Shown here: piece by piece, positions 1 to 64,000 of the stretch
Layout of the letters: each line of letters begins with the position of its first letter
How positions within the stretch are numbered: the first letter of the stretch is position 1
Assembly (NCBI RefSeq): GCF_963921235.1
Contig: NC_086108.1
Location: 59,522,001 to 59,586,000, forward strand
Source: Mobula hypostoma
Lineage: Eukaryota
DNA length: 64,000 nt
Reading direction: 5' to 3'
Program-made: the position numbers and the translations under genes
Notes under the pieces: model-generated
Database searches by the model: none
The model's input: the letters and a program-made list of their open reading frames with translations, nothing else
Told to the model about the DNA's origin: nothing

Positions 1-1138
1 TCCTTGTGTAGCTGGATCCTCAATTCCTTGATTGCAGACCTCAGTCAGTTTGTATTGGCAGCATCATCTCCTCCACAATCACCATCAGCACAGTAAACCA
101 CAAGCTGTGAGCTTCGCCCTTGCTCTACATGCTCTATAGATATGACTGTGAGGCTAAGTACAGCTCCAAAGCCATAACTGAGTATGTTGATGACACCATG
201 TTTGTCGGCCAAAACAAAGGTCGTGATGAATCAACATATAGGAGTGAGATTGATAATCTGAGTGGTACCACAACAACAAACGTTTGCTCAATGTCGGCAA
301 AACCTACGAGCCAGTTATTGAGTATAGGAGGAGAAAATCGAGGGTCCATAAGCCAGTGCTCATTAGGGATCACAGGTGGAGAGAGTCATCAACTTTAAAT
401 TCCTGGGCGTTATCATATTGGAGGATTGGTCCTGGGACCAGCACGTAAATGCCATTTCGCAGAAGGCATGGCAGTGCCTTTACATTATTAAAAGTTTACT
501 CAAATTCAGAATGTCGTCTAAAACTTTGACGAACTTTTGTAGATACACAGTGGAGTTTATCCTGACTGGTTGTATTTCAGCTTGGTATGGAAATACTAGG
601 ACCAAAGAACAGGAAAGTTTACAAGAAGTGTAGGATTTAGCCCAGGTCATCACAGGAAAAGGACTTCTGACCATTGAGCATATCTACAGAGGGCTCTGCC
701 ACAAGAAGTTAACATCCATTATCAAGGACCCCCACCATCCAGACCATGCTCTCTTCTTGCTGCTACCTTTGGGAAGGACGTACAGCAGGCTTAGGTCCCA
801 CAACACTAGGTTCAGGAGAGCTATTACCCTTCAACCACCAGGTTCCTGATCTAGTGTGGACATCTTCACACACCACAACACTGATGGTTGAAACAACCTA
901 TGAACTCGCTTTCAATGACAGTACAAACCATGTTCTCAGGATTATTTATTACTATTATTTGCTTATTTTTGTTTTTGCACAGATTGTCTTCTTTTGCATA
1001 CTGGTTGCTTGTTAGCCCTTGCATGTAGCTTTCCATTGATTCTCTTGTACTCCATTGTTCTATTGTGAATGCCTGTAAGAAAATGAGTAAAATTTGGTTA
1101 CATATATGCACTTTGATAATAAATTCATGTTGAACTTT
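1..1138 (+). mobile_element. Rex1/Babar-type LINE, decayed 3' portion (RT C-terminal part plus 3' UTR)
   Basis: ORF fragments YVDDT.., FKFLGVIILEDWSWDQH..KAWQCLY, TLTNFCRYTVEFILTGCISAWYG match the better-preserved Rex1-type ORF at 20337-21734. Frameshifted, and ends with AATAAA plus a short tail. Confidence 0.85.
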
Positions 1139-1791
1139 GTGATAGAGGGACTTACTAGAGAAGGAGCAACACTGGACATTCTGGAAAATGAGATCGGGCA
1201 AGTGGCCAAAGTGTCTTTTAGCAAGCACTTTGGGTCCAGTAACCATAATTCTATTAGCTTTTAAATATTTACAGAGAGGGATATAACTTGATCTAGTTAT
1301 ATCTAGGATAAGGTACTGCACTGGGACAGAACAATATTTGGAGACATTAGACAGGATCTTGCAGTAATTGATTCAGCGAGATTGTTTGCAGGAAAAGGAG
1401 ACCTTTAGATGTGTAATGTAAAGAGTTCAGAGCCTGCATGCTCCTGTTAGGTTGAAGGGAAAGGCTGGCAGGTTTTGAGAACCCTGGCTGAAAGAGATAT
1501 GGAGGCCCTGGCTAAGAAAAGCAGGAAGGCGTACACTGCATATAACGCATTGGCAACAGTGAATCGCTTGACGATTATAGGAAATGTAGTTCTGTATTTA
1601 AGATAAATTTTACAATGGCAGAAAGAGAACATAGAACATAGAATAGTACAGCACAGTACAGGCCCTTCGGCCCACAATGTTGTGCCGACCCTCAAACCCT
1701 GCCTCCCATATAAGCCCCCACCTTAAATTCCTCCATACACCTGTCTTGTAGTCTCTTAAACTTCACTAGTGTATCTGCCTCCACCACTGAC

Positions 1792-4500
1792 TCAGGCAGG
1801 GTATTCCACGCACCCAACCACTCTCTGAGTAAAAAACCTTCCTCTAATATCCCCCTTGAACTTCCCACCCCTTACCTTAAAGCCATGTCCTCTTGTATTG
1901 AGCAGTGGTGCCCTGGGGAAGAGGTGCTGGCTATCCACTCTATCTATTCCTCTTATTATCTTGTACACCTCTATCATGTCTCCTCTCATCCTCCTTCTCT
2001 CCAAAGAGTAAAGCCCTAGCTCCCTTAATCTCTGATCATAATGCATACTTTCTAAACCAGGCAGCATCCTGGTAAATTTCCTCTGTACCTTTTCCAATGC
2101 TTCCACATCCTTCCTATAGTGAGGTGACCAGAACTGGACACAGCACTCCAAGTGTGGCCTAACCAGAGTTTTATAGAGCTGCATCATTACATCGCGACTC
2201 TTAAACTCTATCCCTTGACTTATGAAAGCTAACACCCCATAAGCTTTCTTAACTACCCTATCTACCTGTGAGGCAGCTTTCAGGGATCTGTGGACATGTA
2301 ACCCAGACCCCTCTGCTCCTCCACACTACCAAGTATCCTGCCATTTACTTTGTACTCTGCCTTGGAGTTTGTCCTTCCAAAGTGTACCACCTCACACTTC
2401 TCCGGGTTGAACTCCATCTGCCACTTCTCAGCCAACTTCTGCATCCTATCAATGTCTCTCTACAATCCTTGACAACCCTCTACAACACCACCAAGCTGTG
2501 TGTCGTCTGCAAACTTGCCAACCCACCCTTCTACCCCAACATCCAGGTCGTCAATAAAAATCACGAAAAGTAGAGGTCCCAGAACAGATCCTTGCGGGAC
2601 ACCACTAGTCACAATCCTCCAATCGGAATGTACTCCCTCTACCACCACCCTCTGCCTGCTGCAGGCAAGCCAATTCTGAATCCACCTGGCCAAACTTCCC
2701 TGGATTCCATGCCTTCTAACTTTCTGAATAAGCCTACCGTGTGGAACCTTGGCAAATGCCTTACTAAAATCCATATAGATCACATCCACTGCACTACCCT
2801 CATCTATATGCCTGGTCACCTCCTCAAAGAACTCTATCAGGCTTGTTAGACACGATCTGCCCTTCACAAAGCCAAGCTGACTGTCCCTGATCAGACCATG
2901 ATTCTCTAAATGCCTATAGATCCTATCTCTAAGAATCTTTTCCAACAGCTTTCCCACCACAGACGTTAGGCTAACTGGTCTATAATTACCCAGACTATCC
3001 CTACTACCTTTTTTGAACAAGGGGACAACATTCGCCTCCCTCCAATCCTCCGGTACCATTCCCATGGACAACGAGGACATAAAGATCCTAGCCAGAAATT
3101 CAGCAATCTCTTCTCTTGCCTCATGGAGCAGTCTGGGGAATATTCCGTCAGGCCCCGGGGACTTATCTGTCCTAATGTATTTTAACAACTCCAACACCTC
3201 CTCTCCCTTAGTATCAACATGCTCCAGAACATCAACCTCACTCATATTATCCTCACCATCATCAAGTTCCCTCTCATTGGTGAATACCGAAGAGAAGTAT
3301 TCATTGAGGACTTCGCTCACTTCCACAGCCTCCAGGCACATCTTCCCACCTTTATCTCTAATCAGTCCTACCTTCACTCCCGTCATCCTTTTTTTCTTCA
3401 CATAATTGAAGAATGCCTTGGGGTTTTCCTTTACCTTACTAACCAAGGCCTTCTCATGCCCCCTTCTTGCTCTTCTCAGCCCCTTCTTTAGCTCCTTTCT
3501 TGCTTCCCTATATTCCTCAATAGACCCATCTGATCCTTGCTCCTAAACCTCATGTATGCTGCCTTCTTCCACCTGACTAGATCTTCCACCTCACTTGTCA
3601 CCCATGGATCCTTCACCCTACCATTCATTATCTTCCTCACCGGGACAAATTTATCCCTAGCATCCTGCAAGAGATCGCTAAACATCGACCACATGTCCAT
3701 AGTACATTTCCCTGCAAAAACATCATCCCAGTTCACACCCGCAAGTTCTAGCCTTATAGCCTCATAATTTGCCTCTCCCCAATTAAAAATTTTCTTGTCA
3801 TCTCTGATTCTATCCTTTTCCATGATAATGCTAAAGGCCAGGGAGCGGAGGTCACTGTCCCCCAGATGCTCACCCACTGAGAGATCTGTGACCTGACCCA
3901 GTTCATTACCTAGTAAAAGATCTAGTATGGCATTCCCCCTGGTCAGCCTGTCCACATACTGTGACTGGAATCCGTCCTGGACACACTTAAGAAACTCTGC
4001 CCCATCTAAACCCTTGGAACTAATCAGGTGCCAATCAATATTAGGGAAGTTAAAGTCACCCATGATAACAACCCTGTTATTTTTGCACCTTTCCAAAACC
4101 TGCCTCCCAATCTGCTCCTCCGTATCTCTGCTGCTACCAGGGGACCTATAGAATACCCCCAGTAGAGTAACTGCTCCCTTCCTGTTCCTGACTTCCACCC
4201 ATATTGACTCAAAAGAGGATCCTGCTACATTACCCACCCTTTCTATAGCTGTAATAGTATCCCTGACCAGTAATGCCACCCCTCCTCCCCTTTTTCCACC
4301 CTCTCTATCCCTTTTAAAGCACTGAAATCCAGCAATATTGAGAATCCATTCCTGCCCTGGTGCCAGCCTAGTCTCTGTAATGGCCAGTACATCATAATTC
4401 CATGTATGTATCCAAGCTCTCAGCTCATCACCTTTGTTCCTGATGCTTTTGCATTGAGGTACACACGTTTCAGCCCTTCTACCTTACTGTCTTTACCCCG
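1792..4500 (-). pseudogene. CR1 ORF2 (APE endonuclease plus reverse transcriptase), frameshifted
   Basis: ORF track 3488-4279 (MGDFNFPNIDW, HLGDSD), 2460-3446 ([34 protein letters not shown]) and 1792-2235 (YKTLVRPHLE), in different frames. Confidence 0.93.
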
Positions 4501-4772
4501 TTTATTCTGCTTCTCTCTCCTCAAAGCCTCTCTGTTTGTTAGATCTGGCTTTACTCCATGCACTTCTTTCACTGCTCTATCGCTCTGAGTCCCATCCCCC
4601 TCGCAAATTAGTTTAAACCCTCTCGAACCATGCTAGCAAACCTACCTGCAAGGATATTGCTCCCCCTCGAGTTCAGGTGCAACCCATCCAATCTGTACAG
4701 GTCCCACCTTCCCCAGAAGAGATCCCAATGATCTAAAAATCTAAAACCCTGCTCCCTGCACCAACTCCTCAG

Positions 4773-5255
4773 TCACGCATTCAACTGCCATCTCCTCCAA
4801 TTCTTATCATCACTGTCACGCAGCACTGGCAGCAATCCTGAGAACGCCGCCCTTGAGGTCCCGTTCTTCAGCCTTCTGCCTAGTTCCCGAAACTCACACT
4901 TCAGGACCTCATCCCTCTTCCTGCCTATGTCATTGGTCCCAACATGTATCACGACTTCTGGTTGCTTTCCCTCTCGTACCAGGATGTCGTGCACCCGGTC
5001 AGAGACATCCCGGACCCTGGCACCCGGGAGGCAACAAACGATGCGGGTGTCCTTCTCACGTCCAAAAAATCTCCTGTCTGCTCCCCTGACTATAGAGTCT
5101 CCAATGATGACAGCTTTCCTCTTCTCCATCCCACCCTTCTGCACCACAGAGTCAGACTCAGTGCCGGAGGCCCTGCCACCGTGGCTCACACCTGGTTGGT
5201 TGTCCCTGCCAACAGTATCCAGGATGGTAAACTTATTATTCAGGGGAATGGCTAC
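4773..5255 (-). pseudogene. CR1 ORF1 SGNH/GDSL esterase-like domain fragment
   Basis: IIGDSIVRG ... CLPGA ... VIHVGTND motifs are typical of the esterase-type ORF1 of CR1-clade LINEs. Confidence 0.88.
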
Positions 5256-7529
5256 AGAATATGAGAAAGATCTGGCAGACAAGGTGAGGAAAATCCAAAG
5301 GGATTCTATGTGTATTGAGGATTAAAAGGGTGGCTAGGGAGAGATTAGGTCCCCTCAAAGATTAGCATGGGCGTCTGTGAATGGAACCAAAGAAAATGGG
5401 AAAGATTTTTAAGGAATATTTATGGCAGAGAAAATGATGGAAGGTATGAAAATGGGAGAAATGACTGGTGCTGTCTTGAACCACACACAAATTAGCAGAA
5501 AAGAGGTATTGGAGGTCTTAAGGTGAATAAATTCCCAGAGCCTGACCTAGTACTTACCTGGACCTTGTGGGAAGCTGGAGAAAAAACTGAGAAGGTATTT
5601 GCAAAGAGTTTTATTTCATCTTTTGCCACAGGTGAGGTTCTAGAAGACTGAAGAGTGGCTAAGGTGATACTATTATTTTAGGAGGATAGCAAAAACAAGC
5701 CAGGAAACTACAGGTGAGTGAGTTGGATATTGGTGGTGGGTAAATTGCTAGAGGGGCTCCTGAGTGATAGGATCTTCCATTTGGAGAGACAGAATCTGAT
5801 TTTGTGCATGGGAAATCACATCTCACAAATCTCTTGCGGTTCTTCAAGGAGATAACCAAGCAGGTTGATCAGGATAGAGTAGTGGATGTTGTCCATCTGG
5901 ATTTTAGTGAAGTCTTTGACAACGTCCATTGCGGTAGGCTAACTACCATCATAGGCTAGGCAGGAAGGTGAGATTGCATGTGATTGGGGGGAGATTGTGG
6001 ATTGGTTTCATAATCGGCTGCATGGTTGGAAGCAGAGGGTGATGATCAAAGGTTCTTTCTTGGACTGGAGGCCTGTGACTACTGGTGTTCCACAGTGGTT
6101 GATGCTGAGACTTTGTTTGCAACTTAGTAAATGGTTGGGTGGAACAGAGTGAATGTCAAAGGCATGAGTGGTAAGTTTGCAGATGATACTAAAATAGGGA
6201 ATGTTGTAAATAATGTTGAAGGTTATTAAAAACAGCAGGTATTGATCAACTTTGTATTTGGCTGAGGATTGACAAATGCCTTTCAATCTAGATAAATGTG
6301 AGATATTGCATTCTGGGAGATCAACCTGGGGTAGAACTTAGACCGTGAATGATAGGGAGTACCATGGAACAGAACTGAGAATACATAGTTTGCTGAAAGT
6401 GACATTGCAGGTTGATAGGGTGGTGAAGAAGTCATTTGGCATGCTGGCCTTCGTCAGTCATGGTAGTGATTATAAGGGGTAGGAAGTTATATTGCAGTTA
6501 TATAAGACATTGGTGAGGCCACATTTGAAGTATTATGTACAACTAGAAAAAGTACAGAAAAGCCAATGTTGTCTGGAATTGGGGGTCTAACTTACAAGGC
6601 GAGGTTGCATATTTCCTGGAATGTAGGAGAGTGAAGAGAGACCTGATAGGGTATATAAGACCTTCAGGGGTACAGACAGTCTTCTTGCCAAGGAGGGGCT
6701 GCTAAAAATAAGAGGACAATGGTTTAAGAGGCAAGGGATTTAAAAAAGACTGCAGGGGCAACTTCTTCACACAAAGGGTGGTATGAGTAATGTCAAAGGG
6801 AAAACAAATAGGAGTCAGATAAATTGACATTTTGGTTGGTAATTAATTCCTCCATTAAAGAGTTAGGTGTTAACTAGTGGCTTCAAGAAGGGGTGAGTAG
6901 TTGAGAGCCAAAGAGATTTGGAGATGTAGGGCCAAAATTAAAATGTGGCAGAACATCAAAATCATTATTAAAATCAGATTTTTCTAGGATATTCAGCAGA
7001 TCAGCTAACATCTCTTGAAAGAGCAAAAGAGTCAACATTTCCATTTGATAACCTTTCATTAGACTTCAAGGCCTGGACAGTTAAATGCACAGCTACCACT
7101 TTCACTTGCATGTTAGGAGTCACATTGCTAATGAACAAGAATTCCAATCTGCTTTTCGTAATTCTTTGCTATGTTATAAATATGGCTCAGTTCTATATTA
7201 TGTAACATCCCTTCCAGCACTTAATACTTTCTGCCTGTCCTGTACTTTTATGTGCCAGTGAACAGTGAATGCGTCATGATTATTCTGGCAGTACTTTCTA
7301 ATAATGGAATGTGGAATGCAGTTATTATATTTAACAATTTTGTTCCCAAGTCTAACCAAGATCACAAAACACATGTTGTTGAAACTAGAACAACACATGA
7401 AATTACAGTCTGTCTATGGCTATCAATTATGGAACTGGGAGTGGAGGACAATTTTGAGATAGTATATACTTTCGATGGCTTTACAATCTTTACAGTGGTA
7501 GAGAGACATCATGAAAATATTGCCTAATA

Positions 7530-8095
7530 TACACTGTGAGGCTACGTTATTGGGTAACCCTGTGCACCTGCTCATTAATGCAAATATCTAATTAGCTAAT
7601 CATGTGGCAGCAACTTAATGCATAAAAACATGCAGAAATGTTCAAGAGGTTCAGTTATGTTCAGACCAAACATCAGAATGGAGAAGAAATATGATTGAAG
7701 TGACTTTGACCATAGAATGATTGTTGATCCGAGATGGGTGGTTTGACTTTCTCAGAAACTGTTGATCTCCTGGGATTTTCACGCATAACAGTATCGCAAG
7801 AGTTTATAGAAAGAAGTGCAAACAACAAAAAATATCCAGTGAGCTGCAGTTCTGTGGGTCAAAATGCTAATGAGAGGTCAAAGGATAATGGCCAGACTTG
7901 TTCAAGCCTACAGGAAGGCAATAGTAACTCAAATAACCACACAATACATCAATGGTGGGCAGAAGATCATTGTTGAATGCACAACATGTTAAACCTTGAA
8001 GTCGATAGGCTGCAGCAGCAGGAGACCATGAATGTACAATCAGCGGCCAATTTATTAGGTATAGGAGGTATCTAATAAAATGGTCAGTGAGTGTA
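7530..8095 (+). mobile_element. Non-autonomous Tc1/mariner element (internally deleted transposase)
   Basis: TA-bounded, about 27-bp imperfect TIRs (tacactgtgaggctacgttattgggta / tatctaataaaatggtcagtgagtgta). Transposase N-terminal HTH remnant GGLTFSETVDLLGFSRITVS. Confidence 0.8.
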
Positions 8096-8134
8096 CACGA
8101 GGTAGAAGTAAATTCAAGTATCTTGTACTATATA

Positions 8135-9255
8135 TCATAGTCATAGAACACTACAACAGAGAAACAGGCCCTTCACCCATCTAGTTTATGCCGACCCATT
8201 AATCTGCCTAGTCTGAATGACCTGCACCCTGACTATAGCCTTCCATCCATGTACTTATCCAAATTTCTCTTAAATAGTGAAATTGAATCTGCATCCACCA
8301 CTTGTGCTCAGAGCTCATTCCACACCCACACCACCCTCTGAGTGAAGCAATTCCTCTTCAAGTTCTGCTTAAACATTTCACCTTTCACCCTTAATCCATG
8401 ACCTCTACTTGCAGTCTCACTCCACCTCAGTGGAAAAGCCTGCTTGCATTTCCCCTATCTATATCCCTCAGAACTTGGTGGACCTCTATTAATTCTCCCC
8501 CAAGAGTTCTAAGTTCTACGGAATAAAGTCTTAACCTGTTCAATCTTTTCCTTTAACTCAGGTCCTCAAGTCCTGGCAACATTCTTGTAAATTGTGGCTG
8601 CACTCTTTCACCCTTATTTACATCCTTCCTGTAGGGAGATGACCACATCTGCACACAGTACTCCAAATTAGGCTTCACTAACGTCTTATACAATTTTAAC
8701 AGAACATCCCAACTTCTGTACTCAATACTTTGATCTATGAAGGCCAATGTGCCGAAAGATTTCTTTACGATCCTATCCACCCATGATACCACTTTCAAGG
8801 AATTGTGACTGTGTATTCCCAGATTCCTCTGTTCTACTGCATTCCTCAGTGTCCTACTGCTCACTGTGTAAGACCTACCCTGGATGGTTCTCCCAAAGTG
8901 CAACATTTCACACTTAACTGCATTAAATTCTGTTGGTCATTTTTCCAGCTAGTCCAGATCCCACTGCAAGCTTCGATAGTCTTCTTCACTATTCACTATA
9001 CCCCCAGTCTTGGTGTCACCCGCAAATTTACTTCTCCAGTTTACCACATTTGTCATCCAGATGGTTGATATAAATGGTAAACAACGATGGACCTGGCAGC
9101 AATCCTTGTAGCACATCACTAATCATTGGCCTCCAGTTAGAGAGGCAACCATTTACTACCACTCTCTGGCTTCTCCTGCGAAGGGAGGGGAGGGGCGAAG
9201 CCAATCTCTAATCCAATTTACTACCTCATCTTGAATGCCAAGTGACTGAGCCTTC
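8135..9255 (-). mobile_element. CR1 LINE 3' fragment
   Basis: ORF 8553-8906 (LHFGR..YKTLVKPNLEYCVQ..RMLPGL) and a CR1-type 3' tail at about 8135-8170. Confidence 0.9.
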
Positions 9256-10348
9256 ACGTTTATGAGTTATCAATCAGCATGAAAATACATTATTCTATAC
9301 ACTATGTTAGTTACGCCCTATAGATTAGATGATATCATTTTTCCGATAGTAATTGATGAGGCACTCCAATCTTCCCTGCTATGTGGCCCAGGAATTCTAT
9401 TCCCTGCTGGATCTGTCAACTCCTAACCAAGAGCAGGCAGTTAGAAAATTATTTGTTATCAACTTGACTGATTTTGAGCACTTTAACTAAATTAAGTTGT
9501 TTTCAGAAAAGATTCTGTGTTATATCTGCTGTGATAACAGCATTGTGTACCGACTAAGAGGATCAAATACTGCTCTTGAAATAACAGGGCTCATTCTCAA
9601 TGTGGGGTAATGCAGCCTAGCTGTCAGGGCACTGATTTAGCAACCTGAGGTCATGAGTTCACATTCTATTACAGCAAATATGTGAAACTTAACATTTTAA
9701 ATCTGGTAAGTTGTGGGCTGACAACGATTATGTGACAATGATAGCAAATAGACAGCTATAAAACACAATTGGTTTAAATAATGTCCTCAGGGGTTCCTAT
9801 GATTTGTCACCCATGATGCTAGAACAAATAAAGAAATATAAAGGCACAATGATTCAGATAATAGCACAGTGTGATGAATCTGCTATCTCCATGACAGCTC
9901 CCACAATGCACACAATGCCCTAGAGAGAACGGGGTCTGGGTGGTTTCAGCAGCAACACAGTGCCAGAATGCACTAAATACAAGGTAAGTTTTTAAGTGTT
10001 TGAGGTTCAGGTGAAATTTATAGTTCTTCTTCATATAGGAACAAGAAACTGTCAGAGATAGTTAGGACAGGAGATGGAGGCAGGAGAAGCAGTCATATCT
10101 CTGTTAATTTTAATTGGATTGATAATATTTATTTGTTCATGGAAGATTATAAATGGTATCTTTCTTTCAATGGCTTCCAGCTGCCTTGTTCCAAATCCAG
10201 CACTCCTGTACATCACCTTGGTTCTAAAGCTGAGCATGATTTGACTTCCTAACTTCACCGCCATTTCCTCCAATCCCAATCCATGGGAAACTTGGAGACG
10301 GAGTTAACTGCAAAATTGGTCCTGTTACCTTTCTTCTTGGGAGCTGAA

Positions 10349-10679
10349 ACTCTTCGCTCCGGGAGAAAGCTCAGGAGCTTGAAGACTCATATGGCTAGAT
10401 TTGGGAACAACTTCTTTCCAACTGTGGTAAGACTGCTGAACGGATCCTGACCCGGATCTGGGCCGTACCCTCCAAATATCTGGACCTGCCTCTTGGTTTT
10501 TTTGCACTACCTTACTTTCCCTTTTCTATTTTCTATTTATGATTTATAATTTAAATTTTTAATATTTACTGTTGATTTGTACTCCAGGGAGCGGGAAGCG
10601 CAGAATCAAATATCGCTGTGATGATTGTACGTTCTAGTATCAATTGTTTGGCGACAATAAAGTAAAGTGAAGTAAAGTA
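10349..10679 (+). mobile_element. Rex1-type LINE, extreme 3' end (same subfamily as 20107-22195)
   Basis: Near-identical to the reverse complement of about 20107-20435. Ends AATAAA plus a (taaag)-type tail. Confidence 0.9.
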
Positions 10680-12052
10680 GTTAATGTTTTTGAATTATAT
10701 TTTGAAGATGGTACATGCTAAGACGAATGTATAACAAGTCCTTGTTCTTTTCTCACTCAAAGACCAGCCACACACTTGGGAGGATACATTGAGAGGTGCT
10801 GGTTATTAGTCCCATGTAGTTACTGATAAATCCAACTTACACTATCTTTCTTGAATAGCGAGATAAGCACAAAAAAATTGCAACAGAGTTTTGAGGTGAG
10901 CACACCAGCAAAAATTACAGAATGTGTATAGATGTTTTTCCCTGAATAACTTGAAATAAAATAAAAATAGAAAGAAAAAATTGAAAACATACAAATGTAA
11001 AGGAAGGTAGAAATCTCACCATTTAGAAAATGTACACAATCATGAAATGCCAAAAATTAAATTTTTGTTCTGTCACATTGGCTGACTAGGGAAAATCTTT
11101 CTCTATGCTTATATAAATTAAAGTTTGATCTTGCAGTATCTGTTCCTGACATTGGATGTTTGAAATCAAGATATATCGCTTCCCAGCATTTTTTACATTA
11201 ATAAATGCAAAATTCTAGCTTGAAAAAGGGGAAGGTTTCCTTTTATAGAAGGGTGCCACCAAAATCATTAAAAAATACTTTTGAATTGCTGTGATTTGTT
11301 TTTCTGTAATAAGTAAAAATTTCACAGAATATTCCAAGCTCCTTTAATGAGAATCCTGTCCAATACACTGGTGACAATTTATGCAGAAATGTTTGCACAT
11401 CTAGATTGTACTGTATGTGGTACTGTACAGGTATAGTGCTGATGCACATCAGATGGTATGAAGAGTAGGTGATAAATAAATATTCAAAGCTAAATCAGCT
11501 GAAAAGTTTGTATCATTGTTATTAATATCTTTTGCGGTATAAAACAGTGCCATCTGGTGCCTGTACAAGCAAGCAAAATTAGAGTTTGATCATATGTTTG
11601 AATCTATGCAGATACTTAAATTAAGAGAATTTAGATTGGAGCAGATCTTACACAGTGTATTTTATGTACTTAAATACTATGGAGTCTGTGAGGCTGCTCA
11701 TTTTTTTCATTGCATTGCAGTATTGGAAAGGTGAACTAATGCTTGAAATTGTTAAACATAATACTGGTGAGGGCTGGATAGAACTCTGGTAAGTGCACTA
11801 GCAAAAGCTAAAAACTGGATGCAAGAGATTATACTGAATGGACTGACACTGGCATTGTATGGTCTAGTCTCTTGACTATTTATTGGCTGCATTTTCTTTC
11901 AATATAAGCAAACTAGTTGTAAGGCTTACAATGCAGTAAGTTGTTAAAACTGAGGATAGAGAGAAAGTAAAATAAATCAGTAGCTGCTGGTAAAATCTAA
12001 TAAAACTTAGGTTTAAAGCCTATATGTTCTCTGAAAAAGGGAATGATAAGTA

Positions 12053-13375
12053 ATTCAAAGTTCAAAATTCCAAGTAAATTGTATTATCAGAGTACAGATA
12101 TGCCACCACATAAATCCCTGAGATTTTTTTCTTACATACTCAGCAAATGTATTGAATAGCAACTACAACAGGATCAGTGAAAGACCAGGTAGAGCCTTTA
12201 GACTTCTGTATCTCTTTCCCAATGATAACAATGAGAAGAGGGCATGTCCTAGGTGGTGGGGATCCTTAATGATGGATGCTGCCTTTCTAAGGCACTGCTC
12301 CTTGAACAGGACTTGAATACTATGGAGGCTAGTACCCATGATGGAGCTGACTAATCTTACAAGCTTCTGCAACTTACTTCGATCCTGCACAGTAGGCACC
12401 CCCTGCCACCACAGCAGACAGTGATGCAGTCAGTCAGAATGCTCTCTACAGTACATTTGTAGAAATTTTTGAGTGTTTTAGTTGACAAACCACATCTCCT
12501 CAAACTCCTAATGAAATATAGCCTCTGTCTTGCCTTGTTTCTAACTGCATCAATATATTGTGTCCAGGTCAGGTCCTCAGAGAAATTGACACCCAGGAAC
12601 TTGAAGTTGCTCACTCTGTGAGGACTGGTTTGTGTTCCCTCTTCTGACCATTCTGAAGTCCACAATCAGCTCTTTGGTCTTGCTGACATTGAGTGCAAGG
12701 TTGTTGCTGTGACACCACTCAACCAACTGGTATATCTCGCTCCCGTATGCCTTTTCGTCACCAGCTGAAATTCTGCCAACAATGGTTGTATCATCAGCAA
12801 ATTTATAGATGCTGTTTGAGATATGTCTAGCTACACAGTCATGGGTGTAGAGAGAGCAGAGCAGTGAGCTAAGCACGCATCCCTGTGGTGTGCCAGTGTT
12901 GATTGTCAGCGAAATGGTGATGTTATTTCCAATCAGCACAGATTGTGATCAGCCAGTTAGGAAGTCAAGGATCCAGTTGCAGAGGGAGGTATAGAGGCTT
13001 AGGTTCTGTAGGTTTTAATCAGGACTGTTGCAGAAGGAGGTACAGAGGCCTAGGATCTGTAGCTTTCGATCAGGACTGTAGGAATGGTGGTGTTAAAAGC
13101 GAGCCTTAGTCTATAAACAGCATCCTGACATAAGTATTTGTCATGCCAAATCTCTGCAGACTCTGAGGGAAGAAGAGGTGCTGTTCTGCTTTCTTTGCAT
13201 TTACATTTATATGATGGGTTCAGGACAGGTCCTCTGAGATAACAACACCCAGGAATTTAAAGTTACTGACCCCCTCCACCTCCGATCCTCTGATGAGGAC
13301 TGGCTCATGGACCTCTGGTTTCCCCCTCCTTATGTATACAATCAGTTCCTTGTTCTTGTTGACACTGAGTGAGAA
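12053..13375 (-). mobile_element. Rex1-type LINE fragments
   Basis: ORFs 12577-12939 (GTPQGCVLS, YKFADDTT), 12357-12665 (KARQRLYF) and 12163-12399. A second partial piece lies at about 13140-13375. Confidence 0.88.
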
Positions 13376-14149
13376 AATAGTGGATTGCACAGGGTTCAGT
13401 ATTTGGGAGGTATTAAAGCAGCAAATGCTTCAAATCGTACTGATTTCATTGCAAAAATGTCTGCAAATTGGAACATTCGTTCTTTAGGAAAGATGTTCAA
13501 AAGAACCAAGACCAAAATAGAAACTTGACTGAGTGAAGCTATAAAAATGGGAATGGAGAGAGGTGAGAGGTTGTGGGTGAAGAAAAAAAATCTTCTTTCT
13601 GACAATGTTTCTGGCTCCTGATGTATGATGATGATAAATAAAATGATGACAGATTTCCAATTTGCTTGAGCATTGCAGACCCTTTCAGAGTATTATTAAT
13701 ATTTATACAGTTATTCCTTTGAACAGATCAGCATCAGAAAATAAATCTGAGCTGGCAAAGGGAAAACAAGGATAGCCTAGCAGCTGTGATGTTAAAAAAT
13801 GTTGGATGACATATATGATATTTAATATGTTTGAGACCATGCCAAAGATTGTTCAGCAAAAGGTAAAAGTGATCGTTGGGTGTGATTATGAAGAAGATAC
13901 CTAACAACCATATATGTGAATTTGAGTTGAAATAACCTTTGACTGAAATATGATGGCTATCAAGATAAAATAAAAATTCTAATAAAGATCTATCATACTA
14001 TTCTTTAAAGCTTTTTATTATTTTTCTTTGTGGAATAGAATGAATATCTGAAGGGAGTTGACATTTTGCTGACAAAAAAGCTTTCTCAGAACCCAAGAGG
14101 CAAATCTAGAAGTTAGTACCCAGTTATAAAAGGGCTCACTATTTTTGCA

Positions 14150-14250
14150 ATAAAAATAGAAAGTGCTGGACCTACTTATCAGGCCAGGCAGCATTGTATG
14201 GAGAGAGGTACAAAGTTAGTACTTTAGGTCAATGACCCTTCATCAGTATT
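14150..14250 (-). mobile_element. Degenerate Penelope-type terminal-repeat fragment with a decayed hammerhead core
   Basis: Minus strand reads ctgatgaagggtcattgacctaaagt.., next to the caggccaggcagcat motif shared with 36954-37050. The GAAA box is disrupted. Confidence 0.5.
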
Positions 14251-15189
14251 GGTAAAGCGAGAAAGAGAGGTTTGGTTTAAGCTGCAGAGAAGAGGTTAGA
14301 AACAAAGAGGATGTCTGTGTGAAGGGGCAGACCAATACTGTCCAGGTAAAACGCTTTTGGAGGTGTCTAGTTAATACTGTAGATGAATTAAAGCAATTAG
14401 AAGAGAGAACATACTTGAACTGTGAGATGTGAAACACAGCAGTTGCTGAAATCTGAAACAAAAGAAAATGCTGGAAATACTCTGCAAATTAGGCAGCATC
14501 TGCAGGAAAGAAAAATTGTATTAATGTTATATTGTGTTAACTGAACAACCTCCCTTTCCACCTGATTACTTGCATTACCTTGCTCCACTACCCATTCTCT
14601 TCTCTGCAACTTTAAACACACTTGTTTTATTTCCTTTCCACTCCTTCTCAAACCTTATTTACTTAAAATATTAACTACTTCTATCGCCACTGGTGTTAAT
14701 TGACCTGCTGCGTACTTCTAGTATTTTCTGTTTTTATTTCGGATTTACAACATACATGAATTTTTGAAGATTCTTACTGCAATTGCTCCTTTCATGGCTT
14801 TGCATCAGAAACAAAAGCGTTGGACTTAAGCACTGGATTCAAAGACGATGTAATCAGCCAGACATCTGTAAGGAAGAGTACCAGTGAAAAGGCGAGATTC
14901 AAAATGAATATTAATGAATGTGAGAAGAAAATTATGAGTAAAAGCAGTCAGATACACTGAATTTATTGAAATGAGCATTGAGGTAGTAAGTTAAATTCTT
15001 GTTTGCATTTAGCATCACAGCACTTAGTGGATCATTGTGGGATGTAATATTTCTATGGATAATCAATATTTTCTATTGATTTCCATTTTAAATAAATCAA
15101 TTTTTACATTGATAGAGTAATAGTAACTGATTCTGTCCTAATCCTTATTTTAAAAATTGAATTCTCTTTGGCCATTTTAGATGGCAAGT

Positions 15190-16130
15190 ACTCGAGTACT
15201 GTATTTAGCAGTCCAGAAGATTAAGTCACATGGAATCCACAGGGAGTTGATTAATTGGATACAAAACTAGCCTTGGTGATAGAAGTGGGGCAGTGGTGGG
15301 GAAAAAAAGGTGTTTCGTTTTGGGAAGTGTGATTCCTTGACTGTCAGTCTGTGACCAGTGGCATCCTGTAAGGATCAATGCTGGGTTTAACATATATAAC
15401 TGATCGGGATGAAAATGTGGATGGTCTGATTAGAAAGGCTATAGATGACACAAAAGTTGGTGGAGTCCACTGCTCTCTGAAATTCGCAACATAAGTGGAT
15501 AGAGTGATAAAGAAAGCTTACAGCATGCTTGTATTCATCGGTCAGGGTACTGCCCATAAAAATCACAAAGTCCGGTTGCATCTAAATTCAAGTTTGGCTG
15601 GGTCACATTTGGAACATTGTTTGCAGTTCCAGTTGCCACATTACAGGAAAGAAGAGGAGTCTTTGGAGAGGGTGCAAAAGAGGTTCACCAGTATGTTACC
15701 TGGATTAGGAGAGGTTGGATAAACCTGGATTGCTTTCTCTGGAGCTTCAGAAGCTAAAGGGGCAACATAATAGAAGTATACGAAATTATGAAGCATAGAT
15801 AGAGTAGATAGTCAGAAACTTTTTCCCAGGGTGGAAATGTCAAATACTAGAGTGGCAAGCTTTAAGGTGGGGGGGGGGGAAGTTTTAAGGAGATATGCAA
15901 GGGTTGTTTTTTCCTTTATGCAGTGAGAAACAGCTGCCTGGAACACACTGCCAGGGGAGGTAGCAGAAGCAGATACAAAGACAACGTTTAAGAGGCATTT
16001 TGACAGGCACATGAACAAGCAGGAAATAAATAGTTTCAGACCATGCGTGGCCAGTAGGGTTAGTTATTTTGGCATTGTGGTTTGTGCAGCTACAATGAGA
16101 AGAAGGGCCTATTCCTGTCTGTTCTAGTTT
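15190..16130 (+). mobile_element. Old CR1 3' fragment
   Basis: ORF 15495-15722 (HLEHCLQF..ERVQKRFTSMLPGL) and a CR1-like 3' UTR. Confidence 0.8.
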
Positions 16131-16539
16131 CTAAGGTGGCCGTGCAGATTTTTATGTGGGATCATGGATATTGTGTGATGATATATGAATTTCATGTGCA
16201 TTATTAGTGGTACATTCATCTAGTAATTTGAGATATGTCCATAAGTGAATTATGTTAATTGTGTAATCTGAATATATCTACTGAAGATAATTATCGCATT
16301 AAAAATTGTTTAATTTTCTAACAAGACATGTTTGTAACCTATTTCAGTATGTCTGACAAATGGTGGCTAAAGTACAAATATATTGTGCTATCAATCAACA
16401 CTAATTAGATCACGAGACTCAGTAATCTTTACCTTTCCCAATGACATCCCTACAATGAAGGACCCTTTTTGCAGGACTCTGGTGGCAGACTGATCCTTCT
16501 CTTCGGTTTTATTTGTGGATAGATGATGGAGACGCCATT

Positions 16540-16980
16540 CCACCAGCTTCCAGGCAGCACTGGGTTATGCAGATCAGATCTAGGATTTAAGATCTGCTGT
16601 TCTCACATTTTGGGGAACAGGGCTGTTTGGTGTGTGTACATCAGTCCAAATACTCTCCAGTTCTTGCCTGAAGCTAAAATCTTGGCTTTTTGTCAAAACC
16701 ACCTATTACCTTTTCTGCAAAGACCTTCACATTTCACAAAAGTGGGCATTTTTGCTGCCAATTGTACTACAATCAGTTCCATACACAACACCTTGGATAA
16801 TGAAGCAAAACATAGACACTGCTCAGACATGACAGATGGAGGTATTCTACCTTCTTTTAATATTTTATGATTGTCCAGTAACACACCATTGATGTTTCGG
16901 CATCCCATTGATCAATACTTTAATTCCATCAGGCATATAAATTCCATGGTTAAAAGAGGACATCAAGGACTGGATATCAT
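16540..16980 (+). pseudogene. Possible highly decayed PIF/Harbinger transposase relic
   Basis: Translated pieces SFQAALG and FTKVGIFAANCTTI...SFNIL loosely follow the Harbinger order GSFQ..GD / FPxVxGAIDCTH / SxN. Weak similarity only. Confidence 0.3.
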
Positions 16981-16999
16981 TCAATAAAATCCTCACCAC

Positions 17000-17340
17000 T
17001 GACACTGCAAAGCTTTTCCATCATTTTCAAGGCAGATCAGGTATATGACGGAATATTCTCCACTTGTCTGGATGAGTCCAACTCCAACAACAATCAGGAT
17101 TCTTGACACCATCCAGAACAAATGAGCTAGCTGATGGATTGATTGAGTAATTGGCAGCAATCCACTTTCATCCTTAACCTTCACTTCTTTTGCCACTAGC
17201 CCACCAACCATGAATCATACATTATTCATAAAATGCCTTGCAGCAATATATCAAAGATTTTTTTTGACAACTGCTTTCAGACCTGCAAACTTTCTCAGAT
17301 GGAAAAGGACAGCATGGGCTGTCAATTGTAAGTTCCACTA
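17000..17340 (+). mobile_element. Old LINE remnant (L2/Crack-like ORF2 C-terminus)
   Basis: Translates as FKADQVYDG/EYSPLVWMSPTPTTIRILDTIQNK, resembling the LINE C-terminal motif YKAQVRSxMEYSPLAW. Confidence 0.55.
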
Positions 17341-18239
17341 ATTCAAACAAGAGACTAACTTACTATAACAGTTTGGACCATTATTCCCAGACTGGATCTC
17401 AAAAGGGTAATCCTCTCACTTCTTCCTCCCCTGATTTCCCTCCATCACATATCCTCTTACCATACTCTCCTTTTTTTGTCAGTTACTTCCACTAACAGGG
17501 AATATACATTTGCGAATAAACTTACCAGCACACCTTGAGATGTCTGAGGAAACTAGAACATCTGCTTGAAACCCATTAGTAAAGACCTGGCAGATCCTAC
17601 ACAGAACACACCAGAAAAGCCTAGGGGAGACACCAGAAACTGCAGATGCTGGAATATGGGGTAAAAGCCTCACCCTGAAATCAAATGTAATAGAGACAGC
17701 AAAACAGAGAAAAAGGGATGATTTCTTTACAGGAGAAAGGCTGGAGGGAGTCTCTCCATGACTCATAGGGACGTTGCCTGCTTGGATGTTGCTTGGCCCA
17801 TTGTATTCTTTCAGTAGCTTTCTTCTTGTGAATCTCCAAACAGCTTCACAAAGCAATTAGAAGAGTGAATTAATTGTCAATGATGCACACATCCTGGTTG
17901 TGGATTTAAAAAAAAGTTGTCCAGGCAATAAATATTTTATATTTATGACCAATATGTTGGCAACCATTATTTCTAATTTCCAGACACTTCTGTTGGTTGT
18001 CTGCTATCCACTTTTAAGTGGGAGAAATGCCTGTATTGTTCTACTGGACAGGATTTCTTTTCATTTACTGTAAATCTCTCTTGCTGAAACTTGGCTTGTT
18101 CAATTCAGAGGACAGTTAATTTGGACCCTGAATTTGGTCCATTCCGCTCCATGATTTTATGTTTACAGCCATCATTCTTCGAGTAATGCGTTAAGGGAAA
18201 TTTGTTTTTCACTTCACATCCTAATTTTTTTTTTTTACC

Positions 18240-19120
18240 CAGCACGGAAGCAGGACCTTCAGCCCAAAGGGCCAATCACAGCTTTTCCCTGCTAGTCTCA
18301 GTTACCTGCGTTCAGTCTATAAGCCGCCAAGCTCCTCCTTCCCATGTACCAAACTCAAATGCCTCTTAACTGTTGCAGTTGTAGCCACCACAACCACTTC
18401 CTCTGATGGCTCATTCAAGGGAATCATGACCTTCTGTATCAAGAAGTTACCTCTCAGGTCTACTTTAAATCTCTCCCCTCTTATTTGTATCAATGTCCTC
18501 TAGTTTTGGACTCCCTGGCCCCAGGGAAAATATTATAATTGTTCACCTTATCTATACCAATCATGATTTTATAAATTTCTTTGAGGTCATCCCTCATTCT
18601 CCTGCACTCCAGGGGATAAAGATCCAGCACAGCCAACCTCTCCCTATAACTCAGTCCCTCTAGTTCAGGCAATATCCTTATAAATCCCTCCTGCACCCTT
18701 TTCAGCTTGACAATGTCATTCCTATAACAGGGTGACCAAAAATGTACACTATACTCCAAGTGTGGCCTTATCAGCGACTTATAAAGTGCAACATAATGAC
18801 CCTACTCCTAAACTCAGTGCCCTGATTGATGAAGACCAGCATTGTAAGTGCCTTCTTCACCACCTTGTCCACTAGCATAGCAGCTTTTAGAGAAATGTGC
18901 ACCTGGTCTTGCAGGTACCTCCTTCTATAACAGTCACAGGTAGCTGTACAAGTCTGACCTGGATTTAACTGTCCAAAAGGCATCAAATTTCGCGACATAT
19001 GCTGGTGATATTAAACTTGTTTCTGACTCTGACCCTACACTTTTCTAAGTTGAAATCAATTTATCATTCCTCAGCTCATTTCCCTAATTGATTAAGATCT
19101 CTTTGCAACTCATTGTAATC
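18240..19120 (-). mobile_element. CR1 LINE 3' fragment
   Basis: ORF 18490-18759 (EYSVHFWSPCYR..RRMRDDL) and a CR1 tail near 18240. Confidence 0.85.
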
Positions 19121-20106
19121 TGTATTTGAGCACTTTTTGTCTAATTGTTTACCTATGCAACAACAAAACTCAGATATCTGAGACAATCGAGTCAAGAGAA
19201 AATTCATAATTTTTAACCACTTGAATTAGCAGGCTTTTTTTTAGTAGAAAATCTATAATGTTGTCCAGCTAGAATAAAAGGAACAAGGATATGATTGTTA
19301 CTTTTTTGCACTGAATTGCTGCCACAAGATTGACATTAATGAGCAGGTGTACAGGTGGCCACTAAGTGTAAAATAACATGCATAATCCCAAATATGTATG
19401 TGGGCAAACTATGTAAATACAACTAAGTACAAGCCATTGTAGGCATTGGTATCCATTAAAATTCAATGCTGCACCCAGAGATCAAATCCAGAAAATTCAC
19501 GTGCAAGCAATACAATGGAATTTAAGTTACAAATCCTGTTTCCATAGGCTGCTCAAGATATGGACAGAAATGCCTTCAGGACATCAGTTTTCATATGGCC
19601 TTTCATCCTTAATGTCAAAGGCACAGACTTAATTGATCCCCCTCCCAGAAGACCATTGAAATAAGTGGGTGCAAAATAATATGTCAACCACTGAACAGCA
19701 TCACATTTCTGAATTAGAAAGGGAACCTGCCATATTATTTTCAGGTCAATCATCAACATTTGTGAGAACACAGCTTTTTTTAAAGCAAATAATCATCCAA
19801 AATAGAACTCATCTGTTCTGTTCCAAACTCCTTTCCTTATAAGGTGGTCCGTAGCTTTCAAATGATGATTTGGATGTTTTATTTTGCCCTATTCAGTGAT
19901 GTACGATTGGCAGATATTCTCATAAATAAAATTTCATGCCCAAAATATAATCAAATTAATAATTATTAGCTTTAATAATTGAAGTGTTATGCTTACCTCA
20001 CATATGCAGAAGTGGCATATCACCATAGTAATGATATTTACCAGTGTTCTCTTTAACAGATAGGAAGCATAATGGAGTGTGAGGAAAACTGTAAACTTTT
20101 CATTAT

Positions 20107-22195
20107 TATACTTTATACTTTATACTTTATCGTCGCCAAGCAATTGATACTAGAGCATACAATCATCACAGCGATATTTGATTCTGCTCTTCGTGCTCCC
20201 TGGAGCACAAATAGATAGTAAATATTAAAAATTGAAATTATAAATCATAAATAGAAAATAGAAAAGGGAAAGTAAGGTAGTGCAAAAAAACCAAGAGGCA
20301 GGTCCAGATATTTGGAGGTTATGGCCCAGATCCGGGTCAGGATCCGTTCAGCAGTCTTATCACAGTTGGAAAGAAGCTGTTCCCAAATCTGGCCATACGA
20401 GTCTTCAAGCTCCTGAGCCTTCTCCCAGAGGGAAGAGGGATGAAAAGTGTGTTGGCTGGGTGGGTTGTGCCCTTGATCATCCTGGCAGCACTGCTCCGAC
20501 AGTGTGCGGTGTAAAGTGAGTCCAAGGATGGAAGATTGGTTTGTGTGATGTGCTGTGCTGTGTTCACGATATTCTGCAGCTTCTTCTGGTCTTGGACAGG
20601 ACAACTTCCACACCAGGTTGTGATGCACCCCAGAAAAATGCTTTCTACGGTGCATCTATAAAAATTAGTGAGGGTTTTAGGGGACAGGCCAAATTTCCTT
20701 AGCTTCCTCAGGAAGTAAAGGCGCTGGTGGGCCTTCTTGGCAGTGGAATCTGCTTGGTTGGACCAAGTCAGGTCATTTGTGAGATTGACCCCGAGGCACT
20801 TAAAGCTTTTGACCTGTTCCACTTGCGCACCACCAACGTAAATGGGGTCGTGCAGTCCGCTATTTCTTCTGAAGTCAACAACCAATTCCTTCGTCTTGCT
20901 GTTGTTGAGGGATAGGTTATTGTCTTTGCACCATGCCACCAGGTTCTTAATTTCCTCTCTGTACTCAAACTCATCATTACCCAAGATATGGCCTACAATT
21001 CTGGTGTCATCAGCAAACCTATATATTGAGTGCGATGGAAACTTGGCTACACAATCATGGGTGTACAGTGAACACAGCAGGGGGCTGAGTACACAGCCTT
21101 GTGGGGCACCGGTGCTCAGAGTGATTGTAGAAGAGAGTTTGTCCCCTATTTTTACAGCCTGGGTCCTGTCTGTGAGGAAGTTGAAGATCCAGCTGCAGAT
21201 CTGAGTGCTAAGGCCCAGGTTCCGGAGCTTAGAAATCAGTTTATCTGGAATGATGGTATTAAAGGCAGAGCTGTAGTTAATGAAAAGGAGACTTACATAT
21301 GTGTCTTTATTCTCTAGGTGTTCAAAGGAGGATTGTAGGGCTAGAGAGATGGCATCTGCCATTGACCTGTTGCTCTGGTAGGCAAATTGCAAAGCGTCGA
21401 GGTTGACCGGTAGGCTGTGGTTGATGTGTGCCATAACCAATCGCTCGAAGCGCTTCATAGCAATTGATGTCAGAGCCACAGGTCGATAGTCATTCAGGCA
21501 TGCCACCTTGTTCTTCTTCGGAACCAGGATTATCGTTGCCTTCTTAAAACACGAGGGGATCTTAGACTGAAGCAAGGAGCAGTTGAAGATGCCAGCAAAC
21601 ACTCCAGCTAGCTCGCTTGCACAGGCACAGAGAACCCGTCCCGGGACACCATCTGGGCCCATCACCTTCCTTGGATTTATCTTCAGGAAGGCCCTTCTAA
21701 CGTCCTCCTCGGTGACGATGAATCTCGATGCCACCAGGTCCAGTTCATCCGGAGGGAGTGGAATGCTCCTCTTCTGTTCGAATTTTGCGTAGAATATGTT
21801 AAGTTCAACAGGAAGAGAAGCACCACAGTTATTGATATTCCCAGCCTTTTCTTTGCGCCCAGTGATCTCATTTAGACCCTGCCATAGTCTACTGGCATCC
21901 CTCTGGTTAGCCTAGGCTTCCAACTTGGCTCGATATAGCCTTTTGGTGCCCTTAATGGCTTTCCAGAGTTCACGCCTGGATTCCATGTAGCGACTGGTTT
22001 CCCCGGACCTAAAAGCCACAGCTCTAGCCTTCAGAAGGGACTGGACCTCATAATTCATCCAAGACTTCCGGTTAGGGAATACCCGGATAGTCTCGCGAGA
22101 CATACAGTCCTCTGTGCATTTCCAGATAAAGTCCGTGACATCTGAGGCATACTCATCGAGGTTAGCTGCCAAGTCCTTGAATGCTAACCAGTGTC
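20107..22195 (-). mobile_element. Rex1/Babar-type LINE, 5'-truncated, relatively young
   Basis: 465-aa open RT region at 20337-21734 (GPDGVPG, DYRPVALTS, GAPQGCVLSP, YRFADDT). A stop and frameshift lie upstream (21912). The 3' tail is (taaagta)n at about 20107-20130. Confidence 0.95.
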
Positions 22196-23220
22196 TTATG
22201 ACTTGATCTTTACTTTCTGTGACAATATTTATCAGAAGATTATTGACAGCCCATTCTACAACACTCCTGACTTTTTTATCAGGCTGCTAGCTTGTGATCA
22301 TCTGTTTTATACTGTGCGGTCAGAATTGAGTTTACTGTTTCGGCTCACCTCTTGTGAGGAAAACAACTAAATTAGAACATCTTCCATTTACACACCCACA
22401 CACACTGATGTGAACACAAATCCACAGACACATGCATAAAAGTTTTGTTGCAAACATGATCATCTGTGAAATGGTCAATATATTTTGAAGCAAGTATTCA
22501 TTATATTAAGACAAAATAAATCTGAAGATATAGATAAAAACAATGAAAGCAAAATTCAGAGAAAGTAAACATATACTATGTACCTTAAAGTATCCTTGAG
22601 TAGCCTTGATATCATATGATTAATATACTGAAATGCATAGGAAGCCAGCCAGCTTTAAAAAAGGAAAACAAGGAATACTTGAAAGATTCCAAGCAAAATA
22701 TTAATACTCCTTTTGCTTTCATATACCAAATGATGTTCTTCATGTTTTATTGTTGTTTTGTTTCAGATTTTAAGTATTCATTGGTTTTCATGTGCTTTTC
22801 TGCTAAATGTTGTGCTTGGCATCATGGAATTCCAACAGCACAGAAGGTCCTTTAGACCATCAAGCCTACATCATCTCTGCACATGATCTTGTCATTCTCA
22901 TTATTCTGCTCAATCTCAACCCTGCAAATCATTTTCTCTCAAGTGCACATAAAATTTTCTGAAAACCCATGATTGACTCTGTTTCTAACACATTCTAATT
23001 ATGACATTATATCTCCTCTTTGTCTTTTGCCAGCTGCTTTAAATGTGTATCCTCAGGTCCTTGGACCAGCTGCTAATGAGAACATCTTCTCTGCACTTTG
23101 CCAATGTAAACGTGTCATGACTTCATATCGACAAAACATTTTTGATAAATGACCTTACATTAAGAATATAGCAATTAACAGTTAATGTGCAAATTTGGAA
23201 TCAATTTCTTAATTACTCAA

Positions 23221-23949
23221 CGTAGCCCCCTCACTTGGCTCAATACTGAGCTCTGCTAAAAGCCACGTGTCTCAGCAGTGAGAGGGCTACTTTTCTTAAA
23301 CAATATACTTCTAGGTTCAGTGTGAAAGTTGTGATGTTTCGATTAAAGGAACCTCAATTTGAGCAAATGTTGTGTAAGTACTGCCCATACACAATTATCA
23401 GTTCACAAGAAATAACAGATTGTACACTGCATACAGTTATAAAGAAAGTATATTTACTAAGTTCAGCTTTATCAAACAGTTATTAAGAGAAAAAAATAGA
23501 AGTCTCATTATGATTAAACCAGTCTAAGTGTGCATATGCATTGGAGCTCATATTTCCCAAAAGCTGGGTGTGACCGTTACTCACGGTGCCAAATTCTCCC
23601 CACCTTGGACTCCTTCATCTCACAAAGCACTCCTTACAATTGCATCTTCCCATTGGGTAGAATCCTACAGGTTGTCTTCCCGATCTTCTCTTCTCCGCCT
23701 CTCCCGCCAAAAGACCACAAACCCCACCAATGTCTATCACAAATCTCTCTCCACCCAGCTCTCCCTAGAACCTTCTCCGAATTCCATCAACCTGATTGGC
23801 TGACACATCATTCCTAAGCTGAACATCATAGCCCCTTTTCTTTAGCCGAAATTAAACATTCCTCCAGCAGGACACAATGCTTTTACAGAAAGCTACTAAA
23901 TGAAGCACCCTACAGCATTAGCAGTAAGAATATTAACCTGGGCATTACA
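23221..23949 (-). mobile_element. Probable solo LTR (729 bp)
   Basis: Minus strand begins tgtaatgccc and ends gggggctacg (TG..CA with a terminal substitution). Flanks are tcaa/ccaa, a 4-bp TSD with 1 mismatch. Confidence 0.55.
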
Positions 23950-23979
23950 CCAATGTTTGATAAACTTCCCAAAGATAGA

Positions 23980-24870
23980 TCAAAGGTTCAAAGGTTCATT
24001 TTATTATCGAAGTATGTATGCAGAATACAACTCTGAGATTCGTCTTCTCCAGAAAGCCACAAAGTAAGAAAGAAACATGGAAGTCATTGAAAGAAAAAAC
24101 ATCAGCACCCCCTCCCCCATATGAAAAAGAAAAAGAAACAAAAACTTGCAAAGCTCAAAACTCCTAAACCCTCCCTCACATAAAAACTATCAAATTGACC
24201 ACAAAGGGAAAAAAGTGACAATAACATCAAACCCCCAACTCCCTCACTTACACACAAAGAACTAACAGCTCCCCCACATGGAAAAACACTAACAAGAGCA
24301 TCAGATCCCAAATCCCCAACCCCTCTGTCATGCAAAAACTAACATATCGCCCACAAGGACATTAAATTCCCAAACCCTAAACAACCAACCCACCAATCGG
24401 CAACAAGGAAGAAAACACAGAGAACTGAAGGATACCAATACAAACTACAGTCAGCACCAATAATCACATAACTCTCAGAATTTCAAAAACATCCTCCAGC
24501 AGTATTGAAGAGGGCGACCGCTTGAACTCAGCCCCTCAATGGAGTGTGACCGCCTACCCGGCCTCCTCCACATTCACCTCAATGCTCCGATCGGTGAGAA
24601 ATTGAGTCATTCATGGCCCCGTGCCCCACCTTTGATCTTCTCCTCCTGACAGTTTGTTCTCAGGCTTCTCTCCGGGAATTCTGTTGAGGATGGTAGGACG
24701 GTAGAGCACTAGATCACTCAATCGAACTCCAAACTGTGAGTCACAAGCTCCAACAGTTCCTGAAGCACAATAAAGATAAAAAGAATAATTAGACGATGTA
24801 GAAAAAATGAAATAATTGACTATCTGGAAGATGTTGCCAAAGGAAACATATTTTTGCTGGCAATTATCAA
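23980..24870 (-). repeat. Non-coding interspersed repeat with a Rex1-like 3' tail
   Basis: The tcaaaggttcaaaggttcattttattatc..ctgagatt tail resembles the Rex1 tails at 12053 and 54690. The body has internal imperfect repeats. Confidence 0.5.
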
Positions 24871-25392
24871 CAAAAAATACATTTCAGTTTTGGAACAAGC
24901 CAGAACTGAGGTCTACTAGCCCTAGAAGATAATTTTGGAAAGAAAACAAAAAATGGCAAATGAATTGTCTAGAGAAGCTCATCTCACTATTTGGGAGTAG
25001 TCTACTGCTCAACAGGCTGGGGAAACTAGAAGTGATGGAAAAATCTGGTCTGCAACCAAGTGTTTCTTTGCAGTTTAAAAATATAGTGATTTTATCTATC
25101 AGGACCTGGATTATCAATATTACCTCCTGAATGTATATATCCTTGAGGTCCTTATAAATACCATTGCAATCCTGCTGTAATCTTGCCAGGCAGAGAGAAG
25201 GGGCAAGCTGAGGGGGAAGAAACCCAGGAGCAAACAAAACTTCAGGCTAACTTCTTCAACCATCTCCAAATAGGGTTATGATATTTTTTATTTCTCCAAA
25301 ATAACCCACATTAGACCAGATTTTAACAGAACAATGAATAAATATTCTGTTTGCATAATTTGAAATTGCTCTATCAAGCAACTTGGTTGTTA

Positions 25393-26087
25393 TAAGACCA
25401 TAAGATACAGAAGCAGAATTAGGCCATTTGGACCATCGAGTCTGCTCCACCATTTCCTCATGGCTGGTGCATTTTCTCTCTCTCAGTCCCATTCTCCTGC
25501 CTTCTCCCTGTATCCCTTCATGTCCTGACTAATCAAGAACTTATCAACTTTGCTTTAAATATACCCAATGACTTGGCCTGAACAACCACCCGAGGCAATG
25601 AATTCCATAGATTCACCACTCTTTGGCTAAAGAAATTCCTCCTTATCTCCATTCTAAAAGGATGTCCATCTATTCAGAGTCTGTGTCCTCTGATCTTAAA
25701 CTCACCCACTATAGGAAACATCGTCTCCACATCCACTCTCTCGAGGCCTTTCAATATTGGATAGGTTTCAATGAGGACACTCTTCATTCTTCTGAACTCC
25801 AGTGAGTAGAGGTTCAAAGCCTTTCAATCCCAGAATCACTTTCATGAACCTCCTTTGAACCCCCTCCAATGTCAGCACATCCTTTCATAGATAAGTGGCC
25901 CAAAACTGCTCACAATACTCCAAGTGAGGCCTCACCACTACTTTATAAAGCCTCAACATTATATCCTTGCCTGTATATTCAATTCCTCCCAAAATGAATG
26001 CTAAAATTGCATTTGCCTTCCTCACCACAGACCCAACCAGCAAACTAACCTTTAGGGAATCCTACATGAGGACTCCCAAGTCCCTTG
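25393..26087 (-). mobile_element. CR1 LINE 3' fragment
   Basis: CR1 tail taagaccataaga..aattaggcc and antisense ORF2 C-terminal motifs (tactccaagtgaggcctcacc). Confidence 0.85.
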
Positions 26088-27829
26088 GTTGGAGCTCGAT
26101 ATCCTATACTTCTCTATTAAAGGGGACTAATCCATACTTGCAAAAGAAGATTAGGGGCAAAACAATTTACACATCAAAATTAATAAATTTAGCTTCTTCC
26201 CAATAAATATGTAGATACAACTTTAAGACCGAGTGGTCTAAATGCAACGGGGATGTGAGTCTATTTGGCATATGACTCTATTTAAGCTCTATCCTATCAC
26301 TGTGATTCAGTTCCATTTACTTCTAAGGAATTAAATATTGGGTGGTGTCTAAATCAAGTGCCATATAATTCACACACTTGTGTAGGATATAATTCCTATC
26401 CCTATATTAACCCAGAATATTTAATGCAGAGTCAGATCCGGGTTCATCCTCTGCTTGCAGATGTGTATGTAGTATTCCCTAATTACCCTTGAGAATGTGG
26501 GAAAATTGTTCCAATGCTGATGCTGTCTAATTTCAGGATGGGAAAGTGGGCAGTGAAGAAAGTTGAGCTTAAAATAAAGGAGCCAATTTATTGTCTGATC
26601 TGTGTCTGAAAAAGATTGGTCCTTTACTGTATATCTCTTTCCCTCTCTCTTTCTTGCCTTGTTCCTTTCTCCTTCTTCACACCCTTGCTTCCCACTGCCC
26701 TCTGTACTCTAACTCCTCCATTCCAAGCATCTCCTTCTCCTCTTGCTTCTTCATTTCACCCTACTTTTATTAATTCTTGGACTAGGAATGTTGAATGACA
26801 AGTTACATTGTGATGTGCATCTCTATAAGTGTAGTCTAATCTTCTAGATGATATTCAGTGGCATTACTATTGCCCAGTACCTGAACGTTGACACCAGAGG
26901 ATCTATTAAAAATGTAGAACTGATGCTGGCTAGTACAGGTGTAATGGCAATGAGAGGCTATATATTCTGCATTGAAGTACCTTGCTTTGGAAAGATTTCC
27001 AGGATCAGCAAGGCATGTCAACATTGCAAAATTGTGTTCTCGACTTAGCGTGTGAATGCAGTTCCAAGCACATTACAGAAGCCTGACTTCATTCAGGACA
27101 AATAAGCCCTTTAAATTAAAAATCTAAATCATTACAGGTCTTCGTTATCTTTGGGGTTTGCTACACTGCATGACAGCACTTTCAAAATGCATGGCAAAGA
27201 AACACACATGACAACAGAAAGGAAAGTAGCAACTTCAAAAATATAGAAGGACAATGGCATGAATCATTTGGATATTTCATTGCCTGCAAAACAGGCTCTA
27301 AGAAACCAAATATTCAGCTCCATGAGTAGTTCTGCCATTCAACAGGACCTTGGTTGTTCTATTCAACACCATTTTCCTGCCATTTTCCCTTATTATTCAA
27401 TTCCTCAAATGTCCACAGATTTACTGATTCACAGTTTTGAATGAACATGAGGATTGAGCCTTATCAACCCTTCAGGAGAGAAAATTCCAAAGATTCTTCA
27501 CTTTTGTATGAAAAGATTTCTCCTCATCTCCATTAGCTTCACTTTGAGTACAGTGGCATCATGTCATTAATGGTGCCTCATCTGTTGCACAAACAAGATT
27601 GATGGTGATCAGAATGCTCTTCTCTGTGAAAAATTGATCAACCATCCAAAATATTGATGCCTCCTTCATATCTGTTTCCCTTTGAAAATAACAACTGTTG
27701 AACCCTTTTATGAAGTGAACGTAACTGAGAAAAAAAGATTTTTTGCCTGGCAAAATGGATTCATCCAAATCAGAAAATTCTGTTATCCTAAATATGTTGC
27801 ACAGTGCATCTTTTACATTCTCAGATATT

Positions 27830-28675
27830 TCTTCTATTCATTTTTGAACAGAGTTGTTGCTGAATAGAATCATTTTAATCATTTTAATTAGTTGACATAC
27901 AAAATCATACTCCCTTACTGCTGGCAGAATCAGTTATTCTCCAATTGTATTGAACTTTCTAGATCTAGCAATGATCGATGAAATGTTGTATGAAGCACGC
28001 AAATCTTCACTGTCTTGTGGTGAAGTGCTGGCGTAAAATGTTTTGGAGTGTTTTCCATTTCTGAAATAAGCTAAGTTCTCGGTTGCTTTGTCAAAGTGTA
28101 TTCTCTTCAAATGTTCAAGAAGCTTGGACAGTTTCATTGCCTCATTTTAATAAAAACTTTTTGAGACAACAGACACACCGTCTGCTGTTGGATGCTTGGT
28201 GCTGGTTTGCATAAATCCATATTTCTGATTCTCCACTCTATATTGTCTACACTTGTTTTTCATTTAGTCTGCTTCTACCATTTTCATTATAGATTAATAA
28301 CTACGGTCAATTGCATATTGTTTAAATCCAACCTCATGTATTGGAAACAATAAAAGGGGATATTATGACATCATAATAGCTTGAGCAAAACCTGCTTCTC
28401 TACCTGAAAGTACATAAAGTGAGGTAGTGATATCTCAGTTGGGCCATGGGCTAGAGGAATACAGACAAGACCATTTGAATGGACAGATTCTGAACTTTAA
28501 CCTATAGAACACCACACCTTAAACCACAGGAATTGCATCTCTGTTTGATTACAGTATGGGAATTATGCCAGCTAACACTGTAGTCCCTTATCTGTCCCCT
28601 ACCACCCTCTTACAAACTCCCACCACACTCGGGATGGTGGGGAGTGTACAATACTGTCCACTTAGGGAACCACTG
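27830..28675 (-). mobile_element. hAT (Charlie-like) DNA transposon relic
   Basis: ORF 27934-28137 (MKLSKLLEHLKRIH...LRASYNISSIIARS.K..TIGE) matches the Charlie/Buster transposase N-terminus. A CAGTGGTTC-type terminus lies on the minus strand at about 28675. Confidence 0.75.
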
Positions 28676-28748
28676 GGTTAGATTGATCTTAGAGTAGGTT
28701 AAAAGGTCGGCACAACATGGTGAGCTGAAGCACTGTATTTTCCTGTAA

Positions 28749-29064
28749 TTTTTTTTTAGGCATCCGTTAGTCTTACGAGACCATGGATCTGCGCCTGGAA
28801 AGTCTTCACTCTCCAGGGCGCAGGCCTGGGCAAGGTTGTATGGAAGACCAGCAGTTGCCCATGCTGCAAGTCTCCCCTCTCCACGACACCGATGTTGTCC
28901 AAGGGAAGGGCAAGGGCCGATACAGCTTGGCACCAGTGTTGTTGCAGAGCACTGTGTAATTAAGTGCCTTGCTCAAGGATACAACATGCTGCCTCGGCTG
29001 GGGCCTGAACTCACAACCTTCAGATAGCTGGTCAGATGCCTTAACCACTTGGCCACATGCCCAC
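28749..29064 (-). mobile_element. tRNA-derived SINE with a CORE-like central domain
   Basis: Minus strand has an A box (tggccaagtgg), a B box-like gagttcaggcc, a CORE-like tgtatccttgagcaaggcactt and an A tail. Flanked by cctgtaa at 28742-28748 and 29065-29071. Confidence 0.8.
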
Positions 29065-29169
29065 CCTGTAAAATTTATGTTCTATTTAAAGAAATAACAT
29101 GATTTGCATTCAATATATATTCCTTTACGGAACAAAGACACAACTGATATAGTGGACCAATAGTAGCTT

Positions 29170-30130
29170 GGCGAAAAATAAGGAGCCTTAAATTAAAGGA
29201 AAGAACTTATAATGTTGTTAGTAAATCTGAACTGGGAGAGTTTTAGAATTTAGCAATGGATGACCAAGAAATTGATAATGAAAAGGAAAGCAGAATTTGA
29301 GCATAATCTGGAGAGAAACCTAAAAACAGACGAAGAGTCCCTGTAGAAATGCCAGAAGGAAACAAAAAACCAGCAGATGTTCATTAAAGCCATAACAGGG
29401 AGAAATTATGGTGAAGAATGAGGAATTAAACAAATATATTTTGACAGTCTTTTCTGGAGAAGACACAAACAACCTTCTAGAAATGTTGGACAACTACGTG
29501 TCTTTTACAAATAAAGAATAGGAATGAATATTAATGAAAAAAATATTGTCGTGAAGCTAATGAGCCTAAAAACTGGCATATCTCATGAATCTAATGATCC
29601 ACATCCTAGATGTTTGAAGCTAATTATTCTGGATATCATCTTCTAAAATCCTATAGATTCTGGATTCAGTCCTGTAGGTTTTACATAGCAATTAGGATTC
29701 CACAATTGAAAAAAGGAATAGGGAGAGAAGAAATAGGGAAGTATTGAGTTGTTAGCCTGACATCAGTAATTGGAACAATGCTGGAATCTATAATAAAGAA
29801 TGCATGTCAAGAAAGTTAGAAAATAACATCATAACTGAGCATTCAACTTGGCGTTAAGAAAGGAAATCATGTTTGCCTAATCTGCTGGTAAAATTTGACA
29901 GTGTGCGTAGTAGTGTAAATAAGTATATTTATTTGGGTTTTGTTAAGATTTCCAAGAGGGCCCAATGGCCAAAGATGATGAACAAACTTATTGCACGGGG
30001 TATTAAAGGCAATATATTAGTATGGATTAAGGAATTATTAAAAGACAGAAAGCATAATGTCCTCCACATGGGTCCTCCTCAGCTTGACAGGTGTGAACAG
30101 TAGTGTCCCAGAGGGATTGCAAATAAGCTT
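29170..30130 (+). mobile_element. Very old CR1 ORF2 remnant
   Basis: Decayed motifs gttagcctgacatcagt (VSLTS) and aaatcatgtttgcctaat (KSCL.N), plus ORF 29873-30103 (GIKGNILVWIKELL). Confidence 0.65.
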
Positions 30131-31372
30131 CAAATGTTTATAACAGCCCCGATGATCTTGTGGACCCAACCAAATAATAACCTGCCCTGTATAAGGATCT
30201 AGTGCTTTCCTGATGTATATGACGATAAATTCTCCTTGGGCCTACCTGTACCCGGCTAGAAGTCCGAGAAGACTTTACTCGTAATCCTGCCCTGTAATTT
30301 CTTGTCAGTGGTGTTTATTTGTTGACTGACAGTCTGAATCAATTATGTAGACTGTTTAAAGAAACAAATAAGTTACTTACTATCTCAATCTCAATCTTCT
30401 ACTGTATGCTTGCCAAACTGCCACAAGATTGGGGTGACATCCCATTTTTTTGAGTGAGTGAAGTTTGTATTGTTTTCTTTGGGAAACGTGAACTCATGGC
30501 CTGCACCAGCACATTGGAACTACAATGTTGTCCCCATGGTTGCACGTGCAACAAGACTGGCAGCTCAACATTCCTGGGTTTCATTCCTATAGGCATGATA
30601 GAGAGGGGGGCAAAAGAGGTGGAGGAATTGATAAGGAAGAATATCACTGAGGTATTCAGAGAGGACACACTTGAAGGCTCATCTGCATAGGAAATTGGGT
30701 GGAGCTCCAAAATAAGAAAGGTGCAATTATGCTGATGCAATTATATTATAGGCCCCTCAACAGTCACTGAGAGGTGAAGGAACAGATACACAGAATTACA
30801 TTGTATGGAAAGATGCAGGGACAATAGGGAGGACTTTAACTTCCCAGTATTGACTGGAACTTCCTTAATACAACAAGCTTGGATGGGGTGGAATTTCTTC
30901 AGTGCATCAACAGGGGCTCTTGAATCAATATGTGGAGAGTCCAACTAGAGGAGCCAACATACAAATGGATGTTGGCTTTGAGAAGTGAGCCAGACAAGGT
31001 GACAGACCTGATAGTGGATGAACACCTGGGGAGTAGTGACCACAAATCATTGTTTTAGGATAATTATGGGAAAGGATCTAGTTGGATCTTGCAAGAAGCT
31101 ACTAAATTGGGGGAGGTCAAATTGTGATAGGATATGACAGGAGCAAAAGGATATTGACTAGGAATAGCTGCAGACCAGCTGATCAAATTTCAGGATTAAT
31201 ATGTTCTGAGAAGGAGTAAGGATAAGGATAGTAATGCAAGGGAACCTTGGATTATATTGTATGCCCTAAATTTAGTCAGGAAGAAAAAGGAAGCATATTT
31301 AAGTTTAGGAAACTAAAATCAGACTGAACCACGTAGAATATAAAGATAGCTGCAAAGTGCTCTAGCAGGTGA

Positions 31373-32650
31373 TGACATGGTCCGGAGCGGGATCCCTTTA
31401 AATTTAGCTTGTTTATGTTACGATCCGGACCGTTGATTCCCTGTTTTCCCGTGTCCCTCGACTTTGGTAATTAGAGGCAATTAACACTCGGCTGAACCGG
31501 TAGTTTATAGTCTCCAGCTTTCAGCCATTCGGTGCGGGAGCGTCTGCAAAGTCACGGTTTGCCAATGTCACCTGGCCGGAGCAAGCCTAGCCTCTGCTGA
31601 AGCGAGTGCCGGTAATTCGCCCTTCCTCACCAGAGCAACCCTGTCCAGTTACCTTGCCGAAGCGAGCCTGCAAAGTTTCCTCATCAAGGTGGGTCCGTCA
31701 GTTAACCCACCGGAGGGAATCAAGAACCGCTGCCTACTGTTCCCAGGCCGAGTGGAGAGCTCGCCACTACCTGGATGCTCCAAGTCAAGTCCTGGCTCCG
31801 GTGGCATTCAAGCACCAAATCAAGTCCTGGCCCTGGCGGCATTCAAGCTCCAAGTCAAGTCCTGGCCCTGGCGGCATTCAAGCACCAAATCAAGTCCTGG
31901 CCCTGGCGGCTTCCCAGTTCTGAGTCAAGTCCTGGCCCTCGCAGTCTGTGATTCCTGTCCTATCCCCTTGTCTGAATCCCTTCTCTGCCCCCCCCCACCT
32001 GCACTTCGGTCTAGTTCCATCATCAGAGCTAGATAGGTACTGTCTGATGTTCATCCGTGTTGGTCTTGTCTTGTCTTGTCCTTGCCTTCGTGGGGTAAAT
32101 CAGGCCGTCTTGCCATTGCCCCGCAGGGGGTCATGTCTTGTCTTGTCTTGTCTTCGCCTCCGTGGGGTAGGTCAGGCCATCTTGCTGTTGCCCTGTTGAG
32201 GGTCATGAGTCCCGGCCCTATGTCCTGTACCCAAGGAGGGGTCCCGGCTCTCTGTTCTGTGTATGTGTCCATGGTTCCATGTACCTGCTCTCCCAAGACC
32301 GAGGCTCTGTGTTCCCATGATCCTCCTCTCCCTAGCCCATGTCATGTCCATGCCTGGTTCTGGGGTCCGAGCCCGAGACAAGACCGAGGTACTGGGTCCT
32401 TGCCCAGTCTCGGACTCAGAGTCCGTACCCTAGCCTCTTCATGTCTCCTCTAGTTCTAGGAGCCGATTCCGAGTCCAAGCCCAGACCCTTGGTCCCAGCC
32501 TAGTCGTAGTCCTGAGTCCTAATCCTGTTCACTATTCCTGCTTCTGTCTTGCTCTCCTGGTATCGAACAATAAAATAAATTTAAGTAACCTCACAAGATG
32601 TGTCTTGCATTTGGGTCCACCCTTGCTCCCAATGCCCCGTCAGTGTGACA
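31373..32650 (+). mobile_element. Solo LTR, 1278 bp, 5-bp TSD GGTGA
   Basis: TG...CA termini, GGTGA at 31368-31372 and 32651-32655, AATAAA at about 32569, GC-rich interior with tandem repeats. Confidence 0.9.
31778..31940. repeat. 35-bp tandem repeat (about 4.5 copies) inside the LTR
   Basis: Units start at 31778, 31813, 31848 and 31883, with core caagtcctggccctggcggcattcaag. Confidence 0.9.
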
Positions 32651-33014
32651 GGTGATTAAAAAGGCCAAAAGGGGCAATGAAATGTCTTTAGTAAGCAAGG
32701 TCAAGGAGAATCCTAAGGCTTTTTAAGAAAAAGAGGATATTCTCATCAGTGCAAGTTGATGAGGTGGTTAAGAAGGTGTATGGAGTGTTAGCCTACGTTC
32801 GTTCGTCCATGAGGTTATCTTTCAGCTCAATATGACTCTGGTTAAATCACATTTAAAGTACTGCGTTCAGTTCAGGTTGTTTCATTATAGGGAGAATACG
32901 GAAGTTTTAGAGAGGGCTCAGAGGAGATTCACTAGGGCACTGCCTAGATTAGAGGACATCCCATGAGGATATACTGACCAAGCTACTGCTTTCATCTTTG
33001 GGGTGACACAGGCT

Positions 33015-33121
33015 GAGAGGTGACTTGATAGAGGTATGTAAGATGATGAGAGGTGACTTGATAGAGGTATGTACGATGATGAGAGGTGACTTGATAGAGG
33101 TATGTAAGATGATGAGAGGTG
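33015..33121. repeat. 33-bp tandem triplication within CR1 ORF2
   Basis: gagaggtgacttgatagaggtatgtaagatgat occurs three times (1 mismatch) plus a partial copy. Confidence 0.95.
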
Positions 33122-33989
33122 TAGACAGAGTGGACAGGCAGCACCATATTCTCAGGGTGGCAATGATCAATACCAGAGGACATGCACTTAAGGTGAGTGG
33201 TTGAAAATTTAAGGGCGATGGTAGCAGAAGGATTTTTACACAGAAAGTGGTGGCGGTTGAAATCACAGCAAGGGGTGGTGGTAGAGGAAAAAACACGAGG
33301 ATGGTATCGACTAGCACTAATTGCAATGTGCCAGCAAAACAGTTTTCATGTTCAGCTGTTCATTGTACTGCACTGTCCCCAAACTTCGTCAAAGTTAATG
33401 AGCTTTTCTGTCTGGGTGATTCTCTGTCATTAACAATTGGATCGGATCATCTTTGCAATAGTGGAAGGAATGTAGTCTGGAAAGTAAATAACCCAACCTA
33501 GTTATACATTACAGTATATGGCTGTTTCTAAATGATAGAGTAGGAGAGATATCATTAAAAAAAAGTGTGTGTGTCCCTGCTAGTTTAATAGGGTAGCACA
33601 TGTGTATTGGCTTTATGGCCTTATAGGCCGAGTAAGTGCAGGAGGCTCCTCCTGAGAGTGACTGATTTAGTGTGAAGCAGTAGTCAATGAGTACTAAAGA
33701 AAGATCTTAGCCCAAAACATCGATTATCTATTCATTTTCATAGACACTGCCTGACCTGTTGAGTTCCTCCAGCATTTTGTGTGTGTTGACTCAAAGAACA
33801 ACATTTTTGTGACTGGGTTCTGTAGCTTTCCTCCTGTTCTGTGTCCTTTCAAGATCCACAACAGTGAAGATAGTTGCATAGTGAACAGACCAGTGATTCA
33901 TTCATAAGCATGTTATGATCAGTCTGTCTGCGTGTGATATGATCAGTTTGTCACTTTGTCCGCATTTTCTTCCTACTTTAAACTTAGCA

Positions 33990-34700
33990 TGTTCTTAATG
34001 AAAGATATCTTTGAAGGGATCCCATAATGTCTGTGAGTCCAGTTCCTCCCCCTGCACTTCCCGGGGCAATGTGCGTGCCGGTATTCTGCTGGGATTTCCT
34101 CCAATACCCTTCATCATCTTCTTGCTCCTCACCTCCATCAGGCTTGGGATCTCTGTATTGCTCTTCCTCTGGAACAGCAGCTGTGTTTAGATAACTGGGT
34201 GGTGGGGTGGAGATACGTCTCTACCAAAGGAGGTGTAAGGTGCTCCTTCCCTCCGCTAGCCTGCAGGTCACCCTTGGGTAAGGTTAGCCCCTCGATCAGG
34301 CTCACAATCACAAGTCCTGGTCATGTGACCACTGATGCTAGGCAGACAATATTGATAATGACTAGGATCACCCATCTTATAAAGATACTGCCCAGAAGAA
34401 GGCAATGACAAACCATCTCTGTAGGAACATTTGCCAAGAGCAAATATAATGACAATGATGATGTTATGTAAAGATGCTTGCGTGTTCAAGCTAGCTTGAA
34501 CCTTCTGCATCTGCAGAGAGCCCAGACTGATGCAGGCATCAGGATCCACACTGAGAGGACCAATGGTGTTCTCCAACACTCTCCTGGTGTCTATGAGGCT
34601 CTTATTCTACATATGCTCAGGTCATGTCGGATTACCAAGTAGTGAGAAAAGCAGAGGTGACTTCACAACCAGGATCCATACCTCCGAGTAGCGCTGATCA
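33990..34700 (-). pseudogene. PIF/Harbinger transposase C-terminal relic, interrupted by a SINE
   Basis: Minus-strand translation gives NPT*PEHM*NKSLIDTRRVLENTIG.L ... SLQ..KV...LHN (Harbinger N..H..TR..IE..IG.LK...LHN pattern). An acidic tail PEEEQ..GEEQEDDE follows beyond the SINE. Confidence 0.65.
34192..34462 (+). mobile_element. SINE-like element with an RTE/Bov-A-like tail
   Basis: Tail agaaggcaatgacaaaccatctctgtag..ttgccaaga with a (gat)n end. The tail region recurs at 34792-34911. Confidence 0.6.
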
Positions 34701-34914
34701 GAAAAAAAATATCTGGCAGATAAATCTTCCTGAGAATGAACCTTAAACTATACCCTCTATTTTTAAATTCACGGACTGTGGGAGAAAATATCTGACGCTA
34801 GGCTGACAATATTGATAATGACTGAGATCACCCGTCTTGTAAAGACACTGCCCAGAAGAAGGTAATGGCAAACCACTTCCGCGGAAACATTTGCCAAGAA
34901 CAAATATGGTCAAA

Positions 34915-35400
34915 TAAGTTGGCCATTCAGCTTATTTACGCCTTTCATGATTGCATAGACCTCCATAATGTCACCCCTGAGCCTCGTTTGCTCAAGGGAA
35001 AATAGTCCCAGTCTGCCAGCAGCTCTTTATAACCCAGCCCTTCAGTCCCAGTAACATCCTTGTGAATCTTTTCTGAAGCTTTTCCAACTTGAAGACGTCT
35101 TTCCCAACTCCTGTAGAAAATACTTGATCTAAGAAGGCAAGCGCTCAAAATGACTTCTTCATCACCCTGTCCCCATTTTAAGGGATTTATGTACCCGTAA
35201 ACCTTAAGGCTCTTCATTCTACAACATTCCTCAGAGTCATACCATTTACTCTGTAAGCCCTGCCCTAGGTTAACTTGCCAAAGTACAACACCTCACACTT
35301 GTCCAAGTTAAATTCCATCTGTTATTCTTAGGCCCACTTCACCAAGTTGATCTAGATCCTATTGTAATCATAGACCTCCCTCTTCACTGACTACTAAACT
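34915..35400 (-). mobile_element. CR1 fragment
   Basis: Antisense CR1 ORF2 C-terminal motifs (ccaaagtacaacacctcacactt; ORF 34945-35217). Confidence 0.7.
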
Positions 35401-37011
35401 AACAATTACAATTTAGTTAATCTAGGTCTTTTTTATTTTGTGTATTTAAATAATTTTAATTAAGTATCTTTGTTTTAATTAAGTTCAAAAGAACTTCTAT
35501 GAATTTTAAAATTTACAAGAGTTTTTGATTGTTACTGAAATTCAAAAATGTTCAGTGCATTTGCTTTTCCAGCATAGATGACTGTTGTTTTCAGCACTTG
35601 TACATCAGCCTTGTTCCAGTCATCCCCATATGTTGGAGTTAGGTCAGGGAGGAATTGCACTGTCACACAGTTTCTCACTCGGACTTCTGGACATGAGCCT
35701 ACACTTGAAGTTTGTGCTGGGAGAATCGTAGAACATCAGAACAAATTTCATAGAGTTATATAGAATTACAGTACAGAAATAGATCCAATGACCCATCAAA
35801 TCCATGCTGATATTAAACTTCTATTTACAGCATTCTTACCTTAACTACATCATGGGGCAAAGGACCTGTACTGTACTGTTCTATGTTCTATAACTAAGAC
35901 AAATCAAGGATAAAGGTGGGAGTTTCTGTTTAGAGTCAGAGCAATTGGTTTAGGAATTAAATGAGCACTTTGTGTTGGTATTTACCAAGGAAATGAAACT
36001 TTAGGTTAGTGAAGGCACAGTGTAGTATACTGATATGCTGGGACATTTTGAGATTAAGGAAAAGGTAGTGCTCTGTCTTCTGAAAAGCAGTAAGATGGAC
36101 AAATCCCCCAAGGAGTTGATGGCATATATCCCAGAATATTGAAAGAAGCAAGTGAGGAGATTGCTGTAGCTTTGTCGAAGATTTTTGTGTCCTTACTAGA
36201 AACAGCCAAGGTCCCAGAGGACTGGAGAGTAGCAACTCGTGTGCTTTTGCTTGTGAAACAAAATAGGATTAATCTAGGTAGTTAAAGATCAGTGAGCCTT
36301 GTCGGTGGTAGAGAAGGTTTTGGCGAGGATACTAAGAGATTGGATTTATGCACATTTGGAAAGGCAATATGGAATTTGTGCTGGGCAGGTCATGTCTCGT
36401 TAAAATTGACTGAGATTTTTGAGGATGTGATTAAGGAACTTGATGAGGGACATTATCTACATCAACCACAGTAAAGTATTTGAAAAGGTCCCTCATGAAG
36501 ATAATTCAGAAGATAAAGATGTATGGGATTTAGGACTGGGTTACCATAGAAGACACACAGTATGCATGGAATACAGTTTAACTTACTGGAGGTCTGTGAC
36601 TAGTAGCGTACATCAAAGATTGGTGCTAGGGCCTCTGTTGTTTGTAACATACAGTATATGAATGATTGGGATGAAAATGTAAATGGATCCTTTAGCAAGT
36701 TTATGGATGGAAATGATTGGTGCAGCTGTGGACTGTGTAAAGAATAATCCAAGAATTATCCTTTATATGAGATATAGATCAGTCACAGGCAGGGGCAGAG
36801 AAGTGGCAAATGGAGCTTATTCCAGGCAAGTGTGAGGTGTTGCTCTTTGGGAGGTCAAATGTATATGGTTTAGACCCCTTAATAACAATAAGAAACAGAG
36901 AGATCTTGGGGTCCAGATTGATTATTAACTGAAAATGGCGACACATGTGGGAACATACATCAAAGTTGCTGGTGAACGCAGCAGGCCAAGCAGCATCTAT
37001 AGGAAGAGGCG

Positions 37012-37049
37012 CAGTCGACGTTTCAGGCCGAGACCCTTCGTCAGGACTA
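37012..37049 (-). ncRNA. Minimal type I hammerhead ribozyme motif (Penelope-associated)
   Basis: Minus strand UAGUC-CUGACGA-A-GGGU(CUCG)GCCU-GAAACGUC^GACUG has the core boxes, helix I UAGUC/GACUG, helix II and a palindromic ACGU in place of helix III. Confidence 0.85.
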
Positions 37050-37346
37050 ACTGAAGGAAGAGTGAGTAAGGGATTTGAAAGCTGGAGGGGGAGGGGGAGA
37101 TGCAAAATGATAGGAGAAGACAGGAGGGGGAGGGATAGAGCCGAGAGCTGGACAGGTGATAGGCAAAAGGGGATACGAGAGGATCATGGGACAGGAGGTC
37201 CGGGAAGAAAGACAAGGGGGGGCGGGGTGACCCAGAGGATGGGCAAGAGGTATATTCAGAGGGACAGAGGGAGAAAAAGGAGAGTGAGAGAAAGAATGTG
37301 TGCATAAAAATGAGTAACAGATGGGGTACGAGGGGGAGGTGGGGCC

Positions 37347-38035
37347 TTAGCGGAAGTTAGAGAAGTCAATGTTCATGCCATCAGGTTGGAGGCTACCCAG
37401 ACGGAATATAAGGTGTTGTTCCTCCAACCTGAGTGTGGCTTCATCTTTACAGTAGAGGAGGCCGTGGACAGACATGTCAGAATGGGAATGGGATGTGGAA
37501 TTAAAATGTGTGGCCACTGGGAGATCCTGCTTTCTCTGGCGGACAGAGCGTAGATGTTCAGCAAAGCGGTCTCCCAGTCTGCGTCGGGTCTCACCAATAT
37601 ATAAAAGGCCACATCGGGAGCACCGGACGCAGTATATCACCCCAGTCGACTCACAGGTGAAGTGATGCCTCACCTGGAAGGACTGTTTGGGGCCCTGAAT
37701 GGTGGTAAGGGAGGAAGTGTAAGGGCATGTGTAGCACTTGTTCCGCTTACACGGATAAGTGCCAGGAGGGAGATCAGTGGGGAGGGATGGGGGGGACGAA
37801 TGGACAAGGGAGTTGTGTAGGGAGCGATCCCTGCGGAATGCAGAGAGAGGGGGGTAGGGAAAGATGTGCTTAGTGGTGGGATCCCGTAGGAGGTGACGGA
37901 AGTTACGGAGAATAATATGTTGGACCCGGAGGCTGGTGGGGTGGTAGGTGAGGACCAGGGGAACCCTATTCCTAGTGGGGTGGTGGGAGGATGGAGTGAG
38001 AGCAGATGTACGTGAAATGGGGGAGATGCGTTTGA
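37347..38035 (-). pseudogene. Penelope GIY-YIG endonuclease domain (uninterrupted frame, no own start or RT)
   Basis: GVIYCVRCSRCGLLYIGETRRRLGDRFAEH...LEEQHLI..LGSLQPDGMN, preceded by the Cys-rich linker CKRNKCYTC. Confidence 0.92.
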
Positions 38036-40920
38036 GACACATGTGGGAAGAGCAGTTAAGAAGCCATCTAACACATATGCCTTCATTAGCAGGGGGTTGA
38101 ATATAAAAGAAATGAAATCATGCTACAGATGTATAAAACTTTAGTCAGACTGCATTTGTATTACATCTAGTTCTGAATGCCCCATTAAAGGATGAATGTG
38201 GAGACTGTGAAGAGGATACAGAAAAGGTTTGCCAGGATTCTGCTTGTATTAGAAGATATGAGCTATAAGGAAAAGTTATACAAGTTTGTGTTGTTCTCTC
38301 CAGAGCATCAGGGGCTGAGGGGAAGCTTGATAGATGCTTTTAAAATTATGAAAGGCATAGATGTGGTAGACAGTCAGAATTGTTTCCTTAGGGTAGAAAT
38401 GCCAAATATCAGAGGACAGGCCTTTAATATTAGAGTGGAAATATTTAAAGGTGCTGTGAGGGCAATTTTTTAAAGTGAGTGTTACGTGCCTGGAATAGTT
38501 TACTAGGATTAGTAGTGGAAGCAGGCAGTTTGGTGGAGTTTAAGAGGCTTTTAGGTAGACAGATAAAGGGAATGGAGGGATATGGATGATAGAACATTCA
38601 GTACAAATTGCCATCAAGACTGTCACAACATCATGGGCCCGAATGGCCTGCCTAATGCTGTAGTGTTCTATGTCCCATGTTTTCCCTCTTTTTCTGTTCT
38701 GCTTCTGTTTGAACATTTCCCTTGTTTCTTTTTTCTGACTCTGCCTCGGAGTGGCCAACAAATAAAACCCCATTCATGACTAAACTGTTATAAGGAGATG
38801 CTGCCTTAAAGTGGGGCAGCAGCCTGATCCAAATTGATTGTGTGAGCCAAAATCCAATTGCCAATATGGCAGCCTTCTGCAACCAACCCCCGTGCTTGTC
38901 CAAAAAGCTAGTGTTAGGTACAAACATGAAGACACAAGAGACTGCAATGCTCCAATCTTGAATAATAAAAACAAATGACTGGAAGAACTCATGTCAGGCA
39001 GTACCTAGGGAGACTCTACAGATACTGCCTGACCTGTTGAGTTCCTCCAGAAGTTTGTTTTTTTGCTCCAGGTAATATAATCCTGGGTTCCCCTCACTTC
39101 AAATGTGGTTCTGATTTATTTTTATTTTGTAGTTCACTTTACCTGACTTTCAGTCCATTCTCCGAAACAACTTTGTCCCTCGGGACCTTATTTTGTGTTC
39201 ACTGCTGCACTGCAATTAGCAATCTACAATTGACATACTGATCCATATCCATCAAGGATTATGGCATGAAAGCTACCCCTGGAGGGCATCAGTATGAGAT
39301 CAGAGTGCTCAACTCAGCATGGCTTCCATTGCCAAGTATGAAAAATCAAGCAGTCCATGTGGGATCCTGTCGTTAATTTGACAGTAGAAAAGAACCTAGA
39401 GAGATTATATTCAGGAACCTCTTGCTTTGGCCATAGTTATAAAATGCAAGGCTAACTCCAATCAGAGCACCGAAAAAGGAAACTGAATCTATTTTTTTTC
39501 AACCTCTGTCCTCACACGGAGAGACTGTCAATAATTCTATGGTATGCAGCAAGGGGTCACTTTTAAGTTATAGATATACAACACTAAAACAGGTCCTTTG
39601 ACTAGTTAAGTCTCCACTAAACATTAACCGCCCATTTGCACTAAACCAATATTAACCATCTTTTAAAATTATTGAAATTGGTATTAATTTTTGTTAATGC
39701 CCATAAAATGAACTTGGTAAACCTAACCATTCCACTTATATTGCTAGACCTAACGAAACTAAAGTAGGTGAACTTCGGTGCCGGCCTGTTTTAGTAAATA
39801 ATTGATTTTGATGCGAAAATTAGGGACCTGTATGGCTTAATTTTAAGTTAAGTTTGCTTGAAGTTCAACCATTTTGAATTGAAATTCTACCATTTTGAAT
39901 TGAAATTCTACCAAGGATACATCAAATAAATTTAAAATTATCATTTGAAGGACCAGAAGATGCAAGGTCGGTTGACAATGCCTCCTATTTTAAGTGATTA
40001 TTCCTCATCCCAGCTTTAACACTGCAGTTGAAAGGTCATAATCATTCACTCCTCTGGAGTTGACTTCAAAATATTGTCAAAAACTCCATGGAAAGAAAGA
40101 CCTATTCTCCATGATAACCAGGCACCAGAAATAAAATTCGGTTCGAGTTTTACAATCCCATCTTGTATGATTGTATGACGTGAAATACTGCAGCCAATGT
40201 AACTCCAAAAAAAGAAGAGGGGTCAAACAATGAATAGCTTGAGATAATTATAGAAAAAATAAACCGTTTAGAAAAAGATAAAATTGAAAGCTAAGGAATC
40301 ATTGGATATTGATTTCTGGTGCCCCAAACTGCTGAATAAACACAGTAATATCAAAGGCTCTGGCCACAGGTTTTTAACTAATTAGAAAGGTAAATTGCTC
40401 TTTGGGGCTAAAGGATAATTGATAGAGCTGATTGTTTGAGATGAGAGAAAAATTAAACCAGGTATCTGTAAACTAATTAATTTAATTGGTTCTGTGTGAG
40501 CTCTTAAAATCCACAATTTGAGATAACATTTCTGAATATTTAAAAAAGTGCAAATTTAAACAAGGGCAGCCAGCATAGCCTAGTTAAAGACAAATTACTG
40601 TTAATTAACTTAAGTGAGTTTTTCATAAGAATTGACTGATTAGATAAATAAATGGAGGTTGTTGGTTGTTGGAAGAATGAATTGAGAAAACATTTGATTA
40701 CATGTTTGGTTATAGGCACATTAAAATATTCTGAGAAAATGTGGATAAATAAGTACTACAATTTGATTGACAGGAATTATACATTTTATTGAAGCAGACA
40801 TTTTTGCTATTCATTTTCATAACATGGGCACTACTGGTAGGGCCAGCAGTTATAGCCCATTGCTTGTTGTCCTTAGAAGCTGGTATTGAGCTGCATTCTT
40901 GAACTGGTGCAGTCCTAATT

Positions 40921-43278
40921 GATCTCCTATTTGGGAACCAGACAGGTCAGGTGACAGAAGTATGTGTAGGCGAGCATTTTGGATCCAGTGACCATAATGT
41001 CATTAGTTTCAAGTTCATTATGGATAAGGATAGGTCTGGTCTTCGAGTTAAGGTTCTAAATTGGAGAAGGGCCAATTTTGAGGAAATGAGAAAGGATCTA
41101 GGAAGTGTGGATTAGGATAAGTTGTTTTCTGGCAAGGATGTGTTCAGTATGTGGAAGGCATTCAAAGGCAAAATTTTGAGAGTGCAGTGTTTGCATGTTC
41201 CTGCCAGGATTAAAGACAAAGTTAACAGGCATAGGGAACCTTGGTTTTCAAGGTATATTGGTGATCTGGTTAAGAAAAAAAGAGAGAGGTGTATAGCAGG
41301 TAGTGGCAACAAGGAACAAATGAGGTACTTGAAGAGAATAGAAAATGTAAGAAAATACTAAAGAAGGAAATCAGGAAGGCAAAAAGAAAATATGAGGTTG
41401 CTTTGGCAGATAATGTGAAGGTAAACCCGTAGGGTTTCTACAAGTATATTAAGAGTAAAAGGATAGTAAGTGACAAAGTTGGTCCCCTAGAAGATCAAAG
41501 TGGTTGTGTATGTGAGGAGCCTCACGAGATGGGGGAGATCTTAAACAATTTTTTTTGCATCAGTATTTACTCAGGAAACTGGCATAGTGTATATAGAAGG
41601 AAGGGAAACAAGCAGTAGTGTCATGGAACATATAGAGATTAAAGGGGAGGAGGTGCTTTCTGCCTTGCAGCAAATAAAGGTAGATAAATCCCCCAGGCCT
41701 GACATGATATTTCCTCGGACCTGGAGACAGACTAGTGTAGAGATTGCCCTGGTAGAAATATCTAAAATGTCCTTAGCCACGGGTGCGGTGCCAGAGGATT
41801 GGAGGGTAGCTCATGTTGTTCCATTGTTTAAAAAAGGCTTCAAAAAGTAAACCAGGTGATTACAGGCCGATGAGCCTGACATCAGTAGTAGGTGAATTAT
41901 TGGAAGGTGTTCTGAGAGATCGGATATACAATTATTTGGACAGCCAAGGGCTGATTAAGGATAGTCATCATGGCTTTGTGCGTGGTAGATTGTGTTTAAT
42001 GAATCTTGTAGAGTTTTTCGAGGAGGTTACCAAGAAAGTAGATGAAGGAAAGGCTGTGGATGTTGTCTACATGGACTTTAGTAAGGCCTTTAACAAGGTC
42101 CCACATAGAAGGTTAGTTCAGAAGGTTCAGACACTAGATATCCATGGAGAGGTTGTAAACTGGATTTGAAATTGGCTGTATGGGAGAAGACAGAGAGTGG
42201 TAGTGGATGATTGCTTCTCAGACTGGAGGCCTGTGACAAGTGGTGTGTCTTAAGGATCTGTGCTGGGACCATTGTTGTTTGTTGCCTATATCAATGATCT
42301 AGATAATAATGTGGTAAATTGGATTAGCAAGTTTGCTGATGACACTAAGATTGGAGGCGTTGTAGACAGCGAGGAAGGCTTTCAGAGCTTGCAAAGGGAT
42401 CTGGACCAAATTGAAAAATGGGCCAGAAAATGACAGATGGAATTTAATGCAGATGTGTGAGGTGTTGCATTTTGGAAGGACAAATCAAGGTAAGATATAC
42501 ACAGTAAATGGCAGGGCAGTGAGGAGTGCGGAGGAACAAAGAGATCTGGGAGCTCAGATACATAATTCCCTGAAAGTGGTGTCACAGGTAGACAGGGTTG
42601 TAAAGGCGGCTTTTGGCATCCTGGCATTCATAAATCAAAGTATTGATTATAGGAGTTGGGATGTTATGGGGAGGTTGTATAAGACATTGGTGAGGCCAAA
42701 TTTGGAATATTATTTACAGTTCTGGTCAACTAACTATAGGAAGGATATCAGTAAGATTGAAAGAGTGCAGAGAAGATTTGCTAGGATGTTGCCAGGTCTT
42801 CAGGAGTTGAGTTACAGGGACAGATTGAACAGGTTAGGACTTTATTCCTTGGAGCGTAGAAGAATGAGGGGAGATTTGATAGAGGTTTACAAAATTATGC
42901 GGGGTATAGACAGTGTTATGTACCCCGTAACTGGGTTGCCAAACTAGCAGAAATGGATCACTTGTTGGAATCTGGATTACTAGAAACTAATAAAGTTTTA
43001 TTAAAGAAATAAGTAACACAGTACTCTAATCGTAAGGATATAAATGCAACAGGTTAGCAATGATAAAACACACATGTACACAGAACTAGGGTAATAGGAA
43101 TCAACCAAGCTGTATCGCAGTCTAGGGGTAAAATGATCAGTCTCAAGTAACGCAGAGTTCAGTTCAGCTTAGTACTGTTCGCTGTAATGCCATTGGGGGG
43201 GAGGGAGAGGGAGGGAGGGAGAGAGAGGGAGAGGGAGAGGGAGAGGAGGAGAGAGAGAGAGAGGGGGAAGAGAGAGGG

Positions 43279-43324
<46 letters not shown>

Positions 43325-44217
43325 AATGCAAATTTGATTCAAGCAGACCTTTGATGTTCTTTGCAGTTGGCTTTCGGACGGATCCTTTTACGTCTTCTAT
43401 CCGCTTTCGGGCGGACCCTTTTATGTCTTCTATCCCGCTGTGGTCACAGACTGTGACCCCTCCGTTCCGGATACGACTGTTCTTCCGCGGTGAACCCAGC
43501 ACCCAGGCAAGGGCGGACACACACACCAGGTTCCTGCCAATTGTACCTTTTCACCCTGTGAGTCTATGGTCAGGTCCCGCGAACCGGACCTCCAAACTCT
43601 CACCAACTTGTGGGGGCACACCGCTCTTCCAGGGTCTCGTTATCTCGTGGTGTGTGTCGTGCCTTAGAGAACCTGTTCTTTTTATCCCCCTGCTGGGGTA
43701 TCGCCTGTCCATCAAACTTCAAACAGTTCAGGTTCAAAGCAACCGGTCTGTCAATATTCTGAATTGTGTCTCTTTTCGTTATCTCTCTCTCCTCTCTCAT
43801 TAACATTTTGATTGTTTCTCCATTGTCTCCCTTATCTCTCTCTCATTAACATTAATCTTCTGATAACTTGGTTTTTCGTCACAACAGAGTAAATGTGAAT
43901 AGGCTCTCTACTTAAATTAGGAGAGATAAATATGAGAGGACATGGCTTTAGGGTGAAAGGGGAAAGGTTTAGGGGGAACATTAGGGGGAAATTCTTCACT
44001 CAGAGAGTGGTGGGAGGGTGGAACGAGCTGCTATCTGACGTGGTAAATGCGGGTTCACTCTTAAGTTTTAAGAATAAATTGGATAGATACATGGATGGGA
44101 GAGGTCTGGAGGGTTATGGACTGGGTGCAGGTCAATGGGACTAGCAGAATAATGTTTCAGCACAGACTAGAAGGGCCAAATGGCCTGTTCTCTGTGCTGT
44201 AGTGTTCTATGGTTCTA
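40921..44217 (+). mobile_element. CR1 LINE, 5'-truncated, with a solo LTR inserted
   Basis: ORFs 41587-41850, 41813-42169, 42411-42947 and 43932-44144 are consecutive CR1 ORF2 pieces. The tail is gttctatggttcta. Confidence 0.93.
42914..43883 (-). mobile_element. Solo LTR, 970 bp, 4-bp TSD ACAG
   Basis: TG..CA termini with ACAG at 42910-42913 and 43884-43887. Removing it restores CR1 ggtatagacagagtaaat. Contains a GA-rich tract at about 43195-43321. Orientation is inferred from the AATAAA position. Confidence 0.9.
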
Positions 44218-45858
44218 ACTGTGAAGATGCATGACAGTGCTATTCAGTAGACCCAATGACAATGAAGGATCAAGTCAGTCTCCAAGTGAGGATGGAGGGG
44301 GACGGTGTTCCTATACACCTTCTGGTTCTGTACGTGATGACAGAGTTCACAGACTGTAGAGAATATTCCAAAGTCTGGTTTGAAGTCAATGATTTCCAAG
44401 TGCGCTTGGGATCACAATCTTAAAATTTACAAATGACATCAAATGTGAAGTTTGCAAAAAAAAATGTGGAAAATGTTGGTAAGCTGCGAACAGGCTGGGA
44501 GAAAAAGTAAGGGCTGGTGCTGCCCCTTAATGAAACTTTGTCACATAGGCAGTGGGAGAGATACAGTGTTTACAATAGATCATTTCCTCCAAGTCAAATG
44601 GCACCAAATTAAAAATGTTTATTTTGTTTACAAATAAATGTATGGCATAATGAAATAAATCATTAATAATAAATTCATACTAGACACTGAATAAAATATT
44701 GGTTAAGGTATTTTTATGCTATTTAGGGGCTCCAAGTTAGAAAAAAGTACAAGGATGTTCTTTATCTTATGAAACATGAAGAAAACCCCCAAATAAGTAT
44801 CAATCTACAGAAATTATACAGCACACCTTAAGCCAATGGGAGGCGGTCATGAATGTGTGGTCAAGTCAGGATACTGAAGTTATTCCTATTGAGGTAGAGC
44901 ATGATAAGTGTTGATTTCGAGTTACTACAAAGTGAGTAAGGAAAGTTAATCCATTTAGGGAGTCAGTTAGAGAAGATCACTCATTTAAAATGATCACAAG
45001 AGCGAGAAACATCTTTTGGTAACATGGTGGCATGCTCGGTTCAGGGCCAAGCAAAGAGCTATTGTCCTTTTAAACATATTTTGTTATATTCACAAGACCC
45101 CACTGGACCTTAAGAACTGAAAGTACTGCAGGCCTACCTCATCAGTGAGTTGCTCGTCGGTGGAGAAACTGAAAGAGCTGGACTTGATGCGGCTCACGCT
45201 GCTCCCTGCATCAGAAAGGCATCGGAGTGTAAAGGTAGCGTGCAGTCTAACAGTGAGTGATCATCTTATCCACTTTCCTAATTCGATCATAAGACCCTGT
45301 TGGACATTGTTAACGTGGAATGCTACAGGACCGATCCATTGGTTTATTGATAGACGGTAGGAGAGCTGCAGGGTCTCAGTTGTAGTGAGGAAAAGGCCTC
45401 AAGCTGTGCTGTCGCCTGTTTACAGCCAGCGAGGAGAGAGGAGTTGGAGCCGGTGTGCTCCACGGGAGTGCCTGACCTGCTGTGGCATGGCGTCCACGCT
45501 GGAGTCGATGTTGCTTCCCAGTGTTCACTCAGCAGATGACAAGTGTTCAACTGAGACTGGTGCAAAATTCATGGACTCAGGGTCTAGGGCTATATTTTTG
45601 TGTGACTGCTATCTTATACATGCTATATGTGCCTGGTCCTGTGCATGACTGTTAGTTCTGCGTTTTGAGCCCTGGCCCTGGAGTAATGCTGTTTCATTTG
45701 GCTGTGTTGATGAGTAGTGATGCATGGTTGAACAACAATTTAACATGAACTTCAACATGAAACTGGATAAATGCCTGAAGCTATGCAAAGTTCCTGCAGA
45801 GAAAGTGAGACTGCAGGGATAACTTTTGTGATAAACACAGGGCAGCAAAATTTAACAC

Positions 45859-46352
45859 TGTCAGAATGCTGGAGCAGGGATCCAATCACAGACCCAGTAC
45901 TGTGCACATAGTGATATTAATTGAGTAACAAATCCCAAGGTGCAAACAAAGTCAGCATCAAAGTTCAGGCAGAGATCAAAACATCCAGAGAAATCCAAAA
46001 ACCAGAATTGAGAAACAGGCAGAGTCAATATTCAGACACACAGAGTTCAGATACAAATGCTGGAAAGGCTCAGGAAAACTCACTGGCACAGTCTGGCAAT
46101 AAACAGCTGAAAACACAGGACTGAAATACACTGAGCAATAAACAGAGAGGCAGATGATGTGTGGAGCACAATGAGACACCGGTGGCAGCAATACAGGTAA
46201 TAATGAGAAACAGATGAGAGACGGAGTACTCAGTAATACAGGGGCCAGAGTAGAGCAGGAGCAGGGACTGGAGCACATGGCAATACAAAACCACAGACTG
46301 ACAGCTAGGGAGAAACACGCAAAAAGACAAAGTTCAGCTGGAGGTACTGACA
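45859..46352 (-). mobile_element. Probable solo LTR (494 bp)
   Basis: TGTCAG...CTGACA inverted termini. The minus-strand end resembles the 3' end of the 31373-32650 LTR. TSD is degenerate (aacac/agcat). Confidence 0.55.
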
Positions 46353-46770
46353 AGCATATATTGTATTGACATACAAAGGTGTATTTAACATATATTGTTT
46401 TGGTATATAACATTGTTGTATTTGGAATAGCAACATTTTATGGGTGTAGAGTTATTCAAAAATTATAAAATAAAAAATATAGCAATTTTCTCTATTTAAA
46501 GAAAGGAAAGTGTTTTGTTGCATGAAATTTTGAAATCAAAAACCTGAGTAAGATGGGAATTTTGGCACAACTTATTGTTAAGAGCTGTTCTCCATTTCTG
46601 TGAAAAATAACTTTGTAAATCACCAACATTATCCTCAAGGAGTCAAATGAATTATTGTAAAAATATGTGAACTGAACATTCATAAATTACAAGAGTACCT
46701 GAAGGTCGTTGGGTTGGAAGCATTATACTACACTCACAATAATTAGGATTTTACATTATTTCTTCAATAA

Positions 46771-47393
46771 TATCTGTTATCTGTCAAGTATGGTGCCGTG
46801 CACAATCCTGATTTGATGGAGACGGACGTGAGAGCACGGAGGAACATCTGGTGAAACTTCTGAAATGCCTGTTTCGCTGCCGCTGCTACTGTGTGATCCA
46901 GAATCTCCAGAGGGGAAGGCCCCGAGTCCTCGGCTTTGCTTGTTGCTCGGCTGCCGGGGCGGGGTCGAAGCGCTCGGCAGAGATGGTGCTCGGTGCTCGG
47001 TGTCAGAGGGCTGGTCGGAGGCTCGAAGTTTTCGGACAGACTCAGAGTCGGCTGTGGTCGGCTGCTTCCAATGCATCGGCAAGTTTGCGGCGCTTGGAGG
47101 TTCATGGTAGGGAGAGTTTCTCCCTTCTACCATCTGTGTGAGATGATGGGGCTATCGGGACTTGAGACTTTTTTTTACCGTGCCCATGGTCTGCTCTTTA
47201 TCAAATTGCGGTATTGCTTTGTACTGTTGTAACTATATGTTATAATTATGTGGTTTTGTCAGTTTTAGTCTTGGTTTGTCCTGTGTTTCTGTGATATCTC
47301 TCTGGAGGAACATTGTATCATTTTTTTAACACATGCATTTCTAAATGACAATAAACGAGGCCTGAGTGTCCTCATAATCTAATCTAATCTAAT
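46771..47393 (+). mobile_element. Non-autonomous retroposon (CpG-rich body, LINE-like tail)
   Basis: Abrupt GC/CpG-rich island ending in AATAAA and a (taatc)n microsatellite tail. No credible ORF. Confidence 0.6.
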
Positions 47394-49129
47394 ATAGTTT
47401 GATCAATTGAATGAGGACGTTAGGGCAGTTTTAGATACAGTTGTGATGGATAACTCCCTCCATTTATGCCGTAAAATTCCTTTGTTCTATTATTCCATAT
47501 GTTACTTGGTAAAAGAATTCCAGAAACTGCATTCCAAAATTATACTGATGCAACAAGTTTCCTTGCTCATTAATTATAGGGGTAGCTGACATTTCTGGAT
47601 TTTCATTTTTAAAAAAGTGTTTTATTGGCAGCAGCTTATAACTGACAGGTTGGCTCCAAGTGACATCCACCCTGTTGTGCAGGATTTTTTCTCCAAAGCA
47701 GCAAGATAGCTTTTGGTAAATGTCAAGCACTGAGAAATAAAACACAGCAAGCGTTTGATATTTTGTGAAATGGAAATGGAACATATTTATGTTCAAATGT
47801 ACGTATTATTGAATGAAAGTAAAATTTTGAGGATAACCTTTAAAGCAGCTTTCAAAATAAAATGAAAACAGAACAAGTCCAGCTTTAAGCCAGCTTTGGA
47901 ACAAAAAGGTTAGCTTAAGGTGTCAAATGGGATGCCAATCACAATATATGATTAGTTTCTCTGAGAAATAATTACATGAATTTTTTAGAATTTTTTCCTA
48001 TTTTATCCTCTTTTCTATTCATAATGCCTTTATTCTTTGAAGTTAGTGAATTTAAATCCAATCATAGCATCCTAGAGTTCCACCCGGAGCATATGTAATT
48101 CACACAGAAAAAGGTCATACATCCCCTCAGACCTGCTTGGCTGTTCAATAGGATCCTGGCTGAACTTCCACCTCACTCCACATTCCACTTCAACATCACT
48201 TGATTGCCTTTGTATTTAAAAATCTATTGATTTCAAATATCTTCAGCAAGGTCGCTAGAGTAAATTCTGAAGATTTACAAACCTCCTTCTCAAATTCTTT
48301 TCTCATTATTTCAATCTGAAGTGACCAATACCCTTGAAGTGAGATTTTCCTTTACCTTTCAGACCAATAGTAGGTATCATTCTTGCCAAAGACATTCTGT
48401 TCCAAGATCTATGGTGGAAAGAGATTTCCAGGTGCACAGAGAAAATAATTCAATGATGACCTCAAAGCCTGTCTCAAAAAATATGACATTCCAACTGCTC
48501 CAGGGAACCTCTAATATATGCCCTGTTAAAGTGCAAAATATTCATTGAAAGTCTTGAGTTCATGTATTGGGAGCCTTGTGCAAGAGGTAGAAGAAGTGTG
48601 CCACCTCACAAACTACATGTCCATCCACCCCTCCTGCTGCATCTTCAGAAGTTCCTATGTTGACCCGAGTGGAGTCCCAGAACTGACAAAACCAACTGGA
48701 AGATTGTAGGTAGCGTGAGTGTTGAACGCAGACGCTATTGTCTTCAACTCTGTTTTGTTCCCTCCATTTAGAACCTACATTCACAAAATTAACATGTCTC
48801 TTCTGTGAACAGAGGAAGAGTTTTCCCACTTTGCTTTCTGATTCACATTTTCAATATTGGCATATATTTAGCTGAGTACAATGATGTAGGTGGAGGTGGA
48901 GGCCAGGCATTAACACCAGGCGATGTGGCAGTGAGTCAGAGCCTGAAGCTGGAATACTGAGTCACAAAATAGACAGAAAATGTTCCATGGCAGGCTGTGA
49001 TTGGGGCTCTCCACACAAAGCAGAAACAGTTCTGTGCATATGTGTACAATACAATCGACCAAAACATGATTTCCACCCTTGCATTCTGTCTACTCGGATA
49101 ACAGATTCTTTCATTGTTAAGCCTATTTA

Positions 49130-49420
49130 TATATTTAGTGATACAGAGCAGAATAGGCCCTTCTGATCCTTCAAACCTTTATAACCCCACAACCCCAATA
49201 ACCCGAACCTAATCATGGACAATTTACAATGACCAGTTAACCTACCTGGTACATCTTTGGACTGTGGGAGGAAACCGGAGCACCCGGGGAAAACCCACAC
49301 ATTCCACAGGGAGGATGTAAAAAGACTCCTTACACAAGGGCACCTGAATTGAGCTCTGAACTGCAGAATGGCCTGAGCTGCAATAGCATCGCACTGATCC
49401 CTATGCTACCATAGCGCCCG
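49130..49420 (-). mobile_element. HE1-type V-SINE with a CR1-derived tail
   Basis: Minus strand has a tRNA-like head (gggcgctatggtagcatag), the V-domain gtgggttttccccgggtgctccggtttcctcccacagtccaaaga and a tail resembling CR1 aagggcctattctgctctgta. Confidence 0.85.
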
Positions 49421-49754
49421 AACTTAATCTGCTTTAAATTATCAGCTTCGATTCTAACACTTCAATCTGGAGACTTCAAAATGTACCTTGCCCAAAACTT
49501 TTCAGTATAGATGGCGTGGTGAACTGTTGAAGGTTCTTCACATGGAACATCAGCCCACTGGAACATTTGCAAAAGTTTACCGAAAACTAAAAGTTAACCA
49601 CATCACTAAGGATGAGAACACTTGGTCATGTCACCTGTTGGACATTGCTCTGGACAAACTGCATGCTGCACCACTTCGTTTTACAAAAGTGACCACTCTA
49701 AAATTAATAAAGTGCCTGCAGAGATGAGTCATAGAAAAACACCAATGGTCAATA

Positions 49755-50815
49755 AAGAACATAAGAACATAAGAAATAGGAGCAGGAGTAGGCCATTCAG
49801 CCCATCGAGACTGACCCGCCATTCAATAAGATCATGGCTGATCTGTCCGTAAACTCAGCTCCATCTACCTGCCTTTTCCCCACAACCCTTAATTCCCTTA
49901 CTATGTAAAAACCTACCTAACTGTATCTTAAATATATTTAGTGAAGAAGCCTCAAATGCTTCCCTGGGCAGAGAATGCCACAGATTCACCACTCCCTGGG
50001 AAAAACAGTTTCTCCTCATCTCCATCCTAAATTTTCTCCCCTGTATCTTGAGGCAATGTCCCCTAGTTCTAGTCTCACCTACCAATGGAAACAACTTTCC
50101 TACTTCTATCTTATCTATCCCTTTCAAAATTCTGTATGTTTCTATAAGATCCCCTCTCATTCTTCTGAATTCCAGAGAGTATAGTCCCAGGCGACTCAAT
50201 CACTCCTCATAACTTAACCCCTTCATCTCTGGAATCAAACTGGTGAACCTCCTCTGCACTGCTTCCAAAGTCAGTATATCCTTCCTCAAGAATGGAGACC
50301 AGAACTGGACACAGTACACCAGCTGCAGTCTCACCAGTACTATGTAAAGTTGCAGCAATACCTCCCTGCTCTTGAATTCAATCCCTCTAGCAATGAAGGC
50401 CAACATTCCACTTACCCTCTTAATAACCTGTTGCACCTGCAAGCCAACTTTCTGTGATTCATGCACAAGCACTCCCAAGTCCCTCCGCACAACAGCATGC
50501 TGCAATCTTTCACTATTTAAATAATCATCTGCTCTTCTATTATTCCTTCCAAAGTGGATGATCTCGCATTTACCAACGTTGTATTCCATCTGCCAGACCT
50601 TGGTCCACTCACTTCACCTATCTATATCCCTCTGCAGACTCTCCACATCCTCTGTACAATTTGCTTTTCCACTAACTTTAGTGTCATCAGCAAATTTTGC
50701 TACACTACACTCAGTCCCCTCTTCCAAATCATCAATGTAAATGGTAAACAGCTGCGGGTCCAGCACCCACCCCTGTGGCACCCCACTCACCACTGACTGC
50801 CAACCACGGAAATAT
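49755..50815 (-). mobile_element. CR1 LINE 3' fragment
   Basis: ORFs 50200-50589 and 49855-50199, with a (ttcttatg)n tail at 49755-49773. Confidence 0.92.
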
Positions 50816-50924
50816 CCAGTGAGGCTGTTTCCATGCTATATGAGTCTACTATTCTATGTTATTTGAAAAATAAATCCTCTTATTTGGTAGATATTAACAA
50901 TGGAAGCAGATATCTCTAAAATAT

Positions 50925-51260
50925 TAAATATTGGCTTTGTTTGTCACATGTACATTGAAACATCAAAATATACAGTGAATTCTGTTGTTTTGCACCAAAT
51001 CAAATCAGTGAGGATTGTGCTGGGGCAGCCCGCAAGTGTGTCACGCTTCGGACACCAAAGCAACAGGCCCAGAACTTACTAACCCTTACCCTAACCATAC
51101 ATCTTTGGAAACTGCGAGCAAACCAGAACACTAGGAGGAAACTCACACGGTCACAAAGAAAATGTACAAACCCCTTACAGGCAGAGGCAGGGATTAAACC
51201 CTGAACAACGATTGCCGACACTGCAAAGAGGTTGCACTAACCACTATGCTACTATGTCGT
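50925..51260 (-). mobile_element. V-SINE, diverged, with a non-CR1 tail
   Basis: Minus strand has a head (tagtagcatagtggttagtgc) and a V-domain (gtgtgagtttcctcctagtgttctggtttgctcgcagtttccaaaga). The tail ..tgtacatgtgacaaacaaagc differs from that of 49130. Confidence 0.7.
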
Positions 51261-52334
51261 CTGCATTGATCTGTTCCAAATCAATGTTGATAAACAGAGA
51301 GCGATCTACCCTTCTGTTGCACTTTCATGGTCTTTGATGTAACCTTTCGAATGCATTTGCTATTGTCATGTAGGAATTGTTAAGCAAAATGGGTGCAGCA
51401 AGCTCCAACATTATACTGACCAGATTATCTGTCCTAATAATTTTTAGTGTCTAGGGCAATGGGAAAGGCTCACTTTCTCTTCTTCAAAATGTCATGTAAT
51501 CTTTTATGTTTTTTTGAGAAAACTACCAAAGCTTTGACTTGATGTCACAATTAAAAGTTTGTTTTCTTACTTTATAGTGTAAAATAAAGAAAAGGCTAAT
51601 AAATTGCTCACCCATTAATCCCTCCTTTTTCTATGGGTGTTGCAGTACTATGATGTTGTAGGAAATGCTAACTTGTTCCTCCTGAATTATAATCCAATAT
51701 GTCCAATTACATACACCAACCTGTAGCCTAGCAAATGTGACTATAAAGAAATACAAGAACAGGAGTGGACATCTCAACACGCAAGCATGGTCTCCTATTC
51801 AATTAAATAAGGATTGATTTGTACACTAACTTCATTCATCTGCCTTAATTCTGTATTTTTTCCTAACAAGAACAGAAAGAACATGAGGAAATGCTGTTCA
51901 ACACAGAGTTGTGATCTGGAATTGACTACATTAAAGGATAATGGAAACCATTTCAATATCAGTTTTCAAAGAGAAGTAAAATAAAATCTAAAGGGGAAAA
52001 CTTTTTAAGTCTATTGGAAAGGAGCAGAGGAGTTGGTAGAATTGGATATCTGGTAAAAATCAAACAGGGCCAAATGTCGTATGTTGATTACCTTTGTCTT
52101 AAAAAAGTTGTTACAATCATAATTTTACATCAGCCTCCAAAGGTGAGAGTATTTTCACAACCTCTTTTCTGACGGTAGAAAGAGATTTATTTTAATAATA
52201 TCATTTCAGATGGTATACATAAACTTCAAACATCCTATGAATTATTCCAGCAAGTAGCCTCTGTATAGATTATCCCCACTAAATGTAAAATTGCAATGAT
52301 TTTTGTCAGTTCGCAGAACCTATTCTTATGGTCT

Positions 52335-53000
52335 TAGTAATACAATAAAAATAGGGACAGGAGTGAGGCATGTAAACCTTTGAGCCTGCTCTACCATCTA
52401 CTAACATGATAGTTGATATGATCTTGGACTCAGCTCCACTCTCCTGCCTGATCACTATAATCCTAGACTTCCCTTTGGCTGCAAAATAGAAGCTTAAAGG
52501 AAGTAAACTCAAATATGATTATTGACTCTGGATCCAGAGTTCGCTGAGAAAGAGGAGTTCAAAAATTTGCAACCTTCTCAGCAAAGAAATCCTTCATCAT
52601 CTTGATGATAACTTTTGCTTTATCCAGAGCCAATGTTCCCTAGCATTACAATCCCACGCCAAGGTTAAAGCCCTCACAGCATCCCACTTCCCCTCACTTC
52701 CAATCCCTGTTAAACCCCTTCAAAATCATATGTATTTCAATAAGATCACCTTCATTCCTTTAAACAGCAAATGGTAAAAGACAAATGTTCTCAATCTTTT
52801 CCCAGACAGAAACCAATCAAATGAACCTTCTCTGCACTAGATGCACTTCCTTAAACAAAGAGAACAGAACTGTATGTAGCACTTCATGCAGACATTGTCT
52901 CTCTACACAATAGCAACAATACTTCCCTGTTTTATGTTCCATCCCTCTTAACATAAGGACAAGAAATTTATTTGCCTTTCCAATCCTTATTGAACCTGCG
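52335..53000 (-). mobile_element. Very old CR1 3' fragment
   Basis: Decayed CR1 3' UTR and ORF2 end, homologous to 49755-50400. Confidence 0.6.
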
Positions 53001-53617
53001 ACGTTACTGTTTCTGTTGTAGGAGAATATCTAATAAAATGAGACGCATGCCTATCCAAGCAATTTTTTTTCATGATGGCTTGCTTTGTCTTGTCCCATTC
53101 AACCTAATGATCTCCCTTGTTGTGAAAATAAAATAATAGCTAGTTGATTAGTATTGGTGTCTGATGAGGAGTGTGATGCAGTATTTCCAGGGTCTAACCA
53201 CAAGAAGGATTTAGATTTTCAAACTCCATGTCAATTAAACATCCTCAGATATACCTATGTCCTCTGATCTAGCTATTGACTTCCAACTCTCAATGAGTAT
53301 TGTCTCGTAGTTTATTTGTAATTTATTTGCACTCTATTTGTTCATCTGCACTGCAATTTCTCTGCAGCTGCATTCTATTTTTCTACTACTTTGATGTACC
53401 GTACATATTTAAAGTACAGTGTGATCTGCTTGGATGACATGCTAACAAAATCTTTTTGTATCTTGTAGACATTGCAATAATAATCTAATACCAGTAACAA
53501 TACGACATACCCTATGATGCAAACAACAGGAATTCTGCAGATGCTGGAAATTCAAGCAACACACATCAAAGTTGCTGGTGAACGCAGCAGGCCAGGCAGC
53601 ATCTATAGGAAGAGGCG

Positions 53618-53655
53618 CAGTCGACATTTCAGGCCGAGACCCTTCGTCAGGACTA
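53618..53655 (-). ncRNA. Minimal hammerhead motif (GAAAUGUC variant)
   Basis: Same as 37012-37049 except ACGU changed to AUGU. Confidence 0.75.
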
Positions 53656-53855
53656 ACTGAAGGAAGAGTGAGTAAGGGATTTGAAAGCTGGAGGGGAATC
53701 TAAACTTCTTCGGTGTAGGCATCACCGGAAGAGGCTTCGCAGTAGTGAATTTAAACGCAAACAACAGGAATTCTGCAGATGCTGGAAATTCAAGCAACAC
53801 ACATCAAAGTTGCTGGTGAACGCAGCAGGCCAGGCAGCATCTATAGGAAGAGGCG

Positions 53856-53893
53856 CAGTCGACGTTTCAGGCCGAGACCCTTCGTCAGGACTA
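53856..53893 (-). ncRNA. Minimal hammerhead motif (intact)
   Basis: Identical to 37012-37049. Confidence 0.85.
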
Positions 53894-54664
53894 ACTGAAG
53901 GAAGAGTGAGTAAGGGATTTGAACCCTATGATGAATGATCAAGGACTGGCTGACCAACAAAGTTATTGAAGCCTTGCAATAAGGATTTCTCAGTCTCATT
54001 CTCCACTGCCTTGGAGAGGATCATGAATTTGGGTTATGGTACGATGAAGCCTCAGGCATCTTTATTCCCATACAGCATTCATCGATAACAAGACATCTGG
54101 CCTCAGGAGCTCGACAGATGGAATTGTTTCAGACTGTTTTGGTCTGGTACGTCCCATACTTTCTGCAATCTCCTGCTCTCAGTAATGTATCAATACATGT
54201 TCTCTGATGGATTCCCTTGTTACTGGCTTTGGATTTTGTAGAATATTTGAACGTAGCATTATGTAACATGGCTAACCAGTCATTTTATATTGGTTTGTAC
54301 TTATTATAATTAATTAAATTGGCACTTTCCTGAAACTTAGCGGTAATATTCAGTGATAATGAGACTGCAGGAATTAATTCCATTTATTTTGAAATCTCTC
54401 CATGTTTATCACAGATGTAGTCACATGCTGAAAAATGGGAAATTGCATATATTTTTATGTCAAAACTCTTTCTGACCCAACCACAAGTTGTCCACACTTA
54501 CTCAACTGATTACCCTTCCAAGGCATTTTAATACCTAAAAATGTGTGTGCATGTGATAAATAAATCTGAAACTGAATATGAATCTCCTTCCTCCCCACCC
54601 TTCTTGTTCTGTCTGGTCAAGTAATTCAAGGAAATTTCTCCAATGAATTGGTCTCAGGCAATTC

Positions 54665-55155
54665 AATGGCTGGTTAATGTTCAACGTTTAAAGGAAATTT
54701 ATTATCTAAGTACATATATATTACCATATACAACCCTGAGATTCATGTTCTTAAAGGCATTCACAGTAAATACAAGAAACATAATAGTATCAACGAAAGA
54801 CTGCACCCAGCAGGATGGACAAACAATGTGCAAATGACAACAAGCAGTACAAATACAAAAACAAACAAACAAATAAGCATTTAATATTGAGAACATGAGA
54901 TGAAGAGTCCTTGAAAGTGAATCCAAAGGCTGTGTGAACAGTTCGATAATGGGGCACGTGAAGTTGAATGCAGTTATCCCCTCTGGTCCTAGAACATGAT
55001 AGTTGAGGGCTAAAAACTATTCCTGAACCTGGCGGTTTACGTCCTGATGGCAGCAGTGAGCAAAGAGCATGGCCTGAAGGGTGGGTGTCCTTGATGGTGG
55101 ATGCTGCTTTCCTGCGACAGCACTCCGTGTAGGTGTGCTCAATGGTGGTATGGGT
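54665..55155 (-). mobile_element. Rex1-type LINE 3' end
   Basis: Antisense of the 640-1130 region (aagagcatggcc..tccttgatggtggatgctgctttcc, plus tail). Confidence 0.7.
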
Positions 55156-57051
55156 GTGTCATGTGATATTCCTGTCCATTTAACTATAATTAGTGGATTT
55201 TCCAACAGTGTTACCAGCATGAAAAATTATTTTACTTTAGGACTGAGCATTCGTGCCTGGATTCTCCTGGAGTTGTTGAGGGGTAGTTATTAACAATAGT
55301 TTTCAGAAGGAATTATATTCAAAAATGGTTACAAAAGGCTATCTAGTTCATTAGATTAATTGGACTTAATTTCATATTTTGTAGAGTGCAGGTGCAATTT
55401 TGGGATTTGATGTGGCAAGTTATGCCCTAAAACAGGAAGCGTAATTTTATACTTTTAATGTAAACTCCATTCAAGCTGTAAAAGAATTGTTAGTGGAAGT
55501 AAATCCCATAAAAAGAAACATATTTAAAACACACACACACACACACACAAGCCAGTGGGAAGTGCTGATTTCTATGGCCATATTTCCAAAATTTGTTTCT
55601 GAAGCAGTAGGCTCCGCTGGAAAGCAAATTCAGGAATTCAGTGTTATCATGTTTGAACAAAACACCTCAGTAAGAGCCATTTACTGCAAAGCCAAGCTCC
55701 TTTTGCATTACTTTTTATGTATGATATCTGTTAACACACAGCAAGGAATGAAACAAAGACTTCTTTAGTCCAGGATTCACACAAAGTATGACATGATTTC
55801 ACACAAAAAAGGCAAGAATATTAATCAAAAGAAGGCACTAGTACTGAAAATAATTATTTTCAAGGAGATTACTGCATAAATTACAATTGGTCATGTTTAC
55901 TACAATTAAGTTAAATTGGCCATTTTCATGAAACCTTGCTAAATCAACACCTGTAAGACTGCAGGAAGCGTGACTATTTATCATGACATCCAGTCTAACA
56001 CAATGATCTCCCCAATAACCGCACTAATCTAAAACTTTGAATTTTTTGAGGAGGAATAAAGCACGGTTGACAAGAGTGCAGCTTTTCCCGCAGCCTATGT
56101 GGGTTTGTAGTAAAGCAGGCTTCTCAAAGAAGGGAAAAGCAATCTGATCCAAAGTATGTGATAAATTGAACAAAAATTAACTTAGTTGTGGTTACTTTCA
56201 AAAGCATTCAGAAAGCAAAATCTTTGTTGTCCAGTGTAATCAGAAGAAAACCATGGGAGCCGGAAGATGTGTGTCTATTTTGTTTTACTTTTGTGAGACA
56301 CGCACTTACTGTGTGATGTGGTGGCATAATAATGCACACCATTTACATACTATTAAATATAACCATTAATGCATTATGTCAGCAACTAAGAATGCTTAAT
56401 CAAACAATATATTTACAATATTCCTCAAATATTACTGAAATATTAAATACACAATACACCTCCCTGCTTAGCTATAAACTCCAACTCAATATCGAATACA
56501 TCTCAAATATATATACAGTATCCTATATAATACAACCATTATATAGACATCCACAACATTATAAATGTAAAATTGTCCATTCGGTCCTAAAGATTTAATT
56601 GCTGTGGAGAATTCCTTATTCTTGTAGGATAATCCTCTCCTGACAAGGGGGAGTCATTCTGATTGCCAGGTGAGACATGGCTGTGAAACAATCTCAGGTT
56701 CTGGGTCCTCCTCTGTAATAGGTTTCGGAGTTGACTCTGAGGTTGCAGGAAGTGGTTCTGATGGCTCAGGACACCGTTCTCCTCTAACAGTTGACTCAGC
56801 TTTCCTCAAATGATCAGTGTCTCTTCTTCAGATGACATCAAACACAATCTCCACTGTGTAGGAGAATGGTCCAGTTCTGTCTTTAATATTTCCGAGGGGA
56901 CTTCCGGTAGCGCTCATGGAGTGAAGTCGCGTTCTTGACTCGCTCCATTACCTCTGAGTTTTTTTTCTCTATGGTCAGCTATACTTTAATTAACCATTAA
57001 GGCATCAACTCTTACAATACTTTGAATTAAACTGAATTCTCCGACAACTGG

Positions 57052-57951
57052 ATGGAACTTAGATCTGCTATGTCTAAGAACGAGAAAGACGGCAAGGATG
57101 GTAAACCTCCGGTTAAACCGAAAGCTACGGATCTCCCTCCGACTGAATCACCGGTGACTTTGAAAGCGATATCGGAGTTAATTCAGAGGGAAATTTCAAC
57201 CTCTGTTAGGGAGATGATTCGTACGGAAATTGCAGGCTTTGTTAAAGACCTGATTCATACGGAAATCTCAACTAATTTCCAGAAAATTGCCGATTTAATT
57301 GATAAGATGCAAACATGTATTGCGGAACATCAGTCGGCTATATCTGATCTTCAAAAATTCGCGCAACAAAGTGAGCTTAAGATGGGGAAAATCGAAGAAA
57401 CAATTAATGTAATGAAGAAGAAACTTGACTTTTTGACTTTTAAAAACTCTGACTTGGAATCTAGAATGCGACGGCAGAATCTACGAATGATTGGCGTGAG
57501 GGAAGCCGTTGAAGCTAACAACCCCATGAAATATTTCTCCCAACTTTTAAAAGATGCATTCCCTACTGTATTTCCTGACCAACCACCGCTACTGGATCGT
57601 GTTCACAGAATCCCATCATACTCGTCTAGGTCAGATAGACCTAGGCATGTTATCTTACGTTTTCATTACTTTCAAGACAAGGAGAGACTGTTTCGATTTG
57701 CTCGATCTAAAGGTTTCATTGATTTTTCGGATCTTAAGTTCCGATTCGTGGAAGATTTCAGTAAACCAATCTGGGACCAACGGGTCCGTTACAGATCCGT
57801 GATGTCGGAATTCTATAAGAGGGATTTAAGACCAGCGCTGCTGTACCCTGCACGTCTAAGGATTCGCATGTCAGATGGAGCCCTTCGTTTTTTTGATTCT
57901 CCATCGGATGCCCAGAGTTATCTGGATCAACTTTCATCTCCAACATCTTAA
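57052..57951 (+). CDS. L1 ORF1p (coiled coil plus RRM/CTD RNA-binding protein)
   Basis: 299 aa with a heptad-rich region followed by RRQNLRMIGVRE, RVHR, EDFS and LLYPARL motifs. Alternative ATG at 57070. Confidence 0.93.
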   Translation: MELRSAMSKNEKDGKDGKPPVKPKATDLPPTESPVTLKAISELIQREISTSVREMIRTEIAGFVKDLIHTEISTNFQKIADLIDKMQTCIAEHQSAISDLQKFAQQSELKMGKIEETINVMKKKLDFLTFKNSDLESRMRRQNLRMIGVREAVEANNPMKYFSQLLKDAFPTVFPDQPPLLDRVHRIPSYSSRSDRPRHVILRFHYFQDKERLFRFARSKGFIDFSDLKFRFVEDFSKPIWDQRVRYRSVMSEFYKRDLRPALLYPARLRIRMSDGALRFFDSPSDAQSYLDQLSSPTS

Positions 57952-58673
57952 TTGCTTTCTTTTTAATTTTCTCCGTCGATCGGAGGCTGTGAATTGGTTG
58001 GTTTTAACTTTTCTGTGCCCTATTTGGGCAGAAAAGTTTACTTTCGATTTCTTAATATGGCTACTAAACTTTCTTTTTAACTGCGTCATTTCTTTCTTTT
58101 CCCAGGGGATTCTGGGTGGTTACTTCCCTTTTGTCATCTTACGTATTTCCTGTGCGGCCTTAAATTTTGTAGTTTTTGTTTAAATTTTATTCTGTTTTGC
58201 TTTTTATAATCACTTTATGTTAATAATCCTATTTTTTTTGTTGCTGTGTCTATTCATGAGTTTGAGGTTTATTGTGGTTTTTTTTTAATATATATTTTCC
58301 GGCTTTTGTTCTGTTCTGTGTGTATTCTAATTGAGCTAACTTTTTTTTACTTATTTTTTTACTGTTTTACAATTAGCTGATCCTTTTCATATTTATACCT
58401 TTTTTTTAGGGAGCGTATACCGGAAGTCATGGGGGTAGTTTTAGCGCTTGCTTCTTTCTGGCGGGTCTGCTTTAGATTTTGCCTTGGGATCTTGGGTTGG
58501 GGGGTGGCGGGAGGGGCTTCACGTTTTAGTTTGTTTTTCTTTGGGCTATATACATTATTGAAGTACTGGTTGCGTCCTTTTCCCCGGTATCTTTTGTATG
58601 TTCTGTTTCCTCTCCGGGTTTGTGGGTCGCGCCTATTGTCAATCCTCCTTGTTGTGGGTTGACTTTAGGATTT

Positions 58674-61600
58674 ATGGAGTCTATTATTAATTTTGTCTCC
58701 TGGAATACTAATGGTCTTAATCATCCTATTAAAAGAAAAAAAGTTTTTAAAGTGTTCCGGAGACTTAAAGCACAAATTTTATTTTTACAAGAGACCCATG
58801 TACGGAGGGGGGACAGACTACGTTTTTTCAAATTCTGGAAGGGCCAACAATTTCATTCGAACTCCAATGCTAAGATTCGAGGCGTCTCTATTTTTATAGA
58901 TTCCTCAGTTACTTTTATACAACAGGATATTATCTCTGATCCGAATGGTAGATTTTTATTGGTTAGTGGTTTACTATTTAATAAAAAAGTAGTTTTGGTT
59001 AATGTTTATGCTCCTAATATGGATTGTCCGGAATTTTATAAATCATTGTTTGATCAGTTTCCGAATTTGAACGAGTTTTCATTGATTTGGGGCGGAGATC
59101 TTAATACCTGTTTATCTCCAGCTTTGGACCGTTCGGCTCCTTTACGGACTTTACCTAATAAATCTGCAAATTTGATTAATTTTTTCCTTTCTGATTCTGG
59201 GTCGACGGATATTTGGCGTTTTCTGCATCCTCAGGAAAAAGATTTTTCCTTTTTTTCACATGTTCATCATTCCTATTCAAGAATTGATTATTTTTTTATT
59301 GATTCTCGTCTCATTCCTTCAGTGATTAAATGTGATTATGATTCTATAACCATTTCGGATCATGCTCCACTTAAGCTTTCTATTAAAATTATGGCCAATA
59401 TACCAAACAATAGACAATGGCGTTTTAATTCGCTGTTGCTTCAGGACTCGGACTTTGTTAATTTTATGAATGAACAGATTGAGCTTTTTTTTATAATTAA
59501 CCATACAGAAGATATTTCGGTTAACACTCTTTGGGACACTTTTAAAGCCTATATTCGGGGTCAGATTATTTCGTATTCCGTTGCTTTGAGGAAGAAACAG
59601 AAGCAGGAGGAGATGGCAATTGTGGACAAGATTAAAGAAATTGATAAGAAATATGTTATGGCTCCTTCTGAGGAGTTATACAAACAAAGAACTGAACTCC
59701 AAATGGAACACAGTTTACTACTCTCGTCCTCGATTGTAAACCAATTAAAGAAAACAAGAAGTGATTTTTATGTTCACAGTGATAAAATTGGCAAGTTGCT
59801 GGCTAATCAATTGAAATCTAATTATGTTAAATCTCAAATCAATCAGATTTATAACCAAAATGATCGATTGATATTGGATCATGTGGGGATTAATCAAACC
59901 TTTTGTGATTTTTATTCTTCTTTATATCAATCGGAGTCTCCTCGAGATTCTAAATATATGAATGATTTTTTAGATAAGTTAGACTTTCCTCAGATTTCAC
60001 AGGATATGTCTTCTTTATTAGATACTTCCATTACAATGGATGAGATTAAGAATGTTATTTTTTCTATGAATCTGGGGAAAGCTCCTGGCCCTGATGGGTT
60101 TACCGTTGAATTTTATAAATGTTTTGCTTCTTTATTGATTCCTTGGCTCTATAAGGTTTTTGAGGCTTCTTTGAAACTTGGTAAACTTCCGGAATCTTTT
60201 AATAGAGCATCAATTTCTTTAATACTAAAGAAGGATAAAGACCCTGCTCAATGTGCATCTTATAGACCAATATCTTTATTAAATGTTGATTCTAAAGTTT
60301 TTTCTAAGTTATTAGCAAATAGACTAGAAAAAGTACTTCCTTCTATTATTTCGGAAGACCAAACGGGTTTTATTAAAGGTCGTTACTCTTTTTATAATAT
60401 TCGTACATTGTTAAATATCGTTTATACTCCCTCACAAAATGTTCCTGAGTGTGTTATTTCTTTAGATGCCGAGAAAGCTTTTGATAGAGTAGAATGGCCT
60501 TATTTATTTAAGGTGCTTGAAATGTTTAATTTTAGCCTGAAATTTATATCCTGGATTAAACTGTTATATCACTCCCCTGTAGCCTCGGTTCGTACTAACT
60601 CTTTAAACTCACCTTTTTTTCCTCTCTTTCGTGGTACTCGACAAGGCTGTCCTCTTAGTCCCCTATTATTTGATATTGCATTAGAACCTCTTGCAATTGC
60701 TATTCGAGAATCTTCAAATATTACTGGGATAACTCGGGGATTAAAGTCCCATAAATTATCACTCTATGCTGATGATTTACTTTTATATATTTCTAATCCT
60801 GAGAGATCTATTCCTGCTGTTTTAGAGTTATTAGCACAATTTGGTCTTTTCTCAGGTTATAAATTAAATCTTAGTAAGAGTGAACTTTTTCCGATTAATA
60901 AACATCTTCCCTTATATTATAAATTTCCATTTAAATTGATTAATAATTACCTTTCATATCTTGGGATTAAAATTACTTGTAAACATAAAGATTTATTTAA
61001 GACTAACTTTTTACCATTAATAGACCATATTACTCAACTTTCATCTAAATGGTTTCCTTTATATTTAACTTTGATTGGTCGTATTAATGCAGTTAAGATG
61101 TTTTTTTTGCCAAAATTTTTATATGTGTTTCAGGCATTACCAATTTTCGTTCCTAAATCTTTTTTTGATAAAGTCGACTCTAAAATTTCTTCATTTATTT
61201 GGCAGAATAAGAATCCGAGACTGGGTAAAATACATTTACAGAAAGCTAAGAGAGATGGAGGTTTAGCATTACCTAACTTTAGATTTTATTATTGGGCTAT
61301 TAATATTCGACATATGAAATTTTGGTTACTTGACCGGGATATACTATCTATTCCTAAATGGGTAGCATTGGAATTACAATCTGTTCAGGGTTATACACTT
61401 GGTTCTATTTTAGGTTCATCTCTTCCTTTTGATTCGAAACGCCTTAAGCAGGTCTCTAACCCGATCGTTAAATATGCTTTGCGTATTTGGTTTCAATTCA
61501 GAAAATTTTTTGATCTTAATCAATTCGGGTTAGCGATTCCTATTTTAGGTAACATATTTTTTCCTCCCTCTTTTACGGATCGCGCTTTTCAAACTTGGAA

Positions 61601-62450
61601 GACTAAGGGTATTTTACGGTTTTTGGATTTATTTTTAGATGGTTCCCTTATGTCTTTTGAACAATTATCTAATAAATATAACCTATCAAGAATACATTTT
61701 TTTAGATATTTACAAGTTAGAAATTTTCTAAGTACTATACTTCCTTCCTTTCCAATGCTTCCTCCTATATATATTTTAGATTCGATAATTAACCTTAATC
61801 CATGTCAGAAAGGTGCATCGGCTATGATTTATAATATTATTATGAAACTCAGGAAAGCTCCATTTGATAAGATTAGGGTAGATTGGGAACAGGAATTGGG
61901 GCTTACCATTTCTGTGGATGATTGGGGGCAGATTTTACAATTAGTTAATACTTCCTCTATTTGTGCTAAACATTCCCTAATTCAATTTAAAGTGGTGCAT
62001 AGAGCACATATGTCCAAAGATAAGTTAGCGCGTTTTTACTCGCATATTAATCCTTTCTGTGATAGATGTTCGGGGCAGATAGCCTCTTTAACTCATATGT
62101 TTTGGTCTTGCCCTACTTTGGAAACTTTTTGGAGAGATATTTTCAATATTATTTCTAAGGTATTAAATATAGATATCTCTCCTCACCCTATTACTGCTAT
62201 CTTTGGACTACCTAAAATTTCTAGTAATCTTTCCCCTTCAGCCCGTAGAATGATTGCATTTCTTACTTTAATGGCGAAAAGATGTATTTTACAACATTGG
62301 AAAGAGCTTAATGCTCCAACTACCTTTTTTTGGTTTTCTCAGACGATTTTATGTTTGAATCTGGAGAAAATTAGAAGTAACCTTTATGATTCTTCATTTA
62401 AATTTGAACAGATTTGGGGACCTTTTATTCGATATTTTCATTTAATGTAA
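58674..62450 (+). CDS. L1 ORF2p (APE endonuclease, reverse transcriptase, CCHC)
   Basis: 1258 aa from ATG 58674, with SWNTNGL, LQETH, GGDLN, SRIDY, SDH (APE); KAPGPDG, QGCPLSP, YADD (RT); and CDRC-x8-H-x4-C. Confidence 0.96.
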   Translation: MESIINFVSWNTNGLNHPIKRKKVFKVFRRLKAQILFLQETHVRRGDRLRFFKFWKGQQFHSNSNAKIRGVSIFIDSSVTFIQQDIISDPNGRFLLVSGLLFNKKVVLVNVYAPNMDCPEFYKSLFDQFPNLNEFSLIWGGDLNTCLSPALDRSAPLRTLPNKSANLINFFLSDSGSTDIWRFLHPQEKDFSFFSHVHHSYSRIDYFFIDSRLIPSVIKCDYDSITISDHAPLKLSIKIMANIPNNRQWRFNSLLLQDSDFVNFMNEQIELFFIINHTEDISVNTLWDTFKAYIRGQIISYSVALRKKQKQEEMAIVDKIKEIDKKYVMAPSEELYKQRTELQMEHSLLLSSSIVNQLKKTRSDFYVHSDKIGKLLANQLKSNYVKSQINQIYNQNDRLILDHVGINQTFCDFYSSLYQSESPRDSKYMNDFLDKLDFPQISQDMSSLLDTSITMDEIKNVIFSMNLGKAPGPDGFTVEFYKCFASLLIPWLYKVFEASLKLGKLPESFNRASISLILKKDKDPAQCASYRPISLLNVDSKVFSKLLANRLEKVLPSIISEDQTGFIKGRYSFYNIRTLLNIVYTPSQNVPECVISLDAEKAFDRVEWPYLFKVLEMFNFSLKFISWIKLLYHSPVASVRTNSLNSPFFPLFRGTRQGCPLSPLLFDIALEPLAIAIRESSNITGITRGLKSHKLSLYADDLLLYISNPERSIPAVLELLAQFGLFSGYKLNLSKSELFPINKHLPLYYKFPFKLINNYLSYLGIKITCKHKDLFKTNFLPLIDHITQLSSKWFPLYLTLIGRINAVKMFFLPKFLYVFQALPIFVPKSFFDKVDSKISSFIWQNKNPRLGKIHLQKAKRDGGLALPNFRFYYWAINIRHMKFWLLDRDILSIPKWVALELQSVQGYTLGSILGSSLPFDSKRLKQVSNPIVKYALRIWFQFRKFFDLNQFGLAIPILGNIFFPPSFTDRAFQTWKTKGILRFLDLFLDGSLMSFEQLSNKYNLSRIHFFRYLQVRNFLSTILPSFPMLPPIYILDSIINLNPCQKGASAMIYNIIMKLRKAPFDKIRVDWEQELGLTISVDDWGQILQLVNTSSICAKHSLIQFKVVHRAHMSKDKLARFYSHINPFCDRCSGQIASLTHMFWSCPTLETFWRDIFNIISKVLNIDISPHPITAIFGLPKISSNLSPSARRMIAFLTLMAKRCILQHWKELNAPTTFFWFSQTILCLNLEKIRSNLYDSSFKFEQIWGPFIRYFHLM

Positions 62451-62743
62451 TATTTACCCTTCTTGTTTTTTTTCACTGTTTTAATGGAGGTCGGGATTGA
62501 GGACGTGATTTTAAGTTTAACTCTGTTTGGTTTCAAGTTAGCCCATTGCTTTGCTTTGCTTTTAGTTAGTTGCACGGTGGGTTTTTTTTGGGGGTTTTTT
62601 TTTTCTTTTTTTCCATTGATATATATAAAATCTAGTATACTATTATGTTATCTTGGTTTCTTATGCTTAAATTACGTTGTTTGTAGTATTTTCTTTTTGG
62701 TATTGTTACCTTTTGGAATTTTATTATACTTTAACATTGTATT

Positions 62744-62784
<41 letters not shown>

Positions 62785-63814
62785 TTCCAAGTACCCAGTT
62801 TTGGTCACCACTGTAATCCCTCACCAGGACTGCTTGACCTGGAGAGAAACATTGAGCCTCCCTGTTTGAGGAACCCTCAAGTTGGCTTAGCTCTTAGGCC
62901 TTCATACTCCTTCTGAGACTGGGTTTGAGCAGATCCGAGCAAAAGGCCCAAAGGATAACCCAGGAGCAGCATAATCGGTGAGTTGTTGGTTATGGAGCGT
63001 GCTGCATTGCAATACACAATGAAGAAATAAGTGAGCTTCTGATTCAGTGTCAGTGTAGTGTGTTCTGCTGACATTGCTGGCAGTGCATTCTTTAAAATCT
63101 GGACAAACTTTTCCACCAAACCATTTGTAGCTGGGTGGTATGGTATACAGTAGATGTAATATGTTGTTTTCCATTCATTTTCAGAAATGACTGAAACTGT
63201 TCCACAACAAGCTGTGGTCCATTGTCACCGACTAAGCGTTCTGGAACACCAGTCCCTGAGAAGAGTCTTCTTAACATATCAACAGTGTACAAGACTGTAG
63301 AGGAGATTTTTGGGAACTCTTCTGGCCACTTTGGAGTTGCATCTGCCACTACTAAGAAATTTATGCTCATGAATGGTCTGGCAAAATCCACACGAATCCT
63401 CTGCCAGGGCAATACGTCATTCTCAGGGAATGAGTGGCTCTGCTCTTGGCATCTTCTGGATGTGTTGGCATACTGAACAGTGCATGGCATGTTGCTCAAT
63501 CTACTGATGTGTTCCAGGGCACCAGACATAGCTTTGAGCCAACACTTTCATTTTGATCATGCATAGATAATTGATATATATCTGCTCCAACACTTTAGCT
63601 ATCAGCTTGGATCCCCACACTCAGTCTGCACATTCCAGCCATTTTGAGTTGCTATGTAGATATGAGACTGTGTGTGGTCTTTTCTGGTTTCCCTCTTCCA
63701 TAATAGGGAGACTTTTGATTTGCATTAGGGAGAATATGTTACGAGGAGTGTCCTTTTTTGTAAATTTTTCAGGTATTTCATTTTCTAAGGGCAAACAGGA
63801 CAATCCATTAGCAT

Positions 63815-64000
63815 CACACACAAAATGCTGGTGGAATACAGCAGGCCAGGCAGCATCTATAGGAAGAGGTACAGTCGATGTTTCAGGCTGAGACCCTTCA
63901 TCAGGACCAACTGAAAGAAGAGATAGTAAGAGATTTGAAAGTGGGAGGGGGAGGGGGAGATCGGAAATGACAGGAGAAGACAGGAGGGGGAGGGATGGAG
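63815..64000 (-). mobile_element. 3' end of another Penelope-like element, running off the window
   Basis: Homologous to 36954-37140 and inserted into the Gypsy pol region. Confidence 0.85.
63872..63909 (-). ncRNA. Minimal hammerhead motif (AUC triplet variant)
   Basis: Minus strand UGGUC-CUGAUGA-A-GGGU(CUCA)GCCU-GAAACAUC^GACUG. Confidence 0.7.

Follow-up and report, generated by a model that had tools for sequence, protein, structure and literature searches.

A 403-bp insert with two minimal hammerhead motifs in Mobula hypostoma is probably an internally deleted, non-coding copy of a Penelope-like element

Does a short non-coding insert carrying two hammerhead motifs in direct order belong to a family of retrozyme-like units, or is it a single by-product of the retrotransposon from which its sequence derives? 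The question is raised by positions 53520–53922 of the window (the whole 64,000-nucleotide stretch of Mobula hypostoma contig NC_086108.1 analyzed here), a 403-bp insert flanked by an 11-bp target-site duplication (TSD), ACCCTATGATG, with the left copy at 53509–53519 and the right copy at 53923–53933. One base at each TSD border can be assigned equally well to the element. A 167-nt direct repeat, at 53519–53685 and 53757–53923, spans most of the insert: the two copies lie 238 nt apart from start to start and are 99% identical, their sole difference being a C/T exchange within the hammerhead (GAAACGTC versus GAAATGTC, minus strand). The insert holds no ATG-initiated open reading frame longer than 61 aa (table 1), and its longest reading frames extend into the flanks. 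No 238-nt period was called there by TRF, the insert comprising only 1.69 units.

The insertion is real and recent, since the empty site is preserved in a second organism. In record 17 of the contigs from run X5 (organism B, DNA), position 53508 is joined straight to 53923, skipping 414 bases and leaving a single copy of the 11-mer, the 11 letters of which fit either side; the duplication is therefore not due to chance. The filled site is seen in contigs of run X1 (organism A), which span both borders of the insert. Both the insert between its duplications and the pair of near-identical repeats were part of the original description, and both are confirmed. A tRNA-Sec-like Rfam match at 53904–53995 (17.5 bits, E 1.2) was rejected as a chance hit: it uses bases of the TSD and flank and has no counterpart in the internal tail.

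Each repeat contains, on the minus strand, one minimal type I hammerhead lacking helix III, as had been proposed. The core pattern CTGACGA..GAAA[C/T]GTC occurs at 53623–53650 and 53861–53888, and a third time at 37017–37044; the expectation for the window is 0.07 matches, and none of 100 shuffles reached three. The conserved positions C3–A9, G12–A14, A15.1, U16.1, and H17 are thus present twice in the insert (CUGACGA..GAAAC/UGUC). Hammerhead A, GAAACGUC, occupies 53856–53893 with its core at 53861–53888 and a predicted cut after C 53861, and hammerhead B, GAAAUGUC, with U at position 15.2, occupies 53618–53655, with helix I strands at 53651–53655 and 53618–53622, core and helix II at 53623–53650, and a predicted cut after C 53623. 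Minimum free energy (MFE) folding of the 50-nt segments (−11.7 and −10.0 kcal/mol) gives a helix I of 5 bp (UAGUC/GACUG) and a helix II of 4 bp (GGGU/GCCU), two of which are G·U; position 10.1–11.1 is either G·U, with an extra A, or A–U. Helices I and II also form in the MFE fold of the whole insert, in which the core is closed by GACG/CGUC pairing, and which is uninformative on catalysis. Over the window, no hammerhead family of Rfam reached its gathering score, and over 53400–54050 none appeared even at E ≤ 10, as the lack of helix III would lead one to expect. The copies of the motif are so nearly identical that no covariation signal is obtainable, and the single older copy in the window (63810–63950, 85%) departs from them chiefly through CpG decay.

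Positions 15.1–16.1 read ACGU, which is palindromic, in copy A and AUGU in copy B, and the pairing suggested earlier between the two is arithmetically right. AUGU is a CpG-to-TpG change from the ACGU usual in the family, for which decay is a more likely cause than design. Between two type I hammerheads, such pairing runs across both helices I and makes a pseudoknot, which lies outside the nested scoring of RNAfold and cofold. Cleavage, were the minus strand transcribed, would require that the two minimal hammerheads join through ACGU/AUGU, and cutting at both would free a 238-nt RNA open to closure by a tRNA ligase. Minimal hammerheads of Penelope-like elements (PLEs) are described as cleaving poorly in vitro (PMC4209133) or as cleaving only with protein (PMC11167929). 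The predicted 238-nt RNA has an MFE of −56.1, where the shuffles average −52.5 (z −0.88), and since 33 of 200 shuffles fold as well, it is no better folded than the shuffles; published retrozyme circles, in contrast, are highly self-paired.

The internal structure of the insert is explained by a single PLE family. Read on the minus strand, it consists of tail 3348–3513, leader 1–60, one further nucleotide, and tail 3337–3513 of a 3513-nt PLE unit; aligned to the natural copy L032, the insert locus (L052) matches 3348–3510, 1–60, and 3337–3510 at 99–100% identity. Tail A (53758–53922) is the final 165–166 nt of the unit (from about 3348 to 3513) and represents the 5′-truncated upstream copy, or pLTR. 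Tail B (53520–53696, read from 53696 down to 53520) is the final 177 nt, 3337–3513, positions 1520–1693 of L052 matching unit 3337–3510 at 99%, and its terminus, ..CCTGTTGTTTG, is the usual 3′ end of the family. Between the tails lies the segment at 53698–53757 (CGTTTAAATTCAC...GTTTAGAT), which is 100% identical to nucleotides 1–60 of L032 and for which a bulged hairpin is predicted. The single T (minus strand) at 53697 is either filler or part of a “GATTC” leader variant found at L002 and L003. The layout is therefore that of a partial tandem, an upstream partial tail followed by a leader, with unit positions 61–3336 missing, the open reading frame included. The original description, two Penelope terminal repeats and a linker of about 60 bp, holds for the repeats, both of which are PLE 3′ tails; the linker, however, is no separate sequence but the PLE's own 5′ leader, so that the insert contains nothing but PLE sequence.

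The parent is a 3.5-kb element encoding reverse transcriptase (RT) and a GIY-YIG endonuclease, with more than 1000 candidate copies in the genome. The leader together with GTTTG matches at approximately 100% at 46 places, with 40 of 1205 first-look candidates scored, and at 15 of 25 distinct places it runs on as the 5′ end of a long element. The full-length copy L032 has its hammerheads 3513 nt apart, and pieces of its open reading frame match the Pfam families RVT_1 (E 1e-3, 19.4 bits, below the curated cut-off of 29.6) and GIY-YIG (E 2e-4, 21.8 bits, below the curated cut-off of 22.6). Within the window, a separate 5′-truncated PLE copy (36952–38117, minus strand) retains the end of the open reading frame (37347–38117, with a CX4CxxC linker and GIY-YIG), the 3′ UTR, and a tail with the third hammerhead (37017–37044). 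Its translation, inspected by eye, reads ..PCKRNKCYTCPY.. upstream of GVIYCVRC..LLYIGET, which places CX4CxxC before GIY-YIG; a CX2–5CxxC motif in this position is assigned to the Neptune and Nematis clades (PMC8557442), and by its motif the linker of this fragment is of that type. We thus regard the insert, on the basis of its sequence, as a derived, non-autonomous copy of an endonuclease-containing (EN+) PLE from an abundant and recently active family.

Whether this copy founded a family can be judged from the junction between leader 60 and tail 3337, ..TTTAGATT/CCCCTCCAGC.. on the minus strand. A 34-nt query across it, allowing up to two mismatches, has one match in the 3.48-Gb assembly, the window itself, and none in the control; a 22-nt query finds only the window at zero or one mismatch, and 12 matches at two mismatches, all genome search counts being lower bounds. 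Nine of these 12 were fetched (three were not), and none shares the structure of the insert: two (L074 and L075) represent another fusion of greater age, one (L082) is a solo tail whose first position is unit 3336, and six are unrelated. A family of retrozyme-like units, as put forward originally, is accordingly not borne out. A junction unique in the genome had been named beforehand as the sign of a one-off template-jump product of an ordinary insertion, and it is this that the search indicates; the locus appears, from the assembly, to have left no descendants. In the contigs of runs X6 and X12 (RNA by guess), only the repeated parts are covered, with divergence at 53696/53698, and the private junction is unbridged, a weak test that is silent on expression. 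None of the runs on record as RNA contained the insert stretch.

We consider it probable that the insert is a non-coding, internally deleted PLE copy, likely made in one integration event with template switching by the RT. Target-primed reverse transcription would have started at the 3′ end typical of the family (..GTTTG) and copied about 177 nt of tail, passing through an uncut hammerhead; the RT would then have jumped to leader position 60, reached leader position 1, entered the tail preceding the leader on its template, and stopped after 165 nt of this upstream tail. The switch itself is likely, judged from end-products alone. The two hammerheads are then merely what every tail of the family carries. 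Splicing was rejected as the origin of the deletion: the missing segment is bounded by CC..TC rather than GT..AG, and the genome contains 28 different junctions. By analogy with in vitro work on an Anolis PLE (PAc), initiation here would likely lie upstream of the leader that the enzyme binds, and a transcript of the insert would then seed mainly solo tails and not copies of itself. This analogy crosses PLE clades.

The main competing explanation is that a 238-nt circle belonging to a self-propagating retrozyme lineage was copied approximately 1.7 times round by the PLE RT and inserted here, a model published for animal retrozymes (PMC7229834). Two complete hammerheads in direct order, 238 nt apart and within an 11-bp TSD, agree with it, as do arrays elsewhere in the genome whose 214–275-nt units each have an intact hammerhead core. 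So does the length of the upstream tail, which in this 1.69-unit insert falls short of the unit junction: in 23 of 23 short elements of the same layout (minis) the upstream tail ends at or short of the 5′ limit of the internal one, whereas in 8 of 12 long elements it extends below unit 3300 (0 of 23 minis; Fisher p = 2e-5), and an upstream tail that does not pass the unit junction is exactly what rolling-circle or multimer copying predicts. In the template-switch account this pattern speaks for a short template; it also fits a pre-existing 238-nt multimeric or circular RNA, the parent locus of which may be unassembled or lost, a point to be set against that account. Against such a lineage, the junction has no other copy in 3.48 Gb, and a circle requires a prior two-hammerhead locus with this same junction, of which none is seen; furthermore, the unit RNA folds no better than its shuffles, and the cleavage reported for minimal PLE hammerheads is poor in vitro (PMC4209133) or dependent on protein (PMC11167929). 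We hold it to be unlikely.

Less plausible still is the insertion of a full-length PLE with an upstream pLTR that later lost about 3.3 kb, from leader 60 to unit 3337, by genomic deletion. From one locus, loss in the DNA and loss in the course of reverse transcription cannot be told apart, and the junction, with an overlap of at most 1–2 nt and a possible filler base, resembles end-joining. The other fusions in the genome, however, speak against it. Among 41 exact matches to a pattern of leader followed by hammerhead within 70 nt (0 in the control), which together with 30 loci form the sample, there are 28 junction types, the one in the window included, and their breakpoints fall into two narrow zones, leader 58–135 and unit 3337–3384, a clustering that is partly by design because the search required the hammerhead core to lie no more than 70 nt from the 3′ part of the leader. 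In an unselected search, 3 of 19 equal-ranked loci (L016, L019, and L020) likewise jump from leader to tail. The consistently short upstream tails of the minis would not arise from random later deletions, and the two tails of the insert differ at only 1 of 165 nt, a sign of little elapsed time. That the host has taken over the insert, for instance to supply a small or circular RNA with a regulatory role, is the most improbable of all: beyond two intact cores and a general suggestion in the retrozyme literature nothing favors it, while organism B lacks the insertion, the insert is a singleton, the private junction is crossed by no RNA contig (a weak test), and the fold of the unit RNA is not unusually stable.

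The fusions are also informative in their own right. At their junctions the joined parts overlap by 1–8 nt (in one alignment by as many as 19) or have filler of 1–8 nt between them, and 11 of 29 other blocks have TSDs of 7–14 bp. Arrays of three to five units are present, of which one (L050) has a short duplication on its flanks, and a few junction types recur, each at two or three sites whose surroundings differ (L040/L041; L061 versus L062–L064; L066 versus L067), so that elements of tail–leader–tail design evidently can propagate, a point against the one-off account. Several related loci have head-to-head neighbors. Tentatively, this genome may show retrozymes being born: the RT would repeatedly leave its template shortly upstream of the hammerhead, possibly where an RNA started in the pLTR has its 5′ end, and re-enter the leader of the element, giving private two-hammerhead minis, a “generation zero” to which this locus would belong, and a minority would proceed, likely through cut-and-closed RNA copied round, to arrays of three to five units and to junctions at two or three places.

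PLE-derived retrozymes in vertebrates, one chondrichthyan included, are already in print (PMC7229834; bioRxiv 10.64898/2026.07.22.740005), and the insert is best placed by comparison with them. Animal non-LTR retrozymes are described as 170–400-nt non-coding units in which two hammerheads follow each other in direct order and the TSD exceeds 4 bp (PMC7229834). The insert resembles them in its 238-nt non-coding unit, its directly ordered type I hammerheads, one per repeat, its GC content of 49.1% (below 50%), and its 11-bp TSD, and it differs in having 1.69 units, a private junction, and no repeated family, in having a hammerhead of the minimal PLE type where most retrozymes have the canonical type I, and in a unit RNA that is not notably self-paired. 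The Xenopus retrozyme families are argued to be derived from the PLE pLTR in the preprint by Li, Clavereau and Pollet (2026), an origin that the insert shares; the survey in that preprint includes retrozymes in one chondrichthyan, and the criterion it gives is a tandem repeat of two or more successive units that have complete hammerheads, beside which the insert has two complete motifs 238 nt apart, 1.69 units, and no TRF period (bioRxiv 10.64898/2026.07.22.740005). The proposal of a Penelope-mobilized retrozyme-like unit is thus sustained for the layout, which fits the description in PMC7229834, and not for the unit as one of a family: as far as its sequence can tell, the insert is retrozyme-like in layout but a singleton, its circle predicted only. 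Plant LTR retrozymes, as described in PMC4918200, are similarly non-autonomous, with two hammerheads in terminal direct repeats, and a circularizable unit-length RNA is predicted here too; of the type III hammerheads, real LTRs, PBS, PPT, 4-bp TSDs, and Gypsy mobilization listed for plants in PMC7229834, none is found at this locus.

Further likenesses are to the PLEs themselves. As in the pLTR hammerheads of PMC4209133, the motif has a CUGANGA..GAAA..UC core without helix III and an extra base after position 9, a 5-bp helix I, and the palindromic ACGU usual in the family at 15.1–16.1, and it lies in the terminal repeat of an RT and GIY-YIG element. Its predicted helix II of 4 bp with two G·U is shorter than the 7–8 bp given there for the Schistosoma families, and G·U or A–U replaces the G–C described as conserved at 10.1–11.1, beside a palindrome at 15.2–16.2; AUGU likewise replaces ACGU in copy B. 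The upstream 5′-truncated copy followed by the element 5′ end recalls the partial-tandem insertions of EN+ PLEs with a 30–40-bp “tail” (PMC8557442; PMC11167929), from which the insert differs in missing unit 61–3336 with the open reading frame. The family further shares with these elements two alternative 3′ ends approximately 35 nt apart, head-to-head neighbors, and CX4CxxC before GIY-YIG.

As a single locus, the insert is of little weight, a non-coding dead end left over from a retrotransposon class already known. Its use is as a clean dated example, with a TSD, an empty site in a relative, and tails that are 99% identical. The at least 28 independently made leader–tail fusions in one genome could test how ribozyme-bearing non-autonomous elements arise from an autonomous parent, showing where the enzyme starts, where the template ends, and whether the process depends at all on cutting by hammerheads and on RNA circles. 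The 3′ ends of the family already fall into two clusters, at unit 3475–3484 (13 of 59) and 3510–3524 (38 of 59), which agree with the internal initiation at two sites reported for PLEs (PMC11167929). Some family 3′ ends extend a few bases into the leader.

The layout in the original prediction, an 11-bp duplication around a 403-bp insert of two near-identical repeats 238 nt apart, is borne out by the window sequence: the target-site duplication (TSD) ACCCTATGATG is read at 53509-53519 and again at 53923-53933, 403 bp (53520-53922) separate the two copies, and the two copies of a 167-nt direct repeat (53519-53685 and 53757-53923) agree at 99% and start 238 nt apart. The G+C content is 49.1% in the insert versus 40.4% in the window, and an ORF scan found no ATG-initiated frame longer than 61 amino acids overlapping the insert. 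We aligned public contigs to window 53440-54000. In a 3158-nt DNA contig from run X5 (organism label B), 53508 is joined directly to 53923, skipping 414 bases; 11 letters at the join fit both sides, and 3 of 147 flanking bases differ from the window. This contig is the empty site with one ACCCTATGATG, and the insertion is real and recent. Contigs from run X1, labelled organism A and possibly derived from the sample used for the assembly, span both borders of the filled site. Word depth rises from 6-45 outside the insert to 10^5-10^7 inside it, which makes the flanks single-copy and the insert a member of a huge family.

The pieces come from a Penelope-like element (PLE). The genome (3.48 Gb, with the window at C50:59522001-59586000) was searched with window 53680-53762(-), and 40 of 1205 first-look candidates were scored, giving 46 places with 96-100% identity; among these, all 83 query bases matched only at the window's own copy, and the others end at query base 65-75, the linker/repeat junction. 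The linker of about 60 bp is thus present as predicted, but it is not private sequence; it is the PLE leader, the 5' start of the unit. Thirty loci were read, representing 25 distinct places: in 15 the linker stretch follows the tail, the 3' end of the unit (..CCTGTTGTTTG), and continues into a long element, in nine it returns into the tail, and one deviates otherwise. In the long natural copy used as reference (L032), the two hammerhead cores are spaced by 3513 nt and the ORF is broken; its pieces match RVT_1 at E 1e-3 and GIY-YIG at E 2e-4, matches that fall just short of the Pfam cut-offs. On this 3513-nt unit, the insert reads as tail 3348-3513, leader 1-60, one extra base and tail 3337-3513 (L052 alignment), with the hammerhead core beginning at 3383 and the predicted cut after 3410.

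The window also carries a 5'-truncated copy of the same PLE: an ORF end at 37347-38117(-) (..PCKRNKCYTCPY..GVIYCVRC..LLYIGET..FSNFR, then stop), followed by the 3' UTR and a tail with a third hammerhead (37017-37044). A CX4CxxC motif precedes GIY-YIG in this ORF end, a linker assigned by PMC8557442 to the Neptune and Nematis clades. An older copy of the tail, 85% identical and with CpG decay in its hammerhead (GAAACATC), lies at 63810-63950(-), so the family has been active over a long span. Retroelements are dense in the window, and at 41545-42947(+) there are ORF fragments for a further, unrelated reverse transcriptase, of LINE type.

Each repeat of the insert carries one minus-strand match to CTGACGA-N13-GAAA[C/T]GTC, at 53861-53888 and 53623-53650; the window holds three matches against 0.07 expected, a number reached in 0 of 100 shuffles. 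The core bases are complete in both copies (A and B), and the 50-nt segments fold at -11.7 and -10.0 kcal/mol with helix I as UAGUC/GACUG, helix II as GGGU/GCCU including two G.U pairs, and one additional A after position 9. Helix III is absent, the space from GAA to C17 being spanned by A-C-G-U in copy A or A-U-G-U in copy B, where the U is a CpG-to-TpG change relative to the family's usual form. These are hammerheads of the minimal PLE type of Cervera and de la Pena (PMC4209133), for which that paper proposes dimer action and gives a low in vitro activity; in comparison with the type described there, the insert's copies have a short helix II and lack the G10.1-C11.1 pair. An Rfam search returned no hammerhead at the insert, as expected from the missing helix III. 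The proposed pairing of ACGU with AUGU (A-U, C-G, G.U, U-A) is right on paper, and such a contact between two type I motifs on one strand would be a pseudoknot. For the predicted product of 238 nt (from 53860 to 53623 on the minus strand), the fold is no more stable than those of shuffles (z -0.88).

A search for other copies of the junction ..tttagatt/cccctccagc.. had been proposed as a test, and in the genome it yields the window alone: a 34-nt pattern spanning the junction (up to 2 mismatches) matched once, and its reversed control not at all. A 22-nt pattern (one free base, up to 2 mismatches) gave 13 matches, with fewer than 2 mismatches only in the window's own; among the 12 others, nine were read, comprising two with an older, different fusion, one solo tail beginning at unit 3336, and six unrelated. 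Match counts in a genome this large are lower bounds; subject to this, the junction is private, which by the prediction's own criterion indicates a one-off template-jump product. The two with the older fusion (L074, C1:45744672; L075, C1:54386041) have it in common at 92-93% identity: about 20 nt of the leader's 3' part, preceded by sequence absent from the reference unit, is joined to unit 3296. They belong either to a small family of greater age or to another subfamily.

PMC7229834 describes animal non-LTR retrozymes as GC-poor, tandemly repeated units of 150-450 bp that contain type I hammerheads, have TSDs of >4 bp and are expressed as 170-400-nt circles, with PLEs proposed as mobilisers. 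A 2026 preprint (10.64898/2026.07.22.740005) surveys 31 vertebrates, one chondrichthyan among them, reports that retrozymes co-occur with PLEs and that those of Xenopus are related to PLE terminal repeats, and proposes retrozymes as non-autonomous PLE derivatives. Its working definition asks that TRF report a repeat in which two or more units in succession carry the complete motif; by this the insert is borderline, having two complete motifs yet only 1.69 units, and TRF did not call it as a tandem repeat. The original prediction is right in its observation, and its interpretation is partly supported: layout, TSD and hammerheads fit a retrozyme, but the junction is single in the genome and the linker is PLE sequence. 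What stands at the locus is a PLE derivative that is young, non-coding and bounded by a TSD; retrozyme-like in layout, it adds to a known kind as a singleton with a PLE leader for linker and predicted ribozyme activity.

Alone, the insert is of low interest; the independently made fusions around it are the more useful lead. A pattern of the leader's 3' part, 1-70 bases and a hammerhead core had 41 exact genome matches (control 0) in 28 junction types, the window's included. Nearly all aligned loci read partial tail, leader 1-N (N = 58-117), and tail from Y to the 3' end (Y = 3337-3384), a breakpoint clustering that is partly by design, as the search demanded a core within 70 nt; junctions show a 1-8 nt overlap (at most 19, in one alignment) or a 1-8 nt filler. 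Among the 19 equal-ranked loci (L012-L030) from the unselected genome search, three jump into the tail and L017 deviates elsewhere. Of 29 other blocks examined, 11 are bounded by duplications of 7-14 bp, and many of the remainder adjoin inverted PLE copies. Some fusions form arrays, with four intact cores at 216 nt (L050, with five leader units and a 6-9-bp flanking duplication), 233 nt (L044) and 222 nt (L048), three at 214 nt (L062), and two at 248 nt and at 275 nt in further arrays. Another array (L005-L010, C36:22144180-22145138) has at least six 151-nt units of leader and last tail part from which the hammerhead is lost, so the ribozyme is not required for tandem growth.

Three junction types recur at two or three places with differing flanks (L040/L041; L061 versus L062-L064; L066 versus L067). 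The single fusion L061 (C58:37730668) and the three units L062-L064 (C58:37739477-37739959), oppositely oriented and separated by 9 kb, have a common junction with the same 5-6 nt filler and could be parent and offspring or one two-armed insertion. The mini-array at L067 (C58:68667061) recurs with identical flanks on another contig (L072, C76:6598348), probably through a duplication that is either segmental or produced in assembly.

The family's 3' ends fall into two clusters, unit 3475-84 in 13 of 59 tails and 3510-24 in 38, some extending a few bases into the leader, in agreement with the PLE 'tail' and with the two internal sites at which the Anolis PLE enzyme begins reverse transcription on an RNA extending further downstream (PMC11167929). 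Directly downstream of these sites, all leader copies (window 53698-53757(-)) have a predicted bulged hairpin, CUUCCGGUG-AUGCCUA-CACCGAAG, which by analogy with the Anolis PLE may be a candidate binding site of the PLE enzyme. Among the 44 tails too short to pass below unit 3300 (52 loci sampled), 32 begin at 3370-3389, and because this is upstream of the hammerhead cut site, the RNA was copied uncut, as seen in vitro for the Anolis PLE (PMC11167929). These solo-tail starts form a sharp cluster within a few bases of the hammerhead core, on its upstream side, in the zone where the leader fusions also land; this points to a discrete 5' end of the RNA or to a strong reverse-transcriptase stop. 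Furthermore, all 23 tail-leader-tail elements that have an upstream tail show it ending at or short of the 5' limit of the internal one, whereas in long elements the upstream copy passes below unit 3300 in 8 of 12 (Fisher p = 2e-5); the upstream part of the former was therefore copied from a short template.

Our preferred reading, each step of which is read back from end-products, is that reverse transcription would begin at the internal 3'-end sites on uncut RNA with a 5' end close to the junction point, and that the enzyme would jump from that end into the leader. Copying of a pre-existing unit-length multimer or circle also fits, and agrees with the 23 short upstream tails, but demands a parent locus; none was found, and the enzyme jump, which needs none, is preferred for the insert. 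Later genomic deletion from full-length insertions is argued against by the contrast between those short tails and the long elements.

Follow-up and report, generated by a model that had tools for sequence, protein, structure and literature searches.

Among described elements, non-mammalian L1s with a long spacer between the ORFs, for example those of zebrafish clade 1 (such as L1-7B and L1-7C), come closest to the one analysed here. As in the element of the window (the whole stretch of 64,000 nucleotides that was analysed), a short 5′ UTR with a conserved start precedes an ORF1 carrying PF02994, followed by a long T-rich intergenic region (IGR) and an ORF2 with endonuclease (EN) and reverse transcriptase (RT), and the insertion has a poly(A) tail and a target-site duplication (TSD) (PMC5381506; this and the other sources given by accession are represented here by part of their text). 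Boissinot and Sookdeo (2016) reported that the clade 1 L1s of zebrafish and lizard share the 5′ motif as their conserved start and that it is a transcription-factor site; they took the IGR as non-coding and without shared RNA structure, and proposed a dicistrovirus-like IRES (PMC5381506). Two problems are stated to be open: the way in which ORF2 of L1 is translated, and the persistence of long spacers although these lower retrotransposition in assays (PMC5381506, PMC4072516). In megabat L1, compared here by description only, retrotransposition is aided by AUGs in the spacer and by its 3′ third: removal of the AUGs lowered it 3.3-fold, deletion of the 3′ third 6.9-fold and shuffling 8.8-fold. 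Yang et al. (2014) anticipated small spacer ORFs aiding reinitiation, and the available part of their paper describes neither a single conserved ORF ending at ORF2 nor a pairing with the 5′ end (PMC4072516).

Three further systems share features with the locus. In SART1 (UAAUG), human L1 ORF2 and the calicivirus TURBS, the stop of an upstream ORF, which is ORF1 or a major gene, lies at or close to the AUG of the next ORF (PMC5972666, PMC5902531). In the ribosome shunt of CaMV and RTBV, a basal helix is formed by distant arms whose sequences need no conservation, translation starts just past the 3′ arm, and a short uORF ending 5–10 nt before the stem is needed (PMC5902531). Primate ORF0 and the mammalian antisense ORFs are extra short ORFs of L1, located antisense in the 5′ UTR or over ORF1 (PMC5203782).

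The window contains a young, intact fish-type L1 at 56894-62779 on the plus strand. It is bounded by a 9-nt TSD (56885-56893, with the same letters at 62780-62788). The sequence-only reading had placed the 5′ terminus at 56899, but the TSD and the loose ends of other copies, which begin at 56894 or 56896, move the start to 56894-56896. The 5′ UTR with the start of an internal promoter spans 56894-57051, and its first bases equal the published fish and lizard consensus (PMC5381506). ORF1 (57052-57951, 299 aa, possibly starting at a second ATG at 57070) has the RNA-binding domain of the L1 clade (PF02994, 38.5 bits, cutoff 22.4) and is followed by a T-rich inter-ORF region of 722 nt (57952-58673). 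ORF2 (58674-62450) is uninterrupted over 1258 aa and encodes an N-terminal AP endonuclease, a reverse transcriptase and a C-terminal zinc region (PF03372 and PF00078 above cutoff, PF13966 just below). Its protein shares 64% identity with P0159, which is encoded by one of the nearest families, and about 50% with fish L1 proteins. The 3′ UTR and poly(A) tail (62451-62779, A run from 62750) complete, together with the TSD, the attributes of the L1 clade. An Rfam search gave 5 matches (E 1.5–4.7), every one far below the gathering score. The insertion splits an LTR-retrotransposon remnant with an integrase-like ORF (63092-63529, minus strand, PF00665, E 2.5e-05, below cutoff); many contigs carry the empty site and run straight into the downstream flank.

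In the last third of the inter-ORF region, an ATG-initiated ORF of 77 codons, here called ORF-X, lies at 58429-58662 (+) in the +1 frame relative to ORF2, its stop 11 nt before the ORF2 ATG. It contains a G-rich tract (58486-58516) at a position common to families L004, L005 and L037, and it overlaps the region of the IRES predicted in PMC5381506, where the available text makes no mention of an upstream or short spacer ORF. Taken alone, the frame in the window is unremarkable (shuffle probability 0.76 for the frame, p 0.03 for an ATG-initiated ORF); the evidence for ORF-X is comparative.

Related elements were collected by a metagenome scan with an endonuclease alignment, in which 267 of 599 candidate stretches were confirmed and the best 80 loci of these used; a genome-contig search added 3 distant loci, and an alignment of ORF1 found nothing in viral contigs. 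Among the resulting 84 sequences, 72 had more than 400 nt upstream of the endonuclease (58 families), and 53 of these 72 carried an ORF of at least 50 aa ending near ORF2. Such an ORF was present in all 17 families first inspected. For statistics, a set of 33 families (the window included) was used, each represented by one locus that has ORF1, a gap of 390 nt or more and the whole start of the endonuclease; 20 of these families are at least 38% identical in the endonuclease. A stop-free frame at −190 to −50, an interval picked after inspection of the 17 families, was found in 33/33, where shuffles of the same stretches predict 10.8 (0/200000 simulations). The antisense strand (5 families, 5.7 expected) and the upstream spacer (7, 6.6 expected) gave background values. 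In sliding windows the frame was open in 31–33 of the 33 families from −230 to −30 and fell to background upstream of −310. Among the 26 loci from families left out of the set, mostly without ORF1, it was open in 16 and absent in 10. Permutation of the codons places the first ATG later in the open frame than it is observed (p 0.001), and 30/33 ORFs reach at least 50 aa (median 77). The open frame before ORF2 is thus very probably under selection.

By eye, the same layout was recognised among spacers in the supplement of PMC5381506, in five picked examples and not as a full count: zebrafish L1-7B (66 codons, ending 13 nt short of the end of the spacer), frog L1-11 (55 codons, open to the end), lizard L1_AC18 (46 codons) and elephant (87 codons), with pig doubtful (stop after 59 codons, beside an A-run). 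No description of a conserved sense ORF in an L1 spacer was found, as judged largely from abstract level, with subscription papers, Repbase reports and bioRxiv supplements outside the scope. Neither such an ORF nor a pairing of 5′ end and spacer is described in the available parts of PMC5381506, PMC4072516, PMC5203782, 10.1101/788562, PMC5972666, PMC5902531, PMC12802575 and PMC2241872. ORF-X differs from primate ORF0 and the antisense ORFs in being sense and located between ORF1 and ORF2, and from the upstream ORFs of SART1, human L1 and the caliciviruses in being a separate ORF of 50–130 codons, hundreds of bases downstream of ORF1.

The junction of ORF-X with ORF2 has the geometry of termination-reinitiation. 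In the 31 families with an in-frame ORF2 ATG, the ORF-X stop overlaps this ATG or lies 0–27 nt past it in 25, with junctions such as TAATG, TGATG and ATGA, and stands within −14 to +27 nt in 29; this clustering is partly built in, stops having been searched within −60 to +25 of the endonuclease start. ORF-X is in the −1 frame relative to ORF2 in 22 families, in the +1 frame in 10 and in the ORF2 frame in 1. A programmed frameshift from ORF-X into ORF2 was not supported: it would have to operate in both directions, a heptamer-like site was found in 2/33 families, and overlaps shrink to 0–4 nt. Unlike the calicivirus TURBS, the junction is not enriched for the UGGGA of motif 1, which was found in 10 of 33 families (10.4 expected) at scattered positions. 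ATGs upstream of ORF-X are not depleted (191 versus 166), which makes plain scanning from ORF1 unlikely.

The most likely explanation is a relay: after translating ORF-X, ribosomes would stop next to the AUG of ORF2 and resume translation at it, so that ORF-X would take the role that ORF1's own stop has in the short-spacer L1s of mammals. We consider it somewhat probable that ORF-X is translated and coupled to ORF2 by stop and restart. The effect of AUG removal in megabat L1 would fit a dependence of ORF2 on ORF-X translation and lends this coupling indirect support; an overlapping uORF such as ORF-X could equally repress ORF2 instead.

How ribosomes would reach ORF-X in the family of the window may be connected with a second feature of the spacer. 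The sequence-only reading had claimed an inverted copy of the L1 5′ end in the inter-ORF region, and this copy is there, in sequence and position. When the first 40 nt were reverse-complemented and aligned locally with the spacer, the match fell at 58411-58428 (+, score 11.5), here called the 3′ arm, opposite a 5′ arm at 56899-56915 (+). The last base of the 3′ arm is position −1 of the ORF-X AUG. As RNA, the two arms would pair over 17 bp: 11 Watson-Crick pairs and then, past a bulged A (58417), a G-U pair and 5 more. Dinucleotide shuffling reached this alignment score once in 2000 trials on the spacer and never in 500 on the element. CCGGAAGT occurs once on the plus strand of the window and its reverse complement three times, and the exact sequence of the 3′ arm gave 0 matches in viral contigs. 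Both arms contain an ETS-like core.

In a fold of 56894-58760, the pairs of the long-range helix have probabilities of 0.87–0.99, and the helix abuts a predicted local hairpin (56916-56948, +; pair probabilities 0.5–1.0; fold z −1.35, alone not significant) which opens with a two-codon uORF (56916-56924). The helix proposed in the sequence-only reading is therefore thermodynamically plausible. It was expected to bring the 5′ end close to ORF2; the predicted contact reaches the ORF-X AUG, 245 nt upstream of ORF2, and not ORF2 itself. With the cap-proximal bases paired to the spacer copy, ORF1 would be looped out and the 5′ end would lie beside the ORF-X AUG, making the spacer copy part of an entry site for ORF-X in this family. 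This fold would be one of two near-equal ones: the best fold without the helix, in which the 5′ end pairs within ORF1 instead, lies only 2.9 kcal/mol higher. The helix, 3–5 nt from the cap, could also block the loading of ribosomes. The arrangement resembles the shunt of CaMV and RTBV in its distant arms and in the start just past the 3′ arm, but the stem stands 3–5 nt from the 5′ end, the two-codon uORF lies inside the loop, and so does a whole gene. A shunt of the pararetrovirus type was not supported: the element has no ATG before 56899 and its first ATG, at 56916, is past the 5′ arm. A functional helix in the family of the window is possible, though on the doubtful side; the full combination of an ORF-X relay with restart at ORF2, the helix being part of the entry site in this family, is held tentatively, at slightly short of even. 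A pairing between 5′ end and spacer appears to be undescribed for L1, no description having been found in the literature as judged largely from listings and the starts of abstracts.

Among the alternatives, the one that survives best accepts ORF-X as real and regards the inverted match as an accident of this lineage or as a short motif copied neutrally in inverted orientation, with ribosomes entering ORF-X by other means, for example the IRES that has been proposed; we consider it unlikely, but a serious contender. An IRES next to ORF2 has been predicted in silico (PMC5381506), and the near-equal alternative fold fits an accidental match. So does the caveat that 39 of 291 40-nt windows of the element own some inverted match of equal alignment score. 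When the 9-nt ETS-like core was fixed and the flanks were shuffled, the observed energy was reached in 188/5000 and 276/5000 cases (p 0.04–0.055), so that the pairing beyond the core is only modestly significant. Against an accident, when 98 segments of 25 nt were sampled along the element, the one at the 5′ end gave the strongest duplex (−30.8 kcal/mol, runner-up −27.5), and this duplex ends exactly at the ORF-X AUG.

Related families also supply evidence for an accident. Pairing was tested in 15 families besides that of the window, which had a spacer and a recognisable 5′ end (picked by eye). The sequence-only reading had proposed such an alignment, and over the whole spacer the pairing was absent in 13 of the 15: the own 5′ end paired with the own spacer at p < 0.05 in L008 and L027 (60 shuffles). 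Restricted to −450 to −150, 1/15 was significant (Fisher p 0.33, swap permutation p 0.46), and no pairing was found in L037, the nearest relative with a 5′ end. Because of these null results, the helix is not a general feature of fish L1. In the window's own lineage, none of the 40 variants listed (168 more exist) falls in either arm, and invariant pairs are uninformative on structure.

Some observations in other families nevertheless speak against an accident. L008 has a comparable duplex between its own 5′ end and its own spacer (z −3.8). When the search was anchored at the ORF-X ATG of these 15 families, own 5′ ends paired better than swapped 5′ ends (p 0.010 for −45 to +25, p 0.036 for −30 to +5), and the rank within the spacer gave Fisher p 0.003 and 0.08; against shuffles, Fisher p was 0.17, with 1/15 families below 0.05. 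The anchored swap test came after two others, was post hoc and used related families; its signal is carried by L005, L008 and L009, and it counts as a weak lead only. In contigs of a second organism (80% likeness), the bin 58408-58474 has a coverage of 69452 versus 1380 and 7353 in its neighbours; summed depth is a weak measure, and this coverage island may at most hint at support for the helix.

In a second alternative, the importance of ORF-X lies in its product, a hydrophobic microprotein that evolves fast, and ORF-X acts not, or not only, as a relay; the two roles are compatible, and we rate this one as rather unlikely. It is favoured by the substitutions in nine close pairs, which are distributed 6/5/16 over the three codon positions (16/27 at the third, p 0.005), with a synonymous to non-synonymous count of 13/10 in the ORF-X frame compared with 3/16 and 4/19 in the other frames. 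Indels within ORF-X among L023, L027 and L028 (12, 3 and 6 nt) preserve the frame, and the length is held near 77 codons. The window ORF-X shows, among the variants listed, four conservative changes and one silent change. On the other side, the pair L023/L027 has no bias in codon position (17/25/21), ORF-X frames are no closer to each other across families than other frames (77/528 pairs), and the hydrophobicity of the peptide is not frame-specific (10/33). No relatives were found in Pfam (4 peptides), the Atlas (best 0.83) or the protein database. The ORF-X peptide is not conserved between families. Two further measures were discarded, namely dN/dS from protein-guided local alignments of distant pairs, which is biased, and a contrast of substitution rate and upstream indels, which is dominated by L006 and L023/L027. 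A GCTTGCT stem-loop common to the window, L004, L005 and L037 by eye was also rejected (z 0.0 to +1.75, in differing reading frames).

As a third alternative, which we regard as improbable, the spacer copy would be a DNA element, a second ETS-type site that drives transcription from within the element in the sense or antisense direction. The complementarity would then result from inversion of the same factor site. Nine of the 17 pairs fall inside the ETS-like core, the remainder being modestly significant, and core-like words are present at the ORF-X AUG of L009 and L005. The sequence-only reading had offered a promoter as its other explanation. This fits the 5′ copy, the published transcription-factor site (PMC5381506). 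As for the spacer copy, four of the 84 sequences had a CCGGAAG[T/C] site upstream of the endonuclease: the window, L009 and L025 (same family), and L016, where it lies outside the element. The 8-mer gave 0 text matches in the available supplement of PMC5381506, in which spacing every 10 nt breaks matches. Most spacers are without the core, and the pairing site of L008 has no GGAA core either. Downstream motifs at a fixed distance, which follow real L1 starts, were not seen by eye after the inverted copy, and a sense start downstream of the spacer site would skip the ORF-X AUG.

The least credible alternative, a helix acting as a splicing bridge from a 25-nt first exon to an acceptor at 58409|58410, with ORF1 removed to give an mRNA of ORF-X and ORF2, has in its favour an acceptor-like site (58377-58409, +, with a branch-point-like sequence, pyrimidine tract and AG) ending 1 nt before the 3′ arm, a GT at 56921, 5 nt past the 5′ arm, whose joint would set the ATG at 56916 in the ORF-X frame, and GTRAG-like words near +20 to +27 in many fish L1 starts, but it is very improbable given a donor that fits the consensus poorly and is buried in the predicted 5′ hairpin, acceptor-like sites (simple rule) in only 6/33 families, the window family among them, a position bias of the ATG that indicates entry at an ATG, and no spliced joint among the contigs, which cannot show absence.

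Returning to ORF-X as a relay, a wider scenario can be drawn up, which as a whole is speculative and unlikely to hold in every part. Long-spacer L1 would ancestrally be tricistronic, with a sense ORF-X that is translated and hands ribosomes to ORF2 from fish to elephants. In at least some families the RNA would switch between two folds, an open one from which ORF1p is made and a closed one with the capped 5′ end paired next to the AUG of ORF-X, and would thereby set the ratio of ORF1p to ORF2p. In the short-spacer L1s of mammals, ORF-X would have been lost and ORF2 would be coupled to ORF1 without it. A working helix would constitute a switch from the cap to an internal AUG, of which no description for a LINE was found in the literature searched. 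ORF-X itself would be an alternative to the IRES that has been predicted, and its peptides may form a family of microproteins so far overlooked. With a conserved ORF that ends where ORF2 starts, the usual view of vertebrate L1 as a two-ORF element would have to change.

The LINE-1 in the window (56894-62779, forward strand) was inserted in a multi-copy LTR-retrotransposon remnant (about 56600-56884 and 62789-63620) with an integrase-like ORF on the reverse strand (63092-63529). The empty site was recovered in about 80 contigs per DNA run.

The 5' end (56894-56950) was compared with those of 15 other loci (alignment A4). The first motif varied among the fish L1 5' ends, being TTCCGG-, GC-box-, E-box- or CRE-like. 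Downstream, RGWCG near +30 and GCTC[C/T] near +46 were kept at fixed spacing, and a GTRAG word near +20-27 was likewise found. The RGWCG and GCTC[C/T] pair resembles a downstream core-promoter element.

Ahead of ORF1, two tiny upstream ORFs were located on the forward strand, of two codons (56916-56924) and nine codons (56971-57000). An ATG directly follows each of the two arms of the predicted helix (56899-56915 and 58411-58428). The coiled-coil region of ORF1 contains an imperfect tandem duplication of 36 nt (57174-57245), and 41 nt of this region are missing from one contig. Ahead of the poly(A) tail, 62400-62760 contains neither AATAAA nor ATTAAA.

Three decayed reverse transcriptase fragments of other LINE families, at 2466-3407 and 21066-21716 (both reverse strand) and 41831-42280 (forward strand), showed 23-27% identity to ORF2. 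A copy of the 9-nt motif, the ETS-like core of the 5' arm, lies just beyond the edge of one of them, at 22063. An L1-like ORF1 and endonuclease were also found in locus L001 (863-2938), whose contig is assigned to a bacterial MAG but is probably eukaryotic contamination.

In the inter-ORF region, the word GCTTGCT precedes a G-rich tract (58446-58516). The nearest fish families have this arrangement too, at L004 2788, L005 2009 and L037 2640. In the window it is read in a different frame from that in these three loci, and no folding support for it was obtained in any of the four. The inter-ORF regions of elephant, pig, frog, lizard and zebrafish, as presented in supplement 4 of PMC5381506, were inspected by eye. 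The elephant sequence has an ATG-initiated frame of 87 codons that continues up to the start of ORF2, and such a frame is likewise present in frog L1-11, lizard L1_AC18 and zebrafish L1-7B. Judged from these frames, ORF-X, the 77-codon ORF at 58429-58662, may extend to the long-spacer mammalian L1s.
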